From: Planctomycetota bacterium
GTDB lineage: Bacteria; Planctomycetota; UBA11346
Reading direction: 5' to 3'
DNA: 64,000 nucleotides
Assembly: GCA_038318565.1 (NCBI GenBank)
Contig: JBBQCI010000006.1
Coordinates: forward strand, 6,792-70,791
Made by a program: the position numbers and the translations under genes. The notes below the pieces were generated by a model. It was not told the origin of the DNA, made no database searches, and saw nothing but the letters and a program-made list of their open reading frames with translations. This document shows, in pieces, positions 1-64,000 of this stretch. Every line of letters begins with the position of its first letter. Position 1 is the stretch's first letter.

Positions 1-44
1 TTCCTCTCGGGCGCAGCCTGGTCGAGGGGCGGGCCACCTATCAC

Positions 45-533
45 ATGTCCACGGCCCATCGCTGCGCCGCTCTCTGCCCGACAATTTCGCTGCAACCGCG
101 TCGCCGGGTTGGCGAGTGGCTGCAGGAGCAGGACGTGGCTCGTGGCGAAGTAGCCCATGATGCCTACGGCAGACTGGTCTGCGGGCTGCTGGGCCAGGCT
201 TCGCAACTCGCTGACGGCGATCCGCTGTGTGCCGCCGAGTCCCTGGCGCGCGCCAACCTTGGGGCAGGCGAACGTGCGGCACTGCTGCCGAATCCATGGT
301 TCGAACTGACCACCGCACCCGAGCTGCCTGAGATGGTCGACGATCCCTCGACCTTCGTGCTCGCCCATGCTGAGCGCATCCTTGGGGCGATTGCTGCGGG
401 ATTTGCCGGCGAGCCGGTACGATCAGCAGTGGTCTTGGCGACCATCGCCATGCACCTGGGCGAGCCGCTGGGTATTTCGCCGCAGACGGCAGCACACCAT
501 CTGGTGCGCAGCGGCGCTTGGGTCGCGGCCTAG
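45..533 (+). CDS. hypothetical protein (frame open to window edge, possibly 5'-truncated)
   Basis: 162-aa ORF with strong G/C third-position bias in this frame. There is no stop between nt 3 and the ATG at 45, so the true start may lie upstream of the window. No recognisable motif. Confidence 0.4.
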   Translation: MSTAHRCAALCPTISLQPRRRVGEWLQEQDVARGEVAHDAYGRLVCGLLGQASQLADGDPLCAAESLARANLGAGERAALLPNPWFELTTAPELPEMVDDPSTFVLAHAERILGAIAAGFAGEPVRSAVVLATIAMHLGEPLGISPQTAAHHLVRSGAWVAA

Positions 534-550
534 GCTAGGATAGTGCCCGT

Positions 551-1078
551 CTAGCTCTTCAATGGGCGGTTCGCTGACCAGCGGTCGCCGTCGGCAATCA
601 GCAGCTGACAGGCTAGGCCTTCGCGGTGGCTGGTCCAGCTGGCGAAGGCGATGCACGACTTGGCGACTGGCAGCTCGTTGAGCCAAGCGGTGGTCGCGCG
701 CTCATTCATGTCGGGCAAGGTGATGGCGATGCCGGCCTGGCTGGCGGTCGGCTTCTTCAGCTCAGCCTCGGTGTCCTGCCGTCTTGCCAGGATTTCGGCA
801 TGGACCTCGGCGGCGGTCATGTCGGCCAGTAGAGCCTCATCCACGCGCTGATGCTCGTCCTGAAGCAGGGCTACCACCCGCGTGCGGATAGCGGCGATGT
901 TGGCCTTCTGGCCGTAGGCCACGAGGCGGATGGTGATGGGTTTAATGAACACTTCCGCATCTTGCCCGGCTAGCTCCCCTAATCCAGCATTCACATTGGT
1001 TGAAAGTCCTGGCTCCAGCGGTGGACGCCCTGGAGCGACACGGTAAGCACGTATATGCAGACAGCAGAGGCGTCCCAA
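551..1078 (-). CDS. hypothetical protein (start uncertain)
   Basis: 175-aa ORF. GC3 bias is strong only from about nt 952 downward (VFIKPITIRLVAYGQ...). The ATG at 1078 overlaps the divergent desaturase start, so an internal GTG (for example 952) is an alternative start. Confidence 0.45.
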   Translation of the reverse strand: MGRLCCLHIRAYRVAPGRPPLEPGLSTNVNAGLGELAGQDAEVFIKPITIRLVAYGQKANIAAIRTRVVALLQDEHQRVDEALLADMTAAEVHAEILARRQDTEAELKKPTASQAGIAITLPDMNERATTAWLNELPVAKSCIAFASWTSHREGLACQLLIADGDRWSANRPLKS

Positions 1079-2083
1079 GCCAGCACCGAGCGGGTGCTGA
1101 GTGGACCAGAACTCATCCGCGCAACCGTCGCATTTGAGAAGGAGAACCGCTGGGTCACCTACAGTCTGTTCGTCCAGACGGTCACCGTCATGGTGGCCCT
1201 GCTGGCGGTGGTCATCTGGGTGCCGGCCTGGCCGATCAAGGTACTGGCCGGCATGGTGGCCGGTCTAGTCCAGGTGCGGTTGTTCATCTTCTACCACGAC
1301 GCCCTGCATGGCGCCCTGTTCCGCAAGGCGCCGGTAGCCCAGTTCTGCATGTCGTTTGTCGGATTCTACCTGATGTCGGTACGGTCCGTGTGGAAAGAGA
1401 GCCACGATTTCCATCATCAGCACAATGGGAAGATAGCGACCGCCTCGATCGGTTCGTACCCCATTCTGACCGTTGATATGCTGCGCTCGACCAGCCCGCT
1501 GCGTCTGCGCGCCTACACCATCGTCCGTCACCCGCTCTCGATGGTGTTCGGCTGTCTGAGCGTGTTCGCGGTCGGCATGGCCTTGGTGCCGTTCCTGCGT
1601 CGCCCAGGTCGTCATTGGGCTGCTCCGTTGGCGGTGCTGTGCAATGCCGCGGTTTTTGTGGCCGTAGTCTATTGGCTTGGCTGGATGGTGGCGGTGTGTG
1701 GCCTGCTGCTGCCGTCGTTCATCTCGATGGCACTTGGTTCGTACCTGTTCTATGCCCAACATAATTTCCCGGCCATGCAGATCCGCCCAGCTGCCGATTG
1801 GGACTATGTCACTGCCGCTTTGCGTGGTTCTAGCATGTTCGATATGAGCCGCATGATGCACTGGTTCACCGGAAACATCGGTTACCACCATGTCCACCAC
1901 GTGAATCATCGCATCCCGTTCTACCGGTTGCGCGAGGCCATGCAGGCCCTGCCCGAGTTGCAGCAACCTGGACGCACCTCGTGGCGTCTGAAGGACGTCA
2001 TCGCCTGCCTGCGCCTCTATGCTTGGGATGCCAAGCAAGGGCGCATGCTGACCTACGCTGAATCGCGGGTGGCAGGCCGATAA
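1055..2083 (+). CDS. membrane fatty-acid desaturase family protein
   Basis: Three histidine boxes typical of membrane desaturases are present: HDALHG, HDFHHQH and GYHHVHHVNH. Several hydrophobic TM segments lie between them. Confidence 0.85.
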   Translation: MQTAEASQASTERVLSGPELIRATVAFEKENRWVTYSLFVQTVTVMVALLAVVIWVPAWPIKVLAGMVAGLVQVRLFIFYHDALHGALFRKAPVAQFCMSFVGFYLMSVRSVWKESHDFHHQHNGKIATASIGSYPILTVDMLRSTSPLRLRAYTIVRHPLSMVFGCLSVFAVGMALVPFLRRPGRHWAAPLAVLCNAAVFVAVVYWLGWMVAVCGLLLPSFISMALGSYLFYAQHNFPAMQIRPAADWDYVTAALRGSSMFDMSRMMHWFTGNIGYHHVHHVNHRIPFYRLREAMQALPELQQPGRTSWRLKDVIACLRLYAWDAKQGRMLTYAESRVAGR

Positions 2084-2145
2084 CCCGTGTCCTGCCTAGC
2101 TTGATTGCTGTTAGAACAAACGAATGCGGTGGATACATCGCAATC

Positions 2146-3117
2146 ATGAGAATACTGTTCTGCGTCCTGTTCGCTCTGTTGTGGTCGGCCTCGGCCTCAG
2201 CCGCTGAACTCAAGATCGCGCTACTGTGCGCGGGATCGACCAACGATGGCGGCTGGAATCAGCTGGCCCGCGAAGGCGCGGACAAGTTGAAGGCGGAGTT
2301 CGGTGCCGTGGTGACGGTGCAGCAGCGCGTCACTGCCGACACCGCCGCGACCGCAATCAAGGATTTCGCCAGTGACGGCTACCAGCTCATCATCGCTCAC
2401 GGCTATGAGTTCCTCAATCCTGCTTCAGCCAGCGCCGGTTCTGTCGGCAATACGAAGATCGTGGTTAGTGGCGCCGATGTCGCCAAACCGGGGATAGTCT
2501 GCATCGATTACGATGTGTCGCACGCGAGCTACCAGCTCGGCATTCTGGCGGGCCGGCTGACCCGGACTGGCAAGTTGGGCTTCATCGGCGGCGGACCCTT
2601 CCCGTCGGTCAAGGCCTGCTATCGCGGCTTTCTCGCTGGTGCCAGAAGCGTGCGTCCCGACGTGACCGTCGCCGAGGCCTACACCAGCTGGGACGACGTG
2701 GCGAAGAACAAGGCCCAGGCCGAGGCCTTCATTGCCCAGGGCATTGATCAGATCTATCCCAACATCGACGCGGCCTCGCGCGGCGTCTACGAGGCGGTGC
2801 GCGAGCGCAACATGGCCAAACCTGATGCCCTGGTGTGGGCCTACGGCTGCGTCGGTGATGCGAATGCGAACCCGGCCGCCGGACGGTGGACGCTCGCCAG
2901 CGCGGTCGTGCGACTCGACGCCTCGTTCAAGCATGTCGCCACCATGGTGCGCGATGGAGCCTGGAAGCCAGGTGTGGTGCGCGAGGATCTCGCCACTGGC
3001 ACCTGCGTGACCATCCTGAATCCGACTCTGCTCGGCACGGTGATAACTCCGGCACTTGCGGCCGAACTCGGTCAGGCCGCCAAGGCTTTGGTCGCCGGCA
3101 GCATTACGATCCCGTGA
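2146..3117 (+). CDS. BMP-family (basic membrane protein / nucleoside-binding) ABC transporter substrate-binding protein
   Basis: Signal peptide MRILFCVLFALLWSASASA, then LKIALLCAGSTNDGGWNQ and GADKLK motifs typical of Bmp/PnrA-type binding proteins. It sits directly upstream of the cognate ATPase and two permeases. I chose the ATG at 2146 over the upstream TTG at 2101. Confidence 0.85.
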   Translation: MRILFCVLFALLWSASASAAELKIALLCAGSTNDGGWNQLAREGADKLKAEFGAVVTVQQRVTADTAATAIKDFASDGYQLIIAHGYEFLNPASASAGSVGNTKIVVSGADVAKPGIVCIDYDVSHASYQLGILAGRLTRTGKLGFIGGGPFPSVKACYRGFLAGARSVRPDVTVAEAYTSWDDVAKNKAQAEAFIAQGIDQIYPNIDAASRGVYEAVRERNMAKPDALVWAYGCVGDANANPAAGRWTLASAVVRLDASFKHVATMVRDGAWKPGVVREDLATGTCVTILNPTLLGTVITPALAAELGQAAKALVAGSITIP

Positions 3118-3133
3118 ATTCGGCTGAAAACGG

Positions 3134-4642
3134 ATGCTGACGCTTTCCGGCATCCACAAACAGTTCGACACTGCCGTGGCCCTTGATGGGGCCGATCTAT
3201 CAGTCACTGCAGGCACCGTGCACGGACTGCTGGGCGAGAACGGGGCCGGCAAGTCGACCCTGATGAAGGTGCTGTTCGGCCTGCTGCGGCCCGATGCAGG
3301 CAGCATGACCCTGAGCGGCCAAGCCTATCGACCGCACTCGCCGCGCGATGCCGCGGGGCATGGCATCGGCATGGTGCATCAGCATTTCACCCTCGCCCCG
3401 ACCCTGAGCGTGCGTGATAACTGCGTGTTGGCAGCAGGTCGAGGTCTGGGCCTGATCGACCAGCACGCATGGGATCGTCGCATCCTTGCGCTCGGTGAAC
3501 GGCTGAGCTGGCCACTCGATCCAGATGCCATGGTTGGCAGTCTGGCGGTTGGTCAGCAGCAGCGCGTCGAGATCGCCAAGGCCTTGCTCGCAGCCGGGGT
3601 CGATGCCAGTGGCCCATTGACCGGTCGCATGCTCATCCTGGATGAGCCGACCGCCGTGCTGACCCCGCCTGAGGTCGAGGAACTGCTGCCTGCCGTGCGC
3701 CGGCTTGCCGAGGCTGGCACCACCGTGCTGTTCATCTCGCACAAGCTGCCCGAGGTGCTGCGCATCTGCGATGCACTGACGGTGCTGCGCGGTGGCCGCA
3801 CCGTCTATACCGGACAGACCCTCGGCATGGATGCCGAACACCTAGCGGACCTGATGGTCGGAGCAGGTCGCCCTGGCGCTGCCGGTCGGGGAGCCGGGGC
3901 AGCCGTCGATGCGCCTGTCCGATTGTCTGTGCAGGCGCTTCAGGTTCCCGGAGCATTGCACCAGGTCACGTTCCAGGTTCGTGCAGGCGAAGTGGTCGGG
4001 ATCGCCGGAGTCGACGGCAACGGCCAGCGCGAACTGGTCCGTGCCATCCTCGGGCTGCAAGCAGATGCGACAGGCACGATCGACACGCCGAGTCTGCCAG
4101 CCAACCAACGGCTGCGTGGTCCGCACCGCATAGGCGTCATTCCGGACGATCGTCAGCGCGAGGCGCTGGTTCTTGATCTGCCGCTGTCCGAAAACTTGGC
4201 TCTGGGCGACCATCGCGATTCGCCGCTAGCGTGCGCCGGGTGGCTACTGCCGGCTGCTTGGCGTCTGCATGCGCAGGATCTGGTGCATCGTTTCGGCGTG
4301 CGGGTGCCGGCGGGCGATGTCCTGGCTGGGGCTTTGTCGGGCGGCAATCAGCAGCGAGCGGTAGTGGCGCGGGCCCTGCATGGTGGACCCGGCCTGGTGG
4401 TGGCGGTCAATCCGACTCGTGGCCTCGATATTGCTGCGAGCGCCGATGTGCTGGGCAGGCTGGCATCAGCGCGCAGCCTCGGCACTGGCGTGCTGTTGGT
4501 GCATCATGATCTCGACGAACTGCTCGGCATCTCAGACCGCGTCCTGGTGCTTTATGGTGGCGTGCTGGTCGACAGTGGCTGGCCTTCGTGCGAGCGTAGC
4601 GTCATCGGTCGACTGATGATGGGATTGCCCGCCCATGCTTGA
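3134..4642 (+). CDS. ABC transporter ATP-binding protein (duplicated ATPase, sugar/nucleoside type)
   Basis: Walker A GENGAGKST, Walker B LILDEPT and a second signature LSGGNQQR. The 502-aa tandem-NBD architecture is typical of the Bmp/Rbs class. Confidence 0.9.
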   Translation: MLTLSGIHKQFDTAVALDGADLSVTAGTVHGLLGENGAGKSTLMKVLFGLLRPDAGSMTLSGQAYRPHSPRDAAGHGIGMVHQHFTLAPTLSVRDNCVLAAGRGLGLIDQHAWDRRILALGERLSWPLDPDAMVGSLAVGQQQRVEIAKALLAAGVDASGPLTGRMLILDEPTAVLTPPEVEELLPAVRRLAEAGTTVLFISHKLPEVLRICDALTVLRGGRTVYTGQTLGMDAEHLADLMVGAGRPGAAGRGAGAAVDAPVRLSVQALQVPGALHQVTFQVRAGEVVGIAGVDGNGQRELVRAILGLQADATGTIDTPSLPANQRLRGPHRIGVIPDDRQREALVLDLPLSENLALGDHRDSPLACAGWLLPAAWRLHAQDLVHRFGVRVPAGDVLAGALSGGNQQRAVVARALHGGPGLVVAVNPTRGLDIAASADVLGRLASARSLGTGVLLVHHDLDELLGISDRVLVLYGGVLVDSGWPSCERSVIGRLMMGLPAHA

Positions 4643-5645
4643 CCTGCGTCGTCTTGCCGCCGTATGGCCGGCCGTGGTCGCAGCGGTTGGTGCGGCCGGA
4701 CTGCTGCTACTGGGTCTGTCGATCGCCGGGGTCGATCCTGGTGAGGCGGCCCTGACCGCATGGCGTGGGGCGTTTGGGTCGTGGTCGCGTCTCGCGGTTA
4801 CCGCCAGCGAGGCGGTGCCGCTCGTCCTGTGCGGACTTGGGGCGGCCCTCGCCTTGCGTTCCGGCACCTGGAACATCGGTTTGGAGGGCCAGTGTCTGCT
4901 CGGCATGGTTGCCGCGATCGCCGTGCTGGTGACCATGCCTCCTGGCGCTGCTGCATGCGCAGTCGGCCTGCTTGCCGGGGCACTGGCCGGGGCGGCGTGG
5001 TGCGGCATTGCGGTCGCGCTGGAGCGCACCCGCGGCGTCCCACTGGTGCTGTCGACCATCCTGCTGAACACCGTGGCGGCCATGCTGCTCGGCGCTCTGG
5101 TGCAGGGGCCATTGCAGGCCTCAGGTAGCGCAGCTCCAGAGACGGCAGTCGTCCCCGAGGCCTCGCGTCTGGCCATGCTCGCCAGCCCGCTGCATGTTGG
5201 TGCGGTTCTTGCTGTGATTCTCGCTGTCGTCTCCTGGCTGGTTCAGCAACGCACGGTGCTGGGTTTCGAGCTGACCGTCGCCGGACGCAATCCCGAGGCC
5301 GCCCGCTTCGCCGGCATACCGGTTGGCCTACGCACCCTGCAGGCCGCCTTGGGCAGCGGAGCCTTGGCGGGCCTGGCTGGCGCCGTGCAGGTTGCTGGCG
5401 TCACCTGGTTTGTCAGCGATGGGGCGCGCAGCTGGGGCTACGCCGGTATCGCCGTCGCATTACTGGCTCGACTGCATCCCTTGGGCGTGGTCCTGTCGGC
5501 GCTGTTTTTCGCCGGCTTGGCCGTCGGTGCACGCGCCCTAGAACGTCGCATGGAAGTGCCGCATGATCTTGGGGTGATCGCCCAGGGTCTGGCGGTCGCC
5601 GCTGTACTGCTGGCCGGGGCGCTGGCGGCGAGGAAGCGGACATGA
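4635..5645 (+). CDS. ABC transporter permease
   Basis: Polytopic hydrophobic 336-aa protein. It overlaps the ATPase stop by 8 nt and the next permease by ATGA. Confidence 0.85.
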   Translation: MLDLRRLAAVWPAVVAAVGAAGLLLLGLSIAGVDPGEAALTAWRGAFGSWSRLAVTASEAVPLVLCGLGAALALRSGTWNIGLEGQCLLGMVAAIAVLVTMPPGAAACAVGLLAGALAGAAWCGIAVALERTRGVPLVLSTILLNTVAAMLLGALVQGPLQASGSAAPETAVVPEASRLAMLASPLHVGAVLAVILAVVSWLVQQRTVLGFELTVAGRNPEAARFAGIPVGLRTLQAALGSGALAGLAGAVQVAGVTWFVSDGARSWGYAGIAVALLARLHPLGVVLSALFFAGLAVGARALERRMEVPHDLGVIAQGLAVAAVLLAGALAARKRT

Positions 5646-6568
5646 ACGACTGGCTGGTGGTCATTCTGCTGGCCCAGGCGCTGGTCGCGGCGACGCCACT
5701 GGTGCTTGCCGGCCTCGGCGAACTGGTCGCCGAGCGCAGCGGCGTACTCAACATTGGCATTGAAGGTCTGGTTCTTGCCGGCTGTCTCGCCGGCTTCGCC
5801 ACGGCAGCTGCCACCGGTCATCCGTGGCTGGCCTTCGCTGCTGCGATCGGTACCGGAAGCCTACTCGCCTTGGCCTTCGGCCTGATGACCGTGTATGCGC
5901 GTTGCGATCAGATCGTCTCCGGGCTGGCCCTGAACCTTGTGATCATCGGCGGCACCGGCACCGCCTGGAGCGTGATGCAGACGCATGGGCTAACGACGAT
6001 GGTTCCAGGCAGCGGATTCGATCGAGACTGGTGCGGTGGCTGGGGTGTAGATCTCCCGCTGATCGGCCCACTGCTCTTCCGTCAGTACGGTTTGACCGTG
6101 GTGGTGGCGATACTGGCGCTGGTCACGGCGTGGATCCTCGCCCGGACCCGACTCGGTCTAATAATCCGGGCCCTGGGCGACGAGCCGGACGCCTGTGCTG
6201 CCGCTGGCGTTCCGGTGCGTCGTTGGCGCCTGCTTGCCGTTGTCGGTGCCGGTGCGGCCGCTGGGGCCGCCGGGGCGTTCCTCGCCATCATGCGCACCAA
6301 TAGCTTCGTCCCGATGATGAGCGGTGGGCTCGGCTTCATCGTCCTGGCCCTGGTCATGTTCGGTCGCTGGCGGGTCGGTTGGATGATCAGTGGCTGCGTG
6401 CTGTTCGGGTTGGCTGATGCGACGCAGCAGCACCTGCAGTCTCAGGCTGGAGCCAACCGCCTGCCCTATCAGGTCTGGCAGGTCATCCCCTATGCCACGG
6501 CGCTGATCGTGCTTGCCCTTATGCGACGCGGACGCGCTGGGCCTCGTGCGCTCGGACAGCCGTGGTAG
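5642..6568 (+). CDS. ABC transporter permease
   Basis: Polytopic hydrophobic 308-aa protein with an ATGA start/stop overlap with the preceding permease. Confidence 0.85.
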   Translation: MNDWLVVILLAQALVAATPLVLAGLGELVAERSGVLNIGIEGLVLAGCLAGFATAAATGHPWLAFAAAIGTGSLLALAFGLMTVYARCDQIVSGLALNLVIIGGTGTAWSVMQTHGLTTMVPGSGFDRDWCGGWGVDLPLIGPLLFRQYGLTVVVAILALVTAWILARTRLGLIIRALGDEPDACAAAGVPVRRWRLLAVVGAGAAAGAAGAFLAIMRTNSFVPMMSGGLGFIVLALVMFGRWRVGWMISGCVLFGLADATQQHLQSQAGANRLPYQVWQVIPYATALIVLALMRRGRAGPRALGQPW

Positions 6569-6583
6569 GATGTAGACCCCGAC

Positions 6584-6892
6584 ATGGAACTCCTCGCCTT
6601 CGCCATTTCAATCCCCGGCATCACCGTCCTCCTACTGCTGTGGGTCGTGTGGATACAGCGTCGGCGCAAACTGCTGATCCGACGCATCGAGGAGCATGCT
6701 TGCGCAATCTGCTGCACCGGATTTAGCGATGCCCTGATCGAAGACCGCGGTCCGCCAGCCCCGGCGATCCTTGCCAGACTCGATGTTTTCCAACGCCGCT
6801 TCGCCCATCGAGCGGTGGTCTGCCAGGAATGCGGCGCACTCAATATCTGCGATCGCGACGGCAAGCCGTTCCGGGGTTTCGCAGAGTTCTAG
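6584..6892 (+). CDS. small membrane-anchored protein with CxxCC ... CxxC cysteine pairs (putative zinc ribbon)
   Basis: N-terminal TM helix FAISIPGITVLLLLWVVWI and a basic stop-transfer RRRK, followed by CAICC and CQECG. It starts 16 nt after the permease stop. Its 3' end overlaps the convergent gene by 4 nt. Confidence 0.45.
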   Translation: MELLAFAISIPGITVLLLLWVVWIQRRRKLLIRRIEEHACAICCTGFSDALIEDRGPPAPAILARLDVFQRRFAHRAVVCQECGALNICDRDGKPFRGFAEF

Positions 6893-8253
6893 TCAAGATG
6901 GGCGATGGCCTGGACCAAGCGATGGATGTCCCCAGCTTCATCAGTCGGGATGACGTGCAGACTGAGTTCCTGGTCCAGCCAGATCGCCTCTCCTGGCGCG
7001 ACATCGCAGAGCGGACCGACATGTTCGATCTCGATGATGTCGTCCGCCCGGTAGGTGGTTAGATTGCGATCGCCCTCGGGATACGGGCCAGGTTCATGAG
7101 CGACGATGCGCGATCGCAGGATGTAGTGACCGTCGACCAGTGCCGCAGTCCCGGTAGCTGCGCGCAGTCCGGCCTTCAACCAACGAGTGCCGTGCATGAC
7201 CGCACCATCAAGAACCAAGGCCTCGTCCAACTGGTGGACGCCAAGGATGGCGGTCAGATCACGGGGGCCCTCTGCGCGGTCTTGCACAAACGCGGTGCTC
7301 GGAATCATCGCCGTTGGCATGGCGTCATTGTCCGGGTCGCGCAGCATCACCGTCTTCATGCGCTGCGGTGCCGCCCCGGCCACCAGCGGCCACAGCGCCA
7401 AGCGCCGTTGTGTTGTCGCATGATTGCGCAAACCATGACGGACGAGCAGTTTCCGACGGCGTGGATGCAGACGGACCTCCCACAACAGCTCCAGGCTGGT
7501 CGATGGATCGACGCCGGTGCTCAGGCTGCAGTGGTCAGGACCGCGATCGCTGTAGTGGGCCGGTCGGCAAGCGATCAAGCCCGAATCTTCGTTCTGGCAG
7601 GGTTCCATGAACCAGGTGCGCAGACCGCACGGCTCCCTGGCCGGGGGAGCAAGCATGGCGGGGATCGAGCCATCCACAAAGGCGGTCAGGCGCAGTGAAG
7701 GCTTAGTCTGGATCGTTGCACTTAGTCCATCCGCAACCAGGTCGAAGGACTCGATTCGGTTTGCCTCGACCAGCAGAGCGTCCCGGTCGCGGCCAGGTGC
7801 AGGAGCCACTAAGGCCTCGCTAGCCAACATCACCAGATGCGGCCGAGCGGGCCAGCCACGGGGTGTTCGGCCCGGATGTGCCGGGATGGTGACGACCCCG
7901 GTCTCGCAGTGCCGCGCGTACACCCGGTCTGCCTGATAACGCATCGATCCGCGGAAGGACCACAGCACTCCGTGCGGCAGAGGCTGCCACGTGGAGTCCA
8001 TCGAGGCGTCGCCCATCTGGTGCACCGACAGCAATACCCAGGCAGGCCGATCAAGGCGGAATGTCCAGGTGGCCGTCGGGACCGTCAAATCCTCTAGGAT
8101 AGGCACCAGGCAGGGGAGATCCGCAAGCCCTTCGCTGAACGCCACGATCGTGGTGGCGTACGGAGATTGCAGGCGAGGGATCCCGGTTTGGAACCGCAAC
8201 GCGGTGATGTGGTTCGGTAGATCGAGGGGCACGGGATCGGACGTGACGGCCAT
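6889..8253 (-). CDS. hypothetical protein
   Basis: 454-aa ORF with good GC3 bias and no signal peptide or motif that I recognise. Confidence 0.6.
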   Translation of the reverse strand: MAVTSDPVPLDLPNHITALRFQTGIPRLQSPYATTIVAFSEGLADLPCLVPILEDLTVPTATWTFRLDRPAWVLLSVHQMGDASMDSTWQPLPHGVLWSFRGSMRYQADRVYARHCETGVVTIPAHPGRTPRGWPARPHLVMLASEALVAPAPGRDRDALLVEANRIESFDLVADGLSATIQTKPSLRLTAFVDGSIPAMLAPPAREPCGLRTWFMEPCQNEDSGLIACRPAHYSDRGPDHCSLSTGVDPSTSLELLWEVRLHPRRRKLLVRHGLRNHATTQRRLALWPLVAGAAPQRMKTVMLRDPDNDAMPTAMIPSTAFVQDRAEGPRDLTAILGVHQLDEALVLDGAVMHGTRWLKAGLRAATGTAALVDGHYILRSRIVAHEPGPYPEGDRNLTTYRADDIIEIEHVGPLCDVAPGEAIWLDQELSLHVIPTDEAGDIHRLVQAIAHLD

Positions 8254-8348
8254 GGCGAGGATACATGTATGCTGGAAGCGCTGCGCGCCAGGACGGGTAC
8301 CACACAGGTGATGGTGGATATGTCGGGTGGAATGGTTAGGAAACCCGC

Positions 8349-9496
8349 ATGCGATTGGGCTGGAGATTACTCACTGCTGGTATCGTGTGCGCGATGGCGA
8401 GCGCTGCCGACGAGGATCCGTTCGCACCACTCAACCTGGAAACCCACGGTTACGCCTCGTTTGGCAACGTGCGTAGCTGGGGCAGGGATTGGATCGACGG
8501 CTCGGAAGGCGGCACCAATGAGTTCTGGGAGGCGGCGATCAACGTCATCTCCCGACCGACCGATCGGTTGCGCCTCGGGGCCCAGATCTTCGTGCGCGAT
8601 GTCGGTGATTACGACAACGGGACGCCTCAGCTAGATTGGGCCTACGCCGACTGGCGGGCTGCAGACCAGTTCGGTGCGCAGCTCGGCCGGGTGCGAGTGG
8701 CCTTGGGTCTGTATAACGAGGTGCTGGATATCGACGCAGCCCGTACCCCGGTGTTGCTGCCGTCGTCGGTGTACAGTCTTCGCTCTCGCGACCTCTACAT
8801 CTCGACCGACGGTGGCAAGCTGTATGGATTCTTGGATATGGCCGGCGCGGGTTCTCTAGAATACCAGTTCTATGCCGGCAAGAGGAGCTGGACCCAGAAC
8901 TCGGATTTTCCACCTACTTCGTCAAGCTCGGATTGGGTAGCCAGATCGACGAGTTGGGCATCGATGGCAGCGTCGGTGCCATGGTCCATTGGAACACCCC
9001 ATGCGATGGACTGGGGTTGAGGCTGTCCGTAGCCGATGTGCATGGACTGCATGTGCAGGCATCGACTCCAGCCTTTGGCTACACTACCGAATTACAGGTG
9101 GATGATTACGTGGTGGCCATCGGCTCGGCCATAGTTGAGCGCGGCGACTGGACCTTCGCTGCGGAATATGCCCGCATCAATGGCACTGGTGAGATTACGA
9201 CGTCGTTCGGTCTCAGGCAGCCCTATGTCGACGCGAGCGACTCGGGTTACATCTCCTCGACTTGGCATATGAAGCCGTGGCTCGAGTGGTATGCGACCCT
9301 GGAGGGCTCCTGGCCAAGTTTGGGTGACCGTAACGGAAACTACCTCTATACGGCGGCGGCGGTATTTGCCACCGACCTGATGCCGACCCATCGGTGGTCG
9401 TTGAAAGCAGAATTCCGCGATAATTGGCAATCTGCTTCGACATCGGAGGATACACATTATCAGATCCTGGCGCTCAAGACGACGGTGGATTTCTGA
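8349..9496 (+). pseudogene. outer-membrane beta-barrel (porin-like) gene interrupted by a single frameshift near 8880-8890
   Basis: ORF 8349-9020 carries a signal peptide (MRLGWRLLTAGIVCAMASA) and alternating beta-strand-like sequence up to ...LEYQFYAGK. The sensible continuation (EELDPELGFSTYFVKLGLGSQ...) is in the -1 frame (ORF 8933-9496). That frame ends in the classic OMP C-terminus ...ALKTTVDF. Confidence 0.55.
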
Positions 9497-9900
9497 TGGG
9501 CGGCTATGTGCGTCTTATCGTCTTGCTGCTCTGGTTCGTGGTCGGTCACGCGGCCTGTGCCATTGTGCATGCCGGTGTTGTCGAGCCGACGATCTCTTCG
9601 GATCGGATCCGCGACATGCTACTTGGCCGAATTACCACGTGGTCTGACGGCACTCCGGTGACCATCGTCTTGGTCGATGAGACTGCCAGCGATCAGGCAC
9701 TGAAAGATTTGACCGGCCGGGATTGCGCCCGCATGTTGCGTGGCTGGAAACGTCTGGCCTTCAGCGGTGCCGGCAGCATGCCATCGGTCGTGACCAGCAT
9801 CTGCGAAGCGGCCGAGCGCATCGCAGACATACCAGGATCCATCGCCGTAGTCGATGCGATCGAGGCCGATCCGCGCTGGCGTGTGCTTCTACTGCCCTGA
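9496..9900 (+). CDS. small secreted periplasmic-binding-protein-like domain protein
   Basis: The ATG at 9496 overlaps the porin stop (TGATG). Signal/TM segment VRLIVLLLWFVVGHAACA. The sequence (ITTWSDGTPVTIVLVDE..., GSIAVVD) resembles short PstS-like PBP domains; function unknown. Confidence 0.55.
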   Translation: MGGYVRLIVLLLWFVVGHAACAIVHAGVVEPTISSDRIRDMLLGRITTWSDGTPVTIVLVDETASDQALKDLTGRDCARMLRGWKRLAFSGAGSMPSVVTSICEAAERIADIPGSIAVVDAIEADPRWRVLLLP

Positions 9901-9922
9901 TCATCGGACGAGTGGAGTCATC

Positions 9923-10951
9923 ATGCCAGCGACCGTCCCTCGACTGGCTCTGATCGGCTACGGCAATGCTGGACGTTGGATTCATGCGCCGTTGATCGCT
10001 GCCACACCAGGATTGCAGTTAGCTGGCGTATGCAGCCGGGACCCTGATCGTCGGGCCCAGGCGTCAGCGGACTGGTCATGCCGCAGTTGGCAGAATTACG
10101 AGAGCGTCCTGGCCGATCCCGACGTCGACGTGGTGGTGTTGGCGACCCCGACGGCAGCGCACGCAGAGCAGGCCTTGGCTGCATTGGAGTCCGGCAAGCA
10201 TGTCCTGGTAGATAAACCGGTATGTCTGGATGTGGCGACGTTGGACCGCCTGGCCGAGGCCGAACGTACCACCGGTCGCAGCCTGACGGTGTTCCACAAC
10301 CGGCGCTGGGACGGCGATTTTGCCACCATCAAACGGTTGCTGACTGCAGGGGTTCTTGGTCGTCCCTTGGTCATCGAGATGGCCTGGGGCGCTTATGGTC
10401 GCCCTCGTGGCTGGCGGGCGAATCGTGATGAAGGCGGCGGTCGGGTCTACGATCTTGGCACCCATATGATCGATCAACTCTGCCTGTTGATGCCCTCGGC
10501 TCCTCGCCAGGTGCATGCCCGCATGCACGCGCCACTGCCCGGCATGGAAGTGGAAAGTTTTGCCCACCTGGTGATCGGTTTCGCAGATGGCGCCACTGGC
10601 GTGGTCGAGACCGGATATATCGCCAGCCTGGACAAGCCACGGTTTCGGGTTGTCGGGCTGGAGAAGTCTTTCGAGAAGCGCGGATTGGATCCGCAGGAAC
10701 TGGCTCTGCGCGGCGGTGATGTTGAAGCCGCCCGCGAAGATCCCGACAGCTATGGATGGTTGTCCGACGGGACAACGCGAACCCGGGTCCCGACCGTACA
10801 CGGGCACTGGCGCGGACTGTACGAGGAGTTGCGCGAACATCTCAACGGGCATGGGCCGAATCCAGTCACCATCCAGTCGGTTCGGCCTACGGCGGCGATC
10901 ATCGCAGCTGCGTTCCGCAGTGTAGCGCGCAGCAGCGTCGAGTCCCTCTAA
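9923..10951 (+). CDS. Gfo/Idh/MocA family oxidoreductase
   Basis: N-terminal Rossmann motif LALIGYGNAGRWIH, EKP-like VLVDKP and an overall length typical of the family. I chose the ATG at 9923 over the longer ORF start. Confidence 0.85.
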   Translation: MPATVPRLALIGYGNAGRWIHAPLIAATPGLQLAGVCSRDPDRRAQASADWSCRSWQNYESVLADPDVDVVVLATPTAAHAEQALAALESGKHVLVDKPVCLDVATLDRLAEAERTTGRSLTVFHNRRWDGDFATIKRLLTAGVLGRPLVIEMAWGAYGRPRGWRANRDEGGGRVYDLGTHMIDQLCLLMPSAPRQVHARMHAPLPGMEVESFAHLVIGFADGATGVVETGYIASLDKPRFRVVGLEKSFEKRGLDPQELALRGGDVEAAREDPDSYGWLSDGTTRTRVPTVHGHWRGLYEELREHLNGHGPNPVTIQSVRPTAAIIAAAFRSVARSSVESL

Positions 10952-10958
10952 ACAAACA

Positions 10959-10990
10959 GGTCGAGGGCGGGTGAATCCCCGCCCTCGACC
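10959..10990. terminator. perfect 13-bp stem / 6-nt loop hairpin between convergent genes (bidirectional terminator candidate)
   Basis: GGTCGAGGGCGGG-tgaatc-CCCGCCCTCGACC. It is flanked by an A-rich run (aaacaaaca) that gives a U-rich tail for the minus-strand transcript. Confidence 0.6.
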
Positions 10991-11016
10991 GCTGAGTCAA
11001 GCTCGTGTAATCGGGT

Positions 11017-11973
11017 TCAGCGCGGACTGAGCTTGGTCAGGCGACCACCGTCGCGCAACCATTCGCCAACGTAGATGTTGCCCTTGCTGTCGCGGGTAAT
11101 GCCGTGTGGGCTGATGAATCGACCATCGAGGCGATCCTCCCGCGGCACGCTGGGATAGCCGGCCACGTGCTTGGGCCATTCGCCGGGGCGCATGTCGGGG
11201 TGGGCACCGAGGGTGGCGACAAGCGTGTAGTTCTTGTCCCACACCAGCACCGCGCCGAACAGGTCGGGAATGATGGTGACGTCGCCATGTACGCGCAGGG
11301 TGCACGGATAGCGCAGGCCGCGCGAGGTGATGGTCTGGCGGTGTTCACCGGTCAGCGACAGTACCTGGACGCGGACATTGGCGCGATCGGCCACCAGCAG
11401 GACAGGCTCGGCCCCGCGTGCGTCGATGCAGATGCCGTGAGGGCAATCGAACTGTCCAGGACCATTGCCCTTCCAGCCTATCGTCTGCAGGTAGCGGCCA
11501 TCAGCAGCGTAGCGGTGGATGAGCGAAGCGCCGTAGCCGTCGGTGACGTAGATGTCGCCGTTCGGGGCGATGGCGACGTCCGTGGGACGGTAACCGTTGC
11601 CATCGGGATAGGCGGCGTGGACTGGACGTTGCAGGGCCAGCAGTTCCGTGCCGTCCAGCGTGCACTTCACCACGGCCTGCAACTCGTAGTCGACGACAAA
11701 GAGGAATTCCAGTCCATCGCGCTTGTCATAGGCCAGGCCATGCGCGCCGCGGGCGAAGCGGTTACCCCAGCCGCGCACGTAGGTGCCCGAGGCATCGAAC
11801 TCCAGCACGGCGGGGTGCTTGTCGTCGCCGTTCTGCTGCAGTACCCAGACATGGTCGCGTTGATCGACGGCCATGCCGTGGCAATCTCCGAGCAGAAAGC
11901 CGGTTGGCAGTTTGAACCAGGCATGATCGAAAGCGTAAGCGGTGACGGGCTTGCTCGCGGGTTCAATCTTCAT
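11017..11973 (-). CDS. NHL-repeat six-bladed beta-propeller protein (peptidyl-alpha-hydroxyglycine lyase-like)
   Basis: Repeated NHL-like blades (PTDVAIAPNGDIYVTD, PHGICIDARG, PHGITRDSKGNIYVGE). I chose the start at MKIEPASKP (11973); the longer ORF runs into the divergent kdsA region. Confidence 0.75.
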   Translation of the reverse strand: MKIEPASKPVTAYAFDHAWFKLPTGFLLGDCHGMAVDQRDHVWVLQQNGDDKHPAVLEFDASGTYVRGWGNRFARGAHGLAYDKRDGLEFLFVVDYELQAVVKCTLDGTELLALQRPVHAAYPDGNGYRPTDVAIAPNGDIYVTDGYGASLIHRYAADGRYLQTIGWKGNGPGQFDCPHGICIDARGAEPVLLVADRANVRVQVLSLTGEHRQTITSRGLRYPCTLRVHGDVTIIPDLFGAVLVWDKNYTLVATLGAHPDMRPGEWPKHVAGYPSVPREDRLDGRFISPHGITRDSKGNIYVGEWLRDGGRLTKLSPR

Positions 11974-12103
11974 TGACGGATCTATAGAAGGTTGACAGAA
12001 CTGGTCACCAGGGGCCTTGCGAACCTTGGACAGGGCTGGCCGGCGGCTGACCGCCACTGTCCAGCCTGTGGCATTGCCAAGTCGCACGACATCATCCCGG
12101 CCC

Positions 12104-12949
12104 ATGAAGATCGCCCCTGTCGTCATCTCCAAGACCATCTCCATCGGTGGCCCGCTGCCGGTCATGATCATGGGGCCGTGCGTCATTGAGAGCGAACGCC
12201 ACTGCCTGAAGATGGCAGCGATCGTCAAGGTCGCTGCCGCCAAGGCTGGCCTGCCAGTGATCTTCAAGGCGAGCTTCGACAAGGCCAATCGTACCAGCCA
12301 TGCGTCCTTTCGTGGTCAGGGTCTGACCGATGGACTGGCCGTGCTGGCCCGGGTAAAACGAGAGTTCGGCATGCCGGTGACCACGGACGTGCACGAGCGC
12401 GAGCAGGTGGCAGCTCTCGCCGAGGTGGTGGATCTCATCCAGGTCCCCGCCTTCCTTTGCCGTCAGACCGACCTGGTTGAAGCCTGCGCCCGTTCAGGAG
12501 TGGCGACTTCGATCAAGAAGGGGCAATTCCTCGCTCCGCAGGACTGCGGCAACATCGTCAGCAAGTTCCGTCATGCCGGCGGTCGCGGGCCGATCCTGAT
12601 CGAGCGCGGTTCGTCGTTTGGCTACAACACCCTGGTGACTGATTTCCGCGCGCTGCCGATCATGCGCAGCCTGGGTGTGCCGGTGATCTTTGACGCCACC
12701 CACAGCGTGCAGATGCCTGGCGGCCAGGGCACGACCAGTGGCGGGGCGGGACACTTTGCGCCGATGCTGATGCGTGCCGCCATGGCGGTGGGTGTAGAGG
12801 GCATTTTCTTAGAAACCCACGACCGTCCGAAGCAGGCCATGTCGGATGGCCCCAACATGATTCCAGCCAAGCACCTGGGCAAGGTCCTGGGGGATATCGT
12901 GGCGCTCCATCAGCTGCTAGGCCGCCCCGCCCCGCCCCAACCGTTCTGA
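12104..12949 (+). CDS. kdsA: 3-deoxy-8-phosphooctulonate (KDO8P) synthase
   Basis: GPCVIESE, KASFDKANRTS, PVTTDVHE, QVPAFLCRQTDL, DATHSVQ.PGG: the full set of KdsA/DAHP-synthase-I family motifs. ATG at 12104. Confidence 0.9.
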   Translation: MKIAPVVISKTISIGGPLPVMIMGPCVIESERHCLKMAAIVKVAAAKAGLPVIFKASFDKANRTSHASFRGQGLTDGLAVLARVKREFGMPVTTDVHEREQVAALAEVVDLIQVPAFLCRQTDLVEACARSGVATSIKKGQFLAPQDCGNIVSKFRHAGGRGPILIERGSSFGYNTLVTDFRALPIMRSLGVPVIFDATHSVQMPGGQGTTSGGAGHFAPMLMRAAMAVGVEGIFLETHDRPKQAMSDGPNMIPAKHLGKVLGDIVALHQLLGRPAPPQPF

Positions 12950-12987
12950 TTGTCAGCGTCCGACCCTCGGCCGTCGTACCACTCGGT

Positions 12988-15108
12988 ATGAGGATCCTGG
13001 CTGCGCTTGTTTGTAGTGCCGTGTTGTTTGCCGGTGAAGCCGATCCGAAGGCTCAGGCCAAGGCGGTATGGACCGCAGCGGCCAAATCCGGCGACGTGTG
13101 GACCTGCCTCCAGGTCGAAGCGTGGGGCCGCAAGGTGAAGGCCGGTTTCCGACAAGGCTCCATTCTAGGCGAGTCCGTCATCATCGGGGATCCGTTGATG
13201 GCTGTGCCTGAAGCCGTGGAGTTTACCCACGATGGTGTCGATCGCGTCATTACCAGCAGTCATGGTTGGCTGCGGGTGTGGGCTCCTGACGGCCGACCAC
13301 TGCAGCCAGCGGTCAACATCGGATTGGCTGGCTGGCAGAAGGTGGTCGGATTTGGTGGTGCGGTCATCGCGGCAGTGGAGCGTCACCGGTCGGCAGCTAC
13401 GGGTGAAGCCATCATAGATGCGGGTTCCTTCCGGATCATTGATGGGTTCCGTCTGACCGGCATGCAGCTTGCTCTGTCAGCCCTGCAGTCCGTCAACGGT
13501 AGGCCGTCTGTAGCAGATGACGGTTCGGCGGTAGCGTGCGAGATTCATACGTCCGATGCGGTAACCGGTGCAACTACGCTGGCTGTTCATGTAGTGAATG
13601 CGGCGAAGGTCCAACGGGTGTTGCCGGGTGTACGCTTGGAAGGCGTCGGTCGGCAGGCCTCTTGGCTTTGTCTACGCGATACGACTGGGCGTTTCCTGTT
13701 GGCCGGCGAACGACGGACCGACTACTTGTCCAGTCCTTCCGGCAGTTCGTTCGCAGAGGGTCCGGGACTGGCAGCGTGCGTAGTCAAAAAGGTGTTGATG
13801 CTAGTCGGTTTGGATGGATCAATGAAACCTATAGCGGGTGGTCCGGCTATCGGTGGAGATCCCTTCATCGCCTCGGTTGGTGGATGGTTGGTGGTCGGCA
13901 GTGGGAATGGAGCAAAGATGATTTCACAGGGGGACCTGCTCGGAGAGAACGCCGGTGTCGAGGTGGATCAGCCTCCAACCATCGCCCTGTGGCGATGGTC
14001 CGACCTCGCCAAGGATCCAGCGGCCAAGCCACTGGCCATCGAACTTGGACGCTGTTCCATAGCCTCCGATAAATCGGCTGCAATCTGGGTCTGGGTAGGC
14101 AGTCAGGTCGACTGCCTGGATCTCTCGGGCAACATGCCGAAACGTGAACCACAGGCCACATCAACCAAGCCGATCGGCTGGGTATCTACAAACTTCGTCT
14201 GCATGCACATCCGTAACGACGATGGAAGTTCGGTCTTGTACGACCAGGAACGCCGCGAGGTGTGGTCCGGTGCCTGTACTAACATCGAGCTGACAAGACG
14301 GGATCTCGCCTTGGTGACACGGACCGAAGCCGCCGGTATGTCGTATGCCCTGGTGCGCCTGGCTCCGGATCCTGCCCTACGTCAGGAGATCCGTCTGGGC
14401 CTGCCGCCGCAGGAGCAACGTCTAGTCGTCTCGTACACCGCTCCAGACCAGGTCGTGGCTAGCGCCGACAGCAGCTGGTGGCGGCTGGTTGGATTCGATG
14501 GCAAAGTCCAGCAGACCGGCCGTGAAGCCGGTCCCAAGGCCGTCTCGCCACCAGACATCGAACCCTTGGGTTGGTACGACCCCCATGGCGCATTCTATAG
14601 TCTGCGTTGCCGATTGGTGGCCAAAGCGACCGGACCCGATGAGGACCGTGCGGGCCAGTTCGATCTGCGCGATGCGTGGCGTAGTGGACAGACCATCGTA
14701 CTCCTCGAGCGTCAGGGCCAGGTGCTGGTGTCGGGTCGCAAGCGAGGTGAATGGATCGACCTCGGCAATGTCCCAGAGGCTGACCGCATCGCGTTGGCGA
14801 GTGGCCAGTTGGCGCTCGTCCAAGGGCATGGCGAGGAAACCCGAGTGCTCGCGACCATCGATTCCGGTCCCAAGCTCAACATGAAGCCTGTGGCTGAAAA
14901 GCTGGCCGAACTCCCCCCAGGAGCCTGGCGCATTGATCGTCGCAACCAATTCTCCCCGCCCCGTGGCAAACAGGCGGAATGGGACACTGAACGTCTCGGC
15001 TGGCAGCCGATGCGGCTGCGCAGTCCGGAAGGCGGCAACATGCTAGTGGTCACGCGGTCCGTTGTGATCGACCTGACCCCCGAGGCGGCCAGGTTGGTCA
15101 GCAAATAG
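12988..15108 (+). CDS. large secreted hypothetical protein
   Basis: 706-aa ORF with signal peptide MRILAALVCSAVLFAGEA, good GC3 bias and no recognisable catalytic motif. Confidence 0.65.
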   Translation: MRILAALVCSAVLFAGEADPKAQAKAVWTAAAKSGDVWTCLQVEAWGRKVKAGFRQGSILGESVIIGDPLMAVPEAVEFTHDGVDRVITSSHGWLRVWAPDGRPLQPAVNIGLAGWQKVVGFGGAVIAAVERHRSAATGEAIIDAGSFRIIDGFRLTGMQLALSALQSVNGRPSVADDGSAVACEIHTSDAVTGATTLAVHVVNAAKVQRVLPGVRLEGVGRQASWLCLRDTTGRFLLAGERRTDYLSSPSGSSFAEGPGLAACVVKKVLMLVGLDGSMKPIAGGPAIGGDPFIASVGGWLVVGSGNGAKMISQGDLLGENAGVEVDQPPTIALWRWSDLAKDPAAKPLAIELGRCSIASDKSAAIWVWVGSQVDCLDLSGNMPKREPQATSTKPIGWVSTNFVCMHIRNDDGSSVLYDQERREVWSGACTNIELTRRDLALVTRTEAAGMSYALVRLAPDPALRQEIRLGLPPQEQRLVVSYTAPDQVVASADSSWWRLVGFDGKVQQTGREAGPKAVSPPDIEPLGWYDPHGAFYSLRCRLVAKATGPDEDRAGQFDLRDAWRSGQTIVLLERQGQVLVSGRKRGEWIDLGNVPEADRIALASGQLALVQGHGEETRVLATIDSGPKLNMKPVAEKLAELPPGAWRIDRRNQFSPPRGKQAEWDTERLGWQPMRLRSPEGGNMLVVTRSVVIDLTPEAARLVSK

Positions 15109-15109
15109 C

Positions 15110-15646
15110 ATGTCGGGACCGGTGCCTGCATCGCGCGGCACCAGACTGCCCGCATATGATCTGCCGGCCGACGCTGCGTACCAACTGCGGCCCATCGGCG
15201 TAGTCAGATCACCGTGGAAAATGCGCACAGAAGCCCCGCGCCAAGGGACGGTGGATCCGCAGGCCCAGGCCTGCATCGTGCTGCGTCCAGGTCTGCAGAA
15301 TACGCTGAAGGATCTGGCTGGCTTCGACCGGCTGTGGGTTCTTGCTTGGTTCCATTGGTCTCGTGGCTGGAATCAGCAGCTGGTGCCGCCGCGCGATACG
15401 GTGAAACGCGGCGTGTTCGCGACGCGCAGTCCCGATCGGCCAAATGCGCTTGGACTGAGCTGCGTTGCCATAGAGCGCGTACATGGCTGCCGGGTGTGGG
15501 TGCGTGGGCACGATCTGCTCGATGGCACGCCGGTGCTGGATCTCAAACCCTACATTTCCGACTACGACGCGTTCCCGGCTGCCGCCCGCGGTTGGTTGGA
15601 CGGCCTCACCGAGCCGGGTCCGGATCACCGCCTGCCGGACGGTTGA
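15110..15646 (+). CDS. trmO: tRNA (N6-threonylcarbamoyladenosine(37)-N6)-methyltransferase TrmO (TsaA/YaeB family)
   Basis: IGVVRSPW, EAPRQG, VFATRSPDRPNALGLS and LDGTPVLDLKPYI motifs of the TsaA-like family. Confidence 0.85.
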   Translation: MSGPVPASRGTRLPAYDLPADAAYQLRPIGVVRSPWKMRTEAPRQGTVDPQAQACIVLRPGLQNTLKDLAGFDRLWVLAWFHWSRGWNQQLVPPRDTVKRGVFATRSPDRPNALGLSCVAIERVHGCRVWVRGHDLLDGTPVLDLKPYISDYDAFPAAARGWLDGLTEPGPDHRLPDG

Positions 15647-17315
15647 GTTCGGCCGCGAGGGCGTCCAGAGCTGCGCCATTGACCGGATTGCGCCGGATGT
15701 GACCGAGGAGATCGGCGGCACGTGCTCGGGCTGCAGCAGCGGCGGCGACCAGCGACGGATCTGCGCTGCCACCAGCAATGCGTCTGCGCGCCAAGATCAA
15801 ACCACCGGCCTCGCCGGGATTGCGTCGGAGATGTGCCGCCAAAGCGGCATCTGACTCGGCAAGTCGACCAAGCCGCCCCAGGCAGCGGGCCCGTCGTTCA
15901 TCAAGGTTGTCGAGTGGGCCAAGCCGCGCGCGTAGCTGGTCCAGTTCGGCGATATCATCCACGGGGCGGCTAGTGAGGCGTGCTGTTGATCGGGTTTCGA
16001 TGCCGACCGGTCCGCCACCATCGGCGGCCAGTTCGCGGACAATCATGGTGGTCAAAGCCAGGGCGCAGACCGCTGGCAAAGCACGGATCCAGGGCGTCAC
16101 GACCATCGGGCGCTGGCTGCCCGCCACTGCCCACGAGAGTCCAGCCAGTACGGCGAGACAGAGCAGTCCGCCGGGCTGCGACAGGTGTGATTCGATCATC
16201 GACAGTACACCCGCGGTGCACCAGCCAGCAAGCAGAGCGGCTACCGCTGGTTCGTCACGTCGATGCCACAGCGGACGCAGGGTTGCCAGCAGGGCCCAGC
16301 CGAGCAGAGCAGCCAATACCAGACCGCCATCGCTGAGAATCTGCAGTGGCTCGCAATGGGCGTGGGCGGCATAGCTGGGAACGGTCAGCCACAAGGCCGC
16401 ATAGGAGGACTGTTCGGGGAGCGTAGCGATGATGGCTGCCGGCCCGTGTCCGATCAGCGCAGCCGCCCCGCTGAGCGATTCGAACGTACCACGCCAGATG
16501 TGTACACGTTGGGCCGAGCCAGCACCAAGACTCGAAGGGTCGGCCCAGCCGAATACCGGCACGAGCCAGGCGATCACCACGGCACTACCTCCGGCGATCA
16601 GCAATGGCCCATGCCAGGCGCGCGGAGCTTTCAGAACCAGCACGCTCGCCAGTGCGGCCAGCCCGCCGAACCACACTGCCCGGCAGGGATCCCCGCCCAG
16701 CCAGCCGCCAGCGAGAATGCCGGCGCATCCAGCGGTGGCGATCGCCCACAGCCACCAGCGCAAGCCACCGTCAGCGAGGAATCTGGACAGACCCAACGCG
16801 ACCAAGGGTAGCGCAGCCCCGACCGCGAAGTTGACGTTGCCGAAGGGCGCTTCGCGGTGGATGCGCAGGATCTCGCCGACTTCATGATATTGGGTCAGGG
16901 CGGTCATCGCCAGGATGCCGGTGCCTGCCAGTCCGGCAGCGGCGATCAGGCGACCGGCATCACCGTGAGCTGCCCATCGAGCGAGGGCAAGGGCGGTGGC
17001 ACAAGCAGCGGCGCGTTCGATCAGCCAGATCGTCCCGGGTTCGCGAACCGGGGCCCACAACAGGGCCACTGCCTGCCAGGCACAGGCCAGCAGCAGGGGA
17101 AACGCGGCGGCCGGCAGCGAGATGGTGCGCACGGCCCAGACCGCAGCGACACTGCCAGCGAGCAGCACGACATCCGCGGAACGGCCGATCTCGATGCCCG
17201 GATGCAAGCCAGCCGCCCACCAATACAGCCAGCAGCACGGGATCAGCAGTAGCGGCAGGCTAGCAATCCACAGGGCCGGACGACCGGGTAACCGGGCGAC
17301 CGGGCCGTCAATCAT
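15606..17315 (-). CDS. polytopic membrane protein, O-antigen ligase/Wzy-like, with C-terminal soluble helical region
   Basis: About 12 hydrophobic segments followed by an Ala/Arg/Leu-rich helical tail. The start ATG at 17315 overlaps the AAA+ stop (ATGA). The 768-aa extended ORF is rejected because it overlaps the AAA+ CDS. The family assignment is tentative. Confidence 0.6.
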   Translation of the reverse strand: MIDGPVARLPGRPALWIASLPLLLIPCCWLYWWAAGLHPGIEIGRSADVVLLAGSVAAVWAVRTISLPAAAFPLLLACAWQAVALLWAPVREPGTIWLIERAAACATALALARWAAHGDAGRLIAAAGLAGTGILAMTALTQYHEVGEILRIHREAPFGNVNFAVGAALPLVALGLSRFLADGGLRWWLWAIATAGCAGILAGGWLGGDPCRAVWFGGLAALASVLVLKAPRAWHGPLLIAGGSAVVIAWLVPVFGWADPSSLGAGSAQRVHIWRGTFESLSGAAALIGHGPAAIIATLPEQSSYAALWLTVPSYAAHAHCEPLQILSDGGLVLAALLGWALLATLRPLWHRRDEPAVAALLAGWCTAGVLSMIESHLSQPGGLLCLAVLAGLSWAVAGSQRPMVVTPWIRALPAVCALALTTMIVRELAADGGGPVGIETRSTARLTSRPVDDIAELDQLRARLGPLDNLDERRARCLGRLGRLAESDAALAAHLRRNPGEAGGLILARRRIAGGSADPSLVAAAAAARARAADLLGHIRRNPVNGAALDALAAELNRPAGGDPDPAR

Positions 17316-18994
17316 CTGAAGCTCTCCGGGACGAAAGCGGCGTCGCTCGCTTCGGCAATCGCGATGTCGATCTGGAATTGCATGGTCTGCTTGGGGACCG
17401 GCGGACGCCAGTCCTTTAGGCAGGATTCCACCGAGGTCAGCGCGTCGGTGTTTTCGACCCGGTGTACACGATAGGCTTTGACCGCGATAGCTTCGGCGGC
17501 GCCCGGCGTCAGCCAGATCGGGATGAGCATCCGCGTTGCCGCGGTCGGTGCGTCTGGCAGTTCGAGGCCGCGGCGTTTGCACAGTGAGCGGATCAGCGCC
17601 CAGCTCTCGTCGGCGTTGGCGGTCGGCAGCAGGGGGATCTTGACGTCGACGCGTCCTGGGCGTTTCAGATCGACTTCGATCAGATCGGGTCGGCTGCTGG
17701 CGAGGATCCACACCGTGCGGCCGCGGTTCTTCGTCTCGCTCATCTCCTGGGCGAGCATCGCGTAGACCCGCCCGCCGATGCCACCGTCGCTGCCGCCCGA
17801 TTCGCGCTTGCCCAGCGACTGGTCGGCCTCGTCGACGAAGACGTAACAGCGCCCGAGCGCGCGGACCAGGCGGAAGATCTTCTCCAGGTTGCCCTCGGTC
17901 GAGCCCACCCACTTGTCGCGGAAGTTCTTCAGCTTGACGACCGGCACGCCGGCTTCACCGGCCAGGCATTCAACTGTGTACGTTTTGCCGGTGCCGACCG
18001 GGCCGCAGATCAGGTACCCCATCGGCAGGGCCTGCAGATCGTCCTGGCGCCACAAGGCGAGGTCCTGGCGCAGCCACGCCTTCACGCGATCCATGCCGGC
18101 GAGATCATCGAGCGTCTTCTTCGATTCGATGAATTCGATAAGGCCGCCGCTGTCGGCCTCGATCAGGCGCTTTTTCACATCGCCCAAGTCGCGCTCGGTG
18201 ATCGGCTCCTGACGATGCTGGCGGGTGCGCACCAGACTGTCCACCGAAGCCAGAGTTGCGCCGGCTAGGGCGCGGGCTGGCCGGGCCAGATCGCTGCCGA
18301 ATGGGGCGAGGGCGAGCGGGCACTTGCGCACCAGTTCGCGCAGCGCCGCTTCGATCCCGGCGGCATCCGGAAGAGGCACCTGGACCACGCGCGCGCGGGG
18401 ATTGGTCGCGACCAGCACGTGCAGGTCAGCGAGCGCTTCGGTGACCAGGAAGGACGCTAGGCTGTGGCCGGAAAGCAGGCCATCGCTGGCCCAATCGCGC
18501 ATCAGCACGGCGACGGCGGCGATGTCTGCACTGCTCCAGCCTTGGGTCGCCGGGGCGACCAGCTGGGCGCCAGAGACGACGAAGGCGACTTGCGGACTCT
18601 TCTGTCCAAGCTGCGCCAGGTTGGCCGTGTAGCGGGCGTAATAGGTCAGCCATTCGATCGCCTGGCGCGGTTGCTTTGGCAGGGTCTGGTCCTGCTTCCA
18701 GTGCGGCCAGGCGGCGAAGGCGTCGCCGCCCTTGGCCACCCGCACGCCGTTGCCGACATCGTACGTCAGCACTACGTCGAAGCGGGCGAGCAGCGCCGAG
18801 GCGATATATTCGATCAGCGTGCCGCTTTCCGAGGAGGTCCCCTTGGGCACCGGGAATCGATCGGCGACATTGCCATGCAGGATGAACTGACTGCACGAGC
18901 CGCTCTCGTAGCCGAGCGCGATCTCCTCGGCCCAGGTCGGACGGGGCTGACGGGGCGAGGCGGCGGGCTGACGTGGAGCAATGGCATCGGTCAT
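17312..18994 (-). CDS. two-domain AAA+ ATPase (classic clade; degenerate N-terminal AAA-like domain plus active C-terminal AAA module; Ycf46-like architecture)
   Basis: Walker A GPVGTGKT, Walker B VFVDEAD and second region of homology SSRPDLIEVDLKRPGRVD. The N-terminal roughly 330 aa carry FILHGNVADRF where a P-loop would sit. Start chosen at MTDAIAP (18994), 22 nt downstream of the preceding stop. Confidence 0.85.
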   Translation of the reverse strand: MTDAIAPRQPAASPRQPRPTWAEEIALGYESGSCSQFILHGNVADRFPVPKGTSSESGTLIEYIASALLARFDVVLTYDVGNGVRVAKGGDAFAAWPHWKQDQTLPKQPRQAIEWLTYYARYTANLAQLGQKSPQVAFVVSGAQLVAPATQGWSSADIAAVAVLMRDWASDGLLSGHSLASFLVTEALADLHVLVATNPRARVVQVPLPDAAGIEAALRELVRKCPLALAPFGSDLARPARALAGATLASVDSLVRTRQHRQEPITERDLGDVKKRLIEADSGGLIEFIESKKTLDDLAGMDRVKAWLRQDLALWRQDDLQALPMGYLICGPVGTGKTYTVECLAGEAGVPVVKLKNFRDKWVGSTEGNLEKIFRLVRALGRCYVFVDEADQSLGKRESGGSDGGIGGRVYAMLAQEMSETKNRGRTVWILASSRPDLIEVDLKRPGRVDVKIPLLPTANADESWALIRSLCKRRGLELPDAPTAATRMLIPIWLTPGAAEAIAVKAYRVHRVENTDALTSVESCLKDWRPPVPKQTMQFQIDIAIAEASDAAFVPESFR

Positions 18995-19016
18995 GGAGCT
19001 GTCCGGGGTCCGGGAG

Positions 19017-19820
19017 TCACTGTGCCACCGGCTTGGCAGCCGGAGCGGAGCGTTCGAGGTCGGCGATGTCAGAGGCGGCGCTGCCGAAATCGAGCAGTCC
19101 CGAGGCCAGTTCGACATCGCTGGCGATGGTCAGCGGCTGCCCCTGGATGGCGACGTTCTCGCGCGCCAGTTCGATCTGCGCCTCGATACGGGCGCGATCG
19201 GCGGCGATTTCGGCGAGATTGCGTGCGCGTTCACCGCGGTTGGCGATACGGCGGGCAAGGATATCGCGAGTGGCGCGCTGGCTATCGCGCACATTCTCGT
19301 TAACCGCTGAGGCGATCTCGCGGTCGAGTACGGCGATGCGGGCGCGGATCGCGTCTTCGGATTCGTCCCATTCACCTGACTGTAGATTCGCCTCGGCGAC
19401 CAGCAGCTTGAGATAGGTCCAGCGCATGCGGGCCAAGGCGTCACGATTCGCCTCCAACGTGAAGGCTTCGGCGTGCGCCTGCTGCTGGAGTTCGAGCACC
19501 CGGGCGCACCCGCTGTCGAGCCGCTTGAGCGCGGCGCGCGCTGGCGGCGACAGCCGGTTGATCAGAGCGAGTTCACGTTCGATGCCATCGGCTGCCGGAG
19601 CGCTCGGTCGAGCGAGGGCATCCGTGACGTTGCGAAAACGTGCGTTGGAGACCAACAGCCACAGATAGCCGACCTCAAGACCAGCGCCGAGAAACCAGAA
19701 TCCGGGGTTGGCGAAGCCGAGGATGCAGAAGCCGGCGAACACCACGACATTGACCGGCACATTGCCAAGTCCCGGGATGGCAGGGCGGGCTAAAAAGGCG
19801 GCCTTGAGATAGCGCCACAT
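19017..19820 (-). CDS. membrane protein with two N-terminal TM helices and a long cytoplasmic coiled coil
   Basis: VNVVVFAGFCILGFANPGFWFLGAGLEVGYLWLLV, followed by about 190 aa of heptad-rich R/E/A/L sequence. It lies between the PspA and AAA+ genes. Confidence 0.65.
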   Translation of the reverse strand: MWRYLKAAFLARPAIPGLGNVPVNVVVFAGFCILGFANPGFWFLGAGLEVGYLWLLVSNARFRNVTDALARPSAPAADGIERELALINRLSPPARAALKRLDSGCARVLELQQQAHAEAFTLEANRDALARMRWTYLKLLVAEANLQSGEWDESEDAIRARIAVLDREIASAVNENVRDSQRATRDILARRIANRGERARNLAEIAADRARIEAQIELARENVAIQGQPLTIASDVELASGLLDFGSAASDIADLERSAPAAKPVAQ

Positions 19821-19884
19821 GCTTAGATTGCGCTGCCCGAGGGCTGTTGGTCAGCGGCGGGCGTGCAGCCGCCAGCCGACAGCC

Positions 19885-20658
19885 TCATCCCATCGACTTC
19901 TGGGCGGGCGCCGGGGCCTGCACCGGCATGTCCGTGGTGTTCGCCTCGGTGGCGACCGGCATAGGGGCGGGTCCGACGGCCAAGCCCTCCTTGGCAGCGA
20001 AGTCGGCGAGGGCCTGGTCGGCCAAGGCCTCTTGCTCGGACTCCTTGATCTTGAATTCATCGGTATTGAGCGAGTCCTTGGCCAGGCGAGCGCGGCCAGC
20101 GGCTTTGTTCCGCTCGTCCTCGACCATCTCCTGCAGGCGGTTGAGGGTGTCACCGCTGCCACCGATGTTGGTGATCATGCCCGAGGCCATCTCGTTGAGC
20201 TCGGCCATCGCCTTCTTCATCTTCATGTCATCGATCGAACTCTTGAGCTGTTCGAGCTTCATCTTGGCCTGCTGCATGGAGACGTCGCGTGCCTTGACCA
20301 GTTCCTTGTAAGTCTTCTCGGCGTCGCCCAGCTGCCGGCGGTTCTCTTCCAACTCGCGCGAGGTGGTCTGCAGGCGCAGGGCGTAATTGCCAGCGGCGGC
20401 CCGGTTATTCGCTTTGAGATGTGCGGTGGCCTTGGCGCGCAGGTCGCGCTCCTCGATCTCCAGCTTGCGCACCTGCGCCATCAGCTTCTCGCACAGGCCG
20501 GCATGACTGGCCAAGCCCTGGTTGAACTGGCCGATCTGCTTGCGCAGATTCTCCTTTTCCACCTCAAGCAGGGCCTCGGGATTGCGTCGTTCGACGCCAC
20601 TGACGAACAGGCTGGCAAAGCCCTTGAAGAGGTTGCCGATGCGGGCGAGAAGGGACAT
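19885..20658 (-). CDS. pspA: PspA/IM30 family protein (ESCRT-III superfamily)
   Basis: N-terminal amphipathic helix MSLLARIGNLFKGF...NPEALLE aligns by eye with E. coli PspA MGIFSRFADIV...EDPQKLV. The rest is continuous coiled coil with a C-terminal acidic/Ala-Pro tail. Start chosen at 20658. Confidence 0.85.
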   Translation of the reverse strand: MSLLARIGNLFKGFASLFVSGVERRNPEALLEVEKENLRKQIGQFNQGLASHAGLCEKLMAQVRKLEIEERDLRAKATAHLKANNRAAAGNYALRLQTTSRELEENRRQLGDAEKTYKELVKARDVSMQQAKMKLEQLKSSIDDMKMKKAMAELNEMASGMITNIGGSGDTLNRLQEMVEDERNKAAGRARLAKDSLNTDEFKIKESEQEALADQALADFAAKEGLAVGPAPMPVATEANTTDMPVQAPAPAQKSMG

Positions 20659-20697
20659 GGGCGGCTCCGGATGGCGACGTCTTAGCGGCATCCCGGG

Positions 20698-20716
20698 CGA
20701 TGGTCAAAGACCATCG
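20698..20716. promoter_or_regulatory. perfect 8-3-8 palindrome in the 76-nt gap upstream of pspA
   Basis: CGATGGTC-AAA-GACCATCG, followed by a second dyad TGACC-n7-GGTCA (20718-20734). It could be an operator or an intercistronic RNA hairpin. Confidence 0.3.
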
Positions 20717-20734
20717 GTGACCGGCCTGTGGTCA

Positions 20735-21922
20735 TCAGCGTCCAACCGCCCGCTGCCACCCGGCCAGGAGATTGCTGATCACCTCGCCGGAGGGGGTCTC
20801 CACCACCTGAGGCAGGTCGATGCGCAGGCCGTACTTGGCCAGCTCGATGAAGGGGCTGCCGGGTTCCTTGATCGGCACAGCAGGATCACCTGGGCGGAAT
20901 CCGTGTTCCAGCGCCTTGCGCTGCGAAGTGGGCGAGAGCAGGAAATCAATGAAACGGCCGGCAGCCGCCCGCTGTTCGGTACTGCTCCACGGGGCGTCGA
21001 TCAGATAGGCCGGGTTATCGCTCCAGGCATTGGGCGAGGGGTAGGTGATGTGCAGATCACCCCAACGGCCCTGGGCATTGCGCAGGTAGTCGATCGCGAC
21101 GCTTTCATAGACGCACAGACCGTCAAATGCTGAGGGTCCCTTGAGCACCATCTCCTTCATCTGCGTACCGGTCGAGCCGGACAGACCTGCGACGCCCTTC
21201 TCGAAGGTGGTCAGCCAGGTCTGGAAACCGGCGTCCATGACTTGGGCCATGCCCAGCGTCCTCGCCTGATGGTAGTCGTGGGTCATCAGCACCAGGGCCA
21301 TTAGGCCGCTGTTGCTCTGGTTCGGATGGGCATGGCCGAACTTCAGAAAGCCCCATTCGGGCTTGCCGGCAAGCCCGGCCCAGCCGGTGGGTTCAGCGAC
21401 CAGTTTGGCGACATCGCGGAAACTTTGGGGCGGCTGCTTGAGGGCCTGGAAGCGTTCAGTCCACCAGACGAAGACCATCGGCGTGAGAGCCAAAGTCTCG
21501 CTGCGGGCGAACGGAGCCTTACTGAACTTGACCTGCCAGTCGGCCGTGAAGTTGGCGCTGTAGAGCGACGAGGCCGGAGCCCAGATGTTCAGCTGCTCAC
21601 CGGCTAGCAGGGCCTGAGCGCCTTCCAGGGAACCTTTCCCCAGGAGATCGACCTGGGTGTTCGGTTCCACTTTGGCGAATTCCTCGACCGCCCACTTCAT
21701 CCAGCGATCCTTCTCGGTGCCGTAGGCAACGGAGATGCGCACAGCAGCTCCGCTGCGCGGTGCTGGTAATCCGGGAGTGGTGGAGGTCGTCGGTGCCGTC
21801 GGTGCCGCTGGTTGCGGCTTCGCGAAGAGCAGTTTCCAGGCCAGGAAGCCGCAGCCAGCCAGGATCAGGAGGATGACCACCTTGCCGAGGAAGGTGGCCT
21901 TGGGGGCGGTGTCGTCAGGCAT
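20735..21922 (-). CDS. membrane-anchored extracytoplasmic solute-binding-protein-like protein (paralog of the N-terminal part of the next gene)
   Basis: N-terminal TM VVILLILAGCGFLAW and a Pro/Thr linker. Motifs VRISVAYGTEKDRW, FGHAHPNQSNSGL and GFRPGDP are shared with 21930-23618. Confidence 0.7.
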   Translation of the reverse strand: MPDDTAPKATFLGKVVILLILAGCGFLAWKLLFAKPQPAAPTAPTTSTTPGLPAPRSGAAVRISVAYGTEKDRWMKWAVEEFAKVEPNTQVDLLGKGSLEGAQALLAGEQLNIWAPASSLYSANFTADWQVKFSKAPFARSETLALTPMVFVWWTERFQALKQPPQSFRDVAKLVAEPTGWAGLAGKPEWGFLKFGHAHPNQSNSGLMALVLMTHDYHQARTLGMAQVMDAGFQTWLTTFEKGVAGLSGSTGTQMKEMVLKGPSAFDGLCVYESVAIDYLRNAQGRWGDLHITYPSPNAWSDNPAYLIDAPWSSTEQRAAAGRFIDFLLSPTSQRKALEHGFRPGDPAVPIKEPGSPFIELAKYGLRIDLPQVVETPSGEVISNLLAGWQRAVGR

Positions 21923-21929
21923 GGGTGTT

Positions 21930-23618
21930 TCAGAAGAACGTGGCGATGTCGCGGAATACTAGGCGGATGTCGCCGGTGCTGCCCTTGTAGGCCTTGGCCT
22001 GGGTCGTCTCACTGATGCGCTTGAGCACATCCCCGGCGGCGTCTTTGCCATAGGCGATGGTGAACACACGGATGGCCCCACCGCTTTCCGGACCTGGGTC
22101 GATCGCAGTCAGCACCTGTTCTAGGCTGGTGCTGCTGGTCGTGTCGGCGCCGTCTGAGAGCACGATCACAGCCTTGATCGAATCCTGGTCCGGATCGGCC
22201 TTCATCGCGGCGACGGCAGCACTGACGGCATCGTAGAGCGCGGTCTTGCCGCCAGCAATCAAGCTGCGCATCTGCGCCTGCCCAGGAGTGCGGATAGCAG
22301 TCAGCAGCTGGTTCTGCCCAAGCCATTGCGGGGTGCTATTGAAGGTCATCAATGAGAGCCGGTCGCCATCGGCGAGCAGACCGATGAACTCGGCGGCACC
22401 GTCGCGGGCAGCGGCGATCTTGCCGTCCTCCTCCATCGAACCGCTGATATCAAGGACCAAAGCGACATGGGCCGGCTTCTTGGCTGAGCGCCACATGGTC
22501 ATCGCGGCCGAGATGACTTCGGCCGGAGGCGTTTCGAGGGTGGTGGACGGTTCCTTGGCGTCGACGCCATGCGCGCTGTCGATCGGGGCGCCGACCGCGA
22601 CATCGACGGCAGCAGGGCGGAAGCCGAAGCGCAGGGCGCTCTCTTGCTGTGGCCGCTCAAGCAGAAAGCGGACATACGCTTCGCAGGCCAGGCGTTCATT
22701 GGCGCCGACCCACGGCCGCTCGACGATGCCGGTCGGATGATCGCTCCAGAAGGTGCCTTCCTTGGGATAGATCGCGACCATTGGGAAAGATGGCTTGGGC
22801 GTTGCCGTGTTCGCTTCGATTACCAGATTTTCATACAGCACAGCGGCGGAGAGGTAGCCGGGCCCACCGGCGGTCATGCGTTTCGCAAAGAATCCGGTCG
22901 AGGAGCCGTAGTGGACGACGGCCCGCTCAATGCCGGTGACAAATGCCACAACGGCCGGTTGCTGGACGTCCTCGACGGTCAAGCCGGTGCGCTTGCCGGC
23001 CCCGGCGTAGGCCTCGGCCAGCAGAGTCTGTAGACCCGAGTTGGAAAACTCGGGATGGGTGTGACCGAAACGGAAGCGGCCCCATTGCGGCTGACCTTTG
23101 GACGCCCAGCCCTGCGGGTCCTTGGCGAGGGTTAGGATATCGGCCCAGCCAAGCCGGGTCTGTGGCCAACCCAGGGCTTCGGCCATCGGCTGCCACATCG
23201 CGATGACCACCGGTGAGAGGACGACACTCTCAGATTTTGACACCAGGTCCTTGCCGGTGGCGGCGCGGCTCTGGGCATTGGCCAAGGTGATGAAGGCAGC
23301 AGAGGCCGGGCTGATCAGATGAGCCTGCTCGCGGCCCGCGAGCACGTCTTCGACCAGTTCTCCGGAACCCTTGGCCACTGTCTGCACGTAGATTGCTTTG
23401 CCGGCGACTTGCACCTTGCGCGCATTGAACTGGGTCGTCGCCGCCTCTAGCCAGGCCTGTTTCTCTGAGCCATAGGCAATGCGGATGGTCAAGGCGTCCG
23501 GCGGGGCCGCCTGGGTACTCGTGGGCGTCGGCTGAGCTTCGTCAGGAGTCGGCCCCGTCCGCGTCCACAGGATACCGACGATGATGGCGATGACGACCAG
23601 GACGATGAAGGTCTTCAT
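21930..23618 (-). CDS. membrane-anchored solute-binding-protein-like domain fused to a C-terminal von Willebrand factor A (vWA) domain
   Basis: TM FIVLVVIAIIVGILW. SBP-like region with IRIAYGSEKQAW, FGHTHPEFSNSGL and FGFRPA. vWA domain with intact MIDAS DISGSM...T...SDGADT. Start chosen at MKTF (23618). Confidence 0.8.
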   Translation of the reverse strand: MKTFIVLVVIAIIVGILWTRTGPTPDEAQPTPTSTQAAPPDALTIRIAYGSEKQAWLEAATTQFNARKVQVAGKAIYVQTVAKGSGELVEDVLAGREQAHLISPASAAFITLANAQSRAATGKDLVSKSESVVLSPVVIAMWQPMAEALGWPQTRLGWADILTLAKDPQGWASKGQPQWGRFRFGHTHPEFSNSGLQTLLAEAYAGAGKRTGLTVEDVQQPAVVAFVTGIERAVVHYGSSTGFFAKRMTAGGPGYLSAAVLYENLVIEANTATPKPSFPMVAIYPKEGTFWSDHPTGIVERPWVGANERLACEAYVRFLLERPQQESALRFGFRPAAVDVAVGAPIDSAHGVDAKEPSTTLETPPAEVISAAMTMWRSAKKPAHVALVLDISGSMEEDGKIAAARDGAAEFIGLLADGDRLSLMTFNSTPQWLGQNQLLTAIRTPGQAQMRSLIAGGKTALYDAVSAAVAAMKADPDQDSIKAVIVLSDGADTTSSTSLEQVLTAIDPGPESGGAIRVFTIAYGKDAAGDVLKRISETTQAKAYKGSTGDIRLVFRDIATFF

Positions 23619-23682
23619 GGGTGCCAACTCTGTTCGTGTTTGGTTAAGCTGTGACGAAGACGGTTGGCCGTCTAAAGGTGCC

Positions 23683-24027
23683 TTAACGGTCGACCGTGAA
23701 GGTCTTCCCGTCGACAGCGACGATATCGCCCTCGGCCAGCTTGCGGCCCGGGCGGTCGTCGACCTCGCCGTTGACCGTGGCGCGGCCTTCGCGCACCAGT
23801 GCCTTGGCATGGCCGCCGGTATCAGCGACCTGGACGACCTTCAAGAACTGGGCCAGGGTGATCGGTTCCTTGGGGCCCTTGGACTTGCGCTCTGGCACCG
23901 TCACCGGCACCGAGGCTTTGGCCATCGGGCTTTGGGCCGGCATTGGCGCTTTGGCAGTCACAGGATTTTTTGTTGGAGCATCACGGCCAGCGGGACGGCG
24001 GGACGGATTGAATTTAGGACCAGGCAT
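23683..24027 (-). CDS. S4-domain RNA-binding protein (YbcJ-like), start uncertain
   Basis: The C-terminal 65 aa (ITLAQFLKVVQVADTGGHAKALVREGRATVNGEVDDRPGRKLAEGDIVAVDGKTFTV) match the small S4_2-type fold. The N-terminal Pro/Ala/Lys-rich part may be partly untranslated. Confidence 0.6.
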   Translation of the reverse strand: MPGPKFNPSRRPAGRDAPTKNPVTAKAPMPAQSPMAKASVPVTVPERKSKGPKEPITLAQFLKVVQVADTGGHAKALVREGRATVNGEVDDRPGRKLAEGDIVAVDGKTFTVDR

Positions 24028-25006
24028 CGAGCCTCCCGCGGATCTCCCGCCACTGGTGACGAGGAACTTGGGCGCCGACGACTTCGACGGCGGCGGCTCC
24101 GGCCCGGGCGGCGAGTTCGCCGCAGACGTCGAGCGGACAGCCACGAACCATGGCGCAGAGCAGCCCGGCCAGCCAGGCATCGCCCGCGCCATTAGTGTCG
24201 ATCGCCTTGGCCGGGATGCCGGCCGTGTGGAGCTTCTCGCTGCCGCGGCGCAGCCAGGCGCCCTCGGCGCCGATCTTGACGGCGGCGAAGCGGACCATCG
24301 GGGCGATGTCATCGAGTGCTGCCCGCGGGTCGCCGTGGCTCCAGGCAGCCGCCTCGTCCTGGTTGAGGATCGCACCGCCGACCAGGCCAGCGGCCATCAA
24401 CTCGGCGAACATCGCTTGATTGGCGCGCACGACCTCGTGCGAGGCGAAATCGAGCACCAGTTCGGAACCGGCTTCGCGGGTTGCTGCGGCGATCGCTCGG
24501 ACCAGACCGTGGTCGTAGCAGGAGTAGCCCTCCATGACGACGAAGCGGGTGCCGGCGAAGGCCTCGGGAGAGACCTCGTCTGCCGACAGGGTCGACGCGG
24601 CGCCGAGGCAGGTGCGAAAGGTGCGCTGGGCGTCCGGCGTGACCATCGCCAGCACCCGTCCGGTGGGCGCAGCGTCGCGCACCACCAGGCGGGCGTCGAC
24701 GCCCTGGACCGCCAGCGACATGCGCATGAATTCACCGAGATCGTCGTCTCCGGTGCAGCCGATGAATGCAGCGGCGATGCCTAGGTTGGCGCAGCCGGCC
24801 AGTACGTTGCAGGCCGAGCCGCCAGGGGCTTGGGCAGGCATGCCACCATGGGCGGCGAGCATGCGGCCGATCTCGGCGGCCGAGACCAGTTCCATGCCGC
24901 CTTTGGCACCCGGCACATGTTCGGCCAGGAAGGCATCGTCGACCTGAATGCACAGGTCGACCAGGGGTGAACCCAGGCCGATGATCGCGGGATGGTCCAG
25001 GCTCAT
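24014..25006 (-). CDS. PfkB-family carbohydrate/nucleoside kinase (adenosine-kinase-like)
   Basis: N-terminal GLGSPLVD, the GG dipeptide region and the C-terminal DTNGAGDAWLAG signature of PfkB kinases. Confidence 0.85.
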   Translation of the reverse strand: MSLDHPAIIGLGSPLVDLCIQVDDAFLAEHVPGAKGGMELVSAAEIGRMLAAHGGMPAQAPGGSACNVLAGCANLGIAAAFIGCTGDDDLGEFMRMSLAVQGVDARLVVRDAAPTGRVLAMVTPDAQRTFRTCLGAASTLSADEVSPEAFAGTRFVVMEGYSCYDHGLVRAIAAATREAGSELVLDFASHEVVRANQAMFAELMAAGLVGGAILNQDEAAAWSHGDPRAALDDIAPMVRFAAVKIGAEGAWLRRGSEKLHTAGIPAKAIDTNGAGDAWLAGLLCAMVRGCPLDVCGELAARAGAAAVEVVGAQVPRHQWREIRGRLDAWS

Positions 25007-25009
25007 GGC

Positions 25010-25726
25010 TTACTTTCCCGCCTCGTCGAACATGCGAGCCAGCTCCATCAGAACGCCGGCTCCGCTGCCGTTGATAGTGCGTGTGGGGGCGCCCGCGGCG
25101 TCGGCGTGGAAGGCGAATCGGGGCGGCGGAGTCTGGGCCAGCTTAGCCAGGGCATCCATACCCTCGAGTGCGCCGACCTTGGCATGGCTGGGAGCCCCAG
25201 AGATCAGCCAGATTGACGATTCGATCGGCCCGCCGATCAGGTCGAGGCGGCCGCTCTTACCAGTCTGCTGGAAAAACTGCAGCAGTTCCAGCACGCCGCC
25301 CTCGACGATCGCGCCGGTGAAGGCGGCACCTTGGCTGGCCAGGTCATTCAACGAGAATCCGGGCCCCATGGTCTCCTGCGCACTGATCTGAGGCGCCTGC
25401 GCTGACAGCGAACTGGGGTCGCCACCGGGCGGCAACATGTGCAGACGGAAGACCTGGCCGCCAACCTGGATTTGTGAACCATCCTCCAGCTTCACCTGAC
25501 CGGTGATGCGCTGGCTGTTGACGAACGATCCGTTGCGACTGTTGAGATCGGCGAACGACCAACCCTGGCCCTCGGTCCAGCGCAGTTCCGCGTGCCGGCG
25601 TGAAGCCAGAGCGTCCTGGACCGGGATGTCGATGCCATCTTCGCGCCCGAAGACGTAGTTGCGGCCAGGCAGCAGCCGGCGCGCTTGACGGGAGGCGGAA
25701 ACGATGAAGTAGCCTATGGCAGCCAT
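25010..25726 (-). CDS. FHA domain protein with C-terminal DUF4388 (PATAN-like) domain
   Basis: FHA core GRE...SRRHAEL....DLNSRNGSFVN. The C-terminal GVLELLQFFQQTGKSGRLDL is typical of DUF4388. Confidence 0.8.
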   Translation of the reverse strand: MAAIGYFIVSASRQARRLLPGRNYVFGREDGIDIPVQDALASRRHAELRWTEGQGWSFADLNSRNGSFVNSQRITGQVKLEDGSQIQVGGQVFRLHMLPPGGDPSSLSAQAPQISAQETMGPGFSLNDLASQGAAFTGAIVEGGVLELLQFFQQTGKSGRLDLIGGPIESSIWLISGAPSHAKVGALEGMDALAKLAQTPPPRFAFHADAAGAPTRTINGSGAGVLMELARMFDEAGK

Positions 25727-25834
25727 TGCCCACGCAGGCTAGGGCGCGGGTCAAGGTGTCCAGTTGCCGTAGTGGCGTGCGGGGCGCGCCTGAATCCGTT
25801 GCGCCGACCGCTCTGGCGCCACAAGCAGACGCCC

Positions 25835-27523
25835 ATGCCTGTTCTGCCGACGCCAATAGCCCCGATCGCATCCGACGCCGAGATCCGGCCGTTGGCTGTC
25901 CTGCTGGAGACGGTCGCACGCATCGACGGCTGGGGCCCGCGTGCTTGGCGCGAAGTGATCGGGGCCTGGCGGTTGCCACGCTGCGACCTAGCGATCGAGG
26001 AGCGCGAAGGCCCGCCCTGCGAGGAGGGCGGCGAGGTCCTGGCGACCATCGTGTTCCGCTCGCCGGGCTGGGCCCGTCCGCGCAATCCTGGCGATGCCAT
26101 CGCCATCGCCGATTGGCTGCTGCGTGCCGCGCGCCGAGACCTGCTGCCGCTCTTCGGCCTGTCAGCCCGTACCATTGATCCCGGCGAGGCGGTGCGCGCC
26201 GGCAACGCCTGCTTCGCGTATGGTCCAGATCTAGTGCTGCGATTCGCACTCCGTCTGCCCTTTGCCGGTATGTGCATCGATGGCGAATCGTTCGCCCGAT
26301 CAATCGGACAACTCGCCCGCTGGTCGCGCGGCATCGCAAAGACGCGACCGGGACTGCTCGGGCATCGCCGCAGTCTGCGCATCCAACAGGCCCTGCGCGC
26401 CGCCCTTCCCGAGCATGGCTTGGTCGCGTTCCTCGCTGATGGCGCCATGCTGGCTCGCGATCCGGCGGGCGGCGTCGATGCCTCGTGCCTGCCGCTGCGC
26501 ACCCCCCGCAACCTGGCGACATCCATCGATCTTGGCCCGCTGGGTCGCTATCGGGGGTTGGGCATCAGCAGGGGGGTCACCGCTATCGCGGGTGCCCCCT
26601 ATCATGGCAAGAGCACCGTCCTCTCTGCCATCGCCGCCGGCGGTGAGGATCATCCCCCAGGTGACGGGCGGGAACGGGTGGTCGCCCTGGCGTCGACCCT
26701 GCCGGTGCTGTCAGACGACGGCAGGCCGATCATGCGGCAGAATCTGACTCCGTTCTTTAGCCGCCTGCCCGGGGGCGAAGCAGCGTGCTTCACCACCAGA
26801 CGGGCGAGTGGTGCGACCAGCATGGCGGCAGCGGTGTTGCAGGGGGTCGCTGCCGGGGCCCGGTTGCTGCTCATCGACGAGGACACCGCAGCCGCGAACT
26901 TCCTCTCGCTGCAGGATGCCATGCGCCGTCTGCTCGGTCGCGATCTCGACGGCGGGCGCACCCTCTCGGATTGTCTGCCTGCACTGTCCGCCCAGGGCGT
27001 TTCGACCATCGTGGTCGCCGGCGCTTCGACCGCCGCCATTGCCAGTGCCGAGCGGGTTATCCTGATGCGCGATTTCGCTCCGCATGAGGCGACTCGTGCC
27101 GCGCGTCGGGCCTGTGGGCCACGCGCGGGGCGGGTGAGCCTCGAACTGTCCCGTCGCCATCTGGATGGTGATCCAGATGTCATCCTCGGCTTTGCGCACA
27201 CCTTGCGGGTAGATGCCGAGGACCCAGAACGGCCTCGTTTCGCTGGGCGCAGTGTCGACCTGCGTCGCAGCGGCTTCGCCATGGATCCATTCTTGGCGCG
27301 CGGCGCCGTCCTCGGTGCGGCCTGGGCCTGTCGACTGGCCGCCGGTGGATGTCCGATGGACGAACTCGGCGTACGCTACACGGATCTACTGGCCGCGGGT
27401 GGACCCGCGGCGCTGGACCCCTTCCACGATCAATTCCACGCCGTGGCGCCGTGGGGCCTGGTCGTAGCCGTCCTCGAACGCTGCTGGGGGCTCGAACTGA
27501 GCAGCTGTGCCGCGTGCGTCTGA
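25835..27523 (+). CDS. predicted ABC-class ATPase (ABC_ATPase / PF09818-like)
   Basis: P-loop GAPYHGKSTVLSAI followed by GDGRE, and Walker-B-like LLLIDEDTAAANF. Length and layout fit the stand-alone 'predicted ATPase of the ABC class' family. Start chosen at MPVLPT (25835). Confidence 0.7.
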   Translation: MPVLPTPIAPIASDAEIRPLAVLLETVARIDGWGPRAWREVIGAWRLPRCDLAIEEREGPPCEEGGEVLATIVFRSPGWARPRNPGDAIAIADWLLRAARRDLLPLFGLSARTIDPGEAVRAGNACFAYGPDLVLRFALRLPFAGMCIDGESFARSIGQLARWSRGIAKTRPGLLGHRRSLRIQQALRAALPEHGLVAFLADGAMLARDPAGGVDASCLPLRTPRNLATSIDLGPLGRYRGLGISRGVTAIAGAPYHGKSTVLSAIAAGGEDHPPGDGRERVVALASTLPVLSDDGRPIMRQNLTPFFSRLPGGEAACFTTRRASGATSMAAAVLQGVAAGARLLLIDEDTAAANFLSLQDAMRRLLGRDLDGGRTLSDCLPALSAQGVSTIVVAGASTAAIASAERVILMRDFAPHEATRAARRACGPRAGRVSLELSRRHLDGDPDVILGFAHTLRVDAEDPERPRFAGRSVDLRRSGFAMDPFLARGAVLGAAWACRLAAGGCPMDELGVRYTDLLAAGGPAALDPFHDQFHAVAPWGLVVAVLERCWGLELSSCAACV

Positions 27524-27531
27524 AAACGACT

Positions 27532-27554
27532 AACCCCTGGGCAGGCCAGGGGTT
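27532..27554. terminator. 9-bp stem / 5-nt loop hairpin between convergent ABC-class ATPase gene and tRNA-Lys
   Basis: AACCCCTGG-gcagg-CCAGGGGTT, 9 nt after the stop codon. There is no clear U-tract. Confidence 0.4.
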
Positions 27555-27559
27555 GTGCG

Positions 27560-27635
27560 TGGTGCGTCATCTAGGATTTGAACCTAGGACCCAGGGATTA
27601 AGAATCCCTTGCTCTACCAACTGAGCTAATGACGC
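27560..27635 (-). tRNA. tRNA-Lys (anticodon CUU), CCA encoded
   Basis: The reverse complement folds as a canonical cloverleaf. Acceptor GCGTCAT/ATGACGC, D-arm GCTC-AGTTGGTA-GAGC, anticodon arm AGGGA-TTCTTAA-TCCCT (CTT), variable loop GGGTC, T-arm CTAGG-TTCAAAT-CCTAG, discriminator A plus CCA. Confidence 0.95.
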
Positions 27636-27726
27636 ATCGTTGCGAGGGGAGGGTTTGTATGCGGTTAGACCCCCCCGTCAATGGCCTGCGCTTGCCCACG
27701 CGGACAGCGCTCCACGATCCACGCCA

Positions 27727-28281
27727 ATGACGACGCCGCGCCGCATCTACCGCATCTACCACGCCTTGGGTCGCGATGCCGAGACGGTGCGCGACTTCCA
27801 GCAGGCCCAGGGCAAGGACGTCAGCGGGACGGTCAAGCTGCTTATTGCCAAGGACGCCGACAAGCTGCTGCGCAAGTGGGGCGAAGAGATGGCCGAGTTG
27901 TGCGGCGTGCTCGACGGCTCGCATGACGATCCCTACATCATGGAGGCCACCCAGACCTTCTACTGGGGATCGCTCTATGCCGTGGTCCAGGGGCTCGATT
28001 GGGAGCAGCTTGGTTTCGACCAGGTCCGACGCGATGCTGCGACCTGCGGCATCGCCACTGTGCCAGAACTGCAATCGTCAGTTGAACGACTGGTCGGGCT
28101 CGGCCCCGAGGTGGCCAAACCCGCTAAGCTCTTTCTGCTGTGGAATGTCGCCGACCACATCTACCGCCGCCAGACGCCAGCTGATGACCAGCGTTCGCTG
28201 TCCGAATTGATGGCCTACGACCTGCACGAGATGCACGGACGCGACTATCTCAAGCCGATCATCGATCAGATCACCGACTGA
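27727..28281 (+). CDS. MazG-like / phosphoribosyl-ATP pyrophosphohydrolase-like all-alpha NTP pyrophosphatase domain protein
   Basis: KLLRKWGEEMAELCGVL...ATQTFYW resembles the HisE/MazG helical core with EExxE-type acidic residues. Start chosen at MTTPRR (27727). The assignment is tentative. Confidence 0.55.
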   Translation: MTTPRRIYRIYHALGRDAETVRDFQQAQGKDVSGTVKLLIAKDADKLLRKWGEEMAELCGVLDGSHDDPYIMEATQTFYWGSLYAVVQGLDWEQLGFDQVRRDAATCGIATVPELQSSVERLVGLGPEVAKPAKLFLLWNVADHIYRRQTPADDQRSLSELMAYDLHEMHGRDYLKPIIDQITD

Positions 28282-28976
28282 TGGCTGATCTCCTGGTCAT
28301 CGCACCGCATCCCGACGACGCCGATATTCATGCCGGCGGTCTGATCGCGGCGCATGTTCGACTGGGCCGTTCGGTCGTCATTGTTGATGCGACGGCAGGC
28401 GAGCTGGGCAGTCGTGGCACGACGGCGATCCGAGCCGCCGAGGCTGCTGCCGCAGCGACTGACTTGGGCGTTGCCCGCGAACAGCTGGGACTGCCCGATG
28501 GCGGTCTGGCCGCTGGCGACCTCGTCCAGCGGGCGGCAATCGTCGGAGCCATCCGTCGGCACCAGCCTCGCACGGTCGTCACGCTGTCCGGTCACGCCCG
28601 TCATCCCGACCACATCGCCTTGGCAGACCTGGTGCGCGCCGCGGTCAAGGCAGCAGCGCTCCACAAGCTGCCAGCCCCGGGTGATGCCCCTGCTGCGCCC
28701 GATGTGCGTCTGTGGTTTGTCGAAGCTGAACTGCCTGGCACGCCGACGCTACTGGTGCCGCTGACCACGGCCGATTGGCAATGCAAGATGCGTGCGGTCG
28801 GCCGCTATGGCAGCCAGCTGGCTGGCAGCGGACCGGAAACGACGATCAGCCGGCCTGGTTTTTCCTCCTGGATCGAAGCCCGTGGACGTGCTTGGGGCTG
28901 GCAGGCCGGGGCCGATTACGCTGAAGCCTTGAGCGGCCCCGAGGCGGCGCGCACGGCGGACTTGTGCGCCATCTGA
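28281..28976 (+). CDS. PIG-L family deacetylase (LmbE/BshB-like)
   Basis: AHPDDADIHAGG and HPDH motifs of the PIG-L zinc deacetylase family. TGATG overlap with the preceding gene. Confidence 0.85.
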   Translation: MADLLVIAPHPDDADIHAGGLIAAHVRLGRSVVIVDATAGELGSRGTTAIRAAEAAAAATDLGVAREQLGLPDGGLAAGDLVQRAAIVGAIRRHQPRTVVTLSGHARHPDHIALADLVRAAVKAAALHKLPAPGDAPAAPDVRLWFVEAELPGTPTLLVPLTTADWQCKMRAVGRYGSQLAGSGPETTISRPGFSSWIEARGRAWGWQAGADYAEALSGPEAARTADLCAI

Positions 28977-30820
28977 CTCCTCCCGAGATCCGGTTGCTTC
29001 CGGATCTGGTCGCCAACCAGATCGCCGCTGGCGAGGTCATCGAGCGGCCAGCAGCGGTGGTGAAAGAACTGGTCGAGAACAGCCTCGACGCTGGCGCGAC
29101 GCGCGTGACGGTGCGGATCGAGGACGGCGGCCGGCGGCTGGTCGAGGTGGTCGACGACGGCCACGGCATGCGTCCAGATCAACTGCGCATGGCTCTCGGA
29201 CGCCATGCGACCTCGAAGATCACCAGTGCCGAAGATTTGTTCCGCGTCATGACGCTTGGCTTCCGCGGCGAGGCCCTGCCGTCGATCGCTGCGGTCAGCG
29301 AGTGCGAGATCGCCAGCCGCACCCACGAGGTCGATGGCGGGCATCGCGTCCTGTGGGCCGGAGCCGAGGAACGCAGCGCCGGGCCGTGCGCGATGGCTCC
29401 GGGCACCCGCATCAGTGTGCGCAACTTGTTCTGGAACGTCCCCGCCCGCCTGAAGTTCCTCAAGAGTGAGGCGAGCGAGACCGGGCACATTGCCGAGCAG
29501 GTGACGCGCTTCGCCCTCTCGCATCCGCACGTCGCTTTCCGCCTAGAGGCCGATGGCCGCACCGACCTTGATCTGCCGCCGCAGGAGGAGCTCGACGGAC
29601 GCATCCGTGCCTTATTTGGCGCTGAATTAGCAGGCGATCTGTGCGCCGTCGTCGCCGGCGATCCAGGCATGGAGGTCACCGGATTCGCTGCCCATCCCCG
29701 GCATGCCAAGCCAACCAGCAAGCGGCAGTATGTCTTCCTGAACGGGCGGTTCGTGCGCGACAAGTTACTGTTGGCGGCAGTGCGCGACGGCTTCAAGGGC
29801 TTTTTGGAACCGCGTCTGCACGGCACGGTATTCCTGCACCTGGACGTCGATCCGGCAGCGGTCGACGTCAACGTACATCCGACTAAGCACGAGGTCCGCT
29901 TCCGCCGCGATGGCGAGGTCTTTGCTCTGATCAGCAAGGCGCTGCAGGCGGCCTTGACCGAGCACCAAGGCGGTTTCCGCCTGCTCAGCGCCGAGGATCG
30001 CGCCAGACTGCCGGTGTCGCCCATCCTGTCGCGCACCGTAGTGAAGCCGCCTTTGGCTCCACCTCCGCCAATGGTCGTGGTGCAGGAGCGGTTCATGCCG
30101 CAACTGCCGCCGCCAGAGCAACCAGCGCCTCGTCCGCTTGATGTGCCATCTGTCCGTCATTCGGTCATCGAGAACAGAGTTGCTGCTGCCGAGGTGTCCT
30201 ACGATCGATCGGCAGCCCGGGCGGAGGTTCGTCCGTCCGGACAGCCAGCTGCGCTCCCTTCGACCATCCGCCGCTTCTGGCAGGTCAACGACATGTTCCT
30301 GGTCATCGAGACCGAACAGGGTCTTCGCGTGGTCGACCAGCATGCCCTGCATGAGAAGGCGCTGTGGCAGGCGTTGGATGCCTCGGTCGGCGATCTCGCC
30401 CATTCCGGCATTCAGCAATTAGCGGTGCCCATCGTGGTCCAGCTGACCGCGGCCGAGATCGGCAGCGTGTCGTCCCTGTTGCCCGAACTGGGCAAGCATG
30501 GCATCGAAGCCGAGCGGTTCGGGCCGTCATCGGTGGCGATCCGCGCCCACCCGACCGCACTCTCGCGCTGCAACTGGGCGCGCTTCCTCGCTGATCTGGC
30601 CGGCGACGGTGCGGTCGCGGTTGAGCGTCTGAGCGAGCGTATCCGCCACAGCGCTGCCTGCCATGCCGCGGTCAAGGCCGGTCAACGACTTGATCATGCC
30701 CAGCAGGCTGAACTGGTGCGCATGCTGTTCACCCTGGAAGGTCTCGAGCACTGTCCGCATGGCCGGCCGACCACCCTCGACCTGAGCTGGCCAGAGCTGG
30801 CGAAACGCTTCCAACGCTAA
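28964..30820 (+). CDS. mutL: DNA mismatch repair protein MutL
   Basis: N-terminal GHKL ATPase motifs LVANQIAAGEVIERPAAVVKELVENSLDAGA, DDGHGM and GFRGEAL. C-terminal dimerisation region with QHALHEK and CPHGRP. GTG start. Confidence 0.92.
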   Translation: MRHLTPPEIRLLPDLVANQIAAGEVIERPAAVVKELVENSLDAGATRVTVRIEDGGRRLVEVVDDGHGMRPDQLRMALGRHATSKITSAEDLFRVMTLGFRGEALPSIAAVSECEIASRTHEVDGGHRVLWAGAEERSAGPCAMAPGTRISVRNLFWNVPARLKFLKSEASETGHIAEQVTRFALSHPHVAFRLEADGRTDLDLPPQEELDGRIRALFGAELAGDLCAVVAGDPGMEVTGFAAHPRHAKPTSKRQYVFLNGRFVRDKLLLAAVRDGFKGFLEPRLHGTVFLHLDVDPAAVDVNVHPTKHEVRFRRDGEVFALISKALQAALTEHQGGFRLLSAEDRARLPVSPILSRTVVKPPLAPPPPMVVVQERFMPQLPPPEQPAPRPLDVPSVRHSVIENRVAAAEVSYDRSAARAEVRPSGQPAALPSTIRRFWQVNDMFLVIETEQGLRVVDQHALHEKALWQALDASVGDLAHSGIQQLAVPIVVQLTAAEIGSVSSLLPELGKHGIEAERFGPSSVAIRAHPTALSRCNWARFLADLAGDGAVAVERLSERIRHSAACHAAVKAGQRLDHAQQAELVRMLFTLEGLEHCPHGRPTTLDLSWPELAKRFQR

Positions 30821-30823
30821 GCA

Positions 30824-30897
30824 ACGGAGCGCGGCCAGTTTGGTGGCCCGGGAGTGCATAAAACGAAAAAGCCCCGGCGAAACTGGCCGCGCTCCGT
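30824..30897. repeat. perfect 18-bp inverted repeat with 38-nt spacer immediately after mutL stop
   Basis: ACGGAGCGCGGCCAGTTT (30824-30841) and AAACTGGCCGCGCTCCGT (30880-30897). The spacer has its own CCGGG/CCCGG dyad. An 8-bp hairpin CCGTGCGC-n6-GCGCACGG (30894-30915) partly overlaps the right arm. Confidence 0.6.
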
Positions 30898-31214
30898 GCG
30901 CCCATCAGCGCACGGCACGTGTGGGGTACAAGCCCCTGTACCGACCGGAGAGTGTATCGAGTTGCATCTTGCCTTACACGAACGAGGGGGGTAGTTTTTA
31001 CTCTGATGCTGCGGGGACTTGTCTCCGGGTCTCCGCCTAGCCAACGCCTTTGGGATTCCTGCATGCGGTCTCGAGACGTCTGGCCCGATCGGTTTGCGAC
31101 CCGGATTCGACACGGACGTCTGCTGGTAAATCATCCCCTCAGCCGGTATCGCCACCGCGATCCAGGCTGTAGGACTGCGGCGTCCGACCGAGGTGTCGTG
31201 GCGCTGCCTGCGGT

Positions 31215-34091
31215 ATGTCCGCCAGCGGGCGCCCAGCCGTGAGCAGCGAGCGTCCTCCTCTTTTCGATGGGCCATCACGAGACGCACCAGCGGGCCGCGA
31301 CGACCTGGCGCAGCAATTGGACGAGCTGCGGTTGCGCCAGCAGCAACTGGAACGCGAAAACGAGATTCTGCGCCAGAACGCCGAGCGCTATCGCAGCTAC
31401 TCCGATCACCTCGCCGATGCTGTATTCGTTCATGATTCCGCCGGACGCTTCGTCGAGGTCAACCGCCAAGCCTGCGCCAGTCTCGGGTACACGCGGGACG
31501 AACTTCTGGCCATGACCGTCTTCGACATCGAGCAGGATGTCGACTTCGCCACCGCCCAGGCAACGTGGAGCCGCCTCACCACCGATCAGCGCTTCACCCT
31601 CGAAGCACATCAACGCCGCAAGGACGGCACCGTCTTTCCCGTCGAGATCACCTTTAACTGCTTCGAAGTCGCAGGCCAGCGCCTGGTCCAGAGACAGACC
31701 CGAGATGTCGCCGAACGCTCGTCGCTACATCAAGAATTGACGGCGATTGAACAGAGATATCGCACGTTGTTTGATGTCGCACCTGTGCCCTTCGCGCTCA
31801 ATGATGCGTCGCAACGTATCCTGCGGTTGAATGCGGCCTTCATTCAGACATTCGGCTATACCTTGGAGGACATCCCAACCCTGGCCGACTGGTGGTCTAG
31901 AGCCTATCCCGATCCGGACTACCGCCGGTGGGTGGACAAGACCTGGCAGCAGCATCTGGATACGGCCGCGCGCAACGGCACCACCTTTGAGCCGATGGAA
32001 CTCACCATCCGCTGCAAGGATGGTTCGCAGGTTGTAGCCCTGGTCGGAGCCGAGGCCTTGGCGGGATCGGCGGACGGTTTGCACCTGGTGATGCTGCACG
32101 ATATCAGCACGCGCCAAAAGGCTGATGCGGCGCTACGCGAATTGGCAGAGCACCAAACCGCCATCCTCGATGCCCTGCCGGCGCATATCGCCCTGCTCGA
32201 TCCGCATGGCGTCATTATGGCGGTGAACAGCAGCTGGCGGTATTTTGCCTCAGCCAACGCCTTGCAGAGCACGGATTTCTGTGTCGGACGCAACTACCTC
32301 AAGGTGTGCGATTCGGCGGCCGGTGACTGTTCTCAGGAGGCGCGACAGGTCGCTGATGGGCTGCGCGCCGTACTGAGTGGATCGCAGCGTGATTTCTCCA
32401 TCGAATACCCCTGCCACTCGCCAGACACGAAGCGCTGGTTCCGGCTGATGGCCACCCGTCTGCATCAGGAGCGCCTCGCCGGGGTGGTGGTCATGCACGT
32501 CAATGTTACCGATCGACGGCTGGCCGAGGAGGGGCTGCGCCGCAACACGCTCTTGCTCGAGGATTCGCAATCCACCGCGCAGGTGGGAGGCTGGGAACTC
32601 GATCTTGCCACCAATGACCTGTTCTGGACCGCCGAGACCTATCGCATCCATGACACCTCGCAGGCGGAATTCAATCCGACTGTGGATGCCGCCGTCGGTT
32701 ATTTCCTGCCTGAATCCAGGCGAATCATCTCCCTGGCGTTGCAAGCTGCAATGGAACTCGGTGAAGGCTATGATCTGGTGTTGGAAGCCCTGACCATCAA
32801 GGGCCGCAGGATCGACGTGCGTACCACCTGCAAAGTGACGCTGCACGAAGGTCGCCCAGCTAAACTGACCGGTATCTTCCAGGACATCACCGAGCAGATG
32901 CAGGCGGCCGAGGTGAAGAAGCAGCTGGAGGCGCAGCTCTTTCAGGCGATGAAGATGGAATCTTTAGGTGTTTTGGCGGGCGGCATTGCGCATGACTTCA
33001 ACAACATTCTGACCGCGATCCTGGGCTACACCAATCTGGCCATGCAATGGAACGCCACGGATGTGCGCACGGTCAAGGCATTGGGACAGGTCATCGCCGC
33101 GGGCGATCGTGCCCAAGACCTGGTCAAGCAGATCCTCAGCTTCAGCCGGCGTGGCGTGCAGACCCAGACGCTTTGTGATCTCGGTCAATTGGTCGAGGAG
33201 GTTGGTGCGTTGATGCAGGTCGGACGTCCCCGCAATATCGCCTATCAGGTGAGCGGGACGGAGCAGAAATATCTCATCCTGGGTGACTCCTCGCAGATGC
33301 ACCAAGTGCTGACCAATCTCTGCGTCAATGCCATCCAGGCCATGCCTGACGGCGGACGCCTCGCGGTCTTGCTGGATGCCTGCTCGTTCGCTCTAGGGCA
33401 GCCGCGACCACATGCCGCCCTGCGCGACGAGCACTATTGTCGGATCCAGGTGCAGGACAGCGGCACGGGCATCCCCGCCCATATCCAGGCACGGATTTTT
33501 GAACCGTTTTTCTCCACCAAAGGCGCGCAGGGCACCGGACTCGGCTTGTCCGTCGTCCATGGAATCCTTACCGGCCATCGCGGGGCCATCACTGTCGATT
33601 CGCAGGTCGGCACCGGCACTGTCTTCACCGTCTACTTGCCGACGGTCACGGCCGAGACTCGCATCCCAAGCGATCGGCAACCCGCCACACCCATGGCCGC
33701 CGGACGCGTTCTGTTGATCGCCGAAACGGCGTCATTGCGGTTACTGACGCAGGACATGCTGACGCAGATGGGCTACATCGTCGATGCCTATGCGCAGCCG
33801 GCGCTGGCCTTGGCAGCACTAGCCGATCTCACACGCAACTATGATCTGGTTCTCAGCGAGTTCGCCATGACAGAGCTGAGTGGTCTTCAGGTCTGCGAGA
33901 AACTCCGCGCATTGCAACGGACCATCCCGATCGGCGTGATGGCACCGGTCCTGACAGAGTCAGACTGGGCCAGCCTCAAGGCTGCCGACGCGTCGTTCAT
34001 CCTCACCGCTCCATTCTCCTATTTCGAACTGGCGAGGGAGATATCACAATCCATCATGCATGGAATGGCGTCGTCCAAGGAGCCACTGTGA
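31215..34091 (+). CDS. multi-PAS sensor hybrid histidine kinase with degenerate C-terminal receiver
   Basis: N-terminal coiled coil, then several PAS/PAC modules. H-box GGIAHDFNNILTAILGY. HATPase N/G boxes NLCVNAIQA, DSGTGIP and GTGLGLS. The C-terminal receiver-like domain lacks the acidic pocket. Confidence 0.85.
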   Translation: MSASGRPAVSSERPPLFDGPSRDAPAGRDDLAQQLDELRLRQQQLERENEILRQNAERYRSYSDHLADAVFVHDSAGRFVEVNRQACASLGYTRDELLAMTVFDIEQDVDFATAQATWSRLTTDQRFTLEAHQRRKDGTVFPVEITFNCFEVAGQRLVQRQTRDVAERSSLHQELTAIEQRYRTLFDVAPVPFALNDASQRILRLNAAFIQTFGYTLEDIPTLADWWSRAYPDPDYRRWVDKTWQQHLDTAARNGTTFEPMELTIRCKDGSQVVALVGAEALAGSADGLHLVMLHDISTRQKADAALRELAEHQTAILDALPAHIALLDPHGVIMAVNSSWRYFASANALQSTDFCVGRNYLKVCDSAAGDCSQEARQVADGLRAVLSGSQRDFSIEYPCHSPDTKRWFRLMATRLHQERLAGVVVMHVNVTDRRLAEEGLRRNTLLLEDSQSTAQVGGWELDLATNDLFWTAETYRIHDTSQAEFNPTVDAAVGYFLPESRRIISLALQAAMELGEGYDLVLEALTIKGRRIDVRTTCKVTLHEGRPAKLTGIFQDITEQMQAAEVKKQLEAQLFQAMKMESLGVLAGGIAHDFNNILTAILGYTNLAMQWNATDVRTVKALGQVIAAGDRAQDLVKQILSFSRRGVQTQTLCDLGQLVEEVGALMQVGRPRNIAYQVSGTEQKYLILGDSSQMHQVLTNLCVNAIQAMPDGGRLAVLLDACSFALGQPRPHAALRDEHYCRIQVQDSGTGIPAHIQARIFEPFFSTKGAQGTGLGLSVVHGILTGHRGAITVDSQVGTGTVFTVYLPTVTAETRIPSDRQPATPMAAGRVLLIAETASLRLLTQDMLTQMGYIVDAYAQPALALAALADLTRNYDLVLSEFAMTELSGLQVCEKLRALQRTIPIGVMAPVLTESDWASLKAADASFILTAPFSYFELAREISQSIMHGMASSKEPL

Positions 34092-34480
34092 AGTCCCACC
34101 GCATCCTGCTGGTCGATGACGATCCAGCCATTGCCGAACTGCTGCGCATCCATTTCGAGGCCGACGGTTTCGACGTTGAAGTCGCCGACAATGGCAAGGC
34201 GGCGATGGCGCTGTTGAACAGCAGGCCATTCGACCTGATCATCACCGACTTATTCATGCCCGACATGGATGGCCTGGAACTGATCAAAGAACTTCCCCGC
34301 AAACACAGCGCCATCAAGATTATCGCGGTGTCTGGTGGTGGCTCTGCACTGAGTGCCGAGGTATTCCTCAAGATCGCCCAATATCATAGTGGGGTAGTTA
34401 GGACCTTCGAGAAGCCCTACGCATGCGGCGACCTAGTGCAGGCGGCCAAGGACATCCTGATGCCGGTGTGCAATACCTGA
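34088..34480 (+). CDS. single-domain response regulator (CheY-like receiver)
   Basis: LLVDDDP and DLIITDLFMPDMDG are present, with a conserved Ser (AVSGG) and Lys (FEKP). GTGA overlap with the kinase stop. Confidence 0.85.
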   Translation: MKSHRILLVDDDPAIAELLRIHFEADGFDVEVADNGKAAMALLNSRPFDLIITDLFMPDMDGLELIKELPRKHSAIKIIAVSGGGSALSAEVFLKIAQYHSGVVRTFEKPYACGDLVQAAKDILMPVCNT

Positions 34481-34789
34481 CCATCGTCGCGTTGGCGGGG
34501 GATCCATTCGCGCACACAGTCCGCAAAGGGGGTCCAGACGGAGGACGATGGTATGGCTGCACGACAAGGTGTTCTGCGAACGGACTCTTCGGGCGGCCTG
34601 GCGGCCGGGGCCAAAATCGATGGCCAAAGGCCTTCTTCGCCGGCCTAGGACTCTTCTCGCTCGGAGAGGCCCACCGCCGGTTCCTTCAGCCCTGTTGAGG
34701 ACAACACGACAACCGGAGAGCCGTATGCGGGCAATCCGCCAGTACGGTTCGGAGGGAGGGGCGGCCCGAAAGGACCGTCCCTACCCCTA

Positions 34790-36031
34790 TCATTCCTTCG
34801 GCGGGACGATCTGGGTCGGCAGGGTGCCGTCTGCCGGTTTGACTTCGGCTGCAGGAGCCGGAGCTGGCGCAGGCGCAGGCTGACCTGCCTCTTCGCGTTT
34901 TGCTTCGTCTTCCAGCTCCTTTGCCAGCTTGTCGAGGTCTTCGAGATCTTCGTCATCCCAGTAATCGTCTTCGCGGACGACCAGGTAGGTCAGCATGCCG
35001 CCGCCGATGAACAAGTTCAGGCAGTAGCCGAGAATCAGGGCGCCAACCAGCACCTGCCAGCAGCCGGCGATCAGGCCCGAACCCCAACGGTAGAAACCGT
35101 CTGTCTCGGTGCGGCTGTATTCATAGCCGCCGCCAAACGAGTAGCTCCGAGTCTGCTGCTGCAGCATGACCTTGCCCATGGCGACCGGATCCACCCACGA
35201 CAGCGCCCGCACCGAGAGCTCCTGGGCGCGGTCCTCGACCCGCGCCGGATCGGAACGGCCGGACTCGGATCCCCACACCGGCTGGTTCACAGCTGAGAAG
35301 CGCAGGTAGCTTCCGGCCGTTTGGCACAGGCCATAAGCGAACCAGATGAAGACGCCGGTCAGGGCCAAGCTGGCCACCAGGATATGCGGGCGGGTGCCGA
35401 CCGCTTCGATGGTGTCGACGACGTTGTCGAACCAGCCGTGGCGGCGGACCGCGACGATGGCCGGGAACACGAACATACCAAACAGCACGGCGATGCTCAG
35501 CAGCAGGGCGAAGATAGCGGCGAAGAATCCGAGCGGGTAGAGCAGCGCGTAGACCAGGCCACCAGCGTAGGGGATCGAGCCGACGAACAGCGGGAACCAG
35601 ATCAGCAGGCCATGAACGGCGGCGACCAGCACAGCCAGGAACACCGGCACCAGGATGGCAGCCAGGATCCGTCCCTTGAACTGTCCAAGCGCCTCGCTGA
35701 AGGAGAGGAACTCGTCATCGAGCAGGTCTGCCTTCATGAACACGGCGACCAGGGTGGCGCCAAGCCCGAAGATGATCAGGCCGGCGACCAGGAAGCCGAT
35801 CGATACAGGCCAGATCCATGAGCCGAGGTCGGGAGCGATGACCCCGAAGAGGTGGGTCCACAGCCCCAGGACCAGCAGTGTCGCAGCCGATACCGCCATG
35901 CACTTCGGCTTGAACGCCAGCATAGGGGCGGTGAAGAGGTCCTTCCAGGTCCACGTGCGCGGCTCAGGCTTCCACTCGGCGGGGGCTTGGGCGTTCTCGG
36001 GGCTGTTGGCGGCCGGCTGCTGTGCGCTCAT
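34790..36031 (-). CDS. polytopic membrane protein with acidic/PA-repeat C-terminal tail
   Basis: About 8 hydrophobic segments. The C-terminus is DDEDLEDLDKLAKELEDEAKREEAGQPAPAPAPAPAAE. Start chosen at MSAQQP (36031). It is divergent from the Ser/Thr kinase gene. Confidence 0.6.
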   Translation of the reverse strand: MSAQQPAANSPENAQAPAEWKPEPRTWTWKDLFTAPMLAFKPKCMAVSAATLLVLGLWTHLFGVIAPDLGSWIWPVSIGFLVAGLIIFGLGATLVAVFMKADLLDDEFLSFSEALGQFKGRILAAILVPVFLAVLVAAVHGLLIWFPLFVGSIPYAGGLVYALLYPLGFFAAIFALLLSIAVLFGMFVFPAIVAVRRHGWFDNVVDTIEAVGTRPHILVASLALTGVFIWFAYGLCQTAGSYLRFSAVNQPVWGSESGRSDPARVEDRAQELSVRALSWVDPVAMGKVMLQQQTRSYSFGGGYEYSRTETDGFYRWGSGLIAGCWQVLVGALILGYCLNLFIGGGMLTYLVVREDDYWDDEDLEDLDKLAKELEDEAKREEAGQPAPAPAPAPAAEVKPADGTLPTQIVPPKE

Positions 36032-36135
36032 GGGCTGGGAAGCTAGGTGGTTGTCCGGCAGCGGCAACCCGTCGTTGGAGCATCGTCCGTACGGACAGTC
36101 CTTGGCACCCGGCCCGGCCGGTGTACACCTAGGGA

Positions 36136-38217
36136 ATGGAGGATGACCGCCTCGTTCAGCTAGCGCTCTCGCGCGGCTATGTTTCACAAGATCAGATCGA
36201 TCGCGCCAAGGCCGAGCAGAAGTCGCTGGCTGACCGCGGGATCGATCATGGCGTCTATTTCCTGCTGCAGGACCTGGGCTTTCTCAGTGATGGTGACGCC
36301 CGTGACCTGCGTCGCTCGGTCAGCTCGTCATCGGTTCGTGCCTTGGAAATCGACGGCTTCGTCATCCAGGGGCGCCTGGGCAGTGGCGGCATGGGCGATG
36401 TCTTCCGCGCCGTCCATCCCGATGGCCGTATCTCAGCGGTCAAACTGCTGTCAGCCAAGCTGGCCCGCAGCGAGGAATACGTGCGCCGCTTCCTGCGGGA
36501 AGCCAGGGCGATGCAGCGTTTGTCCCATCCCTACATTGTTGGGGTGCATGGGGCCGGCGAAAGCCTGGGTACTCGCTACATCCTCATGGAACTGGTTGAT
36601 GGTCCCAGCCTCAAGTCGTGGTTGATCGAGAAAGGTAAGCTTGATCCGGCGCACGCCATCCATTTGCTACTGCAGATATCCGAGGCCTTGGCGCATGCCT
36701 GGGGTCACGGCGTGCTGCACCGGGACGTCAAGCCAGCCAATATCCTGCTGGGACCGCCTCGTCCCGGTGTCGCTGAGCCATTCTGCTCCAAGCTCTGCGA
36801 CTTCGGCCTGGCTAGGTTGGGTCCTGACACCGGCGATGCCGACCTGTCGCATGGCGGCCTCACCGGCACCGGGTTGGCTCTGGGCACGCCACACTACATG
36901 AGTCCCGAGCAGGCCAGTGGCGAACATGACGTCGACCAGCGCGCCGACATCTATGGGCTAGGCGCGACCATCTTCCACGCCCTGCTCGGCCAGACCCTGT
37001 ACAGCGGCAAGAGCTCGGCTGTCATCATGTATAAGCAGGTGACCGAGACGGCCGATCTGCAACTGTTGCGCACGGCCAAGATCGACGAGCGATTGGTGTC
37101 GCTGCTCGGCCGCATGCTGGAGAAGCGGCGGGCCCAGCGCATCGGCTCCTGGGACGAGGTGGTCGCAGCCCTGCGTCCGCTAGTGCCGGCCACCGGCTCG
37201 GCTGCCGTCGCGCCGGCAGCGATGCCAACGGCCCAGGTGCCAACCGTTACGGTCCAGCCAGCCCCTTCCCGCCCGCTTCTCAGCGTCCCCACGCCGTTGG
37301 CCGAGCCAATACCGGCCTTCGTGCCGGCGCGGCGCGGGCTGCTGACGCCGCTGGTGATCACGGCAGGGGTGGTCGTTCTAGTGACCATGGCTGCGGTCGG
37401 TTGGTTACTCAGCACATCTGGTGGCGCACCGATCGAGCCAGCCGGTCTTCCGGCTGCACTTGCAGCGTATGCTGCCGCTCCGGAGCCGGGCAGGGTCATC
37501 CTGCTTGCCCCGGGCATCTACTCCGGCCCGCTCCGGCTGGGCACATCCCACCGCGGGCTGCGCCTGCGGGCCTCCGGGGGTGGCGTGGAGATCCGCGCAT
37601 CCGGTGGACCAGCTCTGATCTGTGATCCCGGTCTGATTGATGCGCATCTCGAAGGGATAGTGTTGAACGGAGGCATCGAGACGATCGGTGGCTGTGATCT
37701 GCATCTGACTGCCGTCGAAGTACGGGGCGGCATGACCATCGGTGGTGGCGTGGTAACCGCCGAGCGGATCCGCGTTTCTGAGCGGATTGTGGTGCGTGAT
37801 CGCGGTTCTCTGTCAGTTTCCGCCTCGCAGCTCGATGGAGGACTCGAGGTCGACCGCGCGGATGTCCGCCTGCAACGCCTGGTCATCCGCGGGGTTGTCG
37901 CCGTACGCAATGGTAGCCTGCACGTCGATGGCGTTCGTATCGTCGCTGCTGCGTCTCCTGGCCTTAGCCTGGACCACGCTGCGCTTACCGCCGCAGATCT
38001 CACGATCAGCGCACCAGGCGTCGGCCTAAATGCCCGGGCTAGTGAGGCGACCGAGGTGCGGGGACTCTCCATCGATGGCGCCGGTCCTGCGGTGGTGTGG
38101 AGTGGCGAGCGGCAGCCGACCTGGCACTGGGAACGCTTCGCCCTGGCAACCCCTCCCCAGGGACTGCCAGGACAGGTACCACCCGGCCCTGGCGCCGATC
38201 CGGCCCGTTTGCCATGA
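36136..38217 (+). CDS. Hanks-type serine/threonine protein kinase with TM segment and extracytoplasmic parallel beta-helix-like repeat domain
   Basis: G-loop GRLGSGGMGDV, catalytic Lys in AVKLL, HRDVKPANILL, DFGLA and SPEQ. TM LVITAGVVVLVTMAAVGWLL. The C-terminal about 270 aa contain short G/V/I-rich repeats (GGVEIRASGG, GGIETIGG, GGMTIGGG). Confidence 0.85.
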   Translation: MEDDRLVQLALSRGYVSQDQIDRAKAEQKSLADRGIDHGVYFLLQDLGFLSDGDARDLRRSVSSSSVRALEIDGFVIQGRLGSGGMGDVFRAVHPDGRISAVKLLSAKLARSEEYVRRFLREARAMQRLSHPYIVGVHGAGESLGTRYILMELVDGPSLKSWLIEKGKLDPAHAIHLLLQISEALAHAWGHGVLHRDVKPANILLGPPRPGVAEPFCSKLCDFGLARLGPDTGDADLSHGGLTGTGLALGTPHYMSPEQASGEHDVDQRADIYGLGATIFHALLGQTLYSGKSSAVIMYKQVTETADLQLLRTAKIDERLVSLLGRMLEKRRAQRIGSWDEVVAALRPLVPATGSAAVAPAAMPTAQVPTVTVQPAPSRPLLSVPTPLAEPIPAFVPARRGLLTPLVITAGVVVLVTMAAVGWLLSTSGGAPIEPAGLPAALAAYAAAPEPGRVILLAPGIYSGPLRLGTSHRGLRLRASGGGVEIRASGGPALICDPGLIDAHLEGIVLNGGIETIGGCDLHLTAVEVRGGMTIGGGVVTAERIRVSERIVVRDRGSLSVSASQLDGGLEVDRADVRLQRLVIRGVVAVRNGSLHVDGVRIVAAASPGLSLDHAALTAADLTISAPGVGLNARASEATEVRGLSIDGAGPAVVWSGERQPTWHWERFALATPPQGLPGQVPPGPGADPARLP

Positions 38218-38287
38218 CCCGTCCTGGGCAGCCCAGCCTTGCACGGCGACTCCCCGCGGGCTACACCTTCCTTCAAGCGAGGACCGC

Positions 38288-38659
38288 ATGCCCAAGACCG
38301 TACTGATCGTCGATGACAGCGCGATGATGCGCAAGATCGTCATGAAGAATCTCAAGGACTGCGGTTATGACGTAACCGTGATCGAGGCCGGCGATGGCAA
38401 GGAGGGACTCGATAAGTTCGCCGTAGGTGGTGTCGATCTCGTCCTCTCCGATTGGAACATGCCCAACATGGATGGCCTCACGATGGTCCGTGAGATGCGT
38501 AAGCTGGATCCCGAGAAGAAGGTTCCGATCATCATGATCACCACCGAGGGCTCGGCCGACAAGGTCAAGGAAGCGGTCCTGGCCGGCGCGAATAATTACC
38601 TCGCCAAGCCCTTTACCGCTGAGCGATTCAAGGAAAAGCTCTCCAAGATCCTGGGTTAG
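38288..38659 (+). CDS. cheY: CheY-like single-domain response regulator
   Basis: VLIVDDSAMMRK, DLVLSDWNMPNMDG, MITTEG and LAKPF: a close match to the chemotaxis CheY pattern. ATG at 38288 within the longer ORF. Confidence 0.88.
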   Translation: MPKTVLIVDDSAMMRKIVMKNLKDCGYDVTVIEAGDGKEGLDKFAVGGVDLVLSDWNMPNMDGLTMVREMRKLDPEKKVPIIMITTEGSADKVKEAVLAGANNYLAKPFTAERFKEKLSKILG

Positions 38660-38661
38660 AC

Positions 38662-40095
38662 GTGTCCCAGACCATCCTGGTCGTCGATGACGAGCCAGCC
38701 ATCCGGTTGGCGGTTCGTCGGGCGTTCGCTGACATTGAAGTCCGCGAAGCGGAGACCTGCGCCCAGGCCTTGGATCTGGCCCGCGAATCCTACCCGGACC
38801 TGTGCATTCTTGACCAACGTCTGCCCGACGGCGATGGCCTGACCCTGGTCGCCAAACTGAAGGGCATCGACCCTGACCTGCCGGTTGTGCTGTTGACCGG
38901 CCACGGATCGGTCGACCTGGCCGTCGAGGCCCTCAAGGTTGGCGTGGCCGACTTCCTGGAGAAGCCCTTCCCACTTGAGCGTCTGCGCACCACGGTGCGC
39001 AATCTGCTGGAGAAGCAGTCACTTGGTCGCCAGGTCAAACGCCTGACCGGCAAGGCCGATGGCCGCAGCCGCATGATTGCCCAGAGCACGGCAATGAAAC
39101 GGGTGCTATCCCTGGTCAAACGGGTAGCCGCCGTCCCGGCCACCACCGTGCTGATCCAAGGCGAAAGCGGTGTCGGTAAGGAGTTGGTCGCCAAGGCCAT
39201 CCACGAGCGCAGCGCCCGCGCGGACAAAGCTTTCGTCGCGATCAACTGCGCGGCCCTGTCCGAGCATCTCCTCGAGGCTGAGTTATTCGGCTACGAGAAG
39301 GGGGCCTTCACCGGGGCCGACAGCAAGGGCAAGTCGGGCCTCTTCGAAGTCGCTAGCGGTGGCACCTTGTTCCTCGATGAAGTTGGTGAGATGCCGCTCG
39401 CCCTGCAGACCAAGTTGCTGCGCGCTCTGCAAGAGCGTCGCTTCCGCCGGGTCGGTGGACTCGTCGATGTCGACGTCGATGTCCGAGTGGTCGCTGCGAC
39501 CAACCGCGATCTGCGGTCAGAAGTGGCCGCCGGCCGCTTCCGCCAGGATCTCTATTTCCGTCTGAAGGTCGTGCCGATCCCGGTGCCTCCGCTGCGCGAA
39601 CGTCGTGAAGATATCCTACCATTGGCTGACCATCTGATGGCCCGGCTCGGGCCGGAGCTGGGCCGACCGCAGGCCACGCTCAGCGAAGCCTCCCGTGCAG
39701 CGATGCGCGCCTACGACTGGCCGGGCAACGTCCGGGAACTCGCCAATGCGATCGAACGGGCGGTGATCTGCGCCGAGGCTGATGCCATTCAGCCTGACGA
39801 CCTGCCGATGGACGAGCAGGTCGTGATCCCGGTGCGCGATCAGGCCGCTGGGCTGCGCGCCGCCCATGCGGAACCCGCACCCCGCACTCCGGATCCCGGA
39901 CCGCCGGTAGGTAGCATCATCCTGCCTCCCGAGCTGCGCGACCTCGCCACGGTCGAAGCAATGCTGATCCGCGCCGCCCTGGCGGAATCGGGAGGACAGA
40001 AATCCAAGGCGGCGGAGCGTCTGGGCATCAACCGGACCACGCTGTACAACAAGTTAAAGGAACTCGGCGTCGACGGTTCCGAGGTCTCGTCATGA
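38662..40095 (+). CDS. sigma54-dependent response regulator (NtrC family enhancer-binding protein)
   Basis: Receiver ([23 protein letters not shown]). AAA+ core with GESGVGKE, the GAFTGA loop and FLDEVGEM. C-terminal Fis-type [26 protein letters not shown] start. Confidence 0.9.
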
Positions 40096-40832
40096 GCGAC
40101 AGCGGCCCACATCCCATCGTCGTCACGGCCGATTCCAGCCAGCCGCTGACCGAGCGTCGTCGCCTGCGCGCCGAAGTCGCCCAGCTCAAGCCGATGGCGG
40201 AACTCGGCCGCATGGCAGCGACCGTCACGCATGAGATCCGTAATCCGCTCGCTGGCATCAGCGCCAATGCCGAATTGTTGCGTGAAGCGTTGGATGACCC
40301 GCGCGACGTCGAGTTGGTGGACACCATCCTCGGCGAGGTCCAGCGCCTGGGCAATCTGGTCACTGACCTGCTGTACTACTGCCGCGAACGTCCAGCCGAG
40401 GACCGGCCCTTGGATCTCGGTTCGGTCGCCCGCACCATCTGCGATCTGTCCCGTCCGGACGCCGAGGGTGCCGCGGTTACGCTTTCGTGGCACGGCACAG
40501 GCACGGCGCGAGGCGACAGCGAGTTGAGTCGCCAATCCCTCCTGAACGTCGTGCGGAATGCCATCCAGGCCTGTAGTCCCGGTGGAGCCGTCCGTATCGA
40601 GATCGCTGATGGACGGATCGCTGTCCGCGACACCGGCCGAGGTGTGTCGGCTCAAGTCCGCGACACCTTGTTCGAGCCGTTTGTAACCGGCAAGACCCGT
40701 GGGCTTGGGTTGGGCGCGACAGTCGCCAAGCGTTGTCAACTACGTCAGGGTGGCGATCTCGGGCTTGAGGATACCGGACCGGGCGGTTCCACGTTCCTGC
40801 TGACATGGCAGCGAGAACTCGCCAGCCCCTGA
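40092..40832 (+). CDS. soluble histidine kinase lacking an obvious sensor domain
   Basis: H-box THEIRNPLAGI, N-box NVVRNAIQA, and G-boxes DTGRGV and GLGLG. Only about 40 aa precede the DHp domain and there is no TM segment. ATGA overlap with the NtrC-like gene. Confidence 0.85.
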   Translation: MSDSGPHPIVVTADSSQPLTERRRLRAEVAQLKPMAELGRMAATVTHEIRNPLAGISANAELLREALDDPRDVELVDTILGEVQRLGNLVTDLLYYCRERPAEDRPLDLGSVARTICDLSRPDAEGAAVTLSWHGTGTARGDSELSRQSLLNVVRNAIQACSPGGAVRIEIADGRIAVRDTGRGVSAQVRDTLFEPFVTGKTRGLGLGATVAKRCQLRQGGDLGLEDTGPGGSTFLLTWQRELASP

Positions 40833-40851
40833 CTGGATATCGGTTTAGATC

Positions 40852-40874
40852 ACTGTCGACGCGCAGTCTTTTTT
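40852..40874 (+). terminator. weak hairpin followed by T6 run after the kinase gene
   Basis: ACTG..CG-acg-CG.CAGT imperfect stem, then cTTTTTT (40869-40874). Confidence 0.35.
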
Positions 40875-40929
40875 CCTTAACGCTGCGGTCCAAAGACGAT
40901 ATCATCGCCGACACGAGCGAGGGCCAGCC

Positions 40930-41313
40930 ATGCAATCACCAGCCGCCATAAGCAGTGCCGCCATAAGCAGTGCCGCCATAAGCAGTGGCGCCAGCAGTGG
41001 CGCCAGCAGTGGCGCCAGCAGTGCCGCGAATAAGACGCAACTCGCCAGCCAGACGGTGGTCCCACCGCAGGATCCACGCCGAGTTGAGGAGCAGGCTGAG
41101 CAACGTCGCGTCGCATCCGGTTCTTCGGCGTCGTCGAAGCCTGACACCGCCCAGATCTCGCCCCAGGCCCGCGCCTTGGCCGATTCGGAGGGTGCTCCGA
41201 CCAGCGCCACCCGTCAACAGCAACAGGTCGATGAACGCCGACAGCCAGAGCGCCAGCAGGCTGCCCAGCAGAGCCAGGGCTACCAGCAGCAGCGCCTCGA
41301 CATCGTCGCCTGA
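40930..41313 (+). CDS. low-complexity Ser/Ala/Gln-rich protein containing in-frame tandem repeats
   Basis: 127-aa ORF: (AAISS)x3 (GASS)x3 ... DTAQISPQARALA ... a Q/R/E-rich tail. Coding status is uncertain (no strong SD seen; composition is dominated by repeats). Confidence 0.45.
   Translation: MQSPAAISSAAISSAAISSGASSGASSGASSAANKTQLASQTVVPPQDPRRVEEQAEQRRVASGSSASSKPDTAQISPQARALADSEGAPTSATRQQQQVDERRQPERQQAAQQSQGYQQQRLDIVA
40942..41022. repeat. tandem repeats: 3 x 15 bp (GCCGCCATAAGCAGT) followed directly by 3 x 12 bp (GGCGCCAGCAGT)
   Basis: All six units are perfect copies when read directly from the sequence. Both unit lengths are multiples of 3. Confidence 0.95.
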
Positions 41314-41361
41314 ATTGTCGGGCGTCGTGGCTGGGTACGTCGTTCCTCTTCGTCTTGAAAC

Positions 41362-41394
41362 AACAACACCTCGGGCATGGCCCGAGGTGTTGTT
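41362..41394. terminator. perfect 15-bp inverted repeat (3-nt centre) between convergent genes
   Basis: AACAACACCTCGGGC-atg-GCCCGAGGTGTTGTT. A second dyad, ATCCGGAT-c-ATCCGGAT, lies at 41408-41424 next to the EF-G stop. Confidence 0.6.
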
Positions 41395-41430
41395 CTTGGC
41401 TGCATCAGATCCGGATCATCCGGATGGGAA

Positions 41431-43524
41431 TCAAGCCTTCTTGGAGATCGCGGCAACCAGCGCGGCCGGGACCTGCTTGTAATTTGCCGGTTCCATCGAG
41501 TAGCTGGCGCGACCCTGGCTCATCGAGCGCAGGTCGGTGGTATAGCCGAACATGCCCTCGAGGGGCACTTCGCAGCAGATGATCTTGTTCACGCCGCGAT
41601 CCAGCGTCTCGGTGATCATCGCACGCTTGGACTGCAGGCTGCCCATGACGGTGCCGGTGAACTGGTCGGGCGTCTCGACTTCGACCTTCATCCACGGCTC
41701 AAGCACGACACAGCCGAGCTTGGGGAAGGCTTCGCGGATCGCCAGCGAGCCGGCAGCGATGAACGCTTCCTGGCTGGAGTCGACGTCGTGGTACGAACCG
41801 TCGATCAGCTTGATGTGCACGTTGATCGTCGGGAACCCCGAGATGTAGCCACGCTGCAGCGACGAGCGGACGCCTTCCTCGATCGGTCCACGGTATTCCT
41901 TGGGAATCGTGCCGCCGCGGATGCCGTCCTCGAAGATGATTTCGTGGCCGGCCGCGATCTCTTCAGCGGTAAGCGGACGGATCTCCAGGGTGCAATCGCC
42001 GTACTGGCCGCGGCCACCCGACTGCTTGACGTGCTTGCCGCGGATTTCGATCGACTTGGTGATCGTCTCGCGGTAGCTGACCTTGGGCTTGCCGACGATG
42101 GCGTCGACCTTGTATTCGTCACGAATGCGGTGCGACAGCACTTCGAGATGTAGTTCGCCCATGCCCGCGATGATCAGCTGGCTGGTCTCGGGATCGGTCC
42201 ACTTCTTGAAGGTCGGATCTTCGCGTTCGAGGCGGGCCAGGGCGTAGGCCAGCTTTTCCTTGTCGGCGTTCGACTTGGGCTCGATCGCCATGGTGATCAC
42301 CGGCTTGGCGAAGGTGATACCTTCGAGCAGCATCGGCTTGGTGTCGCTGGGCGAAACCAGGGTGTCGCCGGTCAGAGTGTTCTTCAAGCCGACCAGGGCG
42401 CAGATGTCACCGGCCGGGCTGTCGCTGATTTTGTACGGAGCGGCACCAACCAGCTTGACCATGCGGCTGGCGCGTTCTGGCTTGCCCGAGGGCATGCACA
42501 GCAGTTGGTCGCCTTCGTTGATCTGACCCTGGTAGACGCGGACGAACGAGACGTCGCCGAGCTGCGGCATGTTCATGATCTTGAAGACCATGGCGCGTAA
42601 CGGGGCCTTCGGATCGGGCTTGGTCTCGACCGGGTTCGACTTGGTCAGGTCGTCCATCTCGTACTGGGTCATGTTGTGCGACTCGATCGGGTTGGGCAGG
42701 TAAGCCACCACCGCGTCGAGCAGCATCTGCACACCCTTGTTCTTGAGCGCCGAACCGAGCAGCATGGGCTGCAGCTTGAAGTGCATGCAGCCGTGCTTCA
42801 GGCCTTCGATGATCTCGGCGTTGTTCAAGGTGCCGTTTTCGAGGTATTTCTCCATCAGCCCGTCGCTCTCGCCAGCGACCGTCTCGATCATGCGATCGCG
42901 CTTCTTCTTCGCCTCTTCGAGGTGTTCGGCGGGGATGTCGTGCTCGATCTGATCTTCGCCATTCTCACCTTCGAAGGTGTAGAACTTCATCGCGATGAGA
43001 TCGACGATGCCCTTGAAGTCTTCGGCCGAACCGACCGGCATCTGAATCGGGCAGGGGTTGGCTCCGAGGCGCTCTCTCACCTGGTCGACGACGCGTTCGA
43101 AGTTGGCGCCCATGCGGTCCATCTTGTTGACGAACACGAGGCGCGGGACCTTGTACTTGTTGGCCTGGCGCCACACCGTCTCGGACTGAGCCTGGACGCC
43201 ACCGACCGAGCAGAACACGACCACGGCGCCGTCGAGTACGCGGCACGAGCGTTCCACCTCGGCGGTGAAATCGACGTGTCCCGGCGTGTCGATCAGGTTG
43301 ATGTAGATGTCCTTCCAATTGCAGAACACGGCCGCGGCGGTGATGGTGATGCCGCGCTCGGCCTCTTCCTTCATCCAGTCCGTGGTCGAGGCACCTTCGT
43401 GGACCTCACCAATTTTGTGCTTCTTGCCGGTGTAGTAGAGGATGCGCTCTGAAACCGTCGTCTTGCCCGAGTCGATATGGGCGACGATGCCGAAGTTGCG
43501 CGTCTTGAGGAGGTTCAGGGCCAT
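41431..43524 (-). CDS. fusA: elongation factor G
   Basis: G1 [10 protein letters not shown]2 RGITI, G3 DTPGH, G4 NKMD, plus full-length domains II-V (697 aa). Confidence 0.93.
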
Positions 43525-43611
43525 GGGTACTCGCTGGTTGTACAGTCGCTGAGGCTAGTCCGCGCCGGGCCTCCGGCGGGAGGGCGGCAGCATGGCGGAC
43601 AGTACCGGCGT

Positions 43612-44049
43612 TCAAGGACGTTTAGCTGGGCGTTCTGCTGGGACCACTTCCCAATAAGTCCAGCGACGACTGAGCGGGATCAGCCCGGTCGGTTTCTGAC
43701 CGCCGACGACCTGGATCGGGCTTGTTGGTGTCTGGCGATGCAGCACCCCGGCACTGAGTCCGGACGTCTCGGCGAGACGATACCAGGGATTGCCCTGGGC
43801 GTCGACCCCGCGCAGGTCGAAGCGCTCCAGGGCGAGGTGGGGGATCACGGTGGTCTCCGGACGGCCTGAGGGCAGCGCATAACGGGTCAGCAATTCGTCC
43901 CGGCTGGTGACGAAACTACGCAATTCATCGATCGCCGCGCGCCCGATGGCCGCCTCGCGCCCGTCGCTGGTGCTGGTCAGGTACCCGACGATCCCTATCG
44001 CCAGCAGGATGGGCACCAGGAAGGCGCAGGACGAGATCACCCAACGCAT
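43612..44049 (-). CDS. membrane-anchored hypothetical protein
   Basis: Start chosen at MRWVISSCAFLVPILLAIGIVGYL (single N-terminal TM). It overlaps the pgeF 3' end by 13 nt. Confidence 0.55.
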   Translation of the reverse strand: MRWVISSCAFLVPILLAIGIVGYLTSTSDGREAAIGRAAIDELRSFVTSRDELLTRYALPSGRPETTVIPHLALERFDLRGVDAQGNPWYRLAETSGLSAGVLHRQTPTSPIQVVGGQKPTGLIPLSRRWTYWEVVPAERPAKRP

Positions 44050-44693
44050 GTGCCCCTCCAGGCGACCAACATCTGGGGAAAACCTGGACCGTCCCGTCGA
44101 TGGCTGCGCAGGCGAGGGTCGCGCGAGGTGGTGATCCGGGTGCGTGCGACCATGCCGATCCCGCACGCAGCGCAGTCGCTGGCAATGGCAGCGGGCAGAT
44201 CGAGCCAGACCCGTCCGGGTCGGCCGGGCAGCACCGCCTGTCGCGGCCAGGTTCGGGCCTGCAGGACCGGAGCATCGACCTCAAAATCGTCCGGATGCAC
44301 CCCGGGACCGATCAGCGCCTGCCACGCCGTTGGCGGATCAGTGGATAGCGCACGCAGCCGTTCGACCAGAGTCGGCACGATGCCGGCCGCGGTGCCGCGC
44401 CAGCCACAGTGCGCAACCCCCAGGGCATCGCGGGTGGCAATGGCCAGCGGCGGGCAGTCCGATCCGAATACGGCGCAGGCTGTGCCAGAACTGACCAGCC
44501 CGTCACCCGACGAACCGGTCCCGGTAACTGCGTGGATGACCGAGCCGTGGACCTGCTGTATGACGGCTGGTTCCGGGATCCCGTACAAACGGCACCAGGC
44601 GGTACGGGCCGTTGCCAAACGCAAATCGCCATGGCCGGCAAGGCTCATGGCGATCTGGATGTGTCCGGCCAATTGCCAGCGCAGCGGCTCCAT
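44037..44693 (-). CDS. pgeF: YfiH/PgeF family (laccase-domain, DUF152) protein
   Basis: QVHG..., DCPPL, AHCGWRG and a C-terminal C....SHRR-like motif (CGIGMV...RLRSHRRDG) typical of the Cu-oxidase_4/YfiH family. Confidence 0.8.
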   Translation of the reverse strand: MEPLRWQLAGHIQIAMSLAGHGDLRLATARTAWCRLYGIPEPAVIQQVHGSVIHAVTGTGSSGDGLVSSGTACAVFGSDCPPLAIATRDALGVAHCGWRGTAAGIVPTLVERLRALSTDPPTAWQALIGPGVHPDDFEVDAPVLQARTWPRQAVLPGRPGRVWLDLPAAIASDCAACGIGMVARTRITTSRDPRLRSHRRDGPGFPQMLVAWRGTCVG

Positions 44694-44706
44694 GCCGTTG
44701 ACCGGT

Positions 44707-45276
44707 TCAGGGCTTCTTGGGGGCCGACGACGGGGCGATCAGCGCGTGCATGCGCTTGCCTTCGAGGCGGGGCTCCTGCTCGATCTTGCCCAGATCATCC
44801 AAGGCGAAGGCGAAGCGGCGGATCATCTCGATGCCGAGTTCACGGTGCGACAGCTCGCGACCGCGGAACTGCAGCAGGATGGCGACCTTGTGGCCTTCTT
44901 CGAGGAAGGCGCGAGCGTGCTTGACCTTGATGTCCAGGTCGCCCTGGCCGGTACCCGGGCGCAGACGTACCTCTTTGGTATCCGTCTTGTGGGCGTTGGA
45001 CTTGGCCTGGCGTTCCTTCTTCTGCAATTCGAAGAGGTATTTGCCGTAGTCCATGATGCGACACACCGGCGGCTTGGCGTCGGCGGCGACTTCGACGAGA
45101 TCGTAACCGGCGGTGACGGCGCGGCTGCGCGCCTCTTCAACCGTCATGACGCCGACCTGGCCGCCATTTTCATCGATCAACCGGATCTGTACGGCCCGGA
45201 TCTTCTCGTTTACACGCGCACGATTGGCATGTTCGGGAGGCGGGATGGGGATGCGGCTGCGGCGACGTCCGATCAA
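44707..45276 (-). CDS. infC: translation initiation factor IF-3
   Basis: INEKIRAVQIRLIDENG...VEEA...A...GYDLVEV....PPVCRIMDYGKY, and a C-domain KEVRLRP....DL..K...A..FLEEGHKV. No in-frame ATG. The proposed TTG start at 45276 has GGAG 8 nt upstream; an ATC start at 45273 is the alternative. The longer 395-aa ORF is rejected. Confidence 0.85.
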   Translation of the reverse strand: MIGRRRSRIPIPPPEHANRARVNEKIRAVQIRLIDENGGQVGVMTVEEARSRAVTAGYDLVEVAADAKPPVCRIMDYGKYLFELQKKERQAKSNAHKTDTKEVRLRPGTGQGDLDIKVKHARAFLEEGHKVAILLQFRGRELSHRELGIEMIRRFAFALDDLGKIEQEPRLEGKRMHALIAPSSAPKKP

Positions 45277-45465
45277 ACGGGAATCTCCAGGATGGGCGGG
45301 CAGTGTGGAGGATGGGAACCGAGGGGCAAGGTGCTCATTGGGGCACGATGACTCATCTAGACGAGCGTCATGGCCTAGGCTCCGGAGCGGTGCTGTTGCC
45401 TGGTCGACCGCGTCGGCGACGCTTAAACTCTGACGAGCGACTGCCGACCTTCTGGTGCCCACGAT

Positions 45466-46164
45466 ATGATGCTTCCGTACTCCCCGTCCACCGTCGCCGA
45501 GGCGATATTGGCTCTGCTTGATGTGGCCGCCGCCGAACGTGGCCGAGCGACCCTCGCCATACCCGGTGGCCGTTCGCCTGGGCCGGTACTGACGCACCTG
45601 GCCCGGATCTGCGATCCATTTGTGCGCAGTCGGCTGAGTCTGCTGTGGCTCGATGAACGTGCTGTGCCGATCGGTCATGCCGATCGCAACGACGCCACCA
45701 CCTTGGCGGCCTGGGACGTCGGCGGTCCCCGTCCGGCCGCAGTATTGGCGATGCCGGCCGAGCAGACTGACCTCGACAGCGCGGCCGAGCACTATGCGGA
45801 CCAACTCAAGCACGCGACGGAGGACGGCATCCTCGATGTCTGCCTGATCGGCCTGGGCGAGGATGGCCATCTCGCCAGCCTGTTCCCCCGGCATGACGGA
45901 TTACGCGAACTATCTGACTGCTTTGCGGTCGTCGACTCGCCCAAGCCGCCTGCGCGTCGATTGACGTTGTCGTTGCCGGTCATTTCGCGCGCACGAGCCC
46001 GGCTGGTGCTAGGCTTGGGTGCGGCCAAAGCGTGGACCCACGTGGCCTGGCGGAACAGCCCGGATCCATTCTGTCCGGCCAGCCTCTTGCCCAAGTCCGG
46101 GACCTATTGGTACCTGGATGATGCCGCAGCGGCCTCAATCAACGGTGAGACACCGCCTGGATGA
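45466..46164 (+). CDS. pgl: 6-phosphogluconolactonase
   Basis: AIPGGRSP, WLDER and GLGEDGHLASLFP motifs of the 6PGL/NagB family. Confidence 0.85.
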   Translation: MMLPYSPSTVAEAILALLDVAAAERGRATLAIPGGRSPGPVLTHLARICDPFVRSRLSLLWLDERAVPIGHADRNDATTLAAWDVGGPRPAAVLAMPAEQTDLDSAAEHYADQLKHATEDGILDVCLIGLGEDGHLASLFPRHDGLRELSDCFAVVDSPKPPARRLTLSLPVISRARARLVLGLGAAKAWTHVAWRNSPDPFCPASLLPKSGTYWYLDDAAAASINGETPPG

Positions 46165-46216
46165 GGAATCCTGAAGCGTATTGGCGCAGCCCGCCGCGTG
46201 CCTAGCGTCCGCGGCC

Positions 46217-49200
46217 ATGAGCCGCGTCACCAATCCCCTGCCCCAGCTGACCATCGACCGCCTGCGCAAGGCCCTTGGCGATTTCCGCGCGCGTGCGCCG
46301 TGGGTGGTGCGCAGCGCCGATCTGGCGGTCGAGGCCGCCCCGGTCGCCAGTCTGCTACGCGAGCATGCCTCCCCGGCCCAGGCCCAGCGCCTCGCCTACA
46401 AGTCGCTGAAGCCTGGCAGCGTGTTCGGCCCACCGAAGGGGGATTGGCATCAGCGCTGGTGCCGGGTGCGTATCCCGGCGGTGCAGCCCGGCGAGCGGGG
46501 CAGGCGTTTCATCGAGTGGCGCTGCCAGGGCGAGGCCACCGCCTTCCTCGACGGCGAACCGTGGGCGGGGCTCGACAGTGCGCATCCGGTCATGCCGCTG
46601 CCCGACCGCGCCTGCACCCTGCATATCGATATCGGCCTCTATCCCACTGGCGGCATCTGGGTGCCAAACCACCGCAATATCGACGAGTTCGGAGCGCGTT
46701 TCGATGCGTGCAAGCTGATTGTCCGCGACGATCGCGTGTGGGGGATGCAATTCGATCTCGAGATCCTCGAACAGGCCATCACCATGCGCCTGACGGAAGC
46801 ACGGCTGATCCCGCCCTGGATCGGCTTCCACCCACCGCTCGAGAAGCTGGATCCGTTGACCCGCCTGCTGCTCGCCGGTGCCGAGGAGTTGTGTGACGCC
46901 TGTGGGGCCGGTGAAAAGGCGCTCGCCGCCGCCGTGCCCACGGTCATGGGACGTTTCCCCGCCGAGACATGGCAGCCGACCGCCATGCTGCTTGGCCACG
47001 CCCATATCGATCTGGTGTGGCTGTGGCCCGAGATCGTCACCCGGCGCAAGGGCCAGCACACTGCCGCTTCGACCCTGCGCCTGATGGAACGCTGGCCGGA
47101 ATTCACCTTCCTGATGAGCCAGCCGGCGCTCTATCGCATGCTGGAAACCGATTCGCCCGCGCAGGGCAAGGCGATCCGCAAGCGCATCGCCGAAGGCCGC
47201 TGGGAGGCGACCGGCGCGTTCGAAGTTGAGCCGGACAACCACCTACCCTGCGGCGAGGCGCTGGCGCGCAGTCTCTTGATCGGCCAGGAGAAGTTCCGCG
47301 AACTGCGCGGCGAGCCGAGCACAGTATGCTGGATCCCCGACGTGTTCGGCTACAGCGCAGCCCTGCCGCAGATCCTGCGCCTCGGCGGCATCGAGCACTT
47401 CTACACCACCAAGATGAGTTGGAGCGCGGTGACCAAGTTCCCGTACACCAGCTTTGTCTGGCGTGGCGCGGATGGCAGCGAGGTGCTCACCCATCTGACC
47501 ACTTCGCCAGCAGGCTATAATGGCAACGCCAGCGTCAGCGAGATCACCGAGATGATTCGCGAACATCGCCAGGCTGACGTCCACCCCGAGATGATCCAGC
47601 CGGTCGGCTTTGGCGACGGCGGTGGCGGCACGACGGAAGAGATGCTGGGACGGGCCAGACGCCTCGCCTCGCTCGCGGGAACGCCAAAGGCTGCGTGGGG
47701 TACTGCGGAGGCCTTCTTCGACCGCATGGAACAGGTTCGGGCCAAGCTGCCGGTCTATCAGGGCGAGTTGTACCTCGAATACCACCGTGGCACCTATACT
47801 ACCCAGAGCGACTTCAAGGCCTCTTTCCGCGCGCTCGAACGCGCCCTGCAAGTTCGCGAGGCGGTACGCGCTGCCCTGCGTGCCGACCCGATCGGCGAGA
47901 CCAGTTGGCGCCGTCTGTGCTTTGCGCAATTCCATGACGCCATCCCCGGCAGCTCGATCGGTCTGGTCTACGAACAGCTAGGCGGCGAATTGGAAGCCCG
48001 GGTCGACGACGAGTCGGCCATCGCTGAGCGTGAATTAGCCGCCAGTGGCCAGAATCCCGGCTATCTCGCCTTCAACCCGCTGCCCTTGGCCAGACGTGCG
48101 GTGGTCGAGCTTCCGGCATTCGCTGCCGGGGTGCAGACTCCGGACGGTCTGTCATTACCGGTCCAGTCGATCGGGGCCGGTCGCACCCGGCGCACCCTGA
48201 CGGTGGTTGACTTGCCGGCCCTCGGTTCGGAACGGCTGCTGCCCCAAGTGACACCTAGCGCTTCTGGCAGTGTGCAGCCGATCGCCGAGGCGACGACGCG
48301 GGTACTCGACAACGGGGTACTGCGTGCCGAATTCGACCGCGCGGGACGACTGGTCCGTCTGATCGTGGACGGCGTGGAGATGCTGCTCGATGCTCCTGCA
48401 GGCCTTGCCCTGTATCGCGACCTGCCAGCGAACTTCGATGCCTGGGACATCGACCACGACGCTCTGCGCAAGCCGCTGCAGGGTCAGCCGGCCATGCGTC
48501 TGGAACTGGCCGAGAACGGGCCGGTGCGGGCGGTTCTGCGTGGCTCGGCGGCGATCGGCGAACATTCGCGCATCATCATGAACTGGACGATCGAGGCGGG
48601 CAGCCCGTGGCTACAGGTCACGGTCGAGGCCGACTGGCGCGAAGACCACCGTCTGCTGAAGTTTCACTGTCCGACCGGTTATCGCGGACGTCAGGCCCGC
48701 TTCGGCTGCCCGTTCGGCTCGGTCACCCGGCCGCAGTTGCCAGGCATCGCCCAGGACGAAGCACAATGGGAGGTCCCCGGCAGTCGTTGGGCTGCCGCCA
48801 CCGATGACGATGGCAGCGGCCTGGCCATGGTCAGCGAAGCCAAGTACGGATTCAGCTGCCGTGATGGCGATCTGGCACTGTCCTTGCTGCGTGCCCCCAC
48901 CGATCCGGACCCGAAGGCCGATCGCGGCGAACATGCGATGCGTTTTGCGATCGGTTTGCATCGCGACCGTTCGACGTCGGAACGCCCGGCCACGGCGGCC
49001 TGCGCAGACCTGCTGTTCACTCCGCCGCTCGTCGTAGCCGGCGGTGAAATGGCCCAACCGCTGTTCGCATTCGACCGTCTCGGCTCGCTGGTGCCGTCGT
49101 GGGTGCGTCCGCTTGAGGCGGGTGGATTCGAGCTGCGCCTCCATGAGGTTGCCGGATCGCGTGGCGAAGCGCATCTGGTCCTGCCGAATACGGCTGCCAT

Positions 49201-49321
49201 CGTCGCCAGCACTGATTTCCTGGGACGACTCCTCCCTGGCGGGCAACCCCAGCGGGCCGACCCACGGACCTGGCGAATCGCCTACCGGCCCTACCAGGTC
49301 ATCACTCTGCAGGTCAGCTGA
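46217..49321 (+). CDS. glycoside hydrolase family 38 alpha-mannosidase
   Basis: GH38 N-domain metal-site motif GHAHIDLVWLWP, WIPDVFGYS and QFHD. At about 1030 aa the length is typical of bacterial GH38 enzymes. I chose the ATG at 46217 over the TTG at 46181. Confidence 0.85.
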   Translation: MSRVTNPLPQLTIDRLRKALGDFRARAPWVVRSADLAVEAAPVASLLREHASPAQAQRLAYKSLKPGSVFGPPKGDWHQRWCRVRIPAVQPGERGRRFIEWRCQGEATAFLDGEPWAGLDSAHPVMPLPDRACTLHIDIGLYPTGGIWVPNHRNIDEFGARFDACKLIVRDDRVWGMQFDLEILEQAITMRLTEARLIPPWIGFHPPLEKLDPLTRLLLAGAEELCDACGAGEKALAAAVPTVMGRFPAETWQPTAMLLGHAHIDLVWLWPEIVTRRKGQHTAASTLRLMERWPEFTFLMSQPALYRMLETDSPAQGKAIRKRIAEGRWEATGAFEVEPDNHLPCGEALARSLLIGQEKFRELRGEPSTVCWIPDVFGYSAALPQILRLGGIEHFYTTKMSWSAVTKFPYTSFVWRGADGSEVLTHLTTSPAGYNGNASVSEITEMIREHRQADVHPEMIQPVGFGDGGGGTTEEMLGRARRLASLAGTPKAAWGTAEAFFDRMEQVRAKLPVYQGELYLEYHRGTYTTQSDFKASFRALERALQVREAVRAALRADPIGETSWRRLCFAQFHDAIPGSSIGLVYEQLGGELEARVDDESAIAERELAASGQNPGYLAFNPLPLARRAVVELPAFAAGVQTPDGLSLPVQSIGAGRTRRTLTVVDLPALGSERLLPQVTPSASGSVQPIAEATTRVLDNGVLRAEFDRAGRLVRLIVDGVEMLLDAPAGLALYRDLPANFDAWDIDHDALRKPLQGQPAMRLELAENGPVRAVLRGSAAIGEHSRIIMNWTIEAGSPWLQVTVEADWREDHRLLKFHCPTGYRGRQARFGCPFGSVTRPQLPGIAQDEAQWEVPGSRWAAATDDDGSGLAMVSEAKYGFSCRDGDLALSLLRAPTDPDPKADRGEHAMRFAIGLHRDRSTSERPATAACADLLFTPPLVVAGGEMAQPLFAFDRLGSLVPSWVRPLEAGGFELRLHEVAGSRGEAHLVLPNTAAIVASTDFLGRLLPGGQPQRADPRTWRIAYRPYQVITLQVS

Positions 49322-49840
49322 GTGGACGATCCGCGCGGAGACGCTGAACTGATCGCCGACGCCCGCTCTGGCGACCATGCCTCCTGGACCATCTTGATGC
49401 GTCGGCATGCGCCGCGGCTGGCCGCCTATCTCGGGGCCAGGCTGCGTCGTCCCGATGTGGTTGAGGGTTTGGTCGGCGAATCCGTCGTCGCAGCCTGGTT
49501 GCACCTGCCGGAATTGGATGATCCAGCCGGATTCAGCGCCTTTTTTCGGCGCACCGGGGCGGGCTTGGCGATGCGCTGGGCGCGCGAGCATCCTGACGAG
49601 TCGCTTGATTCCAGCCTGTCTACGGCCCGGCTGGGCACTGCCGACCCGCATGGCATCGAGCGTCTGGATCGTCTGATCGGCAGTCTTGAGGAGACCCGGC
49701 GCATGGCGGTGGAGCTGCGCTGGCGGGGGGGGCTGACCGGGTCTGAGTTAGCTGCGGCGCTGAGAACCACGCCAGAAGCAGCCGAAAAGCTAGCGAACGA
49801 GGCCGAATCCACCCTGCTTGCCAAGTGGGACGCCGAATGA
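49322..49840 (+). CDS. ECF-type sigma-70 family factor (divergent)
   Basis: Region-2-like LIADARSGDHASWTILMRRHAPRLAAYL...D.VEGLVGES and region-4-like RRMAVELRWRGGLTGSELAAAL. GTG start directly after the mannosidase stop. Confidence 0.6.
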   Translation: MDDPRGDAELIADARSGDHASWTILMRRHAPRLAAYLGARLRRPDVVEGLVGESVVAAWLHLPELDDPAGFSAFFRRTGAGLAMRWAREHPDESLDSSLSTARLGTADPHGIERLDRLIGSLEETRRMAVELRWRGGLTGSELAAALRTTPEAAEKLANEAESTLLAKWDAE

Positions 49841-49964
49841 CCTTCCTAGTCACTGCCGGCCACTGGACCTTTGACACCGCAAATCCGGTCCCCTATGTTC
49901 TGTGTCGTCGGGATGTCTGCGTGCCGTCGGTACGCACCTCCAGAAGTCGCTCCGGGAAAGAACG

Positions 49965-50669
49965 ATGATCCTCATCAACCTCCTGCCGCCAGAACTGCGC
50001 CGGGCTCGCCGATCTGGGGTTAACCCGGTCATCTTGGCAGCCGCGGCCGGCATCATCCTTGTGCTCGGCATGTCCGGCACGTGGGCCTGGATCGAGTTCG
50101 GACGCATCCGTGCTGCCGAGATCCTCTTGGTCCAGAAAGAGGCGGAACTGGTAGAAGCCACCGCCAAGGCAGACAAGGTGCGAGCCATCGATACTCAGAT
50201 CGCCGAGTACGAGAAACTCCACTCGACCATCACCCGTCTGATCACCAGCAAGGTGTTTTGGGCCCGTACCCTGGATGACTTCGCCCACATGCTCGCCCAG
50301 ACCTCGGACAACCGCTGGACCCGCGAGGGCTACGAGGTGCGCTGCACCTCGCTGACCATTGCTCCCGGAGCAGCCGCCCAGGCGGTGCGTGGTGCCAAGG
50401 GTCCCGAATCAGTGTCCTTCTCGTTTCGAGCGAGCTTTAAAATCATGGGTGAACAGCGAGACCAGGCCGGCGACTACGTCCAGTCCTTCTTTCAGTCAGT
50501 CGATATGAGCCGCTTCTGGCGTGAACACGGTTTCGTTGGCCGTTCCGAGGAGCCGTTCAAGGGCGACTCGCCGCGGACGATCGCCGACATCAACCGCACG
50601 GCCACCGACTTGCCGCTGGAGTGGCGTCGCACCAAGGTCATGACGGCTCCTCAGGGGGTCCAGCGGTGA
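49965..50669 (+). CDS. pilN: PilN-like type IV pilus/secretion alignment protein
   Basis: The hallmark N-terminus MILINLLPPELRR, then a TM segment, a coiled coil and a ferredoxin-like C-domain. Start chosen at 49965. Confidence 0.75.
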   Translation: MILINLLPPELRRARRSGVNPVILAAAAGIILVLGMSGTWAWIEFGRIRAAEILLVQKEAELVEATAKADKVRAIDTQIAEYEKLHSTITRLITSKVFWARTLDDFAHMLAQTSDNRWTREGYEVRCTSLTIAPGAAAQAVRGAKGPESVSFSFRASFKIMGEQRDQAGDYVQSFFQSVDMSRFWREHGFVGRSEEPFKGDSPRTIADINRTATDLPLEWRRTKVMTAPQGVQR

Positions 50670-51352
50670 ACTTCGACGTGCTCAAAAAGCTGGAAAAGAA
50701 GCATTGGCTGATCATCATCGCCTCGGTGACGCTGATCCTCTGCGGGACGATCGGCTACTTCCTTGCCGGCAGCCTGCATCGCCTGGGCCAGGATGAGGGC
50801 GTACCCTCGATCATCCGGGCGGCCGGCGATGACCAGTCTCTCTACGCCCAGATCGCGGCCCGCGAGTCCGCGATCGCTGAGCAGAACCTGGTGTATGCCA
50901 AGCTGAAAGAGCGGACCGATCTGCTCAGCGGCATGAAGGCCGACATCGCCGCCGCGCGCAAGCGTTTGCCGACCGAAGCTCAGAAGGCCGAGGTCCGCCA
51001 GCTGATCGAGGATCTGGCCCGTCAGGTTGGTAGTTCGTCAGGAGCATTGGTGGTCAGATCCGTAGCCATCCGTGAGGCGGCAGCTGCTGCAGGCGGGCGC
51101 GGTTCTGTCGCCGACTACAAGACGATCGAATACCAGACCCAGGTCTCAGCGGATCTCGATGGCGTCATCCAGTTCATCAACCTGATCGAACGGAATGAGC
51201 GCTTCATGACCGTCGAAGGCATCCAGCTGAGTTCTGGTGGGGTGGCGACCGACCTGGCCAGCGGCAAGATCGAAGGCCAGCCGCACAGTGTGACCTTGCG
51301 CATCGTCACCTACATCGATTCGACAGCTGCTGCCAGCGGGCGGAGGAACTAG
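50666..51352 (+). CDS. pilO: PilO-like protein
   Basis: GTG at 50666 overlapping the pilN stop (GTGA). TM WLIIIASVTLILCGTIGYFLAG, a coiled coil and a C-terminal LDGVIQFINLIERNERFMTVEGIQL pattern. Confidence 0.65.
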   Translation: MNFDVLKKLEKKHWLIIIASVTLILCGTIGYFLAGSLHRLGQDEGVPSIIRAAGDDQSLYAQIAARESAIAEQNLVYAKLKERTDLLSGMKADIAAARKRLPTEAQKAEVRQLIEDLARQVGSSSGALVVRSVAIREAAAAAGGRGSVADYKTIEYQTQVSADLDGVIQFINLIERNERFMTVEGIQLSSGGVATDLASGKIEGQPHSVTLRIVTYIDSTAAASGRRN

Positions 51353-51354
51353 CC

Positions 51355-52119
51355 GTGCGCATCACCGCCATGATCCTCGCCATCGCCCTGGCTGCGCCCC
51401 TGTATGCAGGAGAAGCCGGGCCGGAGGCTGCCAAGCAGCAGGATTCCGCCAAGCCAGTCGCCAAGCCAGTCGCCAAGGCCCCGGCCAAGAAGCTGACTGC
51501 CATGGAACTGGTCGCCGAAGAGGAACGCTGGGTGTTCCGGCCGTCGATAGGCCGGCCTGACGTGTTCATCGATCTCGAGGCCCTTCTGGTGGCCCAAAAA
51601 GCAGCGAAAACCCAAGCGGCAGAAATCAAGCGCAATGCAGTCACCGGCAAGGCTGGCGATCAGCCGACCGGCACCGACATCGAACAACTGGTCGCCTGGG
51701 CCAAAGAGGAAGATGCCCGAGTGCGCCAGCTAGTGGCTGGACGCAAGTACGAGGAAGCGATGAAGGCGGCGGATGCTGCCTTGAAATCCCTCGAACCGCA
51801 CCTGGTCCGTCCCGATGTCGCTGCCGTCATAGTCAGCATCCGCACCTACCGTGCTCAAGCCGAAGAAGCCAAGATTCGCGATGATGCTCAAGCGGCTTTC
51901 GAGGCGTTGAAAATCCGCATCCTTGGCGTTCTGTGGTCCCAGGACGGCATGCGCATGGCCATTGTTGACGGCGAGAACCGCGCCCTGACGGTCAACGACC
52001 GGGTCAAGGACTGCGCCGTCATCAACATCGATCAGGACCGCGTCGATTTCCGCTTCGTGTTTGGTCGTCGTCGATTCGAGTTCCCGGTCTACGTTGACCA
52101 ATCCCGTTCCACTCCCTGA
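51355..52119 (+). CDS. PilP/GspC-HR-like periplasmic protein
   Basis: Signal peptide and a KPVAKPVAK repeat. The C-terminal beta-domain ILGVLWSQDGMRMAIVDGENRALTVNDRVKDCAVINIDQDRVDF resembles secretin-binding PilP/HR domains. GTG start. Confidence 0.5.
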   Translation: MRITAMILAIALAAPLYAGEAGPEAAKQQDSAKPVAKPVAKAPAKKLTAMELVAEEERWVFRPSIGRPDVFIDLEALLVAQKAAKTQAAEIKRNAVTGKAGDQPTGTDIEQLVAWAKEEDARVRQLVAGRKYEEAMKAADAALKSLEPHLVRPDVAAVIVSIRTYRAQAEEAKIRDDAQAAFEALKIRILGVLWSQDGMRMAIVDGENRALTVNDRVKDCAVINIDQDRVDFRFVFGRRRFEFPVYVDQSRSTP

Positions 52120-52139
52120 TCCGCCCACGAGACATCCCC

Positions 52140-53774
52140 ATGCGTCTGTGTAGCCTCGCGATTCCCAGCTTGGTCATCCTCGCCCTTGGCCTGCCCGCCC
52201 AGGCCGTGGCTGGCGATGCCCCGGCACCGGTCCAGGTCGCCGAGACGGTGACCATCGAGACGAGCGACAAGCCGCTCGAAACGGTCCTGCAATGGATCAG
52301 CCGCCGTGCTGGCGTGAACGTGGTCTGCTATGAGCAAGACCAGCCACGGGTGACGGTCCGCCTTGCCAACGTTACGTGGCAGGAAGCTGTCGACAGTATC
52401 GCCGCCAAGTATGATCTGGTGGTCGAGAAGAAGAGCCCCCGGGTGTGGGTGCTGACCCGTCCGCCCAAGGTCTCGATGAGCTTCCAGGACGCCAGCCTTC
52501 CGGTGGTGCTGGAAGCGATCGCCCGTGCCGCCGACGTCAACATCATCATGTCGGGCGAAGTCGCCAGCGGCGGTAAGCGCCTCAGCATGACTCTGCGCGG
52601 GGTGCCCTGGCGCTATGCCCTCGACGTGGTGGTGAAGACCGTCGACCTCGCTTGGGTCGAGCAGGAATACAACATCATTCGCATCGTCAGCCGTGACTCG
52701 CTTCAAAAGGATCTAAAGACCAAGGTCGTCGATGTCAGCTATCGCGATGCCAAGTCCTTCGGCGAGAAACTGAAAGCCGTGCTCAAGGATGTCAGTGTCG
52801 ATGTCGTCGACGGGTCGAACAGCCTGATTCTGACAGGCACTCCACCAGCCTTGGAAAGCGCCCAGCGCCTGATCGACCAGCTCGATCAGCGTACGCGCCA
52901 GGTGCTGATCGAAATGAAGTTCGTCGATTTCTCGACCACCGACGTACAGGGACTAGGATTTGATCCGATCAATCTGAACTTTGACATCGAGAATCTTGGC
53001 AATGTAAGGCAGGCCTTCACCCCGTTTGGAACTGCGGCGACGACCTCTACGGTTATCAACCGAATCGGCGCGGGGCCCACCAGCAGCCGGCTGAATACGG
53101 CAGGACTGACCTTCGAAGCGATCGCTTCGCTGAATTCGACCGATATCCTGCAGTCGCCGCAGATCCTTACCGTCGATGGCCAGGAGGCTAAGATTAATAT
53201 TGGCCGCGAGATCCGCTTTGCGGAATCGCAGCAGACGACTAACGACAATGGGCCACCGACCACTACCTTGAAGGAAGCTGCCTCCAGCCCCGTCAAGGAT
53301 GGTATCAACGTGCTGGTCACACCGACCATCACCGCGGATGGTTTCGTGCGCATCAAGCTGTTGGCCACCAACGATGAGGCCGAATTACGCCGCTACACCT
53401 CAGGTGAAGGCTTGAATGCGGCTTCGATCGAACTGCCGAACAAGAACACCACCAGCGTCGAAAACACCATCATGGTGGCCGACGGACGTACGGCGGTGAT
53501 CGGCGGCCTGCTCAAGGACAAGGACCAGAAGCAGAACGGCCACGTGCCGGGCCTTGGCGGCCTGCCGGTGCTGGGCTTCTTCTTCCGCAAAGAGCGTCAG
53601 ACCGTCGAGAAGCGCAACCTCACCATCTTCATCACCCCGCGGATCATCCCGATGGGCAGGAAGACCGAATTCGACAAGTCGCTCGACGAGCTCAAGGCCA
53701 GCCTGTCGGGCATCCGTGAAGAGAAGCCGAAGTCCGAGCAGGTCGACGGCCAACCGGCGACCCTCGCCGAGTGA
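52140..53774 (+). CDS. pilQ: secretin (PilQ/GspD family)
   Basis: Signal peptide, two STN-like N-domains and N0/N1-like repeats. C-terminal secretin core with LQSPQILTVDGQEAKINIG and VPGLGGLPVLGFFFR...NLTIFITPRI. Confidence 0.88.
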   Translation: MRLCSLAIPSLVILALGLPAQAVAGDAPAPVQVAETVTIETSDKPLETVLQWISRRAGVNVVCYEQDQPRVTVRLANVTWQEAVDSIAAKYDLVVEKKSPRVWVLTRPPKVSMSFQDASLPVVLEAIARAADVNIIMSGEVASGGKRLSMTLRGVPWRYALDVVVKTVDLAWVEQEYNIIRIVSRDSLQKDLKTKVVDVSYRDAKSFGEKLKAVLKDVSVDVVDGSNSLILTGTPPALESAQRLIDQLDQRTRQVLIEMKFVDFSTTDVQGLGFDPINLNFDIENLGNVRQAFTPFGTAATTSTVINRIGAGPTSSRLNTAGLTFEAIASLNSTDILQSPQILTVDGQEAKINIGREIRFAESQQTTNDNGPPTTTLKEAASSPVKDGINVLVTPTITADGFVRIKLLATNDEAELRRYTSGEGLNAASIELPNKNTTSVENTIMVADGRTAVIGGLLKDKDQKQNGHVPGLGGLPVLGFFFRKERQTVEKRNLTIFITPRIIPMGRKTEFDKSLDELKASLSGIREEKPKSEQVDGQPATLAE

Positions 53775-53803
53775 TCGCTCGACTCGGCTGACATGTCCGA
53801 CAC

Positions 53804-53832
53804 GTTACGCCCCGCGCCCCGCGGGGCGTAAC
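53804..53832 (+). terminator. 13-bp perfect stem hairpin after secretin gene
   Basis: GTTACGCCCCGCG-ccc-CGCGGGGCGTAAC followed by GCTTT. It ends 5 nt before the prfC ATG. Confidence 0.55.
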
Positions 53833-53837
53833 GCTTT

Positions 53838-55445
53838 ATGGAACCAGCCCTCGACGCCATCCTCGCCCGTGAAACCGCCCGCAGGCGTACTTTTGCGATC
53901 ATCAGCCACCCGGACGCAGGTAAGACTACCCTGACCGAGAAGCTGCTGCTGTATTCCGGGCTGCTGCGCACCGCTGGCATGGTCAAGAACCGCAAGGGCG
54001 GCAAGCTGGCGACTTCCGACTGGATGTCGATGGAGCAGGAACGCGGCATCTCGATCACCTCGTCGGCGATGCAGTTTGAATACCGCGGCCATGTCATCAA
54101 CGTCCTCGATACGCCTGGGCACCAGGATTTCTCGGCCGACACCTACCGCACTCTTACTGCTGCCGACTGCGCGATCATGGTCCTGGATGCCGCCAAGGGC
54201 GTCGAGACCCAGACCCGCAAGCTGTTCGCGGTGTGCAAGTTGCGTGGCATCCCCGTGCTGACCTTCATCAACAAGCTCGACCTGCCCTCGCGCAGCCCGC
54301 TCGAACTGATGGCCGAGGTCGAGGAGGTGCTCGGTATCCAGGCCAGCGCGATCAACTGGCCAATTGGCAGCGGCCGTGAATTCATCGGCGTGGCTGACCG
54401 TCGCACCCGCGAACTGGCCCTGTTCCAGAAGACCTCGATCGGTGGTGCCCAGCGCGCCGCCATGCGCGTCATCCCGCTGGCCTCGGCCGAGGCCGAAGAA
54501 GCGATCCCAGCCGAGCAACGCAAGCAGCTCGCTGAGGATCTCGAAATGCTGGAAATCGCCGGCAATCCCTTCACCGTGGAAGCGTTCCTGGGCAGCCGGG
54601 TGACGCCGGTGTTCTTCGGCTCGGCGCTGACCAACTTCGGCATCGAGCCGTTCTTCGACGCGTTTGTCGAATTGGCCCCGCCGCCCAGTTCGCGCGAGGT
54701 GCTGACTACCGAGGGTAGCGAATCGCTCGACCCGGTGGCGGCACCGTTCTCGGCCTACGTGTTCAAGATCCAGGCCAACATGAACCCCAAACACCGCGAC
54801 CAGATGGCGTTCATCCGCATCTGCAGCGGCCGGTTCGAGCGCGACCTGGTGGTCAAGCATGTGCGTGGTGGTCAGGTGATACGGGAAGTCCGCCTATCAC
54901 GTCCCCAAACCCTGGTGGCCCGCGACCGGAATACCCTCGACGAGGCCTTCCCCGGGGACGTGGTCGGCCTGATCAATGCGGGTTTCGCGATCGGCGACAC
55001 CCTGGCGGTCAAGGCCGGGTTCGAACATCAGCCACTTCCGCAGTTTCCGCCCGAGCACTTCGCCCGCATCGAGCCGTCCGACCTGACCAAGCGCAAGGGC
55101 TTCGACAAGGGCATGGAGACCCTGGCTGGCGAGGGCGCTGTGCAGGTGCTGCGCAGCTACGACAACCCGATCGCCAACCCGTTCATCGCTGCGGTCGGCC
55201 GACTGCAGTTCGAAGTGCTGCAATACCGGCTGAAGGACGAGTGGAATGTCGAAACCAGCCTGTCGGCCCTGCCGTATGCGTGCAGCGGCTGGTTGCAGGG
55301 GGACATCGCGACCTTCACACCGACGCCTGGTTCCCAAGTCGCCAAGGATGCACGTGGCCGCATCGTGGTGCTGTTCCCCAGCGAATGGGACCGCCAATAC
55401 TGCCTGCGCCAAAACCCAGGACACCAGTTGCTGGACTTTGCATGA
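53838..55445 (+). CDS. prfC: peptide chain release factor 3
   Basis: RRTFAIISHPDAGKTTLTEKLLL, DTPGHQDF and NKLD. The 535-aa length and domain order match RF3. Confidence 0.92.
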   Translation: MEPALDAILARETARRRTFAIISHPDAGKTTLTEKLLLYSGLLRTAGMVKNRKGGKLATSDWMSMEQERGISITSSAMQFEYRGHVINVLDTPGHQDFSADTYRTLTAADCAIMVLDAAKGVETQTRKLFAVCKLRGIPVLTFINKLDLPSRSPLELMAEVEEVLGIQASAINWPIGSGREFIGVADRRTRELALFQKTSIGGAQRAAMRVIPLASAEAEEAIPAEQRKQLAEDLEMLEIAGNPFTVEAFLGSRVTPVFFGSALTNFGIEPFFDAFVELAPPPSSREVLTTEGSESLDPVAAPFSAYVFKIQANMNPKHRDQMAFIRICSGRFERDLVVKHVRGGQVIREVRLSRPQTLVARDRNTLDEAFPGDVVGLINAGFAIGDTLAVKAGFEHQPLPQFPPEHFARIEPSDLTKRKGFDKGMETLAGEGAVQVLRSYDNPIANPFIAAVGRLQFEVLQYRLKDEWNVETSLSALPYACSGWLQGDIATFTPTPGSQVAKDARGRIVVLFPSEWDRQYCLRQNPGHQLLDFA

Positions 55446-55924
55446 GCAAGGCGGCCCGACCAGCCAGGACGGTATCGGGTCGTCCACGCTGCCATGTCGA
55501 ATGGAGCGGCCTGGAGGTGTCCGTCGCTGCGCGCAGCCTGGCTGAACGTGCGGTCGAGCTGGCGCTCAAGCGCGATAAACTGCGCCAGCGCAGCCTGTGC
55601 GTGCTCGTCGTCGATGATGCAGAGAGTGCCAAGCTGCATGATACGCATTTCGCTGATGCCACGCCCACTGACGTGATGAGTTTCCCTGATGGATCGCCAG
55701 ACCCGTCTTTGGGACTGACCCGACTGGGCGATCTTGCCATTGGCCTCGATGTCGCACGTCGCGTTGCGGCGCAGCGTGGCCGACCGATCGACGAGGAACT
55801 CGCCCTCTACGTTCTTCACGGAACGCTTCATTTATTGGGCTACGACGACATCGACGATAGCGATTGTGACGAGATGTGGGCGCTCCAGCGTGCCGTCATG
55901 GGCGACCTGGGCGTTACCATCTAG
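55442..55924 (+). CDS. ybeY: rRNA maturation endoribonuclease YbeY
   Basis: Zinc motif HGTLHLLGYDD and an upstream TDVMSFP. The ATG at 55442 overlaps the prfC stop (ATGA). Confidence 0.85.
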   Translation: MSKAARPARTVSGRPRCHVEWSGLEVSVAARSLAERAVELALKRDKLRQRSLCVLVVDDAESAKLHDTHFADATPTDVMSFPDGSPDPSLGLTRLGDLAIGLDVARRVAAQRGRPIDEELALYVLHGTLHLLGYDDIDDSDCDEMWALQRAVMGDLGVTI

Positions 55925-56163
55925 CTGTTTGTTCGCGGGGCTCTGCCCCACGTCCCCGCCGGAGGCTGCCGCCCCCGGAGCCCCCGCTACGCCCGGCTCA
56001 CTGACGTTCGCCGATCGCGGGCACGGCGTCCGTAGAGGCGTGCTCGGCTGCGGCCAAGCTGCGCCTGCGCCGCCATCGATGCACACGCTACGGATGTCGC
56101 GCACACGCTTCGGATAGGATCGGGCGGTGGCAATGGCGTGTGGGTGGGCTAGAAAGCGCTTCC

Positions 56164-57153
56164 ATGACCACGGATGGCAAGGCCACGATCTATGACATTG
56201 CCCGTCGTGCCCATGTCGGCATCGCGACGGTCAGCCGTGTCTTGAATGGCAGCAGCCGGGTTGCCGAGCCAACCCGGCTGGCCGTGCGCCGTGCGGTCGA
56301 GGAACTCGGCTGGCGTCCAAGCAGGGCAGCCCGCCGCCTGGCTGCGCGTGGGGCGGAACGCCCCCGTCTCGCCGCCCTGATGCCGCTGTTCAGCGCCAAT
56401 TTCTACCACGCGGTGACCAGTCCGCTGGCCGGTGGCCTGGCAGCGGCCGGCATCGATCTGGCTATCTATGACGTTCCCGACCGGGAGATGAAGAACCGGC
56501 TGCTCGACCGCATCCTCGCCGAGCGTGCCTGCGAACTGCTCATGTTGTGTTCGATGCGTATCGGTTCCGAACGCATGACCCAGTTGCGCAGCCTGAACAT
56601 GCCGACGATTTTCGTCGATCTGGCCCAGGAGGGCTTTCCTTCGGTCTCGGTCGACAATCGGGAGGGTCCTCGCATGCAGTACCGCTTCCTCCGCGAGCGG
56701 GGCTGCAAGCGCATCGGCTATGTCGGTGGGCCACTTGATGCACATGCCTACCGCGATCGTGAAGAGGGTTTCCGTGCCGTGGCCGGACCGGATGCCCACA
56801 TTGAAATCGCCACTGCGATGACCGTCGCCGAGGGTCGCGCGGCCTTCGTCCGGCTGCTGGCCCGCGACAAACGCATCGACGGGGTCGTCTGCGTGAACGA
56901 CATCCCGGCTATCGGGGTGGTAGAGGAAGCCCGGCAGCGCAAGCGTCGGGTACCCCAGGATGTCCAGGTCATCGGCTATGATGATCAGCCGCTGATGGAC
57001 GTCTTTGGCCTGACGACCGTGCGGCAGCCGCTACCGGAGTTTGGCGACTGGGCGTTGAACGCGATCCGCCGTTTAGCGGTCGAGCCCGCCACTCCGGTTG
57101 CCAGCGCCCGTCTGGCCCTGACCATCATCGAACGGGGCACCACTCGCTCCTAG
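56164..57153 (+). CDS. LacI family transcriptional regulator
   Basis: N-terminal HTH TIYDIARRAHVGIATVSRVLNG plus a periplasmic-binding-fold C-domain (IGYDD). Confidence 0.88.
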   Translation: MTTDGKATIYDIARRAHVGIATVSRVLNGSSRVAEPTRLAVRRAVEELGWRPSRAARRLAARGAERPRLAALMPLFSANFYHAVTSPLAGGLAAAGIDLAIYDVPDREMKNRLLDRILAERACELLMLCSMRIGSERMTQLRSLNMPTIFVDLAQEGFPSVSVDNREGPRMQYRFLRERGCKRIGYVGGPLDAHAYRDREEGFRAVAGPDAHIEIATAMTVAEGRAAFVRLLARDKRIDGVVCVNDIPAIGVVEEARQRKRRVPQDVQVIGYDDQPLMDVFGLTTVRQPLPEFGDWALNAIRRLAVEPATPVASARLALTIIERGTTRS

Positions 57154-57190
57154 AGGGAGCGTTGGTCGGGCTCGGCAAGCCACTGGTGCC

Positions 57191-58432
57191 GTGCGCATTT
57201 CCCCCACGATGCCGGGCATGGCCCTGCCCGCCCCGCCGCTCAACAAACCGCACGATCACCACGCCGTCGACGCCGTCTACGAACAGGCCTCGACCATCTT
57301 CCGCATCGCCTGGTCGGCCATTCACGACCGCGTCGAACGCGGCGAGGCCCGCCTGCCCCGCGAGATCATTTGGCTAGGCGGCGCACCTGGCGCAGGCAAA
57401 GGCACCAACACCCCGTTCATCCTGCGGGAACGAGGCATCTCAGTTCCCCCGATCGTCACCAGCGATCTGCTGACCTCGCCCGAAATGAAGCGTTTGAAGG
57501 ATGCCGGCAACCTGGTTGGCGATGCTGATGTCGTGCGGCTATTGTTCGAACGGCTGCTTGATCCGCTACATGCCACCGGGGTGATCGTCGACGGGTTCCC
57601 ACGCACCCGCGTTCAGGTCGAATGCGTGAAGCTCCTCTACCAGCGCATGCTCGATCTGCGTGCCCAGCATCGCCATGGCCCGCTGGGGGCCTGCTTTCCC
57701 AAGCCAATCTTCCAGATCGTGGTGCTGTACGTGGAAGAAAAGGAGTCGGTCGAGCGCCAGCTGAAACGTGGCAGATCGATCATCGCCGCCAACCAGCGGG
57801 TGCGCGAGACGGGCGAGGGGCAGCTGCAGGAGGAGCGCGCCACCGACATGGCCGAGGATGCCTGCCGCAAGCGCTACCGGGTGTTCATGGAGCAGACCTA
57901 TGCCGTGCTGCAGAGCCTGAAACAGCATTTCCACTTCCACGTCATCAACGCGCAGGGCGATCTGGCCTCGGTCGAACGCGCGATCATCAGCGAGTTTCAA
58001 TACCAGAGCTCGCTTGAACTGGATGACGAGACCTTCGACGCCATCCATCACATCCCGCTCGCCAGTGAGATCGTGGTCGCCGCTCGCCAGCATCTCGTCG
58101 AACGCCTTGAGGGATACCAGCGCGACCAGGATGAGCTGTTCCACCGGGTCGTTTCGGTCATCGATCGTGACTTTGTTCCGGTCATCCTGCTCCATGCCAT
58201 GACCGGTCTGGCCAAGATCACCAGCGACAATGAATTATTCGCCGACCCGCGGACTATGGCCATGCTGGTCGACGTCCTCAACGAGCGCGGCTACCGCACC
58301 ACTGCGACGGTCGAGAGCCGCGAGGTCCCCAGCCGCATCGATCCGGTGACCCACTACATCATCTGCACCAAAAAACCGCGCTATCGTTTCGAGCTGCGCT
58401 TCCAGGGCTCGCAGATCCGTCGCGGCATCTGA
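57191..58432 (+). CDS. adenylate-kinase-family P-loop protein with about 200-aa C-terminal extension (start uncertain)
   Basis: GAPGAGKGT P-loop and DGFPRT (NMP-binding/AK signature). Residues after about 230 have no recognisable motif. Alternative ATG starts at 57209 and 57218. Confidence 0.7.
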   Translation: MRISPTMPGMALPAPPLNKPHDHHAVDAVYEQASTIFRIAWSAIHDRVERGEARLPREIIWLGGAPGAGKGTNTPFILRERGISVPPIVTSDLLTSPEMKRLKDAGNLVGDADVVRLLFERLLDPLHATGVIVDGFPRTRVQVECVKLLYQRMLDLRAQHRHGPLGACFPKPIFQIVVLYVEEKESVERQLKRGRSIIAANQRVRETGEGQLQEERATDMAEDACRKRYRVFMEQTYAVLQSLKQHFHFHVINAQGDLASVERAIISEFQYQSSLELDDETFDAIHHIPLASEIVVAARQHLVERLEGYQRDQDELFHRVVSVIDRDFVPVILLHAMTGLAKITSDNELFADPRTMAMLVDVLNERGYRTTATVESREVPSRIDPVTHYIICTKKPRYRFELRFQGSQIRRGI

Positions 58433-58447
58433 CGCCGGAACCTGACC

Positions 58448-59206
58448 TTAGGTCTGGAGGATTCCAAGGCGCTGGAGGATGGCCTGGTAGCTCTGGTGTT
58501 CGTGGAACAGGTCGGCGAGCCGCCTGGCTAATTCCTGGTCTTCCAAGGCCCGAGCCAGCCGTGGAGCCTGCGCGGTACCGTCGAGAACCTCGCGCAGGAC
58601 CTGGGCGATGATGGCGCGTTCGCCGACCGGATGGGCTGCCGGCTCCTTCGGTTTGACCGCCTCCGCCTCCCGATTTTCGGTACGCCTGCCAAGGCTGGCA
58701 ACCGGCGGTGGCGGCGGTGCGGCGATGTTCAGGACCAGGGCAAGTAACTCTGACAGGAGGGGGCCGGTGCCATCGGGACCATGCGCAGGCACCACGACTT
58801 CGCGTCCCTGCAGAGCCTGCATGAGCACGCCGCGAGAGCGGGACATCTCGTCAGTCATCCACGAGCCGGCCAGCTGCTGGATCTGCAGGTCGCGATCGCG
58901 GGTGCGGATGGTCGCGTCGAGATCGTCGATCCGGGCATGCAGGTCGCGCGTGCGCTCGCCGGCCACCGGGACCAGCGCCTCAAGCAGGCGTCGTTGCAGC
59001 GACAGGTCGGGCAGTTGACCGGCTGGCAGGGCGGTCAATTCTGTCGCCAAGCCAGCGGTGTGTTCGAGGAACTGCGCCCCCTCGACGCTGCGTTCGTCCT
59101 CGCGGAAGCCATGCGAGATCGTCGTCCACAGCTGGACGATGGCTCGACCCAGGGCCTCGCGATCGGCCAGGGTGCGCTTGCCGGCAAACACGTCGGTGAT
59201 GGCCAT
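58448..59206 (-). CDS. hypothetical protein (helical, Pro-rich linker)
   Basis: 252-aa ORF with good GC3 bias. It is the last gene of the co-directional MoxR/ABC cluster and converges on the kinase-like gene with a 15-nt gap. Confidence 0.55.
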   Translation of the reverse strand: MAITDVFAGKRTLADREALGRAIVQLWTTISHGFREDERSVEGAQFLEHTAGLATELTALPAGQLPDLSLQRRLLEALVPVAGERTRDLHARIDDLDATIRTRDRDLQIQQLAGSWMTDEMSRSRGVLMQALQGREVVVPAHGPDGTGPLLSELLALVLNIAAPPPPPVASLGRRTENREAEAVKPKEPAAHPVGERAIIAQVLREVLDGTAQAPRLARALEDQELARRLADLFHEHQSYQAILQRLGILQT

Positions 59207-59285
59207 GATATGACCATAGATGGGATCGGGCCTCGGCCAGCGGCGATACGGTCAGCAACCAGGCCGGCCACTCACTGAGCCTGGC

Positions 59286-60266
59286 CTACTGCACCTGACC
59301 CTTGGTGAGGTGCAGGAACGCGTCCTCGAGATTGCGTCCACGGGCAGCGAAACGGGCGACCGGCAGGCCAGCTTCGACTAGGGTCTTCAGCAGGGCGGCA
59401 TGATCGCTGTCACCGCCCCCGGCGGAGAGGGTGGCGAAGCGTCCGCTGACCTGGACGTCGGTAACGCCTGGACGTTCCGCGAGTATTTCGCGGAAGCGCG
59501 GGTGCTCGGCGGACAGGGCGATCTCAATGGTGGCAGGCAGGGTGTCGTCCGGCCCGGCTGATTCACGCGCCGCCATGGCTGCGCCGCGCACTTGGGCGAC
59601 AGTGCCGGCTGCTACCAAACGGCCGCGTTCAATGATCGCCACCGAGGTGCACAGCTCTTCCAGCTCGGCGAGGATGTGTGAGCTAATCAGCACGGCCTTG
59701 CCCTGGCGGGCAAGCGCGCGGAGAAGGTCGCGGAATTCGATGCGGGCACGCGGATCAAGGCCGGCACTAGGTTCGTCCAGGATCAGCACCTTGGGATCGT
59801 GGACTAGACAGCGGGCGAGCGACAGCCGTTGCTTCATGCCCTTGCTCAGGCTGGTGGCGGGTTTGCTGGCGATGCCGTCCAGTTGGCAGAAACCCATCAC
59901 GCTGTCGACCGCACGGCTGCGGGCTGCACCGGTAAGGCCATAGGCTCGGCCGAAGAAGTCGACGTACTCGGCCACCGTCGCGTCTGGGAAGGGCTCGAAA
60001 TGATCCGGCATGAAGCCGATGGTGCGGCGGACGCGATCGGCGTCATCGACGGTCGACAGTCCGTCGACCAGGCAGTCGCCGGCGTTGGGCAGATCGAGGG
60101 TTGCCAGAACGCGCATGGTCGTCGACTTGCCCGCACCATTAGGGCCAATGAAGCCCATGATGGAACCGGATTCGAAGGCGAACGATACATCGACCACCGC
60201 GTCGACGCGCTGCGGACCCCAGCCGAAATGGCGATGGAGATGGCGAACCTCGACAAGTGGCATCAA
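59286..60266 (-). CDS. ABC transporter ATP-binding protein (ABC-2 / drug-exporter-like subfamily)
   Basis: Walker A GPNGAGKST, signature LSKGMKQRLSLA and Walker B LILDEPSAGLD, plus a C-terminal about 100-aa accessory domain. Confidence 0.9.
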   Translation of the reverse strand: MMPLVEVRHLHRHFGWGPQRVDAVVDVSFAFESGSIMGFIGPNGAGKSTTMRVLATLDLPNAGDCLVDGLSTVDDADRVRRTIGFMPDHFEPFPDATVAEYVDFFGRAYGLTGAARSRAVDSVMGFCQLDGIASKPATSLSKGMKQRLSLARCLVHDPKVLILDEPSAGLDPRARIEFRDLLRALARQGKAVLISSHILAELEELCTSVAIIERGRLVAAGTVAQVRGAAMAARESAGPDDTLPATIEIALSAEHPRFREILAERPGVTDVQVSGRFATLSAGGGDSDHAALLKTLVEAGLPVARFAARGRNLEDAFLHLTKGQVQ

Positions 60267-61867
60267 AATGCTCCTGGCGAAGCGGCCGCAGGCATGAGCG
60301 TCCCGATTGCCCAGGCTTCGATCGGTTCACGATCCTGAGCGGTTGGCCCGGGCACCGGATGCAACGGTTGAGCTAACCGCGCCACCCACGATCCGGCGAT
60401 CCGGCCTGCGCCGTTCAGGGCCAGGCGGGCATCCAGACCAAGGCGGCGGACATCCGGAGTCGGCGCAGCGCGCTGCGAGGGGATCAGGTCCTGTTCGGCT
60501 CCGGGAGCAAGTCCAGTCGCCTGCCAGCCGAGCCCGGCGCTGTCGATCCAATGCAGTTCGCGGATCTCGACATCCAACCCGTTGCCGACCTGCCAGCCAC
60601 CAGCGCTGCGCACGATGCTGATCCGCCGGCGTTCAGGACGGGCCTGGGTGCAGGCCAACTGGCGGTTCACCCGGGCCGGGATCCAGCTGCCCAAGACGCT
60701 CTGACCCTGACGCCAGTCGAGTTCCAGCGCGGGCCGGTCACGTCGCCATCGATTGTCGTAGTCCGCCTCGTCCATGGGTTGCAGACGGTCTTCGCGGTCG
60801 AGGGCGAATGGTCCGGGCGCAATGCCGCAGAACCAGGTGATCCCATGAAACACGCTGGTGCGTTGGGCCTCTAGGTCGATCAGCGCGATCTGCATCGCCG
60901 AGCGCTGTTTGCCGATGCCGTCTGAGGCGAGTGCGATGACGATCAGCAGCGCGCAGGTGCCCAGGCTGATCAGCGGGGTGGTGATCAGCAGCAGCCACGG
61001 CTGCCTGCGGCGGATCGTCCACCACAGGTTGAGTGGCCCTGCGACCACCGCGAAGGTAATCGCCAGGGTAAGGAACCAGCCGGTCGGCAGTTCGGAGGTA
61101 CCTGGGACCGGATGGTTGACGGGTCGGCCGTCGGCAGTCCGTACACTGGTCAGGCGGGTGATCAGGGCAGGCTGGTCTGCCGTCCCAGGGTCGAGGACAG
61201 TGACGATGGCGCCGAGCTTGCGCCAGGCGGGCTCACTGGCGGCGTCGCTGACAAACAGAGCTCCGCCGAGGCGCGTCCAGGTGGCGATAGCCTCACGCTG
61301 GGCCTGATTCAGGCCAACTTCGCCGTTGGGGGTGGTGACCAGGGTCATCCACGCTGGCCAACCCTGCCAGCGGTCGGGCAGCGCATCGCCGGCAATGCGG
61401 CGCACGCGTTCACCGCCGCTGGAGCGGTAGCTGCGCCCACTGCTGTGGGACTCGGTGACCTTCTCCTCGATCAGCTTCTTCAGGGCTGGTACTGGCAGCT
61501 GTTCGCTGGGGTCGAGGGCAACGAGATCGATGGCGAGATGCTCGATGGTGACTGGGACACCTTCCTCGCCCCGTTCATTGTCGGATCGCCAGCGCAGCAC
61601 CGGCGAGCCGTATCCCGGATTGCATGGTAGCAGCACGGTGGTGCTGGTGGTTCGCCCCGGTTCGACCCGCACGCTGGCAGTTGCCCGCGATTCCCCGAGC
61701 TGGACTTCAAGGCGCACGTCGACCGGTGCGATCAGCGCCTCTATGCGGACTTGGACCGGGGTGTAACCGTCCTTGTCCTCCCACACGCACGAGGCATCGA
61801 CGCGTACCTCTCCGCTCCAGGCGAGGCAGCACACGGCGACAAGCAGGCAGATTCTGCCAGCGTTCAC
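60263..61867 (-). CDS. hypothetical membrane protein (large extracytoplasmic N-domain, central TM pair, C-domain)
   Basis: The GTG start at 61867 overlaps the MoxR stop (GTGA), and the stop overlaps the ABC ATPase start (ATGA). Signal-like ICLLVAVCCLAWSG. TM pair WFLTLAITFAVVAGPLNLWW / WLLLITTPLISLGTCALLIVIALA. Confidence 0.6.
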   Translation of the reverse strand: MNAGRICLLVAVCCLAWSGEVRVDASCVWEDKDGYTPVQVRIEALIAPVDVRLEVQLGESRATASVRVEPGRTTSTTVLLPCNPGYGSPVLRWRSDNERGEEGVPVTIEHLAIDLVALDPSEQLPVPALKKLIEEKVTESHSSGRSYRSSGGERVRRIAGDALPDRWQGWPAWMTLVTTPNGEVGLNQAQREAIATWTRLGGALFVSDAASEPAWRKLGAIVTVLDPGTADQPALITRLTSVRTADGRPVNHPVPGTSELPTGWFLTLAITFAVVAGPLNLWWTIRRRQPWLLLITTPLISLGTCALLIVIALASDGIGKQRSAMQIALIDLEAQRTSVFHGITWFCGIAPGPFALDREDRLQPMDEADYDNRWRRDRPALELDWRQGQSVLGSWIPARVNRQLACTQARPERRRISIVRSAGGWQVGNGLDVEIRELHWIDSAGLGWQATGLAPGAEQDLIPSQRAAPTPDVRRLGLDARLALNGAGRIAGSWVARLAQPLHPVPGPTAQDREPIEAWAIGTLMPAAASPGAF

Positions 61868-62856
61868 GCCAGCTCCGGTACCGCGGCGAGGATTGATTCG
61901 ACCACGCTGCGAGCCGTCTGGCCGGACAGTCCGGCTTCGGAGGACAGGATGATGCGATGAGCCAGCACGGGCACGGCCAGGGCCTTTACGTCGGCAAATC
62001 CAACCGATGGTCGGCCAGCGAGCAGGGCTGCAGCACGGGCACAACCGGCCAGGGCGAGGGCGGCACGCGGGCTGGCACCCCAGCGGATCGAGGTGCGCAC
62101 CGTGTCGCTGGCTCCGGGCAGCTCGGGTCGGGTGGCGTTGACCAGACGGGCGACATAGCGCGCGACCGCCTCGGGCACGGCAATGCGGCGGGCGGCGTCG
62201 ATGGCAGCCGCCAGCGAGGCTTCGTCGGCGACAGTCTTCGGAGTTGGTGGACGGCCATCCGGTCGTTCGAGGACGATGCGCGTCAGGACCTCGTCACCGA
62301 CCCCGGTGACCGTGAGTTTGACTGCGAAGCGGTCGAGCTGAGCTTCGGGCAGGGGGTAGGTGCCGTCGAGCTCGATCGGATTCTGCGTCGCTAGGACGAA
62401 GAAGGGCCGTGGCAGCCGGTGGGTGGTGTCGAAGACGGTGACCTCACCCTCCTGCATGGCCTGCAGCAGTGCAGACTGAGTCTTGGGGCTGGCGCGGTTG
62501 ATCTCGTCGGCGAGCAGCAGCTGGGTGAACACCGGTCCCTGACGGAACGTTAGCTGGCGGCCTTCAGGGCCTTCCTGCAGCACCAAGGTGCCGGTGATGT
62601 CGCTGGGCAGCAGGTCGGGGGTAAACTGGATGCGTTTGTGGGCGAGACCAGCGAGCGCCGACAGCGCCTTGATCAGCTCGGTCTTGCCCAGACCTGGCAG
62701 ACCTTCGAGCAGCACATGGCCACCTGCCAGCATGGCGGTGACCGTCAGCCGGGTTAGATCGGCTTGGCCGAGGATGGCGGCGTCGAGTCCGGCAAGCACG
62801 GCGGTGGCGGTGGCGCGGTGGCGGTCGATGTCGGCAGGAGTCAGCAAAGTGGTCAT
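61864..62856 (-). CDS. MoxR-family AAA+ ATPase
   Basis: GLPGLGKT Walker [24 protein letters not shown] and [22 protein letters not shown], characteristic of the AAA_3/MoxR family. Start at MTTLLTP (62856). Confidence 0.9.
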
Positions 62857-62878
62857 GGACGTTCCAGGAGATAGGCGA

Positions 62879-63346
62879 TCAACGGTACCCCAACCACAGC
62901 AGGATGCCGGCAACCATGGCGAACGTCCAGTAGTCCGTTGGCAGTCCCAGTAGCCAGTGCTTGTGCCAGCGGACCTCTTGACGGTTGAATCGCCGCCAGC
63001 CCCAGGCCGGGTTGAGTAGGAACCACAACAGGTCTTCGACGATCCAGAAGATCATGAAGGATGCCATCGCTCGGGCCTCCAACGGCCAGCTCCAGGTCCA
63101 CAGCATTGCTGCGGGCAGATGGAACACGCCGAGGACGAACGGTAGGCACCAGGCGTGATAACCAGTCAGGGGCCGGCCACCGAAGAATACGTCGAGTAAC
63201 CAATGCTTTTCAATCCGCCAGGTCGGCAAGTTGGCTGCCCAGCCGTCGGATCCCTCGATCTGGATCTCGACCTTGGCAAAGACGAATGCCAGTACGCTGG
63301 TGGTGGCAACCAGGCCAGCCAGCGGCACGAGCTGGGCAAGGTCCAT
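62879..63346 (-). CDS. small Trp-rich integral membrane protein
   Basis: 155 aa with about 4 hydrophobic segments. It starts 2 nt after the glycosyltransferase stop. Confidence 0.6.
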   Translation of the reverse strand: MDLAQLVPLAGLVATTSVLAFVFAKVEIQIEGSDGWAANLPTWRIEKHWLLDVFFGGRPLTGYHAWCLPFVLGVFHLPAAMLWTWSWPLEARAMASFMIFWIVEDLLWFLLNPAWGWRRFNRQEVRWHKHWLLGLPTDYWTFAMVAGILLWLGYR

Positions 63347-63348
63347 GT

Positions 63349-64000
63349 TCAGGCTAATGCAGTGGCGAGTACATCTGCGGCCGCTCGCGGTTTGCCGCTG
63401 GCGCGTGCACCGGCAGCAAGGCGAGGCAGCAGGTCGGGCTCGGCAAGCAGTCGGCGGACCCGGTGTTCAAGCCCGGCGGCGTCGTGCGCCTTCAGAGCGG
63501 CACCATGCTCCAGCAGATGGTCGCTGTTGCGCTCCTCCTGGCCGGGGATCGGCGAGACGATCACCATCGGCAGGCCGAGGGCGAGGCATTCGCTGGTCGA
63601 CAGGCCACCCGGCTTGCCGATCGCGACATCGGCGCAGGCCATCAACCGTTCAGGCGTGGTGGTGAAGCCGACCGCGACCAGTCGTCCGGGATGCTGGCCG
63701 GCAAGGCCTTCTAGGCGGGTCAGCAGCTCGGCGTTGCGGCCAGCCATGGCAAGGATCTGGTGATCGCCCGGGATACTCAGGATGCGCTCGGCAATCTGTT
63801 CGAGATTGCCGACGCCGTGTCCACCGCTCATCAGCAGGATGATGCGCCGGGCTGGGTCGAGACCCAGTTCACGGGCACAAGCGTCCCGTTGCGGCGGGTG
63901 ACTGAATGCCGGGTCAATCGGGATGCCGGTGACATGTACCGGGGTGTCGCCGATGCCGCGTTCGCGCAACCGCCAAGCGACCTCTTCGGAGGCGACGCAA
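63349..64000 (-). CDS. GT28-type glycosyltransferase, MGDG-synthase/UgtP-like (C-terminal part; 5' end outside window)
   Basis: HVTGIPIDPAF, LLMSGGHGVG, IGKPGGLSTSECLALGLPMV and PIPGQEE.N motifs of diacylglycerol glycosyltransferases. The frame stays open to nt 64000. Confidence 0.75.
   Translation of the reverse strand, partial: CVASEEVAWRLRERGIGDTPVHVTGIPIDPAFSHPPQRDACARELGLDPARRIILLMSGGHGVGNLEQIAERILSIPGDHQILAMAGRNAELLTRLEGLAGQHPGRLVAVGFTTTPERLMACADVAIGKPGGLSTSECLALGLPMVIVSPIPGQEERNSDHLLEHGAALKAHDAAGLEHRVRRLLAEPDLLPRLAAGARASGKPRAAADVLATALA

Follow-up and report, generated by a model that had tools for sequence, protein, structure and literature searches.

Gene content of the locus

The window analysed here, a stretch of 64,000 nt from a Planctomycetota bacterium, carries six minus-strand genes. 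A preliminary description had presented them as one operon, and all six open reading frames were recovered with the spacing it gave when each junction was read directly in the sequence. In the order of transcription they encode an SBP_bac_11-like protein with a vWA domain (SBP+vWA), its paralog (SBP), a PspA/IM30-family protein, a membrane protein referred to here as TMCC, an AAA+ ATPase and a Wzy-like protein. The junctions measure 7 nt (SBP+vWA/SBP), 76 nt (SBP/PspA), 64 nt (PspA/TMCC) and 22 nt (TMCC/AAA+), and the AAA+ stop and the Wzy-like start share an ATGA overlap and are translationally coupled. No terminator-like sites were found in any intergenic gap of the cluster. Of the profile matches that had been expected, PspA_IM30, AAA and VWA were obtained with Pfam, but Wzy_C stayed below its cut-off (27.2 vs 31.7 bits). 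As had been claimed, no PspB, PspC, PspF or Lia partner is encoded among the six genes (Pfam, NCBIfam), and Pfam detected neither a permease nor an ABC ATPase there.

PspA (257 aa; 19885..20658, minus strand), a core component by its Pfam match and its linkage, matches PspA_IM30 (PF04012) over profile positions 2-217 of 220 (E 2.4e-9, 37.5 bits vs a cut-off of 33.9), as do all 32 aligned members of its subfamily (best 2.7e-13). Judged by sequence, this is a distinct and highly conserved subfamily, whose profile did not retrieve the sequences of solved PspA or Vipp1 proteins even at E<=10; the ESCRT-III fold of the window protein is predicted from the Pfam match only. Beyond the canonical PspA core lies a conserved C-terminal helix, EQxALADQALADFAAKEGI (about aa 206-226; 19981..20043, minus strand), in which E208, A211, A216, L217, A218, A222 and G225 are invariant in the subfamily alignment. 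A low-complexity linker of variable length leads to a C-terminal motif, K-[ST]-M-G(-P) (19888..19899, minus strand), whose residues K254 and M256 are conserved to at least 90% across phyla in the same alignment. This layout, an additional conserved helix with a flexible linker leading to a terminal motif, is the one expected of an AAA+ recruitment tail; the helix may serve as a partner-binding element and the motif as an engagement tag for the AAA+ protein.

In its AF2 model (pLDDT 84), TMCC (267 aa; 19017..19820, minus strand), by adjacency a frequent third component, opens at the N terminus with a short amphipathic helix and continues through a 2-TM hairpin (about aa 23-58) into a domain built entirely of helices, which the predicted topology places in the cytoplasm. 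It matched no family in Pfam or NCBIfam; its own family comprises 1231 clusters at 50% identity, with lengths of about 250-310 aa in all 150 clusters listed. A C-terminal segment, D-x-ELASxLLD...FG...IADLDR (19047..19118, minus strand), has L238 and S240 invariant and A239 and G246 near-invariant in the family alignment and includes a modelled helix at residues 246-258, which makes it a candidate interaction helix. TMCC is presumed to be a membrane anchor or adaptor.

The AAA+ gene (17312..18994, minus strand; Pfam AAA, PF00004, 3.3e-23) encodes two domains. D1 (about aa 30-285; 18140..18907, minus strand) adopts an AAA-like alpha/beta fold with a lid in the AF2 model (pLDDT 84), and a motif check found neither Walker A nor Walker B in it, with QFILHGNVADR at the place of Walker A. 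It is degenerate and presumably non-catalytic, so that D2 (about aa 290-560; 17315..18127, minus strand), by Pfam and motifs an active classic-clade module, would do the work. In D2, Walker A reads GPVGTGKT, pore loop 1 KWVG and Walker B VFVDEAD, the SRH is SSRPDLIEVDLKRPGRVD, and the domain ends in a conserved C-terminal tail, FVPxxFR. Its motifs are nearly invariant (each conserved to 90% or more among 30 homologs), and the unfoldase hallmarks, namely both Walker motifs, the pore-loop residue W362 and the arginines of the SRH, are invariant. Thus the classic-clade placement made earlier stands, D2 bearing every hallmark, but the Vps4-like build does not, as the MIT domain is absent and the protein is a D1-D2 tandem with a dead D1. 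By sequence it comes closest in the PDB to VAT and Cdc48 D2 (about 1e-34), no Vps4, spastin or katanin chain being among the best 60, and it aligns over its full length (about 590 columns) with the D1-D2 tandems Drg1, Rix7, p97, Cdc48 and MSMEG_0858 (E to 8.7e-19). NCBIfam scores were 66.7 bits for CDC48 (cut-off 802), about 66 for FtsH and 36 for CdvC (cut-off 650). Taken from sequence and model, the ATPase is a Cdc48/p97-like tandem with a degenerate D1 and a predicted active D2.

The remaining genes flank these three. The first (21930..23618, minus strand) encodes a membrane-anchored protein of 562 aa with an SBP_bac_11-like domain and a C-terminal vWA domain (Pfam VWA_2 4e-11, aa 385-490; VWA 2.6e-9); its anchor is an N-terminal hydrophobic stretch, MKTFIVLVVIAIIVGILW, and it contains a DISGS motif of the MIDAS type. 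The second (20735..21922, minus strand; 395 aa, Pfam 4.6e-17) encodes a membrane-anchored SBP_bac_11-like protein without vWA and without PDB sequence relatives; the paralogy proposed for the two is borne out by an alignment of 344 aa with 32% identity (E 7e-43). The last gene (15606..17315, minus strand) encodes a Wzy_C/O-antigen-ligase-like polytopic membrane protein of 569 aa with a soluble C-terminal extension (Pfam Wzy_C 3.7e-6, below cut-off).

Conservation of the PspA and AAA+ genes

Only part of the six-gene set forms the conserved core, namely the divergent PspA/IM30 subfamily and, downstream of it, a single AAA+ family. Of 82 genome loci anchored on the ATPase gene, 67 have a same-strand PspA homolog upstream of it; where the upstream sequence exceeds 2 kb, the count is 63 of 72. 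At least seven phyla are represented (Planctomycetota, Verrucomicrobiota, Acidobacteriota, Abditibacteriota, Armatimonadota, Desulfobacterota and Elusimicrobiota). For the reciprocal test, metagenome contigs were anchored on PspA, and the AAA+ gene follows in 42/42 of those that extend 1.5 kb or more downstream. The two genes are tightly co-inherited, contrary to the lack of co-occurrence in relatives that the preliminary description had named as refuting its idea, and their linkage is near-obligate. Across phyla, homologs remain unusually similar to the window proteins (identity of 52-69% for PspA and 56-61% for AAA+). TMCC joins the pair in about half of the loci, and three gene orders occur (PspA-TMCC-AAA, TMCC-PspA-AAA and PspA-AAA-TMCC), which argues for a functional and not merely inherited adjacency. 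Apart from the Wzy-like gene, every member of the cluster has homologs in the hundreds to thousands; with the recurrence across phyla, this places the arrangement far beyond chance. Gene identities, domain architecture and the PspA-AAA+ linkage are direct observations.

The idea of the six-gene operon as a unit did not hold, as the SBP pair and the Wzy-like gene vary among relatives. In the closest one (93% identical AAA+), an opposite-strand Ser/Thr kinase gene separates SBP from PspA, and in a relative with 80% identity the SBP pair is wholly missing. The pair is nevertheless a recurrent accessory, found directly 5' of the dyad in 15/22 metagenome loci and 6/57 genome loci with room for it. 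SBP+vWA is kept end to end (E about 1e-183) directly 5' of SBP-PspA-TMCC-AAA in Akkermansiaceae, Acidobacteriota and Phycisphaerae, and homologs of the SBP paralog also occur in ABC-transporter-type loci of Abditibacteriota. The Wzy-like gene is a lineage-specific add-on of close relatives: the 80% relative has a Wzy_C gene at the same position with a 4-nt overlap, and in other lineages the count of homologs adjoining the AAA+ gene is 0 of 82.

Comparison with known systems

The preliminary description knew of no characterised system of this composition. This holds for experiments, none on the pairing of PspA with a tandem AAA+ having been found in the literature, but not for the association or the hypothesis, as the pairing is already known from comparative genomics of 2020-2024. 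Ravi, Anantharaman, Aravind, Gennaro et al. (mSystems 2024, PMC11237479) describe a 'PspA + inactive-classical-AAA + classical-AAA' gene dyad, with examples in Clostridium (AEY64321.1), Cand. Handelsmanbacteria (OGG56892.1) and Archangium (AKJ06548.1), and propose Vps4-like, ATP-dependent remodelling, the same inference as ours reached independently. Both their dyad and the window have PspA beside a two-domain AAA+ whose N-terminal copy is dead, together with a helical partner that has a TM anchor, and signal- or TM-anchored periplasmic-binding-protein genes in the operon. The window differs by an SBP_bac_11+vWA fusion and its paralog in place of PBPB+OmpA/ABC transporter genes, and by the added Wzy-like gene. 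Their 'divergent Snf7' call for the TM partner was not reproduced for the TMCC family, whose membership in their 'SIG+TM+Snf7' family is suggested by position only.

The likeness to ESCRT-III/Vps4 (CdvB/CdvC) lies in the gene of an ESCRT-III-superfamily polymer-former directly 5' of a classic-clade AAA+, in the aromatic pore loop and SRH of the ATPase, and in the flexible PspA tail with a conserved terminal element, which resembles the ESCRT-III MIM arrangement; Vps4 differs by its MIT domain and single AAA cassette. With the type II classic AAA+ proteins Cdc48/p97/VAT, Drg1/Afg2, Rix7 and MSMEG_0858 the ATPase shares the whole-length D1-D2 fold, whereas it has only about 30 residues and no double-psi-barrel N domain before D1, no Walker A and B in D1, and a family dedicated to the PspA neighbourhood. 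Canonical Psp (PspFABC) and Lia (LiaIH/LiaF) systems likewise combine a PspA/IM30 effector, with its N-terminal amphipathic helix, and a small membrane partner; PspB, PspC, sigma54-type PspF and LiaI/LiaF are missing here, and the AAA+ is of the classic-clade unfoldase type, unlike the NtrC-type transcription activator of canonical Psp. In haloarchaeal 'Halo_adaptin' loci, a PspA-like gene also lies 5' of a Vps4-like ATPase that is related to Cdc48 and has no MIT domain (Makarova et al. 2024, PMC10936438), but these are archaeal, with a VAT-N-like domain in the ATPase and wH partners.

Possible function of the module

We give about even chances to a remodelling machine made of a PspA polymer, TMCC and the tandem AAA+, as a functional analogue of ESCRT-III/Vps4. 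PspA, a membrane-repair protein, would polymerise on stressed or remodelling membrane, where TMCC, with its helical domain on the cytoplasmic face, may anchor or nucleate the polymer and recruit the ATPase. A hexameric AAA+ would grip a conserved tail, which could be the C-terminal helix/K-S-M-G-P motif of PspA or the C-terminal helix of TMCC, and thread it through the KWVG pore loops, extracting PspA subunits with ATP, so that the polymer would be turned over or remodelled. All of these physical interactions, and the direction of action, we infer. Such an analogue would be built from a Cdc48-like tandem and not from a Vps4 orthologue. The SBP pair, presumably extracytoplasmic, and the Wzy-like protein would be variable envelope-facing accessories; in other phyla an SBP-OmpA/ABC transporter set takes the place of the pair.

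Several observations count against recycling of PspA by the ATPase. Neither an MIT nor any known ESCRT-III-binding domain was found in the AAA+ protein, the PspA subfamily profile missed the solved PspA and Vipp1 sequences, TMCC has no detectable ESCRT-III or Snf7 homology, and TMCC was not detected near about half of the PspA-AAA+ dyads. Furthermore, 9/72 AAA+ loci have no adjacent PspA, which makes other clients of the ATPase possible, and the relationship is reversed in E. coli, where PspA is known to inhibit the AAA+ protein PspF. Perhaps PspA, with or without TMCC, rather regulates or targets the ATPase, whose real clients would be damaged or mislocalised membrane proteins extracted during envelope stress in the manner of Cdc48, Msp1 or FtsH. 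The loci without PspA, the Cdc48/p97/Drg1-type tandem with CDC48 and FtsH as best sequence models, and the established role of E. coli PspA as an AAA+-binding negative regulator (e.g. PMC3128695) would all fit. We nevertheless consider this unlikely, as PspF belongs to another AAA+ clade (sigma54 EBP), AAA+ neighbourhoods hold no conserved protease or degradation partner, and a dedicated client would account at least equally well for the 42/42 linkage and for the PspA tail specific to the subfamily.

Alternatively, PspA, TMCC and AAA+ could assemble, stabilise or regulate an SBP-centred envelope-spanning complex, remodelling being secondary. SBP-family genes do stand beside the dyad in two architectures across phyla, as the pair directly upstream at the frequencies given above and as SBP+OmpA, permease and ABC ATPase genes in Verrucomicrobiota and Abditibacteriota, and the same link is recorded by Ravi et al. 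(PMC11237479). Most dyads of the genome set, however, have no SBP nearby, the pair is separated or missing in the nearest relatives, and the window's own cluster lacks the permease and ABC ATPase, making this explanation quite improbable. A role in anti-phage defence, of the IetA/IteA-like AAA+ type, is effectively refuted: the weak matches to PADLOC IetA (1.8e-9, 35.5 bits) and NCBIfam IteA (4.3e-5, 22.8 bits vs a cut-off of 510) reflect generic AAA-domain similarity far under cut-offs, an IetS-like protease partner is absent, and the syntenic housekeeping context in close relatives and the 55-69% conservation across phyla are unlike defence islands.

With remodelling as the preferred reading, the PspA-AAA+ set is a conserved and widespread bacterial gene set that may represent a bacterial counterpart of the ESCRT-III/Vps4 machine.

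Gene layout and PspA-AAA+ linkage

The six minus-strand open reading frames (ORFs) listed in the preliminary description are all present in the window. In transcription order they encode an SBP_bac_11-like protein with a C-terminal vWA domain (SBP+vWA; 21930-23618; Pfam VWA_2 4e-11, VWA 2.6e-9), its paralog (SBP; 20735-21922; SBP_bac_11 4.6e-17), PspA (19885-20658; PspA_IM30 2.4e-9), a helical coiled-coil protein with two transmembrane (TM) segments, here TMCC (19017-19820; no Pfam match), a tandem AAA+ ATPase (17312-18994; AAA, PF00004, 3.3e-23) and a Wzy-like protein (15606-17315; Wzy_C 3.7e-6, below cut-off). Direct reading of the junctions bore out the tight spacing: 7 nt between SBP+vWA and SBP, 76 nt between SBP and PspA, 64 nt between PspA and TMCC, 22 nt between TMCC and AAA+, and an ATGA overlap between the AAA+ and Wzy-like genes. 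No terminator-like site was found in any intergenic gap of the set, which does not prove co-transcription. The expected PspA_IM30, AAA and VWA domains were matched by profile, but Wzy_C fell short (27.2 bits against a cut-off of 31.7); the positional orthologue in an 80%-identity relative has a precomputed PF04932 match. Gene identities, architecture and linkage are established.

Synteny with annotated relatives identifies the flanking genes as FHA, PfkB, S4 and TrmO. The TrmO-like gene (15110-15646, plus strand) runs towards the Wzy-like gene and overlaps its 3' end by 41 nt, an arrangement also seen in the 80%-identity relative, and the FHA-domain gene (25010-25726) is found upstream in each of the three genomes compared (the window and two close relatives). 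The closest named homologs are labelled Planctomycetes or Planctomycetota bacterium. Two metagenome contigs (L084 and L157; JGI Ga0105044_10050756 and Ga0105046_10022994) carry the same SBP pair upstream of a PspA that is 100% identical to that of the window, which indicates that those samples contained the organism of the window or a strain very close to it.

The AAA+ family comprises more than 6,400 proteins at E<=1e-10, with identities of typically 55-60% in other phyla. A survey anchored on this gene, with one genome per species, yielded 80 loci from Planctomycetota, Verrucomicrobiota, Acidobacteriota, Abditibacteriota, Armatimonadota, Desulfobacterota and Elusimicrobiota. Every ORF of these 80 loci and of two metagenome loci was searched with iterated HMMs, and a PspA homolog was recovered in 67 of 82, always upstream, in the same orientation and as a rule 0-1.5 kb from the AAA+ gene; where more than 2 kb of upstream sequence was available, the count was 63 of 72. 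One locus with both PspA and the AAA+, L074, comes from a MAG assigned to Verrucomicrobium spinosum. Reciprocally, the AAA+ gene was found on the same strand in all 42 PspA-anchored metagenome loci with at least 1.5 kb downstream. The co-occurrence on which the preliminary description had staked its proposal is thus clearly conserved, and these surveys rule out chance juxtaposition. TMCC is encoded in roughly half of the loci, in the orders PspA-TMCC-AAA, TMCC-PspA-AAA and PspA-AAA-TMCC, and adjacency kept despite such shuffling is a textbook indication that genes are functionally coupled.

No PspA gene adjoins the AAA+ gene at nine loci despite ample sequence upstream (L001, L026, L035, L046, L064, L069, L075, L078 and L081), among them an Akkermansia muciniphila MAG, Oceaniferula spumae NT6N and Abditibacteriota IAD-21; adjacency alone was examined in these. 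At L001 the AAA+ gene is divergent beside a MacB-like ABC_tran/FtsX pair. Long ORFs in L006, L007 and L048 that looked like fusions of PspA to the AAA+ or another protein proved to be upstream ORF-extension artefacts in high-GC DNA.

The six-gene operon, put forward as a module in the preliminary description, is not the conserved unit. In the closest relative (L083, whose AAA+ is 93% identical), the gene order matches that of the window except that an opposite-strand Ser/Thr kinase gene of 1.78 kb separates SBP from PspA, the 80%-identity relative has the order kinase-PspA-TMCC-AAA-Wzy_C without the SBP pair, and the Wzy gene occurs in close relatives only. The L083 kinase (555 aa, at 6593-8260) stands where the window has only 76 nt (20659-20734), and its best match elsewhere in the window is 34% identical (36352-37014). 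Together with the upstream FHA gene, the kinase hints at a phospho-signalling input to the module.

Architecture of PspA, the AAA+ ATPase and TMCC

The window PspA matches PF04012, the PspA/IM30 family of the ESCRT-III superfamily, with 37.5 bits (cut-off 33.9), the alignment covering positions 2-217 of the 220-position profile; all 32 aligned members of its subfamily match this family too (best 2.7e-13). Although identity within the subfamily is unusually high, 52-69% across phyla, a PDB search with its profile returned no PspA or Vipp1 chain even at E<=10, and on sequence comparison the subfamily is a divergent, tightly constrained branch. The N-terminal amphipathic helix (alpha0) described earlier was found again as MSLLARIGNLFKGFASLFVSG at a conserved N-terminus (subfamily consensus MFxRIxNLxRGFFGLFVSG), its amphipathic character being judged by reading the sequence rather than by a helical-moment calculation. 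At the C-terminal end, the subfamily alignment shows an additional conserved helix, EQxALADQALADFAAKEGI, joined by a variable-length linker to a terminal K-[ST]-M-G-P motif. This layout of tail plus motif could be seen as resembling the ESCRT-III arrangement that recruits Vps4, a likeness that does not imply homology.

Placement of the ATPase in the classic AAA clade held up, given the PF00004 match, both Walker motifs, the aromatic-hydrophobic-Gly pore loop 1 and a second region of homology (SRH) with two arginines. All of these lie in the second AAA domain (D2), where Walker A (GPVGTGKT), pore loop 1 (KWVG), Walker B (VFVDEAD) and the SRH SSRPDLIEVDLKRPGRVD are each at least 90% conserved among 30 homologs. 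Sensor-1 of D2 (aa 431-436) reads LASSRPD, with a Ser, invariant in the family, in place of the usual classic-clade Asn (ATN-RPD). The AF2 model (pLDDT 84) matches Drg1/Afg2 (E 8.7e-19), Rix7, p97, Cdc48 and mycobacterial MSMEG_0858, and its alignment to D1-D2 tandems over ~590 columns indicates that residues ~30-285 form an AAA-like first domain (D1). By motif check D1 lacks both Walker A (QFILHGNVADR at the site) and Walker B, and only ~30 residues precede it, with no double-psi-barrel N domain. The architecture is accordingly modelled as a tandem of the Cdc48 type that lacks an N domain and has a dead D1.

A Vps4-like ATPase, as the preliminary description proposed, does not fit this protein. 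No Pfam match to an MIT domain was obtained in the AAA+, and its N-terminal 285 residues are predicted to fold as a degenerate AAA domain. NCBIfam scores were 66.7 bits for CDC48, 66.2 for FtsH and 36.3 for cell_div_CdvC, all far below the family cut-offs (802 bits for CDC48 and 650 for cell_div_CdvC). The best 60 PDB sequence matches are chains of Cdc48, VAT, p97, Afg2, NVL and Rix7 together with FtsH, and no Vps4 chain is among them. The term could therefore apply as a functional analogy at most. The C-terminal end of the ATPase, EASDxxFVPxxFR (window 17315-17380, minus strand), is invariant or nearly so across phyla and is reminiscent of docking tails such as the HbYX of proteasomal ATPases.

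TMCC belongs to a family of ~270-aa proteins (1231 clusters at 50% identity) that, by alignment and AF2 model, starts with a short amphipathic helix followed by a 2-TM hairpin and a helical domain on the cytoplasmic side, with a conserved helix at the C-terminus. Kinship with ESCRT-III/Snf7 or PspA found no support: Pfam gave no family for the window protein at E<=10 or for 35 members at E<=1, comparing two TMCC alignments with that of PspA by hhalign gave a probability of 1% or less, profile searches of PDB sequences found no ESCRT-III, Snf7 or PspA relative, and Foldseek with the TMCC model (pLDDT 84) had its best match at E 0.68, with Vipp1 only at E ~4. As long helical hairpins are hard for these methods, such homology counts as unsupported rather than excluded. 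Two Abditibacteriota loci (L002 8412-9134; L072 6536-7246) carry an extra coiled-coil protein of 236-240 aa, without a Pfam family, between TMCC and PspA; hhalign found it related to neither.

Accessory genes

The SBP+vWA/SBP pair is a recurrent accessory. The two proteins are 32% identical (E 7e-43), and the MIDAS DxSxS motif of the vWA domain is read from the sequence as LVLDISGSM. The full SBPvWA-SBP-PspA-TMCC-AAA cassette occurs in Akkermansiaceae, several Acidobacteriota and Phycisphaerae, and of the 22 soil-type metagenome loci long enough to hold it, 15 do; the SBP+vWA fusion is conserved end to end in cassette loci of other lineages (E ~1e-183). A search for PDB sequence relatives of the SBP paralog, sought as a clue to its ligand, found none. 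Verrucomicrobiota and Abditibacteriota instead combine SBP+OmpA with a permease and an ABC ATPase, and some of these loci include a further SBP_bac_11 homolog.

No Wzy-like homolog adjoins the AAA+ gene in any of 82 loci from other lineages. Thermoanaerobaculia and other Acidobacteriota encode small conserved proteins of ~210, 141, 228 and 193 aa (10-13 loci each, no Pfam family) downstream of the AAA+ gene and in its orientation, with those of 210 and 141 aa immediately next to it; they take the place that the Wzy-like gene has in the window lineage (for example L030 11648-12280; L061 11706-12131; L019 3152-4464). The window member has a vWA-fused SBP and a lineage-specific Wzy-like add-on.

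Known systems, possible mechanism and significance

The window locus is the PspA plus inactive-AAA+AAA system of Ravi et al. (mSystems 2024, PMC11237479), who described the PspA-AAA+ dyad with a membrane-anchored helical protein and solute-binding/ABC genes and proposed ATP-dependent remodelling comparable to Snf7/Vps4. As in their dyad, PspA adjoins a protein with two AAA domains and an inactive N-terminal copy, and this adjacency is conserved in the present surveys. The protein in the equivalent operon position was labelled 'SIG+TM+Snf7' there; TMCC is likewise TM-anchored and helical, and no Snf7, PspA or ESCRT-III similarity was detected in it by Pfam, hhalign, PDB profile search or Foldseek. 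The view that no system of this composition has been characterised stands only in part: no experimental study of a PspA-coupled classic AAA+ was found in the literature searched, whereas the same system had been described computationally. Nor did that literature yield a link between Ycf46 and the module. The ATPase differs from Vps4/CdvC in having no N-terminal MIT domain and two AAA domains instead of a single cassette; with Cdc48/p97/VAT it shares the tandem fold but not the double-psi barrel or the Walker A/B of D1. In contrast to canonical Psp/Lia systems, the locus lacks PspB/PspC/PspF and LiaI/LiaF/LiaRS partners, whose families were matched by none of the six proteins, in agreement with the preliminary description.

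In the best-supported mechanism, PspA would polymerise at the cytoplasmic membrane, TMCC would anchor or recruit it, and an AAA+ hexamer would grip a conserved tail, with the D2 pore loops extracting or remodelling subunits using ATP. We give this reading about an even chance, and in it we infer both the interactions and the direction of action. Alternatively, PspA could regulate or target the ATPase, as PspA does PspF, with membrane proteins as clients; this main rival seems unlikely. A transport or envelope-complex role for the module is improbable, and anti-phage defence of the IetA/IteA type would be very surprising, as the matches to IetA/IteA reflect generic AAA similarity only. Building on PspA remodelling by the AAA+, it is possible, if somewhat doubtful, that at least seven bacterial phyla possess a true ATP-driven ESCRT-III-type machine, with a dedicated PspA subfamily whose polymers a 2-TM adaptor would nucleate at the membrane and a Cdc48-derived tandem AAA+ would turn over via a C-terminal recruitment tail, as an independent or pre-Vps4-like solution.

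The module is real and conserved, and its system type has already been described computationally, although not characterised. Beyond that description, the present analysis measures how strong the linkage is (63/72 and 42/42 loci) and contributes the three gene orders, an architecture that is Cdc48-like rather than Vps4-like and the subfamily-specific tail motif of PspA; the ESCRT-III fold of the TM partner was not confirmed. The idea itself is not new and the mechanism is a proposal, but the biology touches on a question still open in the field. Liu et al. 2021 asked whether any ATPase serves as Vps4 for bacterial PspA/Vipp1, a 2025 review states that a Vps4-like ATPase "appears absent in bacteria", and Makarova et al. 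2024 (PMC10936438) confine vps4+ESCRT-III systems to archaea and eukaryotes. If true, an ESCRT-III-type machine in bacteria would contradict review-level claims that PspA/Vipp1 has no Vps4-type partner. With PspA and the AAA+ almost obligately linked, an unfoldase D2 that is intact and candidate motifs for recruitment, the module is a concrete, widespread and testable candidate. Its validation would extend ATP-driven ESCRT-III-type remodelling to bacteria and would be relevant to the proposal that the loss of one ATPase domain turned a Cdc48-like tandem into Vps4. Should PspA regulate the ATPase instead, the module would represent a new PspA-controlled route of membrane protein quality control.
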